Below, in pieces: positions 1 through 64,000 of a DNA stretch of 64,000 nt. The notes under the pieces were generated by a model. That model was given only the letters and a program-made list of their open reading frames with translations, had not been told where the DNA came from and made no database searches. A program made the translations under genes and the position numbers. The stretch comes from Haplodiscus bocki (taxonomy: Eukaryota), in contig OZ296648.1 in the NCBI GenBank assembly GCA_965655095.1, forward strand, positions 89,590,001 through 89,654,000. The letters are read 5' to 3'. Numbering within the stretch: the first letter of the stretch is position 1; each line of letters starts with the position of its first letter.

Positions 1-3000
1 TGAAGAGGAAAATCAAGGTTGAGCTGGAAACTAAACTTTGGATGTTCTGCATAGTTCCAAATATCTCTGACTTCGAAGTCTTGTTTATGTAGAACGTTTG
101 GGGGTTGCATTCCATTGTAGCAGACATTCTTTTGTTGAAGTTCGTCTCAGGACATGCATACGAGAAATTTAGCGAAAGAAAACGCAAAGTTTCTAAAAAA
201 TTTTTCATGCGAGTCAAAACTCTCACTTTTAACATCGCCAGAAATTTCAAAAAAATATATATATCTATTTTAATTTTTTCGTTACTTTCTTTTGTTCTAA
301 TGAGAGAACTCAAAGTTATATTTTCCTCTGAGAAGTTTTTTTGCTGTAGATTTTTAGGAAAGACATATGAAGCATGAATTCAATTTTTTTGGGGAAATAA
401 TTAAAACATGATTGTCATCTTGTCAGCCGGCTTTCAAATCAAAGCTTGAAACAAATTGTTATGCAATCAATCTTACAAATTTAGTGCCGCGACAGTCTTG
501 TCAGAACATAAAAATTGAGATCAAATGATTAATAATCCACATATTGTGAATCTAAAGAGTCGAAGGTGGCAAAAAACGGAAACCCTAAGAAGCTCCTGGA
601 ACAAATCGAAAGGATTTCCGAACAAAGAATAGTGGAACGAATATTTAAAGCTGATGAACTTCAATTCAGATCAAATTGTGGACGAACTTCAACAAAAGAA
701 TTGGCGATTTAGAATGGCTTTCAGTAAGAAAAGCACAGAAAAAATTAAATGCTAAGAACTATTCTCCAACATTCCAGGTGGAGCCGTTTCGAAATCAAAA
801 TATTAAATCTATAGGACATTTAAAATGATGCTGTCTTTTAAATTTCATTCTGGTATCAAATTGAATGTCAATTTTTCCAGGAAACGTGAAATTAGTTCTG
901 TACAAAGTGATGCAAAACACTTGTTGACATGTTTACGAAAATATAGAAATTGAAGAAACAATTGTTGTTTTCTGAACTAATTTCAATACAGTAAAATGGG
1001 CTTCGAGGAGTTTTGATATTTAATGTCTTGAATGGTCTTTTTCGCTCAGTTTAAAAACGATCGTAACCTTCAATTAAATGCAATTTGCGAATAATTACGT
1101 TAACCATGTGATAACATTTTGAAGCTAACACCTTTCTGGTACCGTGACCCAGTGAGTGGGAGGTTCGTTGATTTGTTTCTTCTTATCCAAAAAAGAAGGC
1201 CAGGAAACCAGTACTTTCAAAACAAAATAGTAGGGGTAAATGAGAGTTGCTGCCTTAGGTTTTAAAAATGTACTATCTAATCAAGTTGTTTCGATCACCC
1301 CACCGAACACTTTAGCACTGAAGCTTCCTAGCCAGATAATACAGAAATTCAAAGAATCATAGAAAAATATAGCAATAATCTATCATAAAGAATATTACAT
1401 TGAATTTTTTTCAAAAAATAACGCGGGAGGAAGAAGAACCCATCAAACCAACTTATCATGAAACAGATAAAATTACATTCTTGAGAAGCAGAGGTATCTC
1501 ATGAAGTCTGTAACAATTCAATCCAGCCATTCGACAGTTCGAAAAACGTTATGACGATCTAGCTACGTGATGTCCTGAATATGGTGTTTCATAGTCACCA
1601 AAGAAGACCATAGTAAATTGATGACTTGGTTGTCATGAGAATAGAAGATCTCATGATCATGCCATGGTGCCCAAACTTGACATTAAAACTTTAGATTGAA
1701 AACAAATGTTTCAGTTCATGACTGAAGCGTGATGTGATTTGGGAACGGAAGTAATCGAGAAATATCCAATCGATTAACATGTCTGGCACCGACATAATTA
1801 TCGCCTGGTGGTTAGCTTTTGCGAAAAATCAAAAAAAAATTACATGAAATGTTTCGCACCCGGTTTTCAAAGATCTTACTGAAATATCAACTCCAGGATC
1901 ACTTGGCGTTTCTCGGCATTATCGAGTTATCACGGCTCCAAAGCAAATTGCACAGCTTGCATTTTTTTCCTGAATATAAAACTTTTGCCATTTCAAGCCT
2001 CATGAGTTTCAACTACAAGGACAGAAACAATATTTCAAAACTGAGTAAAAATTTAAAAGTGGAGAACTGTCGATTGAGACCATGATGGCCGAAAACCACC
2101 TGATGGTTTCGAAAAAAATGGACTTTGAACATCAATACGAATCGTACGAGTATGCAATTTCTCGCAACCTCCTTTTTCAGGTTTGCAATCAAAGTAAAAA
2201 AAATCCAAAATTGATACTTCATCGAATGCCTACATTTACAAAAGTTGTCGATTGACATCTTAATGGAAGGAATGAAGCCGTTAGTTTTGGACGGAAGTAG
2301 GTTTGAGTCATAGGAAGAGTCATTTTTTCCCAATCTCGACGGCTTTGGTTGATCAGGAAACCGATGGAAGCCAAGTATTCCTAGATTTTGTCATTAAGTG
2401 ATCCCATAAAAAAAGAGAGAGTTCGATTGAGGCCTTGATGAAAGCTACTAGCCTGTAGTTTTGAAATGAGTCGAGTTTCAATATCCAGACGAGTCAACAC
2501 AAAACGCTTTTCTGGGCATTTTCAGCCCATCACGTATTTGTTGCAAGTAATGAATCGCAAATATTTTTGACGAATAGCTGTTTACAAATGGAAAACTGTC
2601 GGTTGAAACCTTGATGGAAGAAAAACAGCTGATTGTTTTGATTGAAAAAGCGATTTTGTTTATGCAGACCTATAAAAAGAACACAGAAAATCTGGCAGTT
2701 TTGACTGATCATTTTTCCTTTGCAAGTAGCGGAACGCGAAAATCGACAACCCAATTTCTGCTCAAAAAAACAAGTCAAGTGGATTGGGACTTTAATTGCA
2801 CAAACCCAGCCAGTGATTTTGAATAATACCGAAACTAAAAATCAGGACGAAACCTTCGACAAACATGAATTTCCGGATGTTTGTTCGCATCAAGTTCCTC
2901 TTTCCAGCAGTGAATATCGACCGTTTATTTTTCAATAATTTTCTACGATTATCAAAATTTCGACAGACACCTTGATGGAAGACATGGTACCTGTGGTTTT

Positions 3001-6000
3001 GGAGGAAAGTAGACCTGAACTGGGCAACGACAAGTCTCGTTGTGATTTTTGACATTTTCCTTCAACAAAGTGTAAGTGTCCAATGCAGGCAACCTACGCC
3101 ACAACGGATCTTTCTGTTGGAATTGTAGAAGTGGAATTTGTCTCTTGATGTCTGGGTGGAAGAGATCCGGGTGGTGGTTGTTGAGACATTTGGTTTCGAA
3201 TGTCGAAGAGAATCTTTGCTAAGTACAAACTCTAGTCTTGACAACCTATTAGGTTTCTGTTGCTAAAAAAAGCCCATGTATATGTTATTTAAAGACTCTC
3301 TAGGAGTAGAAATTTTTCTGTAGAAAAGTTGATGATATATATCCAGCCCAAACGTTTTTGACAAAAAGGCTTCTCGTGATGCTCGAATATTGAAGAAACG
3401 TAAAAACACAAGGACGTTATTTATGAGAATTAAGCAAGTAGCTGAGACTTTTCCTTTGTAAGTGTTGCTGAAGATCGTCAAGATTTATCTAGATAAAGGA
3501 ACATCAGGTTTTTGACAGAAATTGTAGTACAAAGGTTTTTTTGAGGGGCAAAACATCAGAAATACCACGGAAAAAGACAAAATTAGTCTATTTTCCGAAT
3601 TCAAGGTAAGTAAAAACCTCTGTTCTTTTGAAGACTTAGATATATCCACTGAACGACGGAAAAAGTTTTTTTTGTATCGAGTTGATATAGACATGTAGCT
3701 TGAGAGTTGATTTGCATGTCAGAAGAAAAAAATATCCGGGTTAATCGAGAATTTAGGTCAATGCGACTTCAACTAAACAAGCATGAAACAAATCAGTCCA
3801 ATAAAAGCATCAGAAAATCCAAATCATTCCGTTATCAGAAATATACATCAAAAAAAACTTCAGAGAGAATTTTTCAGTTCACCAGTTGGCTTGTTTTTAC
3901 TTTTCCTGACTGCCCTTTACGCGCAGTTTTCGCGATGCAGAACAGGTGGTGTCTTGAACAAAACTACAACCAAGCGTCACTGCGGTTATGAGGTCAAACG
4001 ATTGCGACTTCAAACCTTTCCACGGGCCTTTTTGTCGAAGCATTCAGAGACTAGCGTAGACATACAAGTTTTGAATAACAAGAAACCGTTTTTTGGATGA
4101 AGTTCAAGATTTTTTGATAAATAGGTTTGCAATTTTCGGTGCTACTTCCTACGTGACTAAAAAAAATGCTACATCTTCAAAATTGTAGTATTGTTTCCGA
4201 GAATGCCTTTGATTTTTCAAAGAGCCAAAATAAAGTTGATAGAGATTTTTTATGTCGAATGTTGAATTAAATATTATCAAGGTTGTCTGACGATTTTATC
4301 GTTTTATCTTTTAGTTTTTATACCGCAGTCCTGGTTTCTCCCGTACCGAACCATCAATCGAGTGCTTTAAAAAGGTTTCGCTTGGGGTTTTTCGTTGTGT
4401 GATCTGCATATTGCATTTAACCCTAGTTATCTCTTCTGTTGGAACTTGTTCTTCTACAAAGCTACACGTTCCAAATGTTTAACTCAAGTTCTCGATCAGC
4501 AGCAGTTTTCTGAATGATCACCTTCTACAATAAAAGTACAAGGAGATAACTTTTTTGCGGGAATTTCTTGATATTCTGAAAATGCACGAACTTGCTAACA
4601 ATACTGGAAAATTGGATATTGAAAGTCATAAGTTTTCAAAACTACTGATTTGATTCTTTCCACAAAGTCCTCATTGGGCAATTTTTTAGTTTCGGGGATG
4701 TTTTTTGCGATATTTTTTGAAAAAATTCTTTTCGTTCGAAGTTGATGGCTCGAAATAGTAGAACACTGCCATATTGCTGATGGTTTTCACTTACACTTAT
4801 CTATATGTTCGACTTCATTTTTCTCGTTAACTGTCGGTTAGGTTTGTCTAAGAACTCAATCAGCAGTCTGTTGTTTGGGAAGGATTTTCCAATAGGAAGA
4901 TCAACTTTTTTAAAAGCCACTGGATTCCTAATAGTTGAAGTGCCGAGAACTGCAATTGTTAATGAAATAATGTGGTGTTGACAGTCAAACTTCTCAGTGA
5001 CTATACGCTTTTTTTTCTTGAGGTTTTCTTTCGTTGGAGGACTTCTAACTTGAAAGACCATGAATTTTGTGGCAACAGTTTGCACAATTCAGGCTCAAAA
5101 ACTCGAAACTGGTCTTCTTTGGTTATAAAAGTGACTCACACCAGTTCTCAAAGTCTCATTTCTTCTAGTCTATCGGTATGGTTTGTTGCATTAAGGTCTC
5201 AATCGGCAACTTTTTCTGTGCCGGAGAACTTGATTGGAAGGTTATACTTTTTCTTCCTGCAACCGGAATCGTGGTAGTCCATGAAACCAGAAACGAAATT
5301 CGTATTGGATCGTCTTGATCTTCAAATTCATGTTTCTCTGTAACCTTTGGCCCGAATATTTTCATCATATTCTCAGTCAGCAACGTTTTATTTGTAGAGG
5401 ACTAATCAAGTGAACAGTTGCTGGATTCTCTGTTGCTTTGGAATCCCGATTTTCTGATGAAGCCAGAATTTGCTACTGATTTCGTCTAATCTGGCTTTTG
5501 AGACTCAATTTTCCCAGGAACTATTGGCTTGAAATCTTACATGAAGGGTTCAATCAGCAGCTTTTGACTTCTGGTGCCATTTTTGAAAAGGAAACTACAA
5601 ATTTTGCACCATGCATTAGAATTCTTTGAGTCCGAGAACGCCGATGACTGCTGTTCTGCTTTTATAACTCTTTCTACTTCACATTCAAAGTCAGTTTTGT
5701 CCACAAATATTCGCTTGAGTTGTTCCTCCAGGGCCTCAGTTAGCACATTTTTGCGAATGGCTTTGCAATAAAAGAGTTTTTTTTTGTTCCCAAGTTCGTA
5801 TTCTTGACGCAGCGAAAAAGTCCTACTTTGCGAGTGGTGTTTAGAGATCTTGGTATTGAAACCACTTTTTCGTTTTGAACTTCCGCGCTTTCCTGGAATG
5901 AATTGTGAAAGGACGAATATTCTTCTTAAAGAAGTTCAGACTATGATAGCAACTGTTTAACTTCGTTAAATTTTTGAAAACTTTTCTCGACGTTATCTCT

Positions 6001-8107
6001 TTAATTTACTTTTTTTCCCAATCGGATTCTATTTAACAGCAGTTTAGATAAAAAAAAACTGTTCAAAAAGCATCCATGAGCTTGGTTACCTTTGGTGGAA
6101 TTTTCATAGGCCGCAAGTAGCAACAAGTGGTCTTTTTATAGACAAGTTTTGATAGTCAGCCGCATATTTCTGAACAACCGCCTTGGTTTAATCAATCAAA
6201 TTGGCAATTGACAGGTTTCAATCTATTGTTAGAACGAAAAGGATAAAAGCTGCAAGTTCATTGTCATTTGGATTTAATAAATTTTCAAACTCATAAATCC
6301 CCAAAACCAGACGCTCTATTTGTTCTATTAATGTCGGATTCTTTGTTCTATTAATGTCTGATTCGACAACTTCTTTTATTGCAATTGGATCCCAAATATA
6401 TAATAATGTTTTTCCTTCAATGCCCCTTCCTTCAGCCCCTTGACAAGATTTTCTGCAATGCGACTGCGCCTTCCGTTCCTATTGGTTACAGTCATTGTCG
6501 AAGTGAAGCTAAAAGTTCATTTGCAAGGTAAAAGAGCGGCAATTCTAGGAGAAACCAACAAGTCTGTTTTGAATTTCCAATAGCAGCAATCCAGCAGAAC
6601 TTTTCAAAAGTTCAAAAACATCATCAAAGAAGATCACATAGCATCCTATTCAAGTGGTTGGACTCGCTCGATGATTTAAAGGGCAAAATAAAGACTTTCT
6701 CGAAAACATCGGGAAAGACATTTTTCCCGCCGACTTGAAAACCTTTTACTTCATCTTTTCCTTAAAAACTTCTATGTTTGCCGAAGGGATGGTTTTCTGC
6801 ATCAGTATCTAAATCTTTAGGAAAACCTGAAGATCAGTATATCTCAAATTAGTACAAAATAGGATTTTTTGGCTTTCTTTGAAATACTAGAAACCCCTCT
6901 TTGTGACAAAACATTTTGCTACTTCCAAATTTTCGAAAATGTTTGCCTGCTGCTTAGATAAACTATGACTCGCAGGGCGGGAAATCAGAAAATCAGGTAG
7001 ATTTCCCAAATTTGGGTTTTTTTCCGTAATACAAACGCTTGATTTTGCAATTTTGTCCCGCAAAAGGAACGAAAATTTTCAAAAACTTTGACTATCACTT
7101 AGGTTCATCTAGTTCTGCGAGAAAAAGATTCTTCCGAAGGGAATTTAGTGAATCTCGGGCGAAAAGAGCTTTTTTGCCAAATTAAGTTCAGTGGGTATGG
7201 CAAACTCAAACTCACAAAAACGCCCTTTTGAGGGTTTTCGGAAGCGTTCTTCACATATTTGGAATTGAAAGTAGATTTTCACTAGGTCTCTCATCTTGCA
7301 ATACAGCAACAGAGAATGAAATAAGTAAGTGAAGCCGAAGTGTCTGGGGTTCAATGAGCAAAAAGAAGGTCGGCTTAGTCTGTATATTATCTTATTCCTT
7401 CGACTCCGATATCAAAAAAGGTTAGATTATGAAAAAAATCATAAATTAATGCCATTTGAACCATTTTCGGTCTAATAAGTTGCAAGAGGAAGGATGCATG
7501 CGCCAATGTCTCAAACGAATGCTGCTCTGCCAGTCAAAAATTGTTGATTGACATAATGATGGTTGAATATGAGCTGATAATTGAGTAGAAAAGTAGGGTT
7601 GAATTAGAAGAAAAACTGCAACTAGTTGAAATGTTTTGCAAATTCAATCTATCAGGTTTCCGAGGCAAGGAATAAAAATTGCGGTAATTTTAATGAATGA
7701 CATCTCATGAGTAGACAAATTATGATTTAAACATTGATAGAAAAATTTCGCTTGGTAGTTTTGCGGAAATTGACTGGATATTTCGACAGATTCATACGTT
7801 CATGCGTTTTTGGCATTATTTACAGTGTCGAAATCCAAGTCAGCTTTCAAAAACAACTATTTATTTGCAGACAGTCAAATATCATAAAGCGCGAAATCCA
7901 AAAAAAACCTTTGACGCTCTCTTTGAACGTTTTGGAAAGTGTCGAGTTGTTGATTTTCATTACAAAGAGGAAAATGAAATGTTTGGGAAAAGAGTAACAC
8001 ATTTGTCGAACAACCCTAAAGTTATCGAAAAAACCTGAACAGAAAGGAAAGAGTGTGCAACAGTGACCAAAAATTGTCTTGGAAAAAATCTCGCCATTAA
8101 AAAGGTT

Positions 8108-8307
8108 NNNNNNNNNNNNNNNNNNNNNNNNNNNNNNNNNNNNNNNNNNNNNNNNNNNNNNNNNNNNNNNNNNNNNNNNNNNNNNNNNNNNNNNNNNNNN
8201 NNNNNNNNNNNNNNNNNNNNNNNNNNNNNNNNNNNNNNNNNNNNNNNNNNNNNNNNNNNNNNNNNNNNNNNNNNNNNNNNNNNNNNNNNNNNNNNNNNNN
8301 NNNNNNN
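8108..8307. other. Assembly gap (200 N)
   Basis: Run of exactly 200 N; sequence on either side may not be contiguous. Confidence 0.99.
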
Positions 8308-9845
8308 GGATAGTCAAACTCACATCTCCGCCTGAACACAGGCTTCATTGCTTTTCTCAGGCACCGATTCAAAGCTTGCAACTTGTTGCCAATTATTCGA
8401 AGTTTTTGTGTTTTTTTCCTTTCATAAGATTTTTGATACAACGGAGAAGCTAATTTATGCTAATAGTTTGGACAAAACTTGTTTTTGGAACGCTTTTATG
8501 CTTGAGTTCTCGCATTAGGCTTTGATTCGACAGTTTTTTGTCAGAGAAAAGTTTTGGATTCAAAAACTGTCAATATGGTTGCGTGCGTTGGATTTTTGAT
8601 GACTCAAAGGTGTAGAATTTTGCTATCGGCTTTCAGAAACTTCCATAGTCCAAATCGTAATTCGCCGTTATCACCGAATGATTTTTGTTTCCAAGTACTC
8701 ACTCTGATGTTTTTTGTTTTTGTGAGACTGTTCAGTTTTTCAAAAGTTTACTTTTGTTCCCTGCATTGGCTTACCGATACTTTCAGAATGCCAAAAGTGC
8801 TCGCGAAAAAGATAAATCAGCTACTTTTAGACTTATAGTTCTCCAAAGTAACAGATTTGATTTCTCCGACCAAGGTTGTAATCGAAAAGTTCCTGTTTTT
8901 TTCATGGTATTAACTGGAAAACTGTCACTTTGATTGGTTACATTCGAATCTTGATAGTCCATATATCACAGAAACTGTTAGCAAAATAGATAAAACTCGA
9001 TTCTCAAACGCCAGTATTGCCCTTACTACTGACTTCATTTCCTTTTCAACACTTTATATCTAATGCGTTCTGCTTTTGTTGGATTTTTCATGTGACAACT
9101 AATTGATTTTATTCTCTGCAATGGAATCTTCATTTACCAGAAATTCAAAAAACTGCTTTTATTCTTGACTTAATTCTTTATTAAAACTCAAATTTATGGG
9201 TTGTACCTGATTGATCGATCCCTCAAGATGCTATTCGATAGCCGTTCATTTCAGGAAGACTGTTTTTTTAAAAGAAAATTCAATTTGTCCCTTTCATTGG
9301 AATCAGAAGCTGGACACGGCAAAAGTGGCAAAAGTGCTATCAGTTTAGGCATTCTTCAGTTTTCACCTCATCCTTCATCAAATCTTGGAAACTACGGCTT
9401 TGATGACTCCTATCAACAACTGAAGTGACGGTGTTATAGATTTAGATGACTTCTAGATTAAACAATCTTTGATTTTCTTTTCCACGCCTGAAATGCTGAT
9501 ATGTCGAAAATGCAAAACTATTATGTCATTGTAGTACTACAGAACCGAGCATTTGGCGTCGTTTCAGAAGACGACAATAATTCTCTTTTCCAAAAGGACG
9601 TGATAAAGTAACTTTGGACGAAAACTGTTTCTTTTTGTATTTCTATGCAGACAGGTTAAGCCATTACAAAACATATGATTTGAAAAAAACTTTCTTATCT
9701 CTGATGCTTTTAAACAAGTTTGATTTCAAAATACGTTCAACAGGTGTAAAGTTCATCAAATTTTACCTCTAATTGTTGACTATGCTTGCTTTTTGGTGAA
9801 ATGCATATATTATCAGAACGTAATGTGTATGCAGAAAATTTATTT

Positions 9846-9968
9846 TTTGCAAGATCTTGCAAGATTCTTGCAATTTAGGAAAATATTGCAAGATTCTTGC
9901 AAGAATCTTGCAAGAATGCCATTGCGTCCAAGAATCTTGCTAGAAACAAATTTTCCGTCAACTAGGGT
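9846..9968. repeat. Short array of the palindromic unit TCTTGCAAGA ending in a TIR-like end (…TTTTCCGTCAACTAGGG); probable remnant of a non-autonomous DNA transposon end
   Basis: About 6-7 degenerate copies of (T)CTTGCAAGA are visible. The reverse complement of the end, CCCTAGTTGAC, resembles the CCCGGGTTGA termini at 49035-49066. Confidence 0.5.
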
Positions 9969-11113
9969 TGAGTGGTTTGTTGAACATGACTATGCCATCT
10001 TTTGCAGAGATGTACAAGACTACCTGTACAATTTCATACTTTAACGTAAACAATTTGAACTATCCCTAGGAGGTTACCAAGCTTGCGCTTTGCAAACAAC
10101 TTTAACGCTGCGCGTAGAATCCAATATTCTCTCAGTTTTATTTAAATTTGAATTTTTGCTGAGCTCTCTATTTATCATACTCATATCGCCTTTAAAGTGC
10201 TGGAAATTCGTACTGCTGGAACTTTGGCGATTGTTTTGGACTGTCAATAAATATTCTTATTAGGCATTTGACATCTGTTTGAAACTTTTCATCTGTTAGT
10301 GCATTGTTTTCACATGCACGGGGTTGGTATATACGAAAGTTTTTCAGAAAGCAATGATAGTAAGTTTCAGTAGCGCCACTTTTGCATAAGCCAATTGCGT
10401 TTTTATGAGATAAAAGTCAATTTGTTTTAATTTACTTCAGCGTCTTTCCAAGAGAAGTGAGATTTGAGGTTTTAAAATTTGCTGGTAAATTCCCCAATTT
10501 TGATATAATTATATTAAGCACAACCGCTGAAAGCATTTCCCAAGGACTCAAGTTAGAGTTTTAAGTAAATGTTCCTTTCGATCAAACTTTTTCCAGCAGG
10601 TGCAATTTTTTCCCAGCCGGACGCTTTAACGGGCAGTTTGAAGTGTTTCAGCCAATCAGAGAAAGAATTGAAAGCATGTTTCACTCTGTTTAACTGCATA
10701 CATATTGCTAATGTGTACTTTTTTGTTCCTATCTTTTCATGTTTTACAAATATCAACGCGGCCTCTTGAATTTCTGACCATGCAAGCAATCAATTCCTTT
10801 CAGACGGAAAAATTTCCTAAATTCTTGATACTTTCCAGAATGTTGCCACAATAAATTTTGATTTCCTGAAATGCAGAAAAATGAAAAAAAGCTACTTAAC
10901 ATTATAAAATTTGCGAGTCTGCGTCCATTTGAAATTATACTCCAAAAACCAACATTGCTTGAAAAGCAGAAAAACAACTTTTACTTTTAATAGGTTTTTC
11001 CTTCAAAACTACTTGATCAGCATGTGATCACCGCGTTATATTTTCCTTGTTGTCAGTTTTCCCGTTTTCCCGCATTTCCTGAGCTCCAAAGACGCAGATG
11101 TTGTTACAGCGAG

Positions 11114-12716
11114 TGTCGCAGTATACTTGCGAAGCCTGCGGATTAGAGCTGCAGAAGAAAACAACATTCCCAGACCCTCAAGGGAATTGATGAGCTGTAA
11201 ATAAAACACAATAAACCTAATATTTCATATTTATCCTAATTTTGATGTTACTGATCCGTATCATATGCGGATCACCCTAGTGAACTGATCCGGACTAATA
11301 CGGAACCGTTACGGAACAAACGGATATTCACAGAGCTTTTACTTCTAAAAGGTGCTACATTTGTAATAACTTATTCATTTTATTTGATTTACATCCACCT
11401 TTTGAGTGTGATTAGCTTGGCTTACTGTGGTAAAGTGCTATCAAATTGACTCTCGGAGTGAATATTTGTTCTGTACGCGTTCCGCCGCTACTTGTCTAGT
11501 GACGTCACAATCTTTCTTATAGCTATACTGTGCTGCAGTGCTATGGTGAATACGGAGTGACTCCGTATTCACTCCTAATTTGAGCACGGCTTACTGAATT
11601 AAAACTAATACTACTAGTGGCTACGGAACTGTTCCGGATACCACTAGTAGCTACTAGTCGGAACGAGGAGTAAACTAGTAGTGATACTAGTTTCTCCTCA
11701 TTTCCAAAAGACCAAAAGCCTAAATAATCAAGTGATGATGAAATGAAAATGAAAATGATGAGTAAATGTATTTTTGTACCAAAGTCATGTATTTCGTATT
11801 TTATTTTATTTTCTTCATTTTTTCCATTTTAAGTTGTTCTATTTTCCTTTCCCAATTAAGGAAATTAGTAATACCAAGACTGTAAACAATATATCGGCGC
11901 GGGAATAAACACTTTGATGTCCACCTCTGACGGATTAGGACCGTCCATTTTCTGTCGAAAGATAGAAAAAGCGCGTCCTATGATGGAAGAGGTGGATGGA
12001 AAAGTTGTTTATTTCCCGCCAGAGTCGGCATTTCTGAATTTGATAATTTGATTTAATGATGTACGAAGTACTTTTCCCTATTTGTACCTTGACTTGGCGG
12101 ATAGACAATTATGTTTGGGGCCAGGAAAAGGTATATATAGGAGAAATGAATGTACAGGAGACACAATTTTTTTATTATTGTAAAGTACTGATGATAATAT
12201 TCCAGTATTGTATTTCCCTTCGTTGTTAATCAAAACTGTTAAACTACCAAAATTGATTTTCTTTCTGAAAAAATAATCAAGTTTTACTGACTGATCATTA
12301 TTTTTCCCGTAGAAAATGACAACTCGAAACAAGAGAAAGTTGGCAGCATTGAATAAGGAAAACTGTGAAGAACATCCTAGGAGCAACTTGGCACAAAACT
12401 CAAAACGCTCCTAGATCACAGGAAGACTACATAACTCAAGTTTCTGAGGAAATTGAGGGAAGGGTCACAAAAAGGTTGTCAAAGGAGTTCAGTAGAACAG
12501 AAAACCGCATTCTAGGTGCATTAGCGCGTCTCGACAATTTTCTTGTGATCCCGCTACTACCGAGCCACTTCGGAACCACTCCAGAGCCCTCCCGCAACGC
12601 ATTAAGTACAAGCCAGGGAACGAATGAGGACGACTCCCAGAATGATCCTCATCCTGAAGCGGGCCTCTTCCACGGTCAGATGACACAAAACTCTGGCCCA
12701 GAATATGACCACGACA
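11114..12716 (+). repeat. 5' LTR of family A (1603 bp, TGTCGCAG...CCACGACA)
   Basis: Colinear with the reverse complement of 54496-56197 from TGTCGCAG to CCACGACA. It has TG...CA ends with a TGTCG/CGACA inverted repeat and a TATA-like TATATATAG at 12132-12140. Confidence 0.85.
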
Positions 12717-13947
12717 TGGCGACAGGAGCCACAGAACAGATTTGTAATCGCCACGACATGACAAGAGTTCACAAGGAAGTCACATACTGCTCCCCGTGTA
12801 CATCTTCAGAAAAGCAGAAACAGAACCGTTCTACCAGTCAACCGCAATTCCGCAGCCAGAACACCCCTGCGACGATCGAGGCAGACCAAATTTTGTTGGC
12901 CCTTCAGCAGTTGGCAAATAACCACAACTCTGCGAACTTTCATAATAACATCAACAGAACTTCCAAACTGCCAAAATCACTCACCACAACGATGCCCACG
13001 TTTGACGGGAAATCGGAGAAATTTGAGCTGTTTGAAGATCTATTCCAAACGCGCGTCAAACTTCATAATCAGCTGACTGAAGATGACAGAATCAATTACT
13101 TCCAATCTCTCATGAAGGGGGGTGCGCTACAAACCTTTAAAAACATTAATGGCCCCACCCGAGAGATTTTGGGAGAAATTCTAGCAGTTTTCCGAAGGAA
13201 TTATGTAAAACCCCAATCGATGGCAACAGCGAAGCACAAATTCCAGAAACTCGTCTTCAACCCAGCAAATCAAATTTAGTAGATTTTCTCGATGAACTTC
13301 AAAAACTGGCCAAAGACGCATTGGGAATAGCTGCCCATGCCATCGTTGAACAAATCATTTGTGCCAAAATGCCACCACACCTGAAGAAATCAATACATCA
13401 GACTCACTTCGAGAATGGCGCATATGAACAGATTGTTACGCACTTGGAAAGGGAACTAGAGCCGAACAAATTGTAAGCACCTGATGAGCTACAGATAAAC
13501 ACTGTAAGCCGACAACTGACAAACGTGAATGCTGACAGACCCAAACCAACGTGCCACCACTGTGAAAAACCAGGGCATTTTAGAAATCAGTGTCACCTGT
13601 TGAAAAAACAGCGAGAACGAACTGAAATTAATCAAAATAATCCTTGAAACAAAAACACTGACGCCAATAACTCTAACCCAAACAGCAACGTCAACAATAT
13701 TAAAAATAACCACAACAACTACAAAAACAGTAAAATAACTGAAAAGAAGCCACAAACTGTTTAAACACCCTGCGAGACAAGTGGCAAAACGAACCACTCC
13801 GCAGACAGATGTTATGTTGGAGCCAATGCAGCAAACAGGCCACTTTCCTGGAGGAACAAACCGGAAGGACAGAGTGGACATCATCAACAGGACGCACAGA
13901 ACAGTATAACTGGTTGTGTCCTGGCCACAGCCCAACATCTCAACTAA
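12316..13947 (+). pseudogene. gag: Gypsy gag pseudogene (capsid-like region + two zinc knuckles)
   Basis: ATG at 12316 (MTTRNKRKLAALNKENCEEHPRSNLAQN), frameshifts near 12400 and 13275, and in-frame stops. Retrotransposon gag motif MPTFDGKSEKFELFEDLF; CHHCEKPGHFRNQC at ~13552-13593; second degenerate knuckle CETSGKTNHSADRC at ~13771-13812; TAA at 13945-13947. Confidence 0.88.
12717..12728 (+). promoter_or_regulatory. Primer binding site (TGGCGACAGGAG), tRNA-Leu-like
   Basis: Starts with TGG (complement of tRNA CCA) directly after the LTR-terminal CA. It resembles the Leu-type PBS TGGTGTCAGGAG; the tRNA identity is inferred. Confidence 0.65.
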
Positions 13948-13949
13948 AA

Positions 13950-14463
13950 ATGCCACATCTTCACTCCGGAACTGTGAGTGACAGACCGCAGACCATCAGA
14001 AGAAAATTCCAGCAATCCCAGTTGTTGTCTGGCAGCAACTTCTGGTGACATCCGTGGAAATTTAAATTAGATAATATATAACGACTCCACTGCAGAAACT
14101 GACTAAAACACGCATTGGCGTGAACTAAAACAGAGAGATGATGTAGAATCACAAACGTCGCCATTAAAAAGAATCTCACTTCAGAATCCGGAACCGCTAC
14201 GGAATAGTTCCGACAAAATCAAACCAGGAGCAAACCAGTACTGTGCCTCAATTACTCCCAGAACAGTCAAAACGAAACCCTAGAAACGAATGACGATATC
14301 ACAGCTGACATGTGGAGATGGCAATTTACCCTCTCACAATACGAACTTCACTATTTGGGGGAAGCTTAAGAGAGACGAAGGATGAACGACTTCTATTTGC
14401 CACTGTCTTCTATTCAAGTTCTTCAAAACTGTAAGTGCCTCTGGATTTCGAAAAAAGATTGAT
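13950..14463 (+). pseudogene. Degenerate 5' stub of pol, ending before the protease catalytic motif
   Basis: Broken frames give MNDFYLPLSSIQVL...VPLDFEK at ~14380-14455 in the position expected just upstream of the aspartic protease. No D(S/T)G, RT or IN follows in this copy. Confidence 0.45.
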
Positions 14464-15189
14464 GAGACAGTCTATTTGAATGGTAGTATACAAGACACAA
14501 AAGAAGAATTTTGCACAGAAAGTCTTCATAAAAAGAAGGGATAGATGACGGAATGGACACGGATCATAATACTAGCTACACACAGGACACAAATTCGGAC
14601 CTTTATAAACATAAATCGATCAACCCTCGTAAGCGCAAAAAATGATCGACGTCATTCCCTGAAGCTGAATTGCAACAACAATCACAGACATCGATTTTTT
14701 GAAGCTGTCTTAGTATGTTCCATGAATCGGATACGTACACTTTCCGGAAATCCTGGGAGAAACTTGCGGAACTGATACGGAGCAAATACGTACATTTCCC
14801 TCGAAACTCCCAACATATCTTCTTGAACAAATACGGAGTATCAACTTCTGATTTCTGATATTTTTTGGCTATTGCACATACTGAAATTCCCATACTTCAA
14901 CAACACTTTCCTAATGCACCCTAGTATGCTCTACGGAGCATCTTCGGAGACGACTCCGAGAACTCCCCATATTTTGATTCCGGAAGCAATACGGAATACC
15001 TACAAGTTATGTTTAGTACCTTGAGGATACTCCTTGGCACCAAACGTTGCGACGAAACATCTGAAAGACGGGAGTGAGCAGGCAGCAGACGAATCGTGAG
15101 AACTCTGCAAAAGCGCAATAATTGTAGTGCAGCTTCGCGTCATCGATCTCCAAATTTTGTGACTGATTAAAATGCAAAGAGTCAAATGG

Positions 15190-16270
15190 AAACCAGGATG
15201 AAACTAGGAGCGAGATGGAGTATTCCCTAGTCTGCCCCGAGAAGGCCGGACCAAATGAGGAGTAAACAGGGAGTACTCCTAGAAATCTCCCAGATCCTCC
15301 GGGCTCAACCAGGCAGAATGAGGAACAGACTAGGAACTCTATTGGAAATTTCCTAGTTTCCATGAGCCTACGAGGACGAATGAGGAGTAATACGGAACAT
15401 TTACTAGTTTTTCCTAAAGACTACCCAACAAGGAGCAAACGAGGAGTGATACGGACAGTTTCCTAGTTTTCCCTGGGATGGCCAAATGAGGACCAAACAA
15501 GGAGTGATACGGAGAATCTCCTAGTGTGTCGCCAGATAATGAAGAATGAACTAGAGAAGGAATGCTACTAGAAGTTTCCAAGTTCACCCCAGATTTATCA
15601 GGAGAAATGAAGAACAAACTAGGAACACTACTACAAGTTTCCTAGTTCGTACCCACCCACCACGTCCAACGCAGAATTAACTGTGAGTGCTACGGAATTA
15701 TCCCAGTTTCCCATGAAGTACCGAAGACATAACATAAATAACGTAAAGCTGGGAATGATACGGATACTTCATAGTTTATCCAATATACCATTGACGGAGG
15801 ACTACGGGAGAATGATTCAAGAAAATTCCTATTTTGCCCGGGAACTGCCACCCTAGACCAAGGAGAAACTAGGACCAATACAGAACAATTCCTAGTGTTA
15901 CCCGGGACTACCAATCTAAACCAAGAAAAACTAGGAGTGATACGGAAACTTTCCTAGTTTGCCCGGAAACTTCCAACTGAATGAAGAAGAAACTAGGAGT
16001 GATCCGGATACTTTCCTAGTTTTCCCCCTGACGACGCCCGACCAAATGAGGAATCAAATAGGAGTACTCCTGGAAGTTTCCCAGCACACGCCGGGGTTAT
16101 CCCGACAAAATGAGGAAAGACTAGGAACGCTTCTAGAAATATCCTAGTTTCCATGGATTAGTGACGATAAACAGAAAAGGAGTACGGAGTACTACCGGAA
16201 ACCCCCAAATTTGATCAGTACCAAAATTAGGGAAAAAATAGTATGGAAACTAGACTCCTCCCAGTATTGC
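15190..16270 (+). repeat. Degenerate tandem array (~55-63 bp unit, consensus like AATGAGGAG-AAACTAGGAGTGATACGGA-TTTCCTAGTTT) with ~170-bp higher-order duplication
   Basis: TCCTAG anchors at ~15351, 15461, 15519, 15640, 15890, 15952, 16014 and 16143. The block 15200-15365 aligns with 15990-16155. Confidence 0.8.
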
Positions 16271-17010
16271 ACGAAAATTACCGAAGCAGACACTTTTTAA
16301 ACACGAGCTGGTGCCCGGTGACATTTGTGCTCGTAGAAGCTGGATCTGCAGTAAACTGGTTTATAACACGAAAACAAGGTGCAATGAGAATCAAAAGAGG
16401 AACCATACTGGAAATCTCCACAAAGAAGCCAAAGCATTACCCTCATCAAAAGTCCGCCCCAACAAGGTGCAGGTCCGATCAACACTGGAACAAAGGGGAT
16501 CCTTCTCGGCAATCACGGCTGTCGGAAAGAGGAGTCAAATGTCTCCTCAGAATCTCCCTCTTCAGTCGAATCTTGGTCTCGATCTCAACCCCAGTTGAAA
16601 ATTTCTCCTGGCCAGATCTCACAAGCCTGTCCTCAGTAGCACCTAGACATAAAGACGTTGCTAAAGCATGAATGCATAACAACGGAGAAATTGAATTATA
16701 TGTGATGAACATTAACTCTCAAGGATATCCATGAGGCCGCCTTGCCTGGAAGCTCTCTTCCGCACTTCATCTTCAGAGGTTGCCCCACCAACTTCAAGTT
16801 CCGATCCACACGCTTCAGTAAAAACTGCCCGGGAACACTCTGGAGGACCAGCAGGCTCTCCAGATGAATCATACACCGAAATCCAACAACCTCATGATGC
16901 CATATTCAGGATATAGTGCGCACGGAAATAACTAGCTTAAAAAAAATTTCATAGTGGCCAATATGTAAAATCTACCAACGAAAGCTAAAGCAGAGTGAAG
17001 ATGAGAATAA

Positions 17011-17836
17011 AAAAAACTTAAACAAGGGAAGACCAGAAGTATCAAGAACCCCGCCTAAGTTTTTCAAGAAAGCATAGCTCACGGACTCTCTGAAGGTGAA
17101 CCCCTCAGATTCCACATCACTATGCACCGGGGTACTGCTCCAAACTACGTCCACATGTTCATCCGCTTCATCAGCAGTGATAGCGGCACATTCTCCAGGC
17201 ATGGGACGTTTACCCCAAGCCTTGATAAAGTCTCTGCAAACGACAGACGACTGTACGCCCAAATCGACAGCAACGCATGCATTTTCAAGACGGACTTACT
17301 TCAGATTCTCCAACCTCGACTTTTCCGCACTTCTCTGCACACTTCCCAACCGGGACATAAAGGAGATTACCGAAAATTCTTTCTCGCCAGCTCCACCAAC
17401 CTGAGTGACGAACTCACCCTGAGATGAGCCGACATCTTCTACAACCACAACACTCTCCTCCGTTCTGACTGATAAAACTTTCCTCTCGTTCAAATTGAAG
17501 CACGTGGTTATCAGACTATCAAGCTATTACATGGCTTAATTACATACCTTATACTATACCCTATTTTTTTGATGAACTTGTCTGCCAGCAAAATCATCAG
17601 CATAACATTTCAAGGATACGTTGAGGAATGGAACTCAAAATTTCCCCATTTCAACTTTTCCATTCCTTGTCTTGTTTAGACGCTAATATCTTTTACATGA
17701 CACGTACATCAGCTCTGACGGATTAGGACCGTCCATTTTCTGTCGAAAGATAGAAAAAGCGCGTCCTATGATGGAAGAGGTGGATGGAAAAGTTGTTTGT
17801 TTCCCGCCAGAGTCGGCATTTCTGAATTTGATGTAA
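17011..17836 (+). pseudogene. Unknown accessory ORF of the family A element (degenerate)
   Basis: One frame runs 17059-17676 with only three internal stops (17425, 17470, 17473) and includes track ORF 17122-17427. A +1 shift leads into YLLHDTYISSDGLGPSIFCRKIEKARPMMEEVDGKVVCFPPESAFLNLM*. Confidence 0.55.
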
Positions 17837-17942
17837 TGATGTACGAAGTACTTTTCCCTATTTGTACCTTGACTTGGCGGATAAACATTTATGTTTGGGG
17901 CCAGGAAAAGGTATAAATAGGAGAAATGAATGGAGACACAAT
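17713..17942 (+). repeat. Near-identical direct copy of LTR segment 11925-12167 (coding segment + TATA)
   Basis: About 230 bp match starting CTCTGACGGATTAGGACC, with a few substitutions and two small deletions; TATAAATAG at 17912-17920. Confidence 0.92.
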
Positions 17943-18039
17943 CCACATTATTGACTTGACTTGTGCAGCAATAAAGATCAAGGTTGACAGTGTCAATAAG
18001 TTTGCAAAATCTAATACACCTATATTTAATGAGCGTGAC

Positions 18040-19925
18040 ATAAAAAGTGAATTTTTGACTTTTGTTCCGTATAATTTTCGTCATAACCTACCTGGTGACG
18101 TCGGAAGAAATTAAGCCAATCCACTTTGCTACTACACTGCGTCATTTTGGACGAAGACGGAACGGGTACATAGCCACCCTTTTGATTCTTCTTCGCAGCA
18201 CTGCTCGCCGCAGTGCTACAAGCGGCTACGTGGTCGTTCCGGAACGCTTCGGCCAAATAAAGGAACAAGATATTAAAAATGAGGAATGGAGGAGGAAACA
18301 GCCTAGTTTTCATCCCAGCAGTGAATATAATCGATGCATTATGTGAGAACATGTAAACATGAACTTCTCCCCTCATTTTTTGTCTTTAATTTTTTTTTGT
18401 ATTTAAAGTATTCTCAGTATATTTGGCGCCTTTTTAAATAATTTCCTTTTATGGAAAATCTTTCTTATCTTTTTTTCAAGATAATATTCATTGTTTCCAT
18501 TTTAATGTCCGTTTTTGATGGAGTACACCCGTGCATTTTCTGCCAAAAAGTCTATGAAGGTCTATGAAAGAAGAAATCGGTTGAAAGCTGTTCTTTTTCC
18601 TCCAGAGTTGGCATTTTGCCTTTATAGATAACATGAATAAAGTGCTTTGCCCTATTTGCACAATGAATTGGCGTGTAAACAATTATGTTTCCCGCCAAGG
18701 AAAGTTATAAATAGGAGAAACTAAAGTACAATTGGGATTATATAGATTGTAGCCTGCTGGTTTTGTACCTTTTTTAAATTATCGCCTGTTTGCCTTTATT
18801 GAAACCTTTTTCCCTCATAATAGGAGGAGATCATCACTTTGGATTATAAAAATAAAAACTTCAATTCAGTCTTCACTGCTGGCCGAGTTTTTCCCTCAGT
18901 CGCATGGCAACTTTGAGGAAAAGGAGGGAATTAGCAGCAGTCTCGAGAGAAACACCCGAGATTACCAGGAATATTCAGTCACAGAATACGCTCAATCCGG
19001 GGACGGCTGAAGAGTACGTCACTCAGTTTTCTGAAGAAATTGAAAGGAGGTTCACTAAAAATCTTTTCCAAGAATTCAGCCGGACGGAGTCACGCATTTT
19101 GGGTGCTTTGTCTAAACTCGATGAATTTCTTCTGAACCCACAAGTTCGGACTTGTTTCAGAGCTGTTCCCCGAATATCCAGGAACAAAGACTAAAAAAAC
19201 CGGGAACCCTTTGGGATCGTTCTTTAAACGACCCATGTCCCGAAACGGTGCTCTCTGTCTGTCATACCATTAAGCTAAAAGATTCAGACCAGGAAGAGAC
19301 ATATCACACATCCCTTTGATAATAGTGCAGAAACACAAAAACGTTGTTGGTTTTGACAAATCGTGAACAAGTTTGAAAATCCACAATCATCTCAAAGATG
19401 AATACAAAATGAGCTACTTCCACACTCTCAGGCGTGGTGATGGGCTGCAGACATTCAAAATTATCACCAGCCCCAACCGAGAGAATTTGGGAGAAGTTCT
19501 GACTGTGTTCCGTAGAAAATACGTGAAACCCCAGTGATTGGCTACGGCAAAACATAAATTTCAACGACTGGTCTTCAACCCAGCGAACCAGAAGTTAATC
19601 GATTTTTCGGACGAACTCCAGAAACTAGCGAAAGATGCATTCGGAATTGCCGCTCAGGCAATCATCGAGCAATTCATATATGCCAAAATGCCTCCACACC
19701 TGATAAGATCGAATATTCATGTGCATTTGGAGAAAGGCACAATTGAAAAGGTTGTGTCACATCTTGAAAATGAGTTGTAACTGAAGAGTTTGGAAACTCC
19801 AGATGAACTGCTGATAAAAAGTTTGACGCAAGAAGTCACACAACAAATTACAGAAAAACCCAAACCAACTTTTCACTACTGCAAAAATCCAGGTCACCAC
19901 CGAAACCAATGCCGCCAGCTCAAAC
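18040..19925 (+). mobile_element. Diverged family A-related Gypsy fragment (partial LTR + gag)
   Basis: 18060-18101 resembles LTR 11466-11508, and 18640-18733 matches the LTR promoter block (TATAAATAG 18707). Gag follows. Confidence 0.75.
18904..19925 (+). pseudogene. gag: Gypsy gag pseudogene, internally deleted and 3'-truncated
   Basis: MATLRKRRELAAVSRETPE...FSRTESRILGALSKLDEFL and ATAKHKFQRLVFNPANQKLIDF...AKMPPHL are homologous to the 12316 gag. The knuckle FHYCKNPGHHRNQC has lost its first Cys. A deletion near 19310-19370 removes the PBS region. Confidence 0.85.
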
Positions 19926-20999
19926 GTGAATTCAAAGTGTTTGGATTTGAAACTCCTGAAAGTTTGGATTTACCTCCTGCCACTAATTTTCTATCACCAG
20001 CTTCGCATCTAAGCAGGATTACGCTATATAGAAAAAGAATCAGTGTTGTTCGTTCGTATAGAATCTTGTTGATCTTGAAATTGAAAAACTGCTAGTTTGT
20101 TCATAGAATACTGATAGTCAAACACTCATTGCAAAGTTACATAACTGACAATGTGTAAAAATTGCTTCTGATGGTACTCATCATTCATATGTTCTACTGC
20201 AGTTTTACTAGATTGAATTTTCTTAACATACTTCACGAATCTTTGTTAAAAGAAAAACAATTTGGTGTTCATTCGATAAATAGCGCTTGGCTTAGTTACG
20301 TTTTTCGAAAAATAGATTTACGAGTTTCACAGACTGCATTAACGTTGCAGAAAGAGATGGGAAACGAAATCTCCTGTCATTAATATATCTTTTCTATGTC
20401 TTCAACTGATCTTGTAATCGACAATAATGTATGACCTTCAGTGAGAAGCATGATAAGTGATGTTATCAAACATAGAACCAAATATTTCGTTTTCTTTCTG
20501 TAAAATTGCTGACAAAATTTTTCCAGAAGTGTTTTCTTCTAAAATTAGTAGTTAAATCTTCATAAACAAAAGTTTGTTCGACAACGGTTCCTTCATTCGG
20601 TCATAACAAAACTATCTCGTTTTCATTTTTTCAAAAAATTTCAACACTTTTGTTTTTGTTTTCTCTAACCATTTTCCACTATTTCATCCCCTATTCTATC
20701 TTTCATTCTTTCAATTGCAGTTTCAATGCTTTAAATTAATTGATATACCCCAGTATGGAACATCTGTTCTCATTTATGCTCTTTCACTAGAGCTCAAGCA
20801 CTCTGAAATTAAGTTCATCCGGGACCTCATAGACGATAACTTTTCATATGGGCGATCAATGTTCAGTTAATCCATATGTCTTCTCATTGTAGAGCCTGAA
20901 CAACTTAATCCTATAGTTCTTTGGGTTGGAGTCACTTTGTGATTTTTAGTATTTTTAGTATCAGTTAAGGGAAAAACAGTAAGTTTTTGTGTTTTGTCT

Positions 21000-22110
21000 T
21001 CGTAATGAATTTGAATCTAACTTGCCGGCTTGATTTTTTGTTTCTGCGAAAAACACCCCGTTAATTATAAGAGAGTTTACCCAATGTTCATGGAAGCAGC
21101 AAAAGCTTAACCAAACTTAATATCAACATAAATTGGTTGTGAAGATGTGCAGACTTTTTGATTACAAGTTTGGGAGAATAGGACACTTCTTGCCTTTGCC
21201 ATCAGAATCATCTGAGAAAGCGAACTCGTATGGAAAGTTAAAAAGTTTGAATTTATCGTCTTCAGTAGTGTCTTCAGAGAAAGATGCTATCCCACAGTTA
21301 ATTTGTGGGTTTGAGTGTGAAATTGTGCCATCGGGACTTTTTTGAGTTTTTTTTTGTTTCATGGAACACCTTTTATAGTGAGGAGGTTGAGGAGGTCATT
21401 TTTTCGTTCTTGACAGTCGAAGGCACCTATTTGCTGGAATCCAACAATTGCATATATCGCCATTCTTTAACCAGATTCAACCCATAAGTCGAACAACCAA
21501 ATACTATTCGTGTTCAGGTTTTTTACAAACTTACGTTTTGGAATGTAATTCTTTCATTTTGGACTCGGCTCAGAAAATAGTCACTCAACAAGGATTGTTG
21601 TATCGGGCTTGGTGTATAATGTGGAACATACCAGGAAACATCGTTTATAACAATTTTGCCTTCTGCTTCTCCAAAATGAACAAGATAGTACTTGGTTGTT
21701 TTTGCATCTTTTCAAAGTTAAAAAATATGCTATTCCAGTGTAGTTTCTTCCTAATGTTCAGTGAAAACAATGAAGTCTTTGGAAGCTATTCCCACATGCA
21801 GTTTTCTAGTACCTGCTTTGTTAAAACCCATTATCTCTTTATGGTTTGTCTCCAGGGAATCCAATCGGTTTGAGAGATCACTTGACCTCCGCGAATAGGA
21901 TTACAGCCTGTATATTGAAGCTGTTAAGTTTTATCTATCAATGCTTCCTTATTGTTCCCTGTTACTAACTGTCGCTTTATGGTCACTGAGTACAACAACT
22001 GAACCCAAATTAACTATTCTTGTATTTGAAGCTTCTTCTAAATATTTGTCATCAGCTCTGCGAATCACAGCAAAATCAAATTGAACTTGACTGTTATTCA
22101 TTGAAAGCAC
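21000..22110 (-). pseudogene. Maverick/Polinton-type double jelly-roll major capsid protein pseudogene
   Basis: Manual minus-strand translation across stops and frameshifts: ...GIAYFLTLKR...AEGKIVINDVSWYVPHYTPSPIQQSLL (21607-21660)...IWLFDL...IYAIVGFQQ (21431-21457). This fits the Polinton MCP pattern GK(V/I)x(L/I)xxISWx(M/V)PH ... (I/V)VGFQ. Confidence 0.6.
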
Positions 22111-24239
22111 AAATTCTACTTCCAGTCAATCGAAAAAAAATTGTGATTTTTTAGTATTTATGAGAGCTAATGGAAACAAATATAGCGAAGAAAATCATAG
22201 TTCAGCATCCACGCGCTTGTTTTATAGTCTTCGTGGAGCTTACTTTTCTAAAATTTGGGTGTTTGTTTCATGATGTTAAATTGTTTTTCAAGTGAGATAC
22301 GTTTTCATCGTAAAAATTCTTCAACTATGGCAACAAAGTTTCTTTTTGATATCGGTATTTGTTTCATTTTTTCCCTTTTTTTTGCTGTAGTAGTAAAAGT
22401 AATCTGTCACAACGTTCATCTAGTGGTTCGGATGAGATTGCCGTTTTGAAAGCAAGGTCCGTGTTGAGAGCATGGAAACCAAAAGATTTTTTTCCAACAA
22501 ATTTCCTTTTTTCAGATGTCTCCAGTTGTTGTAATGGTATCACATGCAATTTTGTTTTCACAAAGAAGAAAACTTTTTGAAGACTGGGGAAGTATTGCAA
22601 AGTGTGAATTCAGCCACGCGAGTTGTCGATTGTTTTCAGTTTGAGAAACTCTTTGATTCTGATTGCAATATTCTTGTTTAGAACGTCCGAAGAACCAGTC
22701 TGTGTGTGACATTGGGTAGTTTTTGGTCAATCAAGGCTACTTTTTAACCTATTTGTAAAAAGATTGACTTGACCTTTTCTAAACTTTTGATCGCCAGAAA
22801 GTGGAGATAAATTAATATTTCACGGAAGAACTCTACTGAAACTTCAAACAAAGATCAACTCTTTTCGGTGAGCTGTCCCTGAACTAAGTGAATTTCAAAG
22901 GTCGAATCAAAAAGACCGAAATTTAGTCAAGTACTTTAGAAACCGGGAGTTTCAAAAAACTGATGTCGAAAAGTGTGATTTTCTCCCAACATTTGAATTA
23001 TGGTAGGAAAATCCATTGTTCGAAGCGTTGACATCAACCTCGTTCCTCACATTTACTTCCAAACTGATAATGTGCAGTGTTGAAAATATGAAAGTGTTTG
23101 ATGTTTGACAGTTTGTTTGTTTCCAAGCTATCAGAAATTTGCCGTAGAATGCGACTGAAAAAGTACGTTTTCTCAAAACATACGGAAAAGGGTTTTTCTG
23201 TGAAAGAAAATCGAAATTTTTTTAAATTCGGTAAAAATGACAAAATTTTGAAGAATGGGCAGCAGATGTTATTCTTCCTTACAAGATTTTTTTCCAAATA
23301 ATTCGAGTGTTGTTTGCAGAAATCAGAAAAAAATGCTTTTTTTGAGGATTAATTGAAGCTTGCTGGATTTTTTTTCTAAAACCGCTTTTATCCATCTAAA
23401 AGGTATTCTTAGTAAAACTAAGGAAAGGGGAACCTTTATGTTTGTGCTTGACAACTGTCGTTTGATATATATCTTGTAGGAAGCCTAGGAAGTGGCTTTT
23501 GAAAATTTTATCATTATATATTAAGTTGTACATGTGAACGCTGCATCAACCATTAATGTGGTGTCTTTTAACAATCTCTGCTGGTTTTTTGGAATCTGCA
23601 AGTTTAGCAGAGGAGTGACTCTTTTTACTATGATTAGCCAACAACTCTGAAACAAGTAGTTTGAGCAAACTGACATTTTACTTTTCCCTTCAAACGTTGT
23701 TGAGATTTCTTTTCAAGGAAGTAAACCTAACTTATCATCTTCTATAACTTTTTTTCTATAAAAATACGCTATTTAAAGTAAAAATGATATTGGAAACGAT
23801 TTTGGAAAACGTAGCACAACACTTATCGAATAAAATGAACTTTTTTCTTTCCAGGTTCCTAAGGGATATCTCTGTGCTGTGTTAGCTACGCCTTTAGATA
23901 GAAGCGAGATTGCAAAAGAGAGGAAATGATTTAATGATTTAATACCTCAGTCAATATTAAAATTATGCTTTTTTTGGAAAGTTCCGAAAAATTACCCAGG
24001 CGCAGAAAAGATTTCGGACAACCCTTTTCATCGCCAACACTGAAAGCTGTAGAAACGATTCCTTAAGGACTAGCAAATCTGGAGCTCCTGGATTAGATTT
24101 ACGCTCAAAAGTTTTGTTCTAGGAAGTCTCACCAGCTCACGCTGTTGTACAGCGTGAATATGAGTCATCTCAACAATCTTGTCTCATTGCGCCAAAATAT
24201 AGCGAAATTTCTTCCAGAAACTGTTTACAAAGTAACAGT

Positions 24240-26080
24240 TTTGCAAAAAAAGAACATGCATTTTTTTGTGAGGTTCCCAAAAAACAACCAATCTAATCTT
24301 CCCTTGACGTTGGCTCCACAGCCTCACACCGCGGGCCACCGTTTTAAAATCAAACTATCAACAACTTTTTACCATACAAGAAAAACATTCTGTTCATCAG
24401 GAAGAGCATCTGTTGGGAAAACTTAAAAAATTTTTCCGATGTAATAAAATTTCCAGGATGAATAAAATTTAACAAAATCTGGGAAAGTTGTTAAAGTGGA
24501 GTTAAGGTTTCTTGAAGCTGCAGCTTCACTTGTTTGATATCCTTCTTCTCGAAATTTTCACGAGGAGATAATGAAAATTGTTTTGAAAGCTGTTTAGCTG
24601 CCTTAACGGAACTTTTGATAATCGTTTTGGAAAAAGGCCTACAACTTTTGCTTCTGCAGTTTGGGTTGAATCGGTTATCGACTTTTTCTCGTACATTCAG
24701 AACACTGACCACTTTTTACGTTCAATAGAGATCCGTTTTTCGTGCTGTTTTTTGCAGAATCATTAGTTTTCATTCGTAATACCAGAAAAACATCGACCAT
24801 TGACAGTGTTTGAATTAGTTTTTCACTTATGAGAAACGTTTGGTATCACACTAAAGGTTTACCTTCTTCTTTGTAGAACTGTATTTGAACTGTTAGTAGC
24901 ATTGAAAAAACGTCATTTTTCCTCCTCAAAAACAATTTGTTTAACGATCATCATTTTTCACGCAAAAATTTTTAACATCAAGAGTATGTATATTTAGTTT
25001 TTCGTAGTGAGTAAAACTCGGGGTCTTGATATTTTTCTACTAAAGGAATTGAATTGAAAAAAAACTGTCTAACTTTGGTCTTCTGGGCCTTTTCACTATA
25101 GTTTTCTCAACGCAAAGTTTTTCAAAATGAGCATGTTGTTTTATGGTATTGTGTCTAGTTTTATCTTCTATGTACTAAGTGAAAAATTGATAGTTTCGGA
25201 GTTGACATCGAATTGTGTATCTTTGTCGATTGCTAGATTCAGTTAAATAGTCGTACTTTTAGCAACATAGAGCTTTTTGACTTGCCTGAGCAAAAAAATT
25301 TCCTTTGGAAAAGTCGCCAGCTGATGAGTCAACCCAACAATGTTAACTTCTTTTTTCAAAATAACTCGATGAAAACTGCAGGAATTTATTACAAGGTTTT
25401 TTGAATGGAAAAAATATCCATTTTCAGGTGCGCAACTTTGAAAATTTATCCAATTTTTCCACAAAAATGGCTCCAAAGCCTCACATCGTGGGGCACCATT
25501 TGAAAATTAGCTTAAATTTGAAAATTCAAGAAATTAGTAAGTTTTCTTCGTATCAGGAACACTATTGTCCAAAAAGACGTCATAGGTTTTCGGCATTTAC
25601 CTTGTTTCCAGTATGAGCAAGTTGTAACAACATTTGGAAGGATTTTTACTTGAAAAATGTCGAACACTTACAGCGTTTGAAAATTTTTTTCACCTACGAT
25701 GAAAAATCCTTTTTTTTCGGAGACCAAACGGTTGGCTTCATTCTTCAGGTTTCAGTTACGAAATGTTTCTTCACTATGAGAAAAACTTCATCGTTTCTCC
25801 TTTGAAAACATTTGTGTTACAGACATCATTTTTTATAAAATTCTATATTACCAAGATTAGGTTTAACTTGCTCTTCATAGTGAATATTCCGTGAATTGTT
25901 GATAGATTGGTTTCTTGGGATTTTCTTGAAAAAACTGTATTTTTGGTTCCTGAGAACAATGACCAAAGTACCATGAAAGTAACCACGTTTTGAAATGAAC
26001 ATTATTTTTTCAAGTAATGCGCTAAGGTTTATTTTTCACGTGTTCTTAGACAGCTAAGTTTTTTTCTGGAGAATTGACTA
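24240..26080 (+). repeat. Two diverged direct copies of a ~0.7-0.9 kb dispersed repeat (24240-25180 and 25410-26080)
   Basis: GGCTCCACAGCCTCACACCGCGGGCCACC (24312) vs GGCTCCAAAGCCTCACATCGTGGGGCACC (25469), plus several further colinear blocks. Confidence 0.65.
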
Positions 26081-28999
26081 TCTTTCTGTGGGAGCAAAAT
26101 AAAAAATTTTCAAGCATGCGTGAAATTTGTTCGCTTTGAGTTTCACGGCCATTGCCAGGGCTTCAGTTGCAACGATCATCCTTAAGGATGCTGGAAGATT
26201 GTCGCCTCAAGTGCGCAAAGAATATATGAAGAAGAATAAACACTAGGTTTCGAGGGAGCCATCAGAAACGAAAAAGAAAAAATTTGAAAAACTGTTATGT
26301 CAGGATCCTGAATTTTTCGTCTTCTGGATTTTTTTGATGCTCTCAGTTTCTGATTAATTTTCAGTGATATATGGTTTGAATAAGGATTTTTGCTTCGGAA
26401 GCGTCTTGGATAAGTAACCGATTGCATTTCATCTTCAATTTTTTTCCACTCTGTTTACACCAACATATACAAGAAAATATAGCTTTCTCTTTGAAAAGTT
26501 TACCTTAGTCCCTAAGTTCTGGAATTGATAATTTGAAAAAAGAACCAATATGTTTTTCTTGCCTTCATTGGATATCCAGGTACTCTGCGAATTTTACGGG
26601 ATCAAACACTCAACCTGTTTAGGTTCTTCAGTTGGTTTGAAAACAGAAATGTTTCAACCCAAAGTGTTTGTTCAGGCACGGATTTGCTCTCTCCCGTGAC
26701 AGATAAAGGTTTTTCGAAGCTGCATCTAACGGTTTAAGCATTTTTTGGACTTAAACTACTCCAAAAGTATCGTCTGTTCCCTGAGAGACCGGAAACTCAG
26801 TGTTTTCAGAAGTTACTATATATAGTTTTTTACGGTTTATTTCTTTTGGATAGATTAACCGAGACAGTTTATCATCGAAAAACATTTCACGTGTTCAGAA
26901 ACATCAACATTTTTCCTTGAAGATTAACTGACCTGTGATCATCTTTTTCCGGGTAGATGTTTTTGTTACGCAGAACAAAATTTACTGTTTTATTAATTCT
27001 GACTTATGGTTTTAGTTCGTTTTATATCCTAGAGGTTGGTCTCGAAAAAGCCCTGTTTTGCTCGTTTCTTCAGTCAATTCTTTATTTGTCAACTAACATA
27101 TTCACCTTTGACATTAATATTTTTTTTAATGTAGGTTTCTAAAGAGGTTTAAAATGTAATTCTTTTCTGGTTGAATGCTCTCTCTCGGCAAATGTTAAAA
27201 ATGTTTATGAAAATCTTTTCATCATACCATATATTCTCTTCGTAGTTTCCATGTTTACTCAGAGCAGCTCTAAGTCTCAATCGGATTCCAACTTTTCTCA
27301 AAAACTATTATTCGTTTTTGTATTTGTCGATTCCATTGCGCCATGTTATCACTCATAGATACGATTTTGTCGGGTCAAGTTACATCAATCGTAATAAGAA
27401 AACTGCGTCTTCAAAAAGCATTGTGATTCTAGACATCATACAATAGACATGATTGTGCTTTCGATTCTCAATCATTATTTCGTTTTCTGACTTGACGTGA
27501 AGTCTTCGGGATCTGATGAACAACAAGAACCCTCTGGATTTGGGTGGAGACTTTACATTCCGTTTTAAAATTTTTCTTCAGGTGAAGGTATTTTTTTCCT
27601 AAAAATCCTTCCTTAATTTTTGAGTCCTCCCAGTTTTCAATGGTGTAGAATATATCAACGAAATTTGTCTCATTTTTACAAAAACAGATCTAAACCCATC
27701 TAATCTTGTGAAGCCCAAATTTTTTTTTTTCGTCTTCTATTTTCTCACAATGCATCTAGAAACTGTCACCGTACATACAATGTTCACTTTCAAGGTTTTC
27801 ATAGCTCAATTCGGGTTTGCTCAGTGAAGATGTTTTTTTGTTTTTAGTATTCAAGTTAAAAGTTTTTGGGTTTTGTTTTGGAGATATAGATTCAATCAAA
27901 ACTTCCATTACCAGTTGTTGGTTCTTTTCGAAAATTTTTCTGCTTTTCTAATTCGTTTTTTTTTATTTTCAATATTGGTACCTGCAAGACTGAGAGATAG
28001 GACCACAAAATGCTTCCACAAACAGCAACAGACCTTAACTTTGTTAATTTCAAATTTTCTTCGTGTTATTTGTTGTATTCTGTTGTTATTTCAGCACTGG
28101 ACGAGTTTCTCTGGTTGAAAGATTTTAAAACAGCTACTTCAGAATCACGGTAAATGAAATGTTTTCATAAATTTTATTTCGAAGAAATAGAGGGTTGCAC
28201 ACACTTCCACTCTGCTGCATCGTATACTCAAAAAATGTACACCTCTTTGTCTTGTCCTGATGCATTTTAGTACGCTGACTTTTGGGGGACAAACATTAGA
28301 GTCAAAATAAATTTCTCCCAAAAAAGCGACCTAGTTTTTAGATATAGGTTCACTAATGCCCTTTTTCTATCGAAACCACGATCTGTGATGTTTTTTCTTT
28401 TTCTACATATTAGGGAGGGCAAAGAAATACCTTGCTGAAGTTTTTTATTTGCTGTAGCTTTTTTTGTAATACATATCTGGGTGCAAACTTTTGGAAGTAT
28501 TCTTTAGTTCTCCAGATTTTCACGTTTTTGTTATTTCCTAAAAATCAAAAACTCCTTTATTACATCATCTACGTTTTCATGTGTATCGATCAATCGCTCA
28601 AAATAGAGAGATTGTTTTGTTGAGTTATTGGCATCTTTAATTTGTACAGTCAGACCTAAATCAAAACCTCTTGGAGATCCAAGACTATTTTCTTTTCATG
28701 AAAAAATTTCTTCGTTCTAAATTTGAGTCGAACTAAAGAAACGGTAGTCAGTTGTTTACTGCCTGTAGTTATTTTAACTGGATAACTTTTGTTTTGGACG
28801 TCTGACTTTACCATTGCTCTCATTATTCACGTCTCTTATACACAATAATGGTTTGGATTTTAGGTCGGAAAGATTAATTTTTTGTTTTTTCTCTAACGCT
28901 TCTATCTAACCAAAGTTCTCTTCACTTTTGTTATAGTATTCAGTTCTTTCATATTTATCATATCTCACATAACCACATAACTCTTCTTTTCTATAAATA

Positions 29000-29720
29000 T
29001 TTTGATTTTCTTCATATCGTTTTCACTCTGCTTTGCAGTAAGAAAAACGTTTTCCAAAAAGAAATCACTGCACATCTGGGATGCCTGATAGAATGAGCCG
29101 TCAACACTAACTAGGCATGGTGTCGTCCATTAGGTTTGTATTTGTAATATTTTCGTAACTCCAGTTTGTGGTGTATCGTATAGAGATCAACCTTGATAAT
29201 AGCAGCTCTACCTAAATTTTCTGTTTCATAATCAAGCAATCTGTTCAGTCACTCTTCCATTCGTTGAGTTGTAGTTTTTTTCATAAATTCTTTCTGAAAC
29301 TAAATCACGAGTTATCTTTGAGGATCTACAAACAGTTTCTCATACTCTTTAGTTTTTCAAAAACTGGGTTTTCTTTTCTTTTATCAAATGTTATTTTACT
29401 TTTCTCTGCCTTTATTGCTCTGCAGAACTATACCCATTATGACTTTTTAATTTGATATTGTCAAGAAAATTGAATTGTTTTACCTACAAATTAGGGATCA
29501 TGTTCTGTTTCAGAAAATTTTGTTTTTTTTTGGAAACCCATTTTGGGAATACATTTTGTGGATGATGCTTGGAAATTCACTGTGTAAAGTTTTTGCCCTA
29601 CTTTCGCGTATTGAAGTTGACCACCCATACAGACGAAATTTATTGAAATGAACTGAAAGAAACTGATTTCTTTTCTTTCAGTTGAATGATCACCAAGATT
29701 GAAGAAATCCAATATCCAAT
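29000..29720 (-). pseudogene. Maverick/Polinton-type retroviral-like integrase pseudogene (copy 1)
   Basis: Minus-strand fragments WILDFFNLGDH...FRLYGWST...FSETEHDP*FV...SAEQ...NPVFEK...TTNWSYE...DDTMPS are colinear with the integrase remnant at 52580-53450. Confidence 0.55.
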
Positions 29721-30089
29721 TATTAACAGTTTTTTTTCAGTCTTTTTTGCAGCATACTGTCTAGTAAGTCACTTACAAGACTTTTTTGGAATGAAGACGT
29801 TTACTTTTTATCAGCACTTTAAAACGTTTGTAGTCCGTTTTTTTGGGCTAAGGTGAATTCAAAGTGGGAAGGGTTTTTAAAAAATGCAACAAATTTTCGT
29901 ATTGGAAGTGCAACACAGAAATATGCTTTATAAGAAGTTAAAAAGAAATCTTTGTGTAGATTTGATGGTAGAAAAAATAAAAAACTGAAGTTTACCATGG
30001 AATTGAAATAGGGTTTTTTGTATATCAATGGAAGAACAAAAAAAAATTCGAAACTTGATTTGCGAAATTTTCTCGATAGTATCGCTGTT

Positions 30090-31010
30090 AAACCAATTGA
30101 ACGTTCAAATTTTGGAAGTAATTTTTTTCAAAACATTTCTGCTTTGAAGCTTTTTGAAAACTGTAGTTTTTGAAATTTGATGTTTTCAAAAACAAAAGTC
30201 TTGGGAGCGTGAATTTGCTGACGTCTTAAGTCTTTGAAACATTCCAAAATCTAACGTACTGAGTCCGGAAACAATGAGTTTCGAGTATACAACAAAGTTT
30301 GAAGTTGAATATTTTGTAACCTTGATTTTTCGGAATTCCAAGTTTTACAGAGAGGTGTAATTTTCAGGGCAAGTGTTTTGAAAAATTTTAGCTCGTATGA
30401 GAAAGTGCAATCTTTAGGTCAGTTTTCTTATTTGGGCCATAATTTGTGAAAAGAAGTTTACCATCAAATGAGTGAAATGAAGCTTGGGATTTAATAGGAG
30501 AGAAAAACCTACTCACGATATTGTGAGGTCAACTTCTTTTATAAGGTCGGAAAAGTTCAGGAAACGAACAGCATGATAAATTGGAATGGTTTGTGAATTG
30601 GCGTTTTAATTGCCCAGTTTCAGGGCTCTGTGCTTTGATCAACCGAGTCAACTCCATCAAAATTTTTTATTCCTGACCTTATTTTCTCAGAGAAACAATC
30701 AGTGATGTTCATTTACACTTCTTGATGTTTCAGAAAAACTGTAAGCGCTTGAATTTTACTGGCTGTCTTTCTGGTAAATTATACAGGTATCTCCAAATCA
30801 CAGTAAATTTCTGGCTCAGAAATAATTTTTCCACCCTAAGAAGCTGGTTTAAAAAAAATGATATCCTGAAAATGTCATTTTTGTTTTTGGTTAAGTGTTT
30901 TTTTAGATCGAGGTGAAAAGCAATCAATAGCTCAAGAAATAGAAATCATTTTCTTCCAAAACAATTTTTTCCGCTTTCATTCTCGGTTCAACCACATTAC
31001 CACATTGTCA
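30090..31010 (-). repeat. Dispersed ~0.9 kb repeat, inverted copy of 46070-46950
   Basis: For example TTTTAATTGCCCAGTTTCAGGGCTCTGTG (30604) and TTCTGGTAAATTATACAGGTATCTC (30769) are exact reverse complements of segments near 46435-46463 and 46275-46299. Confidence 0.85.
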
Positions 31011-34000
31011 GTCACCATACTTCTGTTCTGAGACGCAAAAAACCAATTTTTTTGCTTTCAGGTTACAAGAGGCACCCAAGTGGAAACGTAACTGTTGGCT
31101 TTTCGCGTCACACACAAATTTGCTTCAAATACAATGTGACAGAATTTTTTTTCAAAAAGAAATTAGCACATTTTAAAGTTCCTCCGTATCAAACGTTTTC
31201 AAAAACAGATGTTAGTTTAAGGTGTAGAAGGTAAAATAGAAACGTAATTTCTCTTTTTCTTTCAGTGATGGACTTTCTGTCAATTTTCACGGAATTTTTA
31301 TTTCAAGTAAAAACTAGAAAATGTAGCTACCACAGATGAAAATGAAATGTGATTTTTGATTGGGAAAGAACAGTATCAGGATTTTTTGAAGCGTGAGTAA
31401 CACCTTCAAACAAAAACAAGAATTGTTAGCTTGCAGCCAACTGAAGGAACAACTTTGTCGTTTCAGCATACCTCTCCTGCTTTGATTCTTACGGATTTTC
31501 ATCTCCACAATTCTTAAGGATTCAACAAAATGGATAGTTGTCTATCCAAAGTGTCCAAGTAAATGCGGTGGTAGCCTATGTGCTTCAACTTTTCTGCACT
31601 CTCCCAGAGAATTTTAGAAAAGAATTGAAAAGAGAGCTTCTCAGTTTTTTGTCAAAACTTAATAAGTTGAGAAAAACTTTACCAATATCTTCTGCCAAAA
31701 TTGTGTATGATTATAATCAAACTTATTGAAACAACTTGACAGATGTAATAAGAGGAGAAAACAACCCAAACACGGCTAGCTAGAACCAGAAATCCAAGAA
31801 CGATAAACTGGCTGTCGAGAATCAGGTTAGATTGACGGAACCAATGCCATTGTTAAACGGTAAACAGTATCGGAAAAGAATGTAAAAAATCTCTATCTCT
31901 GCCCGTGTTTTGAAATTATGAAGGATCTGCCTTTAACTTCAAAAAGGAACTTCAAAAAAAACATCGACTGAAAAGTTTAAAAACATTCTTGTACTTTTTT
32001 GTCGGATTAAAAATCAACAACACTCTTCAATGATTCTTGTTTAAGGTAAATTTTTGTTTTTTGTCTCCCTCTTCGAATGTGTACGCTACTAGTTTCGTTT
32101 AGTTTTTTTTCTTTATTTAGGAGAACTTACATTGAGTGTTCTTTAGAAAACGTCTACTATAAAAATTTCTCTTACAAAGATAAAAAGTTCACCTATTTTA
32201 AAATGGGGAGTGACATTTTTTACAACTGTGTAGTTTCTTACATGACTTGATTGTTTGTACTCCTTTTTTGATCAACTTATAAGCCAAGATTTTTTGCATG
32301 TAGGTTGATTCCTGTTTTTTCCTATGACCCATAACTTTTCCAAGATGCTCCACTCAGATTCTTTTTAATAGTGTGTAGTTAATAATGGAATAAAGAAATT
32401 TTCATTATTAACTTCGGCTGGGTGCTGTCATAAAGCTCAATAGAAACAGCTTCAGGATCAGTATAAATGGAAATTACCTCACTCTTTACTTTTAATAAAA
32501 GCTGATACATTTCATTAGCATTTTGCGCCATATTTTAAGAATAAGAAAGGAAAATCTTTCACTCAAAGGCACCATTTCTGACGTTTTTTTTTCACCTGAT
32601 GTTTGCCAATTGCGTTCACACCTCATCAGAAATTTTGTGCATGTTTCTGAACGTGAAATTTTTGTTGTACCAAAGTTTAGCCGTAAAATGCGACGGAAAT
32701 AATAAGACTTCACAAAGCGTTCAAATTTTGGGCTTCTTGAAAAAATAGGTGAGTGTTTCGAAAAAAACTTGAAGTTTTTCAAAATCTTTCCAAGCGGCGA
32801 ACTTGCTGTATAATGCGTATCAACTGTTTTTAATTCCTAGAAATGTCTTTTCCGTCCTTTTTTCGAAAATTTTCGTGAAGAAGTCAGGAAACTTTGATTG
32901 CTGGAAAATTAGAACTTAGGATAATTAGAGAATTTTTTCGGGAAAAACTGTTTTCATCTTTTTACAAACGTTGTTGAAAAAAATAGAAGTGCCTAAAATA
33001 AGCCTATGGTAGCCAGCCGTCTTGTTGCATTGCTTTCGATAAATAACCAACTTTCTTCTTGGCTAAAAGGATAACATCTATCAATGCTTTTTTTCACTAT
33101 CCCTTCCATAACTAATGTTAGGAGGATTTCTCATGCAAATTTACTACAACTTTCCACCAGATTGAAAGTTAACATACAACCGCCTTTAAGTGGGCTATGA
33201 AAAGTTTTCTCAGTAGATCAATTGATCAAAATTCAAGTTTTCATTCAAATTTTCTTTCGAATTGAGGAAACTTTTCAGAATGGTAGAGTAAATTTTTTTT
33301 CGTGAGCTCGCTACCCAAAATCTTTTTCATTTTCTTGCTTTTCATTGATTAAAAAAGGATTGAAGATTCAACAAAAAATCTGAATTTTGAATTGGATAAA
33401 TGATTCTTCCTGGAAACATTTGCTTCTTCTTTTTAATGCGCTTTCACGTGAAATTTTATGTCATCACCATTTTGTAACAAGGGGAACCTACATTGATAAA
33501 AGCATTCCAACAGTTCAAAAGAGTCAAATTTAGCTAAATCAGAGAGAACTCTACAGAATCAGAGGTAGTAGATTTATCAGAGTCTTTTTTAAGAAAATCG
33601 TACGATGGCACAGGAATACTCACAACCTCTTCCTTAAAATCAGACTGACGTAAAAAACCCTGAGCGAAGTACTTAGTTTTCGGCTAACACTATACAGAAT
33701 GGATCCATAAAAGTTTGTTGAGGTTTCACTCTCTGCTAAGAAAATCAGGCAACGTATTTTTTAGCACTGTCTTATTCGGTGACGAATGTGTTTTTTTCCA
33801 GTTCAAGGAAAAGATAAAGGATCGTTTTTGAAGTTGGTTGTTAACATGGAGAGAGATCTAACGAGTCAAATGAATTATCAGAAAGGAAGGTCGTTTTTTT
33901 AGGTGATTTATTGGTTGCCGATAGTGGGAGTAAAGTTACCAAAATCACAAGACGATTTAACCCGCATGAATCGACAGAGAATCTCTCAAATAAAAAGCTT

Positions 34001-35099
34001 CTTTCAAACGCTTTTGAAAGCTTCAATTCAATTTTTAAGAAATAAGTCGTAAACTTCCATCAAAAAAAGCCTTCTTGAGAAAATGCTCGAATTCAAAACT
34101 AAATATGGTTCGATCACTCGTTTTGCTTCTTCAATTTCATCTTCTTCACTCCAAAAGTAAAAATATATAGATTTTTTAAAATGTGATGGGGAACCGCACT
34201 GGAAAATAGAACTTTTGAGAGAATGTACAGAACCAAAAAAAATCTAGTCTTGTATATTTTTTCCATAGTTGTTTAATACTGTTTTCAGTGAAATATTACC
34301 GTTACGCTTTCGTTTTTATGAAAATTACTAGACAAAAACAAGCTTAGTAAAGTTGAAATGCGCAGTAATGTTAATTGTACTTAGTTTTTTAAGGAGTAGA
34401 TACAACACAGTACCACTAATGTAAATTGAAGACATTTAGCTCTACTATTCTACTATTTTCACTGAATTTCAGACAAAATGCAGAAACGCTGAAAAATGAT
34501 CCTTTTGAAAACTTCGTTTCGACGATAGAATAAATCAAGTAACTTTCGAGTGCAAGCAATGAACTCCTATTGAAAACCTTCAAATAAACCAATCGTAGAG
34601 TAAAGAGTGTGTCGCGTTATAGCTAACGCTAAACAGATATGTTTCTTAAATACGTGCAGTAAGCTATTAAACAGGAAAGGAATAATGTTCAATATGAGAA
34701 CTGCGGATGGTATTGACTAACCTGGGAGTTGCTGTTGTTGGTAAATGGCATGCAGTATAAACGAAAGCTGAAGGATTGGAATTGCACAAAGAGAAGGAAA
34801 AGCAAAATTTCTAAAAGCATGGAAATGTGGTTCGGCGCTAGTGTCTCAACGACTAGTCACGAAGATGTCGTCATAACTTCGTTTCCTAGCTGGTACGAGA
34901 AAGCGGCTTCGCCATTTTTGACTTACTCGCTTACCGGCCGGCAGCCATATTCTTTTCCCTTATTTCACTTCCTTCCCCTTACGCCTCGCTTTCCTTTCCT
35001 TCTTGTTTGGCTAGAATTATCCTGAATTCTCTCCTCTCTTTCCGCGGACGAAAATATTCTATGACAATTCTATTTGTCTTGCCTACAAGTTTTGCCGCT

Positions 35100-35590
35100 T
35101 ACAGACCCAACTTACTCGCTCTCGAATTTTCACCAAATGATCCTATTGGCTCTCGCTCAAACGGAGGCCATCTTGAAAATTCAAGTATAAATAGCCGGCG
35201 CACAGCTAGAGTATTCATTCGCTTTTTAACCTATTTCCCCGAGGCGAAACTCTCTTTCTCTTCCCTCTCGTCATGATTTTGGAATAATATCTTATTTCCA
35301 AAAATATTCCAAGACAACTTTAAAACTCGTCTTAGCCAAATTCCTTGATCGCCTCAACAGAATTATTCTAACACAATTTCAAAACTTGTCTTAGCCGCAA
35401 ATTCTGCTCTACAGAACCAACTTACCCGCTCTAGATTTCTCACCAAATGATCCTATTGGCTCTCGCTTGAACGGCGGCCATCTTGGAAGTATCGAGTATA
35501 AATACCCAGTGCACGGCCATAATATTCAGATGCTGGCTAGCGTCAACTACCAACTTCCCCGAGGCGAAACTCTCTTCCACCTTCCTCTCA
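35100..35590 (+). promoter_or_regulatory. Tandemly duplicated Pol II promoter module (CCAAT box - YY1-like GCCATCTTG - TATAAATA)
   Basis: Copy 1: ATTGG 35145, GCCATCTTG 35167, TATAAATA 35186. Copy 2: ATTGG 35455, GCCATCTTG 35477, TATAAATA 35497. Period ~310 bp. Confidence 0.7.
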
Positions 35591-35724
35591 CCCATTCTGG
35601 AAATATTCAAAGACTCTTCATCAACAACCCGAAAATATCCAAAGACTTTTTTGCCTGCAAAATTGTCTTAGCCGCGAATCATCACCTATAGTCCGAAACT
35701 ATTCAAAGACTTTTCGACCAGCAA

Positions 35725-36670
35725 AAGCAGCAATCAACAGCAGCAACCAGCAGCAATCAACAGCAGCAACCAGCAGCAGCAATCAACAGCAGCAACCAGC
35801 AGCAGCAATCAACAGCAGCAACCAGCAGCAGCAATCAACAGCAGCAACCAGCAGCAGCAATCAACAGCAGCAACCAGCAGCAGCAATCAACAGCAGCAAC
35901 CAGCAGCAGCAATCAACAGCAGCAACCAGCAGCAGCAATCAACAGCAGCAACCAGCAGCAGCAATCAACAGCAGCAACCAGCAGCAGCAATCAACAGCAG
36001 CAACCAGCAGCAGCAATCAACAGCAGCAACCAGCAGCAGCAATCAACAGCAGCAACCAGCAGCAGCAATCAACAGCAGCAACCAGCAGCAGCAATCAACA
36101 GCAGCAACCAGCAGCAGCAATCAACAGCAGCAACCAGCAGCAGCAATCAACAGCAGCAACCAGCAGCAGCAATCAACAGCAGCAACCAGCAGCAGCAATC
36201 AACAGCAGCAACCAGCAGCAGCAATCAACAGCAGCAACCAGCAGCAGCAATCAACAGCAGCAACCAGCAGCAGCAATCAACAGCAGCAACCAGCAGCAGC
36301 AATCAACAGCAGCAACCAGCAGCAGCAATCAACAGCAGCAACCAGCAGCAGCAATCAACAGCAGCAACCAGCAGCAGCAATCAACAGCAGCAACCAGCAG
36401 CAGCAATCAACAGCAGCAACCAGCAGCAGCAATCAACAGCAGCAACCAGCAGCAGCAATCAACAGCAGCAACCAGCAGCAGCAATCAACAGCAGCAACCA
36501 GCAGCAGCAATCAACAGCAGCAACCAGCAGCAGCAATCAACAGCAGCAACCAGCAGCAGCAATCAACAGCAGCAACCAGCAGCAGCAATCAACAGCAGCA
36601 ACCAGCAGCAGCAATCAACAGCAGCAACCAGCAGCAGCAATCAACAGCAGCAATTAGCAGCAACAACCAG
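35725..36670 (+). repeat. 26-bp minisatellite (CAGCAGCAGCAATCAACAGCAGCAAC)n
   Basis: 33 perfect units at 35771-36628, one near-perfect unit after and two ~23-bp variants before. Confidence 0.98.
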
Positions 36671-39600
36671 CTTTCGTCCTACCAGCAGCACCTACACAAT
36701 CCACGACGACTTCCGTTAGTTTCGATTACGGTTCCTAGCACAGGCTTGTCCGGCTAGAAGTTGATATAGGATTAGTCGCCCGGTAGCAGCGAGCAGCCAC
36801 CGCACCGTGGCCCATTTTGTGACTCCCATTTTTCTAAAATCCCTTTTTTGTGAATTTTTCCCCTTTTTTGCTAAGACTTAGTTTTAATTATTCATTGGTA
36901 AAAGTAAAATGTTTTTTATTCACGACCTATTGGCAGTCCCTATAACGTATGCCTTGGTCGCAGATAAAAGAGAATAAAATTTATTTATTGCTGGTGTCCC
37001 GTGGGTCCGGACTGTTAATCGGCAGGTGACTAAATACCAGCTTAACATTAAAACCCGATACCGCGGTCTTTTTTCTATACTAAGAGTACTGTAAAATGCA
37101 TGTAATGTAAAATGCATGTAATTTGAACCCCCTTTTCCTACAGACTGGCCTATCCAGCTTGGGACTAAAACAGGGGCTAGTCTTTTTTTACCCGTAATCC
37201 TAGTTTATCTAGAGAGACGTGGTATAGCTAAACGTAAAAGAAACTGTAAAATGGCGGGCTAAAAAGAGCCGACCAGAGATAAGACGGGACTTGTTCGCCA
37301 CCCGCACTGGTCAAAAAGTAAAATGGCGTATATGAAACGTTTTGTTCTATTATCAGGCAGTGGATGTGGATGTGGATTAGCTTTAATTTTGATGTTTTGT
37401 AATTTTAATTTATAACTTTAAAAATTCTTGGGACTAAATTTGAATAGTCCAAGAATCTATTGTAACAATTTATTTTATAATTCAATTGGACTGAATTGAA
37501 CAAACCCAAATTCTATTCATGATTTCATAGATTCTAAATTAAATTTAACTCAATAAATTCAACGCTTATATTTAATTTCATAATTTCAATTCAGACTAAA
37601 ATAAAGTAGTCTGAATTGGTGGATGTTGATTTCATTTTACAATTTTAATTCAGACTTTATTAAAGTGGTTTGGATTATTTGATTTTGATTTTATTTTCAC
37701 TCCTAAAGTAGAATTAATTTAACGTGATAATAATTCAACAATTTATGGCATCCCCTAATTAACCCCTCGTCTATTCTTCCAACTTCTTGTTGAATAAAAT
37801 GAGATATCTTCGCTGAAGTAACGGGCCAAAATTGATATGCTATAAATTGGATATAAATAGAAGAAAGTTGATTTTTTGAAGCAACTATTTAATGGAAAGG
37901 TACAGACCATGTGGTGAAATTCCCTGCGCTATCCTACGATTACAGCTTAGTAACTTCCCCTTACGAACGTGCAGTCTTTCAAAATTTGAAATTTGGCAAA
38001 CTGAATACGCTTACCAATAATTTAACATTCCTTCGTACCATTCTTCGTTATAGCTCAAAAGTCCTTGCTTGAATTCACGCAATCCCTTTGTTCACACGGT
38101 TAAGCAAGGCGCACTATTGAGACTTATAAATAAAAGCCGTCGCTACCACGCAGCAGTGCTGACGAAGTCAACCGCCAGCACAACTAAGTAGATAATAGAC
38201 TTTCAATACCCCTACCGCGTGCGACAAGTGGAACATTTCTGATGCTTCTTGGAAAGAGAAAGTATATTAGGTATTTCAATCTGTTGTTCTTAACAGAGCC
38301 TTTTTAGATAAACATGAACTTCTCGAAAAAGTTCACAGAGAAAGATCTTCAAAATCAATTCTTCCTCCGCTGGAAGAAGAAGGATCTTTTTGTTGTTGCT
38401 GGTAATTGGAGCGATAGAAGAAATTTTTGCTGAGGAACTTTTTCCAGAGGAGAAGAAGAAGAGAGATGAAGATAGATTTAACAGAAGGTGATTGCTAGTC
38501 CTTCCCTCTGTGGTAAAATTTGTTCAATGATTTACAAAAGATAACTCGTGTAACTTTCTAAACTTCAACAGCAAGCGCAAAAAGAAAATTTTTACCAGAA
38601 AAACAGTAGTCTGAGATGCAACTGGAGAACGGAAGGAGTTTATTTGATATGATATCTTCTACCATGATAGAAAAAGATCTTGAAGACAAAACTGAAACTG
38701 ACTTTATTTGTGAAGAAGTCCATACAGATGTCTTTTTAATGAAGTCGACAGTTGTTTTCGAGATTTCGAGAAAGTGCAACTTTTTAATCAGAAACTGGTT
38801 GGTTCAACGTCAACTTGACTTTAACTGACTTGGTCGGGCAAGAAGCATCTGACCAGAACAAAACTGATCCCTTAAAAGCATCAATGAAAAACATGAACCC
38901 TAAAGTGTTTAGCGCAAAGCTCGTTGAATCAGGAGCTAGTAGAGTGCACTGCTCCGAAAACTTACCGCCGGCAAGCAACCATTAGGAAGTGAAGCGAAAA
39001 AACAAGGCAAGAGAAAAGGAAAAGTTTAAAAAGCAGAAAATATTGAGGCTTATTACATTCATATCCGTCAGCACACAAATCTTGCTCCCAAACAAACCAT
39101 TTTTTCAAGCTTTTAAATTCGGCTCCTAGTCAATGCTGAGACTGGAGGAAGAGAAATACATCCCTCAGACTAATGCTTGGAAGTGCCGGGCGTGTCATGC
39201 TTAGAAAAACTTAAAAACAAACTTGTAATTTTTCCGATGAATTTCATGGGAGAGAAAGCTACTGGAAAAATATTGACGGTTCAAATTGTTTACTGCAGGA
39301 GTCGTGCAAGACACTAAATGAAGTCTACCACAAACTAACCCGGCTTCTAAACACAATGTTTAAGAGGTTGTTAGAAAATGGATGTTTTCCCTACCTTCTG
39401 CAAGTTTCTAATGCCAAAAGATCGCCAAGAAAGACTCCAAGAGATGAAAAAGTGTTTGATGGTGACTTGTAATCAAACAGATTTATGGCTCACCACTATG
39501 TAAAGTAATCAATAACTTTAACGTCTTTGGAGCGCGCGAAATCTTAAGGTCATTGATGGAGAAGTGGAAAAACTCAAAGTTCGGAAAATTTCTGTGGCAG

Positions 39601-40349
39601 GGTCTTCTGCGAAAATCCAGAAAAACACAAAGGCTTTGCAGAGAGGCGTAGAAGTCTCGGTTTTTCCAAGTCAAGTATAATGAAGCCAATAGTGAGCATG
39701 GGAAACTGATTGACTAGCAGAGAAATCATTTCCGTTGAAAACTAATAGAAACGATTTTTTCCTACATTATTCGTCAAACACTACTAACAATGAAACCAAG
39801 AACCAACTAGTGAAAACAGAAATGCTTTCACAACACTTTTGGCCACGTTCCAGAATACCAATGATCGCACGAGGTACGAAAACTGCACTGAAGGTTCCGG
39901 TGAGTGCCCAAATATTGGAAAAACAAGAGCTTTTTGCTTTTTAGGCAAAACCTGATTGAAAACTTTTTTCATCAGGAATTAAAACATCACGCCGCTCGAC
40001 TGAAAGTTCTTTCAATTATTTTTCGAAAGTTCTTTAGAAAACCGAGTTTACTGTAGGAACAGGATTCAAAAATAACATCTTTGACCTTTAAATTTCCGAA
40101 AATTACTTTTTCCTGGTTAGAAACACGTCGAAAGATTTTTTTCAGCTGCCCAGAAAATGCAAAACGATAAATTGGTACCAGTTGTTAATTCTTCTCTAAA
40201 ACTTCAAAGAAATCGGACTTATCTTTGCCGACAAGTTTCGGAAGTTCTTGATGAGAAGCACAGTGTGGTCACGAGGCGGGAAGCATGACAAAAATGTGTC
40301 TGATGTGTTTATGGCGACAAAAATCTTGGTTCTTTTCGCCTAATATGTA

Positions 40350-41860
40350 AACTAATACCAACGTTTTACAAACTTTTCATTTCCTTGTTTTCCGGGATTT
40401 TTTCCGTGTTATTAACCTTGTTCACATAATATTTAAATTTTTTTATATAAATGGTTTTTGTAGCAACAACATTTATTGTTGTTACAACGTCCATCAATAG
40501 ATGGTTTCAGAGTCAACAAACTTGGTTGTTTCCAAACTGTTTTTTTTTGGTTGTGTTTTTGTCAAAGCGGTTGCAAACTCACAAATATAATTTGGTTTTC
40601 AAACGATGAAGTAATAAACTATTTTTTTGGAGTTCTTAAAACCATTTTGGCTGAATACACTTTGTAATCTGAATTTATTTCGCAGAGATCAAAATTTTCT
40701 GATTTTTTTCTCCAAGTTTTTCGCTTTATCAAAAGCAAAGTCTTCGAAAATTTGTACATAACGCACAACGTTTTGTCTGTATTGTCTTCATTGTCTTCTT
40801 TTGGTATCAGTATGCCGGACTAAGGCAAAATTGTCTCTTTTTTACATTTTCCATTGTTGCGCCAAGGGAGGCTTCTTTCATCAACTTGTAAAGTTCTTTT
40901 TCAAAATCCATATTTGCATTCTTTAATCAACCTGAGCAGTGTTATGAAATCAAGTTAAGTTTTCAGCCGTCGTCTCCTCTTACAGATGAAGATTGTGTTT
41001 TTTGCTGAGACGCGCATTTCTTGTCATGAGAAAATCTTTTGTATTCTTTATTGTAGCATGTACTTATATTAATTTTCTGTAATCACAATTTAGTTGAAAA
41101 TTTGCTTCTTAGTTGGGCTACTAGGTAGCATGATTACAACTTCTGATATTTCCCGGTTTAGAAGTGTGGATAATGGGTCAAAGAAGGAGTTTTTGTATTT
41201 TTTGTTTCATTGGGGTGGGGTTCAAATTGTGGAGAAGATTCTTCAATACAGTTCCATTCTGTTTTGTCGGGGATGTTTAGGGTTTAGTCTAGTAGTTTAG
41301 TAGTTGTTTCCCGAAGGTTTTAGAAGGCGTTTTTTGGAGGTTTCCGATTTGCAAACACTGACCCGTTTCTCAGCCATAGAAAGTTTTTGCATCGTTGTAC
41401 AGAAGTTTCAAAAGATCTTTTTCTGTCTCCCGCCCGTTCTTCTAAAAAGCCAATTACCAAAAAATCAATATCTTTTATTGAGAATTCTTCATACACAGAG
41501 TTCTGAGTATTAGAAATCTGATTAAAAAAGTTCAGATCCACCGAACGTTGACGTGCAATCTGGGCTTTTCAGGAGGCGATCCACCATTACTCTCGAAAAA
41601 ACTCCTCTCGCTCTATTCTCCAACAGTAACTGCAAATGAAGATAATAATAAGCGAAATCCTCCCGGAGTAGGTTAACATTTACACCAGTGTTTCATGTAT
41701 GTTCTGGTATTGAGTAGGAGTGTATACTTTCGAAAATCTGACAAAGCGGTTTTGCAAAGGTTTCAAACACGTCAGCCAAGACGTCTTTTTTTCAGATATA
41801 ACATGGTTCTATCTCGTCCACTCTGGTCACCACACTTTCTACCTATTATACTTGTTCGCA
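40350..41860 (-). pseudogene. Maverick/Polinton protein-primed family B DNA polymerase pseudogene
   Basis: Minus-strand motifs occur in the correct order: ExoIII LYLK-DVLADVFETF (~41757-41803), LLLENRARG (RGG region), motif A KLLYNDAKTFYG*ETGQCL (~41350-41408) and motif B DFEKELYKLMKEASLGATMENVKKR (~40835-40910). Many stops and indels; a weaker N-terminal signal may extend to ~42700. Confidence 0.75.
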
Positions 41861-44800
41861 TTTTATCTTTGTGTTCAAAGTAACTTCGGTTCAGAGTCAA
41901 ACAAACTTCCTCTCTAGCAATGTTGGGATTTTTTGATTCGGATAGTTGTCCATCCTTTGGTCAAAAATTTTCTCAAAAAGATAAAACAATCTGTCTTTGA
42001 AAAGACGGTCTTGATATCCTCATATGTCTATTTTTGGGAACCATTTCAGAGAAGTAACTAAAACTTCTATACATTCTCCCAAAGATCTAAAACGGTACAA
42101 TACTCCAAAATATTTTTTTTAGTTTTACTAATTTAGTTAGTACTAATTTAGTTTCCCATTGATTTTGGACATAAATAATATGTGAAATTTCCCTAATTAA
42201 ATGAGTGCCGTAATATATCTTGATAGAACCGATGGTTGACGTAACTTTGAAGTTTGCGTAAAACTACAGGGACTAAAGAAAGGCTTCTTTTTAAAATTGA
42301 GACTCCATTCATTATGACTTGCTCCTCTGCATGCACCTGTAAATTGATTAGCACCTCTAACTTATTTAAACAAGATTGCTTCCAAGCTTTTCAAAATATT
42401 TTTTTTGTTTGAGGTGATTTCGGTTATATATTTTTCGAATAGGTTTTCACCGTCAAAAGGAATAGCACATAACCAGCAATGGTTGATTTTTTTTGGAAAT
42501 GCTTTTTTCTTGTTGTGAACTTTTTCTGGGATAAATGTATGCTTTCAGAAAACATTGCCTTGCTTCTTTTTCGGCATTCGATTGAGGAACCATTTCGCGG
42601 AATCGAGTCCCCAGTGGTAATATTACTTTTGATACGAGGATTTCATTCAATATTTGTCCATAGGTTTTCGTTCGAATATTGTTTCTCAATATAATTCGTT
42701 ATTTTCAATACCCTTGAGTACTTTATTTAAACTCTAAAAGTCTGCCTGCACTTTTGTTGGAACATCAATGTTCCTGAAGTGGTATTCACACTGCGAACTT
42801 TTGAAAAAAATAAATTCTGTTTATTCGCTTTTGTTTACACATCCTTCTATATAATTTTCGAGAACAGGGTCTGAATCAAAAGTAGTTAACTTTTTCTGAA
42901 AGTGTGTTTCGTCTGTGATTTTTTTTTGACACAAGGCTATCATTGTGTTATCAAACTGTAAGGGTTTTTCTTTAATGAGATATCTTCTTGCTTCTCTGTA
43001 TACTGGATATTGAAGTGATTTGGAGTTAAAAGACTTGCACCGTCGTGTATCTGATTTCCAACCTGTGAGTTTCTTTCTAAAAGGTCTACTTTAAACTGTA
43101 CTTGTTCATTTTCATCAAGAACATGACGTTTTTGTCTGAAGGAGTTTGTGTTCTTGTGATCACTGAAAAAAAGTTGCTTCTTTTCCTGTGACTGACAAAA
43201 ACTTTATTTTGACTGAAAAAAGTTTGAAGTTTTTCTGCATGTTTCACACGTTTCATGTTTTATGTATCATAACAACTTTTAAGTTCTGAAAATACGCTTT
43301 GGAGAGTGCTCAGTTTTCTAATGGCAGAGGTTGCAATAATTTTTCCTTGCTTTTCCATGCCGATCACTTGAAAAATGAGAAAATTGTTATCTAGATGTTA
43401 ATATCTTGTACATTTTTTACTTTGAAAAAGACTGTCTAATTCAAATTTTTAACTACTGAATAAATTTTAATCGAAGTATTCTTGAAAAATTTTAACCCTT
43501 TTTTGGGTACTGAAATTTGCAAGTTTCAAAACTACGGCTTCCTTTCAAAACTTTCAATTAGTTTGACAGTTAAACTTGATTTGATTTCCGCTCTTGAAAA
43601 TTAGTTAGGAAAAAAGTCTAAAAAAGCTTCTTCTTCTCTCCTTGAAGAAGGTAAACGAATGTTTCTTGTAAAAAGTGGATGATCTTTTCAGATGCTTGTA
43701 GAACTTTTTGGAAGTTTCTATGAAAGTTTTGCCATACAACTTTCTTTTTTCATCTAAGGTTGCCTGTTTGAGTGAGGCCGTTTTTTTAATAAATATTAGT
43801 TTTCTTTCTTTTTGATAGGTCCACTCAAAGCTTTATTACTCACTTTTACTCCACCTCCAGGTCCAGGAGTTTTATCAAACACATTCAATTCAACACCAGC
43901 TACTGATAGGTTAGAACTTGTGGTTCCTCCCGGATGTACAGTGTGTATCTGATAATTTTGTTTTTTTTTCATAGGTCTAACGAGTTACATTTTTTTCTAG
44001 TCGAACGGAGCGAAGCCAACTCGCACAAGGACACTTCAATATGATTTCGTTTTCTTCCGTCCGTGACATCTCTTTGCGTTTCATCTCTTCAAATTTATTG
44101 CCCACTTTATTTAAGCAATGTGTACAACAGTTGGTTCTAGTTTTGATGCAAGTTTCGACTCCGAGCAAAACTTTCAATTGATTTATTGCAAAAAATGTCA
44201 AAACATAGACCTCTTCAAGACTTGCCTACTCCTCCAAAGACTTTTTACCCTGTTGTGCAAACAATAAGAGTAAACTGGGCTTAGTGATGCCACCTGAGTT
44301 GCTCGGAGAAGCAATCGACATCTTTTTAGGGTACGCTTAGTCCTAGATAGGTGGCCTGGAAAAGGTACTCCTTAGATTTACAGCACTTTTTTCTAAACGT
44401 TTCTGCCCTTTGCGAAGATTTACTGAGACTCTCATCGCGTGGAAAGTTTTTAGTCGAGTTTTCTGAAAACACTTATTTATAAACACTGCTTTTTGGGAAG
44501 ATTTTTAGTTTACAGATTCGTCATTCTTTCTTAAAAGCCCCAGTTGTCAGATTTTGGAACCTGGCTGCTCTGGGACGGCCATTTATGAACAGCGACTGGC
44601 CTTCGCTGATTTTTGAGATGTTAAAATTTTCTGCTAAATTTTGTTTCAAGTTAGGAGGGTTTCCCTGAAGCACCGCTGTTATCTCAATTGGTTATTTTCT
44701 TCCTAATCTCTCCGGATTTCGCTACATGCTTTTTGGCAGTGCATAAGTATGTGGTCAACATTTCCTTTAAGTGGTTGAGTACCTTAGCGATCCTTGGGCT

Positions 44801-45829
44801 AAGCACCTAGCGCCTATGTTTTTGTTGATGATATCCTTCCTATTATATCTGCTCATATCTGCTCATCAGGTTGAGATTAGTGATTATTCATTGAATCCTT
44901 AGAGCTATCAACGTCAATAAAGTCCTTTCTAATACTGGTTTTTCCAGAGAATTACAAAGTAAATCCAGTAAAAGTTAAATTTTTTTTCAAGTGAAAATTT
45001 TTTTATACATTTTTTCTTCACAAAAAAAACTTTTTTTCCTGGAAAAGTCTGAATTCTTTTCTTCAATCTTCAATTGCATTCCTCAAGACGTATCTTCGTA
45101 ATCTTTTATAATACGTTTTCTTGTAGGGTTTTCTAGTTTTGACATGAAAAGTTCACCAATACTTGTTCTACTAATGGTTCCATTTCTTCCCTCAAAGGAT
45201 CTTCTGTTAGTGTTATGTAGTTCTGCCACAGAAGATCCGTTTTTGGGAAATTGTCAGAGAAGCCTTCGTCGTACAAAATTATTTTGTATGCAGTATGGGA
45301 ACAGTTTTAGCGTGTTCAATTTGATTCTTCAGTTTCAAATACTCTTTTTCGTTTTTTATCTATCATCTGTGCTCTTACCGGGATGGTGTATTTGAACTTA
45401 ATGTATCGCGTTTTCAGTATTTCATAACTTTGATTCAGAAAATTCAAAATTATTAAACTTATCACTAGATCGAGTATTTCTTTCCTCGTTTTTCTTGGAG
45501 TTTTATAGTCCTAATTCAAATAAAAAACTGTTGAATTTTACTTGTTGTATGTTGGCTTTTATCCATACTAAATTATTTTGGAGTTGAGTGTCAGACTTCC
45601 ATATTCTCCTGAAGTAAATTGATTTTCTTCAGCTTCAATGAAAGATGGAATTGTCAGATTGTTTATTTCATTTTGAAGTTTTTCATTGAATTTTTCGCTA
45701 ATTTTGATTGTTTTTCATTCGGCTGGTCACGAGGATTCAGATTCTTGAGTAGAAATCTGAATCTTGTTCAATTGATTCAGTTTTCAAAGTTTGAATATTT
45801 CGACAATTTGTAATATTTTTGTTTCACCT

Positions 45830-47400
45830 TCTAATCTTAAAACTGGTATCTTTTTTTCATAACGTTTAGTGTGAAAAAGTTATGATTTGCAACAACTTCT
45901 AATTGAATGAAGAATTTGTTTATGATGGGGTTTATTGCATTTTTGTGTATGACGAAAAAAAAATCCAACACTTTTGTTCCCACTTGAGTGCCTCTTGTTC
46001 TGAACAGTTTCCAAACTATTAACAGTTTATTTCTACTTGTGTCTTGAAAAAGAAATATTGCAACTGCCGATGTAGTTGAAGTGATGGTGAAAGCGAGAAA
46101 AAGTTCACAAATAGTAAAACAATTGTTTCGCTTGAGTTATTGTTTGCACTATATCTGGATTCAATATACTCCTAGCTAAAATATGAGAAATGACAGTTTC
46201 AAGTTATCATTTTCGGAAAACCAGCTTCGTGGGATAGAAAATTGATTCCAGAGCGAGAAGTTTACCTTGATTTAGAGATACCTGTATAATTTACCAGAAA
46301 TACAGCAAAAAAAATTCAAGGTGTTACAGTTTTTTTGATAACTCAAGAAAGGTAATTGAACATCACTGCTTATTTCCTTGAAGAAGTATGGCCAAGAATA
46401 GAATTCTTGACGACATTTACTCGGTTGATCAAAACACAGAGCCCTGAAACTGGGCAATTAAAACTCTAATTCCAAAACCATTCAAATTGCTCATGCTGTT
46501 CGTTTGCTGAACCTTTCCGACTTAATCAAAAAAGTTGACTTCACAAGACCGTGAGTAGTGTATTTTTTCCTATGATACTCCAACCTCTTTTTAACACATT
46601 TTAGGACTAAAATCTTCTCACAAATTTTGGCTTAAATAAAAAAACTGACCTAAAGTTTGTACTTTTTCATACAACTTAAATTTTTTCAGAACACTTGGCC
46701 TGAAAATTATATCTCTCCGTAAAAATTCGAATTTCGAAAAAGTCAAGTTTCAATTTTTTTTAATTTCAGACTGTGTAGAATAATCGAAAGTCAAAAACAT
46801 CCATATTCGAAAAGTTTAATTCTGGAAGAGTTCAAAAACTTCAAAATTCAATAAATTCAAATTTCAAAAACTTTTGTTTCTGAAAACCTCAAATTTTCAA
46901 AAACTTTAGTTTTAAAAAAATCGAAGGAGAAATGTTTCAAAAATTTCAATTTCAAATTTCTGTAAGGACATTATTTATTGAAGAAAAAATTTTTTATACT
47001 CTTATTCCTTATTCTAAGCTGAAAAATGGTACGCATTTCTGATATCTTTCACTGTGAAAAACTTTAGATCTGCGATAACTTCAAATTGAATGAAAAGTTT
47101 GTTTGTGATGGTATGTGATGCAAATTTGTGTGAGACAAAAAAATGCAACACTTGTGTTTCCACTTGAGTGCATGCATCTTGTTCAGTGAAACAAAATGAA
47201 ATTGAATAGTTTTTTTTTCAGTTTGCGCATTCTAAATAATTAGTAATGTAAATCTCGATATAGTGAAAGAGATAGTGAAAGCGGAAAAAATAATTTGTAA
47301 TTTATACAATGCTTTTGCGAAAACAAAAAAAATTACAAATAAAAATAGTTTTTTTTGCTTAATGTATCGATTGCGCTATATCGGGATTTAAACTATTACT
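45830..47400 (+). repeat. ~1.2 kb repeat unit with partial tandem duplication (45830-46170 ~ 47020-47400)
   Basis: Colinear blocks such as AATTGAATGAA-AA-TTTGTTT-TGATGG and CCACTTGAGTGC occur in both copies. 46070-46950 is the inverted partner of 30090-31010. Confidence 0.75.
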
Positions 47401-48348
47401 TTAGTGGCGCCATTGTTACAGCGTATGTCATTGTGAATTTATTTTCTGTTTCATACTCAACGTTTCTTCGCTTCTCGCATTGCTACAAACTGGTTTGAAA
47501 CACGCAGTGCAATGGGAGTTGCCCTAAATTCGTCCAAACGAGAACTCGTCTGAGCTCACAGCTTATTAAGTCTGAAAATACCCTTTTTTAAAAGAACGAT
47601 ACAATTCGTTTGCAACATATTATACATGAAACATATAGATACAACAAACAGAAACTTTGTTAGCTGTCCGGGTGTCAGTTTATCTACAGTTTCGATGAAA
47701 ATTTCATGCCATTTGGAAACTACTTTACTGATGACCACAGAAAAATTTACCCGATTTTTTAAGCTGTCTTTGTGGAGAAATGCAGATAAATTTGCCTGCT
47801 ATTACATGTGCCGCAAGTAAAGCATTTATGCTTCTCAGGTAATGTTTCATGCTTTTCATTTCGGGGGTTTAAGTCATAGACGATTTCAGAGCTGATCAGA
47901 AAGTATCAGTGACGACCAAAATTTTCTGGACTATTATTACACGACTTAACTAACTGTTAAAAAAATATGACAGCTTTCTTCATCTACAATATGCAACAAA
48001 TGTTTTATAAAGGTGACACGGTATGGCCTTCTATCAGATGTTGTTCATCGGGAAAGTGTGTCTTCAGCACAACTTGCAGAATGATTGAGTCTAAGCTTCA
48101 AAGCAGTATAAGTAAAGACGATAAAGTAAAGTGCGTAGTTATCAATCCTAAACACACGCACCGTCATTTGATTTGCTTGAGCATACCGCCTAAATGTTTG
48201 GAGTTTATAACACATTTGAAGATTCTACACAATTCGTTTGGTAAGTTGTGGTTTTTCATGAGAAAAAAACATTTCTTGTACTTATAATAATTGTTACAGA
48301 ATATCCTCCGTTGAGTTGAATTATGCAATCAAAGAATCAGCCACGCCA

Positions 48349-49044
48349 TCCAGGTTGACGTCTCTGAGACATTCAGTGCTGAACAGCTCTCATTCAGGAT
48401 AATTTCAGGTCTGTTTCAGCGCTGTTCATTACCTGAAAATCTCTGAACAGCGTTGATTCAGCTCAAAACATCGCTGATTTTGACGGATTCAAAATGACAA
48501 CTTTCAGTTAATTTTTCATATTATTCGAAATTCTAGAAAAAGTAACTCAATTTTGAGGCACATAATTCAGATTTTCAGCCCACTTTGCGAATAGAAGTGA
48601 ACAACAATTTTGTTGTCCAATCTTTTTGCGGTCTAAAGGTTGAAAAATTACTCGAAAGTTTGGGTTTTCTGTTACTGGTCAGGTAACAAAACTGATAAAG
48701 TTCAATTTTTCAAAAGCATTTTCTCGCATAGTCGGATGAACTTCGAAGACCATTTCAGAAAATTTCGAGTTTTTTCCGTCAATTTCCAGAATATTAGGAG
48801 AAATTTACATTTTTGAAAACAAAGAATGCATTTTAACGACTACTTCAAGCGTTTTCATCACTTCTGACTACGTTATCACAATGTGATATTCCCATCTGCA
48901 TGTTTTAATATCAGAGATAATTCAAAGAAAATCATAACTGATCAGCATTGATGTTTTTCATGTTCTCTGAATCAGCGCTGAAAAATGTCAAAACTCTGAA
49001 AGAGCGCTGTTGAGAGCTGGTTATCTCAAGGATTTCAACCCGGG
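48349..49044. mobile_element. MITE-like non-autonomous DNA transposon with imperfect TIRs
   Basis: Left end TCCAGGTTGACGTCTCTGAGACATTCAGTGCTGAACAGC; reverse complement of right end CCCGGGTTGAAATCCTTGAGATAACCAGCTCTCAACAGC. Subterminal TCAGCGCTGA-type palindromes; no ORF. Confidence 0.65.
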
Positions 49045-49056
49045 ATACTTTATATC

Positions 49057-52000
49057 CCCGGGTTGAGATCTCAGAGATATTCAGCGCTGATAAACTTTGA
49101 TTCAGAAATTATCAGCTCTCATCAGAGCCACCTCAGTTCTGATTAAACGCGTTAAATTACCCGAAAAGTCTGAAGAGCACTGAAAACACAAATTCTCAGA
49201 GGCAAAAATCAACACTTAACAGCACTACTACATCGCTGATTTTTTTCTAGAACAGAGCCCAACAGTAATGATTTTTTTCGGATCCAGAACATAAATTTCA
49301 TCATTTTTTCTAAATTTTTCGAGGTACCTCTAAGTTGAACCAGAAAAACCTGATTTTCGAATCACATTGGAAAAAGAAGAAAAAAATACAATATTATTTT
49401 GTTCAATTTTCCTACGTGCCAAAGTTTGATCAAAAACACAAATTTCGGAACTGTTGGTACCACCAAAGTGACAAAACTAATTCATCAGCTCGATTGAATG
49501 AATTTTAGCAGTTTTCAAGTTTCCCAACTTTTCAAGCTTCATTTCTGGATAAATTTGGAGACGAATGTTTGTTTTTACATACTGAGATAAAATGTTCATC
49601 AGCAGATTTTATGATCGGACCGCTATTTGACTATTGTCGCAGGCCGGGTAGGGGGGAACATTGTATTACTAATGCTTGAATTTAATTCTTTTTCTAGTTC
49701 CAATTTTCTTTCTAGCTGAGTGCTGCAGGTGATTAGTATTCCTTTTGTTAGCTAAATCAATACAGCCGTGGCGCCGCAGCAGTTGTTTTGTTTATTGAAA
49801 ATAAGTCTCAGGGGCTTTTATTGATCTACTTTCAGGTGCCTTGCAGGCCTCGTGAACAAAGATTGCGTAAGTTCAAAGCAAGGACTTTATGAGCGACGGA
49901 GGGAAAATAGAAAATGAAATAATCAATTATTCAGTCAGCCGAGAGAATAAATATAATCAAACGGGAAATGAGAGAACTGCGCTAATGGATGATGATTCAG
50001 GCTTTAGAAGAGCGCTAAAAGTGGGAAATAGAAATAGTAGTCATCTATTCCAGCTAGTTCAACGCGATACAGTTACACAAATTTCACTGCAGATTTAACC
50101 AAATTTTTTTCATCTACAAAATTATCCCTCAAAAATTTTTACTTTAACTTCCAACCTTGTACAAAGTCCCAAAATTTATAGAATTATCTACTCAACAAGC
50201 ACTTCGACAAATGTAATCACAGAAAATAAAAAGATCGCTGATTATCATGGAATTGAGACAATTTAAAAGAAATTTAAAGACTTTTACAAAATAATCGGCA
50301 TAAATAAGATCAATCCAAAATACAAATGGCAAAAATGTAAGATGTCCGTTATAAATTCTTCAATTTTAATGACATACAAATAACAAGGATATAAGATATT
50401 CTTTATAAAACTCTCAATGATTGATTGAGATAATTTTTGGAGGTAAAGTAATGTCTAATAAGTTTTTTTTCTTTAGGCCAGATAGAAGACTTTTGTTCTT
50501 CTATTTTTTCTGGGCCTGTTTTCTGGAGAAGTTTTGGCTTTTTGTTGTTTTATTTTATTAATTAACGTTATGTCATATATAACCTTTTGTACTTTGGTCT
50601 ACACTCGGTACTGGCTTCCGCGCAGCAACCGGTTGTACTCCTATTTTCCCGATTGTCCAAACCGTGAATAAATCACCGGATTTATTGGCGGGGTTTGATT
50701 TGTTTTAATTTTGTCTATTACTCAGGTGATAACTCGCTCTTTAGCGGTAACCCGGTGATATTTTGTTAGTTCCCTTTCTTTCCAACCGAGAACTTTGTCT
50801 AGCGGATGTTACGGAAGGGATTTATGAAATATTAAAATTGATCAGAGAGATATACTCTGTCTGAACTAAGAAAACTGTTTAACTAACGGTTACCGTTGAT
50901 GGGACTGGGTGATTTTTTGATAACTCAGGGACTCTCCTCTTTTTAGTCTGACTTGCGAAGGGATTCAGTAGGGAATTTTAAATCAAAGCAAAGAATGAAT
51001 TATGGAAATCAGGAATGGACGGTTTCTGCGTATTTAATCCATAACTCGGAATTTAGAATAAATTCTAAAGACCATGGAAGCAGACGAGGTGAGAATGATC
51101 TATGAGTAATGTCAATTCTCTTTGCCTAAGAACCTCGTGGGGGGTCGTGCATATTTAAGGTCCACTCATGATTCAGAACTTGCGTTCATCCACGGAACCC
51201 GCACACGCCAATGTCGAAGCTAGCGTCAGTGGACATCGTTTAGACTCCAATGGCAAGAGTATGTAAAGGTAAGTGAAAGGAAGGGAATTTTTCTAAGTCA
51301 GAAGAGAATTGGGACTTAGAATATTATTGGAGAATTGAATTGGTTTTGCGACTAAGACAGAATTTAGAATTGTCTTAGAAAAATTTTGCAGGATTGAATT
51401 TGTTTTGCGACTAAGACAGAATTTAGAATTGTCTTAGAAAAATTTTGAGGAATTGTAGTTGGACTTAGAATAATTTCGTCCAAGAGGAGAGAGAAGAGAA
51501 ATAGGACTTAGAAAATTTTCTCCAAGAGAGAAGAGGAGTTGGACTTGGAAAATTTTTGTCCATAGAAGTAAAAGGGAGAAAGGGAGTTGGACTTAGAATA
51601 ATTTTGTCCAAGTAAAAGGGAGAAGTAAGGTAAGCAAGTCAGAAGAGGAGTAAGGCGTCCCGTCCGCTGAACGGGAAAGTGAGTTATGTTCAAGTCCGTT
51701 TCTCAGAGCGGCTCCAAAATAACATCATGCTGTCATGACATGCAACCAATAGGAAAAAAGTTTGTAACAGCCATGAATTGGTAGCAGGAGCCAATAGGAG
51801 AAAAGCTCGCGTTAGAATTTTTTGTAAAAAATATTTATGCAACTCCATTGGTTTATATCTCCAGCTTTTTTATTCATTTTCTATGCCCTACGACAACATC
51901 AGCAGTGTCCCCTCAAAAGGTTAGCTTTAATTTATCATCTTTTAATTAATTAACGTTTAAGCGTTAAGTATAACGCGATACTATGCTATTAGATTTTGAT

Positions 52001-52140
52001 TACCTCAGTTACCTTTGAAAAGACCAGTGTTGACTCAGAGGGATTCGGCACTCAATCAGCCTTGTTTAACATTTTACAATCATTTTTCAGAGCTACAAAA
52101 ACTTCACGGAACAATTCTCAGACAGCGTTGATTAGCGTTA
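49057..52140. mobile_element. Second MITE-like copy, interrupted by the family B solo LTR
   Basis: Starts CCCGGGTTGAGATCTCAGAGATATTCAGCGCTGA. The same CAG-G-TGA/TCAGAG motifs resume at 52020-52140, beyond the LTR. Right end uncertain. Confidence 0.5.
49635..51980 (-). mobile_element. Solo LTR, family B (2346 bp), 4-bp TSD CTAT
   Basis: CTAT at 49631-49634 and 51981-51984. The minus strand starts TATCGCGTTATACTTAACGC (cf. TGTCGCGTTATAGCTAACGC at 34610) and ends CCCCTACCCGGCCTGCGACA (cf. CCCCTACCGCGTGCGACA). Internal 59-bp tandem repeat at 51335-51447. Confidence 0.85.
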
Positions 52141-52579
52141 CTAATTAGTGTATGCTTCAGAAACAAAGAGTGGAGGAAATTACTCTTACTGAACAAAAAA
52201 CACAACAGTTCAATTGAACAAACAATATTTTTACAGAATGTCGAAACTTTTTTTACAACGCTTGTGATTTTGTTATTTCGTCCAAAAATTGATTATTTAT
52301 AAGGTAAGAAAATTTATGAATTTTAAAAAGTAAGAGAAATTACGCTTTTATAAGGTCAAAAAAATTACAATCTAAACGGTAAGAGAATTCGCACTTTAAC
52401 AGTTTTTTTACTTTCAAAAAGCAAAGGTTCTAGACAAGAAACTGTTATTGAATAAACAAATTCTAGAAATTTAGCAACAATAAGTTTTTTCGATTGAAAC
52501 TTTATGATTTTTTACTTGTAAGAATAACGTTTCCTGCTTTGTTTCGCTGTTTCCAAACATACACTATCAATGGTTGTGT

Positions 52580-53450
52580 CATGAAGTGAAACTAGAAGTT
52601 TCGTCATTCAAATTTTTTCTTGGCCACCAGAGAAGAATTATTACATAAATATTTCTGTAGTAGAGCATAATATTGATACTTTGGAGCTTTGGAGTCATTA
52701 TTTATAAGATATGAATGATTATGGAATGTAAAAGAAATGAAAAGTAAAACGCATTTTTGTTGAAATAGAGAATTTTGGAAAGACTGGTCGACAGTTCTAA
52801 TCACGTCAAAATGGTCAAAAAACAAATGACTGATCAGTTTTTCTACATCTTGATTTCCTTGAAGAGAATACTAAAATTAATAGAAACAGATGATGGAAAA
52901 CATTTTTTGCATAAATCTTTTTTTTTTTGATTTCATAAAGATGTAGGATTTAAAAAGTATAGTAGAGAGACTTCTAAGGGAGCAATATTTGCAAAAAAGT
53001 TTGATGGAACATTTTGTAATGTGTTTGGGAAATCAGTTCTTAAAAAATTAACTCTAATTGGATTGAGGAACCATCTACTTTAACGAAATATTATGACAAA
53101 ATTGTACATAGTTCTACTAACTTGACTCCAGTTAATTTTTCGGTGCAAGCTTAAGAAAAATAAATTGATTACAAGTTTAAAGATAAGCTCAGTGACAAGT
53201 TAAGAGAACAGCGCAAGAAAAGAAACTCGAACTATGGTGTGTGAGATTCATTTGGAAGTGCTGATACGAGATCCGTATTCTCTAAAGGAGATGCTAAAGA
53301 CTGGAGTTATGAGCTTCCTTGAATTGCAGAAACTACATATGATACAATTCAAAGTTACGGAATCAAAGACTTTGCTTCAATGAAGAAGTGTCAGGAAGCA
53401 TTTTTGAAAAAGAATTCTCTTACGAGAAAAAAATGGGAGTAAAATGAAAA
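52580..53450 (+). pseudogene. Maverick/Polinton-type retroviral-like (rve) integrase pseudogene (copy 2)
   Basis: Manual translation: LWSHYL*DMNDYG...IENFGKTG...KLIETDDGKHF...YSRETSKGAIFAKKFDGT...NWIEE...YDKIVHSSTNLTPV...FSKGDAKDWSYE. This is the rve core pattern (TDxGxxF; AERFNRT; NW; YNxxxHSSxxxTP) plus the Polinton FxKGxxxNWSxE tail. Confidence 0.72.
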
Positions 53451-54457
53451 AAACAAAAAAACTACGACTTTAATAATCAAATTGAAAAAAGTCATTTTTT
53501 ATGAGTGATTTTACGAGGAGTATCAATTCAAATTTTTGTAAATAGAATTTTTAGATTAGTGTAATATAAAACCAAATTTCGCATTTCAAGTGGAAGAATA
53601 TTTCAATAATTTTTCAAATTGAGTAGAAACTGGGACTAAAAATTCTTTAATAACGAATTTCGCGTCGAACACTTGAATGATTTTACCCAATTAGTACAAA
53701 ACAAAGCTAAAATTGATTTTAATTTATGCGATATGCTTTATCGGATTAAATAAAACAAGTTTCTTAAAACATTGCTCAGATGAAGCACTGATGTTTCACA
53801 TTTTTGTCTGCAGGTTTGAAAATGTTGCCGCTAGAATCATTGGAATACACCTGCAGGTGCAACTAATATTTTCTTCTGTAGTCTTCTCTGGACTCAATCA
53901 TTATATTGGAAATTTTTCATTTGTGAAAGATTGTCAAAAGTCATTTTTTCAAAATAGGCAGATATGTGGTGTTTTGTAGGGGAAGATGGGTACTACGAAA
54001 ATAAAACGTTTGAAAATTACTTAACCGTCTGTGACAGAAACAATCTTTTTGTCTCTTTCGCTAAAGTTTTATTTCAGAGAAATACCTACTGAGTGCGTTT
54101 AAATAATTTATTTTATAAAGCAGATAAATTTCTTAGACTTCTGTTCACCTTGTCATGTCAACATCTGCAAAAAACTTAGAGTTATAGAACTTCCTAACAA
54201 AAAATATAAAACATTTCTTAGGTTTTTGCCAAGGTCTTGGAGTTCTTGGTGAGTTTATTTTTCAGAAGATTTTGCAGACAAGTTCGAAAATTTCTATGGA
54301 TTATTGCCAGAAGAACAAAATTTTTCAAGATATTCGCAAGGCGAACAATATAATAACACGTTTGTAAACACCCGGAGTTACCACCACATGAATAACTTAC
54401 TATGGGCACAAGTATGTCGACAGCCGTCTTACGGGTAAAACCAGTTATAAGAAATTA

Positions 54458-54898
54458 TTAGGATTGCCCTGCGCTCATGGATGGACCATAGTATTTGTCG
54501 TGGCTATCTTCTGGACCAGAGTTTTGTGTCATCTGGTTGTGGAAGATGCCTGCTTCAGGTTGAGGATCACTCTGGAAGTCGTCCTCATTCGCTCCCTGGC
54601 TTGTACTCAATGCGTTCCGGGACGTCTCCGGAGCGGTTCCGGAGTGGCTCTGAATTAGCGAGTTTATGAGAAAGTCATCAAGACGTGCTAATGCACCTAG
54701 TATCCGGTTTTCTGCTATGCCAAACTCTTGTGACAACTTTTTTGTGACTCTTCCCTCAATTTCTTCAGAAAATTGAGATAGGTAGTCCTCTTGTGATCTG
54801 GGAACATTTGAATTTCTTGCCAAGTTGCTCCTAGGATGTTCCTCACAATTTTCCTTGTTTAATGCTGCCAATTTTATCTTGTTTCTTAGAGTTGCCAG
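54458..54898 (-). pseudogene. gag: Gag N-terminal ~134 codons carried inside the solo LTR, reading into flanking DNA
   Basis: Open frame from CTG at 54898 (position of the gag ATG) through ...QNSGPEDSHD, where homology stops exactly at the LTR end. 12 flank-derived codons and a stop at 54458 follow. Confidence 0.85.
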
Positions 54899-56197
54899 TT
54901 CTTCGGGAAAAGTGTTTTCAGTGATAACTAATTGATTGTCTTTCCTTGAAGGGAAAAAATCAAATTTGTGTTTACAGTTTTCAGTAGCGGAAAATAAAAT
55001 AAAAAAATAATACTGGTTGATATCGTCAGGACAGCGGAGTAATTTAAAGGTTCTGAAGAGTTCTCAAGTTCCCCATTTGTACTTTCATTTCTCCTATTTA
55101 TACCTTTTCCCGGCGTGAAACATAATTGTTTACACGCCAAGTCAAGGTACAAATAGGGAAAAGTACTTTATAAATGATAACGTCAAAGTTAAAAACGCCG
55201 ACTCTGGCGGGAAATAAACAACTTTTCCAGCCATCTCTTCCCCCATAGGACGTGCCTTTTCCATCTTTCGATAGAAAATGGACAGTCTTAATCCACCAGA
55301 GACAGACATCAAACTGTCTATTCCCGCGCCGACGTATTGTTTACAGTCTACAAAAGTATAGTCCATAAATGGGAAAAGGAAAGATATTTCCTTACTTAGG
55401 AAAAATGAAATAAAAATATGAAATGAATGACTTTAAATATGAAAAAAAAATGAAAAAAGTAAATAAATATAACCCTCGTGCTCGCCTCATCATTATTAAT
55501 AACAATTCATTAGTCTATACTCTTTGGAAATGAGGAGAAACTAGTAGCAGTACTGGTTTACTCCTCAATGGTACGAGTAGCGACTGGTTGTTTCCGGATA
55601 ATTTCACTACTAGTGGTAGTAGTCTGTGCTCAAATGAGGAGTAATTCTGCAATCATTCCGTATTCACTACAGCACGGCAAAGTAAGAGCAGTGTTGGTGA
55701 CGTCACCAGACTAGTAGCGACGGAACACGTACGGAACAAATATTCACTCCGAGAGTCAATACACTTGAAATCAGTCATTGTGCTAAAAGTATCAATTTAA
55801 TCAAAATTTCTAATTAAACTGCACTTCTTGCAATTAATCAAAACCGTCAGACTCGTTGAAAAAGGTGGATTTATATTGAATATTTAAAAGATTATATTAA
55901 TATAAAAATAGCACCTTTTAGGTTGATAATGCTCTATGAAAACTTGTTTGTTCCGTAAGAGTTCCGTCCTAGTACCTATCAGTTTGGTTGCGTATAAATA
56001 CGTACCAATATATATGTGCTTTGTCAAGGATACGTATTAAATACGTATCCGTATATATGCACAACAGTTAAAAGTACATGTTATAATGATAGTTAAAGTT
56101 TGATTAAAAGTATGTAATGTTTGAGTTTTTCCTGAGCATCAGGGTGTCTTTTTGGCTGGTAGGGACTGGCCACATGCCTCGCAGGTGTGCTGCGACA
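54496..56197 (-). mobile_element. Solo LTR, family A (1702 bp), 5-bp TSD GTATT
   Basis: GTATT at 54491-54495 and 56198-56202; minus strand TGTCGCAG...CCACGACA; colinear with 11114-12716. Confidence 0.92.
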
Positions 56198-58956
56198 GTA
56201 TTGATGTCTGGTACCTATAAGAGCAATTTAGGAAGCATATGATCTTTTCTTCAGGTTTTGTTTTTTTTTCGTGAGAATACAGCAGTCGTTTCCAAACCAA
56301 GCATTGAGTATCTGTTCAATCACAAGGAAGACCGGATCCAAAGAAATCATATGAGTTACCTCCAGAAAATTTTTGTACCTTGTCGTATTAGTGTTTTGAC
56401 AAATTAATTCGTTAAAAAGCACATAATACCTTGAGGAAATATTATTTCTATTAAATTTTAGCTCCAGGGCTTGATTATGATAAATTTTTGAACAAATGCG
56501 CAAATCATCAGATTGTTTCACAAATAGGTAACATGTAAGTACTTGATCAACAGTTAACTTACCACGGCTCCAGGGCTGGGCATGAGGATAATTCAGAAAG
56601 TCTCATGGGCACCAAAGTAACGTACTTCTGGCCCCAAGAGTATCTATAGACCCTTATTAAAGTACCCTTGACTCCCCTGGTCCAATCTTCGTCCCAATAA
56701 AAATGCCCTATTTCATTTCTGAGTGGTCAACCCGGGCACAGCATATGCTGCTAGAGTTTATTAATTTCAAAGATTATTGCAAAAATTTTCCGAAAACTTA
56801 CATATCTCTAACTGTACAATAAACATGAACAATTAACTTTATTTTTACATGATTTTCACGAATATGTCGATATAGCTTATGACCGGTGATTTTCGAAGGT
56901 AGAATCATTATCTGCATTTTTTTTAATTACATCAATTTCAGTCAGTCCCTCCTCAAAGTTGGGTCAAATGGCTCATTTCTGTAGTGCTCCAAGTATGATG
57001 GACTACCAAAGTAGTTATTGTTACAATGTTACGAAGCTGCGGCTTACAAGAGTTCAGAAAATCAAAACAAAATAGAAAAGAAAAGCAAATAAATCTTGTA
57101 CGTTTTTCCAGGGAAGACAAGTTCCATCTTAGACAGGAGCTTTTTTACTAAAAAACTCCTCCTTTCAGGTCCTTCAGAAAATTGTACAAAGATTCCGACT
57201 CCTGTAATGGTCACAGCAGAGTTACAACGTGGAGACGTTCTGCTCGCAGAAGTTCTTCTTAACGAATTTCTACATCAATAAAAGTGATCCTTTTCAAGGG
57301 TTTTTTGGTTTCAAAACTTCCGGCTCAATTTGTTCTCTAGTCAACATGTTCTACAAAAACAATCAACTTAGACAAATTTTTACCAGTTCTTCTGATAATC
57401 AATCAAAACTGAGAAAATTCATACGAAAACACCCAATTCACCGATTTATTTTGATAAAATGCTTGTGCGGAACTTTTTTACAAAAGCTTGGAGAAATCAA
57501 TTTTTTTGAGATTTTATTAATTCGTTTGTAAAGTATTTGCCAATAGCGTCGCATTATTTTTTTGAAAGGAGGGAAAAGTTTCCAGATCCGAACGTTTTTG
57601 CACAAAACCATGTTGGTGTTAGTTCAGATATTTTAAGAACTGAAGAAATATGGCACAGTACATACACTTTTCAAGCACTTTGCAAGTACTATTCAGTCGT
57701 GGAACGGGCTTCTAATTTTCGACAAGTGTTTTATCTCCCTTTTCGAATATATTCAAGATTGCAGCTACTCTCAAGTTTTTATGTTTACCCGAATGTTTTT
57801 CTGTTTTTTATATTTTGATGTCGAATTGGTCCCATTTCCCCAGCATTCAAAAAAGTGAGGATGCACCGTTGGAACTCTAGACGCAGTCCAAGTTGACCAG
57901 AACCTTGAAAAATTTGTATTTCCGTGATTTGACACAGTGTTTTTTTTGTATTTTCAAGTGGCGAGCTGTGCTTGACGATATCGGTAATAATACACATTGA
58001 AAAAATATCTGACCAGGTTTACTTTTGCTTTCGCAGTTATGGCTATTGCTCTATTTCCATTCAATGTTTTGGTGAGGCTGACTGATTTGTTCAAACGTTT
58101 CAGGTGATTCAATATCAGGTTAAAACTTCTGTTAGACAGCATGATTTTATGGTAAGTAACTCGCTCGAGTTCGGCTGCTTTTTTGACTTTGCTGACTGCA
58201 TTAGCTTATTAGGATGTAGGTTTCAATTAGCGAAGTCTTTTTGCGCTTTCGATTTCATCATGCTGTTAGATGCTGCGAGAACTGTCCTTGGAGGTTGAGT
58301 GCCGTGACGGCGTGATCCTCTGGGCAGGATCGCCTCAATTAAGTCTGCTGAGTTTGTTAGAGCACGATAAGCATTCTGAAGAGGAAATTAGGTGATATTT
58401 TGCTGAATAAGGGCATTACTGGCAAAAAAATGGCCGCCTTAGAATAATAACAGCGAAAACGAATCAAAATTTTGACCAGCTTGTTCACCTTGCCATTATC
58501 GTGGAAAGTTCTGTAAAATTTGGCGTTTTTGGCAAAATCTTGTAGTAGGATGTTATCCATTGATTGTAAATTCCAAGAGAAATCTTACCTCAACGAGCAC
58601 GCAAAAAGGAGCCTCGCGATTAAATGTGATCCTTCTGTGCAATTCATACATCAACGGTCTTCAACCTTAAACTTTTGAAACAAAACTACGAACAGACCGA
58701 CCTCCTAAGAAACTATTCATATATCAAATAGAATTTCCAGATGACCTGTTAAATGTTTCGCTCTGGAAACTTTGCAGAGAACTAAGCAATGACAATTAAA
58801 AGTATTGAAGTGTTATCAAAAAACTACGGATGCCTCTCAAACTTTTTTGTTATTTAGTTGCCTGTGAATTCGAGGTTCTCTATGGAAGAATTAACAAAGT
58901 ATTCTTTTTCAAACAAGAGCAGAGCAGGAACTCTTAATTACTACAAAGCCTAAGAA

Positions 58957-60479
58957 ATGAGCGATTATTTTCCTGTGACTGTGACTGAACATTGGGGAAG
59001 TTCGATTTCAAGACCAGTCTGTTCGACAATTGAGAAGTTCTCAACAGAAGGCTTTTTGAGAAAATCAACAGAGAATGCTGATAAGTTATTCCAATCTTGG
59101 AGAACAAGTGGTCAGACATATATTATTCCTTCGGAACCAATAGCAACTCCAAACGGCCCAGATGGTGAGAAAGAGTCTCGCAGCTGTGGTATGAAAGCAG
59201 TGAAAAGGGATTCAGTATTGGAGGGAGATAAAGCAGAAGCTACAGTGCATAATTTCTTGGCAAAGTCTAATCAGCATGCTTTCATTTTGCAAAAATTTGA
59301 TACTTCAAAGTGGAGAAAAGTTTTCAAAACTCTTTCATCAACAACGAGAAGCTTTGCTGATGAAATCAACGAGATGGGCGACATTGAGATTGATTTTCTT
59401 ATTTTGCATGCTTTCCTTGGAGTAGTTGCTATCGAATGCAAAGGTGTGAAAGAATTCCAGCAACGAAGGTACACCGACAGCAAAAGGCAACTAAAAAAGT
59501 TGACATCTTACTAAAAAACGTTTTAAAAATGGTAGCTTCAACAGGAAAACAAACTTATTCAATACCTATTGCAAAGGTTGTAAGCTTTCCTTTTGTGCAA
59601 ATGAAACAGGGCGTGAAAAACCCTTTTAATTTGGGACAAATCGATTTAGAATTACGACCTGAGTTATGGTGGGACCATCTCTTGGATCAAAAGGGAACAG
59701 AAGTTAATAAATTTGTGACTGACACTATTTATGAAGAAGTTGTGATTTTTCTTTTGGGTCTTTACAGCATGACTTCAAATTCGGAAATTTTTTCAGAGGC
59801 AGGCTTTTGCTCCGGTTATGCGGAAGATTTTTCTTCATCAACTATCAACCGATATTTATGGCGATTCTTGAACTTTTTGCTTCCAAGGCAACTACATTTT
59901 ACGCTACACCTGGACAACTTGTTTTTCCTCAACCCTGGCCAATTGCAAGTTATGAAATGCCAAGCTAACAAGCAGTTAATAATGGGAGAATCTAAAACAG
60001 GCAAAACATTTCTACTTATGGAAAGGGCCTTTCATCTTTTGATGGAAGGTGAATCGATTTATTTTCTGATTCCTAAAGGCTCACGTAATGATTATAAACA
60101 CTTGTTGCGGATAAGGTCGGAGCATAATGAGGATTCTTTTAAATTTTTCTCTCACGGAACTATCACTCGGGATTCTCTGGAACAGCTGCAACACTCTACG
60201 GTAATTATTGACGATTTACAAAACTTTTTCTCACCTGATGGAGGTATTTCGGACCAAAGAGGGCTCAACCAAGGTTTTCGAACTTACGAAGGAAACTCTG
60301 AATGCACGTCGCTGGATTTATGTGAACTTCTACGAAAAGTCCCAAAAGCTGTCGTTGCCTCAACCCCAATCAGTTCATTTGAGTACCCCGTGCCGGATTA
60401 TGAGCAACTACTTTTGAATTCTGGATATCAGCTCCTTCGGCTGCGTGAGCAATACGCGACTCTCAAAGAATGGAAATAA
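58957..60479 (+). CDS. Intronless NERD (PD-(D/E)xK) nuclease fused to an SF1-helicase-like P-loop domain, split by one -1 frameshift (joined product ~506 aa)
   Basis: ORF1: GDKAEATVHNFL...EIDFLILHAFLGVVAIECKG...KRQL (NERD). ORF2: IPIAKVVSFP, Q motif LNPGQ, Walker A GESKTGKT, Walker B VIIDDLQ, motif IV-like LREQY. Junction CT-A AAA AAG at 59493-59499; no other disruptions. Confidence 0.75.
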
Positions 60480-62773
60480 GTGAACGCGGACGCAAATGTA
60501 TTTTATGCTTTTTCACAATAATAACCTTCACCTTAACTTAGCTTTCATGCATTCCCAACAAAAAATGAAATCCCAATTAAACAGATTATGAAAAATCTTC
60601 AATTTTTATCGGTAATCTGTCTGTTCACATGTTCACATCAAATCCAAGGCATGCTCTCAAATGCGGCACAGAAAGAAAGAAGGACGTGAGTTGAAAAAGT
60701 TTTACATACATATATATTTTTACTCGTATTTACTATTTACACTATCCTTTTATCTATTCTGTTTACTTCTTCAAAACTCAAAAAACCCGTTATCATGCTA
60801 TCATGAAGTGCTGATCAAAAAACTTGACATGAGTAAAACAGACTGAAGCTCAAACGTATAAACAGTTTACATTAAAACCGTGAAAACAGCGGTAAGCTTC
60901 AGCTGGCAGACAAGTTTCATATACAAGTAGTCTCTAATTTTGTTTTTTTTTCCTAAGGCTCACAGACTGTTTAACATGAAAAAATGACACTTTAGGATGC
61001 TTGCATTGTAGCTACTTTGTTAAAGTTAATCCACACCAATATTCCACGTTTGGTGTCTTGACTGATCCAAATCAATATCCAGCGATATATGCTCAGTAAA
61101 ATAAACGAACATCGCTTTTCAACGTTTTTGGATGAAACCGTTGAAAAGCGATATTTAGTGCAATGCAATTTTCTGGCCTTGGAAAATTGGAAAATACATA
61201 GGGCAAGATGAATTGCATTGACATGTAATTTCATCGCTTGGAGAAAGAGACAGTGCAAAACTGTTTCAGTTTTTTCTGCGATTCAGTAATGCAATCTTTT
61301 CAACATCAATTTCCATCTACCGTGAGTGTACTGACGTTAATTGGCTCCAATAACTGCGATAGCCATGACAGTTTTCACATCTGTTTACATCTAATAAACC
61401 ACAAAGCCAACCCGTAGACAGCAGAATATTTTTTCAATGGATGATTGTCAAAGCATTTTTTTTCAATTAATCACATCGTTTTGTAACAATGATAATGCAG
61501 GCCGCCTCCAGAGGTAACTCTTAACCTCATATGTGGACCCATGATGTTTCAAAGTATCAATAGAGCATATGCTCACTGATTATCAGCTATTTGTGAAATA
61601 GAGTATCAGAATTCAACAAACTTACTTTTTTCACATAACTCACATGTCAGCATGTGACCCTTTGCAGAAGGTTGTGAAAATGTGCTTCATGGTAGCCAGA
61701 TGTTGAGATGTTAATTGACGTGGAGCACCAAAAGCCAATAAGAGCTCAACGATGGTCAGAAAAGCGTCATACCACAAATTAGGAGACGCACTTTTTCATA
61801 GCTACTACGCTAATACTTAAGCTCTGCAGTTAGAGGAACTTCACTACGAATAAGAAGCAACGCCTTGATCTGCCTTACTCACTGTACCCAGTGTAAAACA
61901 CAATTTTTCGAATCGAAACACTACTAGCGATAAACACAATCTAATCAAAAAAACAAAGATGAAAATCATATCACAAAATGAAGTTTTGAATTTGAATGAT
62001 ATTTTCCTTAATTTCTGAAACACTTCAAGCGGACGCTCATACTTTTTAAAAATAATTGAGAAGAAAATGGCCCACAGATTTAACGACACTTATACACTGG
62101 AGCAAGGATAACTTTAAAAAACTGAGTCTGAAACAAAACGCTTTTTGGAGGAGAAGAATGCAGATAGTTTTCGTCAACATATCGACTTGCCGACTGAAAA
62201 GCTGACTGATTTTACTCAATCGTAATTCAAATACTTGTTTCGATCCATCCTAAACTCCCCAGTGGCCGAGATCAAGCGCTTCCTTCTCTTAAGCGCAGCT
62301 ATCGTCGACCAATCATCGCACATATTGCGAGTTAAAAGCGTTTTTCAAAATATGGACCATTTTAGAAGATTTCATACGCACGCATTGATGGCTACCGTTG
62401 GAAGTCCTCAGTGTTGATATACGGTTTGTGGCAAATGTGGTTGAAATAATTCATTCCGAAGAACATAAAAGATCATTACCAGTCAAAATACAAACATTTT
62501 GCGCTTTTCGTAAAAACGCAGCAGACAGATTTTGATTAAAAAATGTGTCCTCATCTTAGCATTTCTGAAATTGAAACTTCTTTTTTTTTCAATGTCTTGT
62601 TAGATTGGAGGATAATCAGAGAAAAAGTGATGTTAAGAGATGCATAATCAGGAGAAAAATTGAAGCCTTTAACCTTAGTTTCCCAGCTTTGTGATTAAAA
62701 CGATAGTGATTGCCACCAGAGACCCTTGGGAAACGTTTGTTTCTGTATTCAAAAATAACTTTCAAAAGAGTAT

Positions 62774-64000
62774 TGCTCCCAAGCGTATCACTGCTTGCAG
62801 ATGGCGGACCAACGGTCAGTGGAAATGCTTGCTTTCAATTTTGCTAGCAGAACTTTCGCCTACAGAAGACTTGCACAAGGTCTTAGCAGATCTGTGTCTG
62901 CTTTTTCGAGTTTCATGCGCGAGTACTTGGACCCAGTTGTCAAAGCTGACCAATGTGCTCAATACGTGGATGACATTGGAATTGCAGCCAACGATGCTAC
63001 GGATCTTACCCGGAACATTCGGGCAGTCTTCAAGTGCATTCGCCAAGCAGGATTGAAGCTGACAATTGAAAAGTGCCGTTTTGGAGTCAGACAGGTTGAA
63101 TTCTTAGGCAGAACCATTTCATCCGAGGGAGTATTACCACAATCTCATAAAATTCAAAACTTTTTAAGCAAATTGAGATTCCCCAAATCCAAGAAGGCTT
63201 TGCCGCGCTACCTGGGCTTCGTAAACTACTACAGAAATTATATTCCCAGAATGGCTGAAAAGCTCCACCCATTCTATAAACTTTTGAAAGCAGAAGTCCC
63301 ACTCAACATCACCTCAGAATTGAAAGAAACCTTCGATTCAGTCAACAAAGCACTGAGTGATGCGTGTCAATTAGCACTTAAACAACCCATTAATGGAAAA
63401 CAGTTAGTCTTAATGACCGATGCAAGTTTCAGGAGTGCAGGCTATGCTCTTATGATTGAAGACAACCCAGATCAAAAAATCCAATCAAAAGAAAACGTAT
63501 GCACCAGTCGCGTTTGGATCAAAAGTCTTTTCCCCCGCACAGCTTAAGATGTCATTTTACTCGAAGGAATTTTTGGCAATCTACATGGCATTTCTCGAAT
63601 TTGCACACATTCTGTGGGAAACATCAAAACCGACGATTGTATTGACGGACAACAAATCAGTTACCCGGTTTTTCCAGACGAAAGCCATTCCACCATCCCT
63701 GTGGAACGCATGTGATTATGTGCTGCAGTTCAACTTTAAAATAGCACACATCGCTGGTTCAGTTAACACAGCGGCTGACTTTCTCTCAAGATTGGAACTG
63801 AAAGTTACTGAGAAAATCCATCTCAAAATCCAAGAAGATGTAGAAACAACGCCCATAGAGGTGTCAACATCTTCCTCAGATGTCGCAGATGAAGAACAAT
63901 TCTTCTTCGCGCAACCAGATAGTCAGGATGAAACTGAAGAACAAATCCTACTAAGGAAAGAACAATCTCAGAAAAATGCAGCAGATTGGGTAGTAAACCA
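62774..64000 (+). pseudogene. pol: Ty3/Gypsy pol fragment: reverse transcriptase + RNase H, 5'-truncated, runs off the window
   Basis: CSQAYHCLQ...RLAQGL...YVDD...KC.FG..QVEFLG; RNase H LMTDAS. Frameshift near 63490, then YSKEFLAI, LTDNKS and GSVNTAADFLSR. Confidence 0.93.

Follow-up and report, generated by a model that had tools for sequence, protein, structure and literature searches.

Bacterial anti-phage immunity and the vertebrate Schlafens share a recurring design, the fusion of a nuclease to a helicase. Closest in domain order to the gene described here are the bacterial NERD-SF1 helicases, in which an N-terminal NERD-like PD-(D/E)xK domain precedes an SF1 helicase whose Q motif is of UvrD type. 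The same general layout, a nuclease and then an SF1 helicase, is seen in the group III Schlafens SLFN11, SLFN5, SLFN13, and SLFN14. Defence islands are enriched in NERD domains, and for Tiamat a NERD-helicase is a predicted partner (bioRxiv 10.64898/2026.09.30.754977). The nuclease-helicase immunity protein Nhi is activated via the phage SSB (PMC10732053). An E...D...ExK set as found here is also present in the NERD domains of the bacterial RNA endonuclease ZwsA, where mutation of the catalytic residues abolishes defence (bioRxiv 10.64898/2026.04.06.716636), and of the trypanosome rRNA-processing factors TbLrRP, eukaryotic NERD proteins that act on RNA (PMC12702573). Our literature search found no paper on animal NERD-helicases.

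We analysed a 64,000-nt stretch of Haplodiscus bocki DNA, hereafter the window, and positions are those of the window unless a contig is named. Positions 47786-60561 probably represent a two-exon host gene, belonging to an expanded animal family that joins a NERD-like nuclease to a Schlafen/DUF2075-type SF1 helicase; the window copy was most likely disabled recently.

Reading frames, frameshift, and transcript of the window locus

The region of interest, 58957-60479 on the plus strand, is divided between two reading frames, with one ORF of 185 aa at 58957-59514 and another of 347 aa at 59436-60479. Every NERD and SF1 motif quoted in an earlier note on this DNA was found on the plus strand, but the nuclease site that it called apparently intact is not, since the region is frameshifted and the motifs had been read across a change of frame. 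The layout of the locus is as follows.

47786-47838, plus strand: 5' non-coding exon (minimum extent), ending in ...CTCAG and followed by the donor GTAATG
47839-58857, plus strand: intron of 11,019 nt, GT...AG, with the junction 47838/58858 deduced from a contig of run X4 (see below) and from the end sequences
58858-60561, plus strand: terminal exon, its extent set by transcript-like X4 contigs
58957-59514, plus strand: ORF 1, frame 1, 185 aa, with the N-terminal region and the NERD-like catalytic core, ending prematurely at a TAA
59491-59499, plus strand: frameshift site CTA AAA AAG, with an A-run at 59493-59498 and a 1-nt deletion relative to paralogues
59499-60479, plus strand: 326 aa and a stop codon in frame 3, the homologous continuation, with the remainder of NERD, a short linker, and the RecA1 lobe
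59512-59514, plus strand: premature TAA, the end of ORF 1
60477-60479, plus strand: stop codon, seven codons past the motif LLRLREQY
60517-60524, plus strand: AATAATAA, which may serve as a non-canonical poly(A) signal, ~37 nt upstream of the last transcript-covered base

ORF 1 is matched by at least 16 paralogous loci. The view that this is the only near-intact coding region in the window outside transposable elements held up: among the other ORFs of at least 150 aa, those that match Pfam are all transposon-derived, and two more have no Pfam match. An Rfam scan of the window gave no match.

A codon alignment located the break. Every aligned paralogue keeps 18 nt at this point (CAA CTx GAC AAA GTT GAT in most), whereas the window has 17 (CAA CTA AAA AA- GTT GAC). 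The deletion lies ~17 codons past the ExK motif, within the nuclease domain, and intact paralogue ORFs of 539, 569, and 946 aa run uninterrupted across the window's break point. We then aligned to 58001-64000 the contigs of four public runs, namely three large runs from one sample (S1) and X4, a small run of 82 million letters from a second sample (S2), whose library type is unrecorded. Contigs of all four runs, and thus of two samples, show no indel relative to the window in the A-run. Because they agree with the window, the 1-nt deletion is genuine and not an assembly slip. A discrepancy does occur at position 60112, where G stands in all four runs in place of the window's T and the encoded residue differs (Ile/Arg).

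The three S1 runs cover the entire stretch, whereas X4 contigs cover only 58856-60561, which corresponds to the coding exon with ~100 nt of 5' and ~80 nt of 3' sequence. One X4 contig carries 51 extra letters before 58856, of which the 30 shown match 47807-47836 exactly and, within the window, uniquely. A pyrimidine tract ending in AG, as expected of an acceptor, is found at 58840-58857. Since its coverage is confined to the exon and it contains a splice junction, X4 is in effect RNA. The window gene is transcribed and spliced, as seen in assembled contigs of this single run of unrecorded library type, and the description of the gene as intronless gives way to a GT-AG leader intron of 11,019 nt. 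The 5' non-coding exon contains two short upstream ORFs, and the spliced leader has three such ORFs ahead of the start codon; this exon of the window gene is not common to the paralogues. At the other end, the last base covered by X4 is 60561, located at an A-run, which suggests a poly(A) site nearby, bearing in mind that contigs cannot prove a 3' end. The contig depth of the window transcript is similar to that of paralogue contigs. A further X4 loose end is identical to sequence of the paralogues at C1:89.84 and 89.97 Mb, and these two genes are therefore transcribed as well.

The nuclease domain and the truncated helicase

The motifs discussed in this section are located as follows.

59224-59247, plus strand: GDKAEATV, helix with the first conserved acidic residue (E at 59236-59238)
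59224-59238, plus strand: GDKAE, within the helix GDKAEATV (AE at 59233-59238)
59386-59409, plus strand: EIDFLILH, strand with the catalytic Asp of PD-(D/E)xK (EIDF at 59386-59397)
59431-59442, plus strand: IECK, the ExK part of PD-(D/E)xK (ECK at 59434-59442)
59919-59954, plus strand: LFFLNPGQLQVM, Q-motif region of SF1 (UvrD-type), including LNPGQ
59985-60008, plus strand: GESKTGKT, Walker A (P-loop)
60201-60221, plus strand: VIIDDLQ, Walker B or motif II, in which Asp replaces the catalytic Glu (DExQ to DDLQ)
60432-60455, plus strand: LLRLREQY, the C-terminus, where relatives have helicase motif IV (LRGTC or MRCTS)

Both sequence and structure support the assignment of the N-terminal part to the NERD-like PD-(D/E)xK domains. 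The E...D...ExK set occurs in the window in the expected order and spacing, and the catalytic Glu, Asp, Glu, and Lys (E86, EIDF, E152, and K154) are invariant in an alignment of 14 N-terminal domains (A2). When we scanned 14 sequences against Pfam, 12 family proteins and the two window pieces, NERD was the commonest match, found in 8 of the 14 at E 0.05 or better, with a best E of 1.2e-5. The window pieces alone had no significant match to Pfam, and none to NERD because the frameshift splits the domain. Three relatives from coral metagenomes scored 22.2-23.0 bits against NERD (PF08378), for which the gathering threshold is 22.1 bits. Structure was examined on residues 1-262 of an intact paralogue (L026) and not on the window copy. 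The AlphaFold model of this N-terminal domain (pLDDT 78.7, pTM 0.80) has an alpha-beta-beta-beta-alpha-beta core in which the EIDFLILH region is a beta strand. In an exhaustive structural search (VIA-align), the top rows were nearly all PD-(D/E)xK nucleases with moderate Z values of 5-7.9, and the matches included Can2, Card1, McrC, NucC, NucS, Hjc, and type II restriction enzymes. Such Z values support the PD-(D/E)xK fold and not a function. Foldseek with the N-terminal domain returned nothing at E 0.001 or better; by shape, the domain matched molluscan and cnidarian hypothetical clusters at TM 0.67-0.69 and bacterial NERD-helicases at ~0.5. The NERD identity proposed in the earlier note is thus borne out by the Pfam matches and by the model of the paralogue. 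In the window copy the encoded domain is interrupted, ORF 1 ending within helix alpha-2, before the fourth core strand (KVVSFP).

The C-terminal part is supported as the first lobe of an SF1 helicase, since its Q motif (LNPGQ), Walker A (GESKTGKT), and motif II (IIDDLQ) are all found in the RecA1 lobe of the window. Paralogues match positions 1-41 of the Pfam UvrD-helicase profile, starting at LNPGQ, with 23.1-23.5 bits against a cut-off of 23, and the window piece scores 12.5 bits. A profile built from sixteen full-length relatives of ~650-730 aa (A4) matched the SLFN11 helicase domain with E 3.3e-10 across both lobes (profile positions 311-657) and SLFN5 with E 6.3e-5; the former match supports the N-terminal RecA domain of SF1 type that had been read from the motifs. 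An alignment made mostly of truncated forms (A1) gave generic P-loop matches only, and a Foldseek search of the PDB with a whole paralogue model returned generic RecA/P-loop matches only (KaiC, Rho, and PriA).

The window copy belongs to subfamily A, a derived clade of nine loci on contigs C1 and C10, in which the second helicase lobe is missing. The window ORF stops at the motif IV position, without RecA2 motifs IV-VI or the arginine finger, and in the ~13.5 kb that follow from 60480 (window end plus 10 kb), tblastn at E up to 10 found no RecA2 in the same orientation as the gene. Whole-genome searches with single sequences likewise revealed no downstream RecA2 exon for the window copy, and one with a RecA2 profile gave 15 matches, none of which adjoins a locus of subfamily A. 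In contrast, the copies on C7 and C11 and the one at C1:72 Mb have a separate terminal RecA2 exon 7-13 kb downstream, and relatives in other assemblies encode the entire protein in one ORF. All five subfamily A copies with an intact 3' end stop 3-7 codons past the motif IV position; the copy at C10:21.7 Mb, which has an internal stop, runs on past it. Motif II is DDLQ in every subfamily A sequence that has the region, compared with DExQ in the C7 and C1:72 Mb copies and in most full-length relatives, a few of which have DD. The missing RecA2 lobe and the replacement of the Walker B Glu by Asp, both of which the earlier note had seen in the window ORF, therefore hold across subfamily A. The RecA2 signal nearest to the window gene is a decayed remnant on the opposite strand (C1:89718401-89718730), and stand-alone RecA2-like ORFs occur elsewhere in the genome.

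Gene family, selection, and origin

How widespread is this gene in its own genome and beyond? When the 1.5-Gb genome was searched, with both window pieces and with an N-terminal domain profile as queries, ~16 paralogous loci as well as decayed fragments emerged. These loci form a cluster at 89.6-90.3 Mb of C1, which includes the window, and another at 27.4-29.3 Mb of C7, with several loci on C10 and single ones on C11 and at C1:72.2 Mb. The paralogues lie in tandem clusters, are 30-60% identical, and in most cases have one coding exon for this region. Their similarity at the DNA level is limited to the coding sequence, and there are no terminal or long terminal repeats around the window gene. 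Beyond this genome, a profile search of 1.84 billion representative proteins matched 712 clusters at E<=0.001, with 56 at E<=1e-30, many of them of 650-900 aa. Among atlas clusters, the nearest with a name come from molluscs and cnidarians, and the neighbours include bacterial NERD-helicase clusters. In a maximum-likelihood tree, the seven subfamily A copies that were sampled group together with 100% support; their clade has a long stem and is nested among two-exon copies from the same genome and full-length relatives of 655-694 aa from other assemblies.

Pairwise dN/dS is 0.2-0.4 in most pairs of paralogues, in both conserved blocks and at dS up to ~1-1.8. As read from these coding sequences, the ratios show purifying selection in the family. 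Since constraint at this level has persisted over such distances, the truncated architecture of subfamily A is, on the same comparisons, one that selection has long maintained. In a few very young pairs, dN/dS is above 0.2-0.4.

A single long coding exon amid transposon remains, for which the nearest characterised architecture is bacterial, might be expected of transposon cargo, of a retrocopy, or of a recent bacterial transfer. Yet such an origin is highly improbable when set against a host gene family, because similarity is confined to coding sequence, repeats are absent, the paralogues are 30-60% identical and tandemly arranged with dN/dS of 0.2-0.4, and the gene has a spliced leader intron of 11 kb. 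Transposon cargo, which the earlier note had counted among the possible outcomes, was rejected since the paralogues have dissimilar flanks and the gene lacks terminal or long terminal repeats. Its suggestion of retroposition fails on the gene's own spliced 5' exon and on relatives that carry a separate RecA2 exon. Its other suggestion, horizontal acquisition, cannot refer to a recent event, as the ~16 paralogous loci are nested among full-length relatives from other assemblies and the family, judged from the closest named atlas clusters, occurs in Mollusca and Cnidaria.

Status, possible role, and comparison with known systems

The window copy is most likely a young, still transcribed pseudogene. 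It shows what is expected of a duplicated pseudogene, a disabling deletion present in four runs and two samples alongside intact paralogues of 539-946 aa. The deletion is recent relative to the age of the copy, because the window branch has a dN/dS of ~0.28-0.30 (by three-taxon arithmetic on pairwise values), there is no stop in 507 codons besides the deletion, and only 6 of 62 otherwise invariant positions have changed, mostly conservatively. The same data would fit some continuing use as well as a very recent loss. The window mRNA is made and spliced, and its normal translation would yield a 185-aa fragment without the last core strand.

Might the copy nevertheless be in use? A -1 shift on CUA_AAA_AAG, through ribosomal frameshifting or transcriptional slippage, would produce a full 507-aa NERD plus RecA1 protein at some rate, and several observations fit: the slippery heptamer A_AAA_AAG lies in the zero (upstream) frame exactly at the break, a -1 shift restores QLKK-VDILL as read in the paralogues, the downstream frame is open for 326 codons, and the branch dN/dS is ~0.3. 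However, we found no stimulatory RNA structure downstream of the slippery site (z-score 0.35), a run of six A's is short for slippage, the other family members do without the shift, and an open downstream frame is equally expected in a young pseudogene. Cellular -1 frameshifting is, moreover, rare in animals, and we rate this explanation as improbable. Somewhat less so, but still unlikely, is that the transcript has a function of another kind, either through the 185-aa NERD-core fragment that it encodes or, as non-coding RNA, through regulation or as a paralogue decoy. The transcript is spliced and present at a contig depth similar to that of the paralogues, and a premature stop in the last exon should escape exon-junction-dependent decay. 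On the other hand, ORF 1 lacks the fourth core strand (KVVSFP), so that a stable fold would be unlikely judging from the model, three upstream ORFs precede the start codon, and nothing points to selection for a truncated form. As for an assembly or homopolymer error in an intact gene, a homopolymer run is the classic site for one, but contigs of four runs and two samples, including the transcript-like ones, match the window without an indel and leave this explanation hardly any chance. Recent disablement of the copy remains our preferred reading of the window locus.

For the intact members of subfamily A, another role can be considered. Both ATP hydrolysis and translocation by SF1 and SF2 helicases depend on the interlobe cleft together with the arginine of motif VI and the Glu of motif II. 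A subfamily A protein ends after the first RecA lobe, has Asp for this Glu, and could not be a translocating helicase. From these losses, we infer that the proteins bind nucleotide and are not motors. Most likely, the P-loop lobe would have been kept for regulation or interaction, as a module next to the nuclease that binds nucleotide. The intact paralogues, unlike the window copy, may act as nucleases, be gated by NTP, and have an immune role. More speculatively, and with doubt outweighing confidence, intact subfamily A proteins might be an unrecognised kind of animal nucleic-acid effector with a fast-evolving disordered linker, in which a hydrolysis-impaired Schlafen-type RecA lobe either gates the NERD nuclease as a sensor of nucleotide or nucleic acid or pairs in trans with stand-alone RecA2-like ORFs. 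If this were true, the wider invertebrate NERD-helicase family would represent Nhi-type immunity in animals and would be related to the helicase module of the Schlafens.

One old clade has kept a nuclease and a P-loop lobe under selection and has shed the second half of the motor. This clade is a natural experiment on what helicase lobes may do besides unwinding, and it offers intact, transcribed paralogues for testing. The family is a worthwhile lead; the window locus, probably a young pseudogene, is frameshifted and hence unsuitable for annotation or pursuit as an intact effector.

Compared with the bacterial NERD-SF1 helicases, the present family consists of animal genes with introns, and the matches between the two are weak and lie mostly in the P-loop lobe. 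The strongest match to a PADLOC profile, RTasNERD-Hel (DRT-associated, E 1.5e-9), spans NERD and RecA1 in the family protein P0031. Matches to Nhi and AbiO (E 1e-4 to 1e-5) extended over only part of the profiles, mainly in the RecA1 lobe (E 2e-5 to 1e-3); the window piece itself matched AbiO with E 9.7e-4 and Nhi with E 8.5e-3. Unlike Nhi, subfamily A lacks RecA2 and the catalytic Glu and, as predicted from these losses, could not unwind or translocate, and a role in defence is here a conjecture. Similarity to the Schlafens lies in the helicase: Pfam SLFN-g3_helicase has weak matches in four family members, and scores against PF09848 remain below the cut-off (17.8 versus 24). The nuclease here is NERD / PD-(D/E)xK and not a Schlafen core, and subfamily A retains the first helicase lobe only. 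ZwsA and TbLrRP differ in having other domain partners (VHS/S4 and transmembrane, respectively), without a helicase lobe. Closest of all are mollusc and cnidarian clusters of the ESM Atlas, annotated as NERD domain or hypothetical protein, which are nearest by features to the family protein P0012 (0.99 and 0.97) and appear to be the same family. These proteins are mostly of 650-790 aa with a complete helicase, whereas the window clade is truncated and carries DDLQ, and the window copy is in addition frameshifted.

Decayed or apparently frameshifted copies and a possible origin of the truncated clade

The nuclease–helicase family has several damaged copies in the window's own genome: apparently frameshifted ones on contig C7 and decayed fragments in the cluster on contig C1 in which the window lies.

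C7:28403572-28404314, family copy
C7:28421375-28421973, family copy
C1:89769540-89769989, minus strand, badly decayed fragment
C1:89749894-89750623, minus strand, badly decayed fragment
C1:89998417-89998825, minus strand, badly decayed fragment
C1:89718401-89718730, minus strand, badly decayed fragment

Like the window copy, the two C7 copies appear from their sequences to be frameshifted, because the N-terminal domain is shared between adjacent frames in both, with the split near profile positions 155-158. The four fragments inside the C1 cluster contain numerous stop codons. Since the sole remnant of the second helicase lobe (RecA2) near subfamily A, the truncated clade that includes the window copy, is found among these decayed fragments, our findings suggest that a full-length ancestor gave rise to this clade in situ.

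Within the window copy, position 60112 is T in the window and G in all contigs from the four runs (4/4), an Ile-to-Arg change within the first helicase lobe (RecA1), which is either a difference between haplotypes or an error in the consensus. The 5' exon region includes a stretch (47782-47822) with five other genomic matches, at 83-94% identity over 35-64 nt, none of which (0/5) is close to any paralogue. A low-copy repeat may overlap the leader exon.

Remodeled paralogues and RecA2-like ORFs elsewhere

C1:90141789-90144627 (locus L025:3790-6627), 946-aa paralogue
C1:89.843-89.847 Mb (loci L016/L006), minus strand, young paralogue
C1:89.969-89.973 Mb (loci L018/L007), plus strand, young paralogue
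C8:82942195-82942848 (locus L029:1462-2118), 218-aa RecA2-like ORF
C11:9226163, C4:8781479, C3:83142223 and C413:60455, further RecA2-like ORFs

Linker length varies greatly among paralogues, and in the 946-aa protein the linker contains Ser/Pro-rich units repeated in tandem. This protein also displays a partial internal duplication of the Q-motif/Walker A segment, where a GECGTGKT copy precedes a complete lobe with GEARTGKT. The two young paralogues, which are in opposite orientation with a dS of 0.01-0.09, each have their NERD and P-loop parts in separate ORFs approximately 3 kb apart, the linker being interrupted by either an intron or an insertion. One or both of the pair are transcribed.

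The C8 ORF starts with a Met and its sequence opens at helicase motif IV. Searches of the whole genome detected no NERD or RecA1 on C8 or near the C11, C4, C3 and C413 sites. These ORFs are either terminal exons belonging to more distant helicase genes or second lobes that stand alone.

Retroelement remains in the window

12365-13279, plus strand, 304-aa ORF matching DUF1759 (E 8e-6)
62600-64000, very high-copy repeat, from contig depth in the S1 runs

Summed depth of the S1-run contigs increases from about 16-64 to 10^4-10^5 at 62600-64000, where an ORF (62795-63547) encodes a reverse transcriptase domain (RVT_1, E 9e-16) together with an RNase H-like one. This region is a piece of an abundant LTR-type retroelement. 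The earlier note had described the setting as a transposon graveyard, with which the DUF1759 ORF agrees, gag-like proteins of BEL/Pao-type retrotransposons being a known source of this domain.
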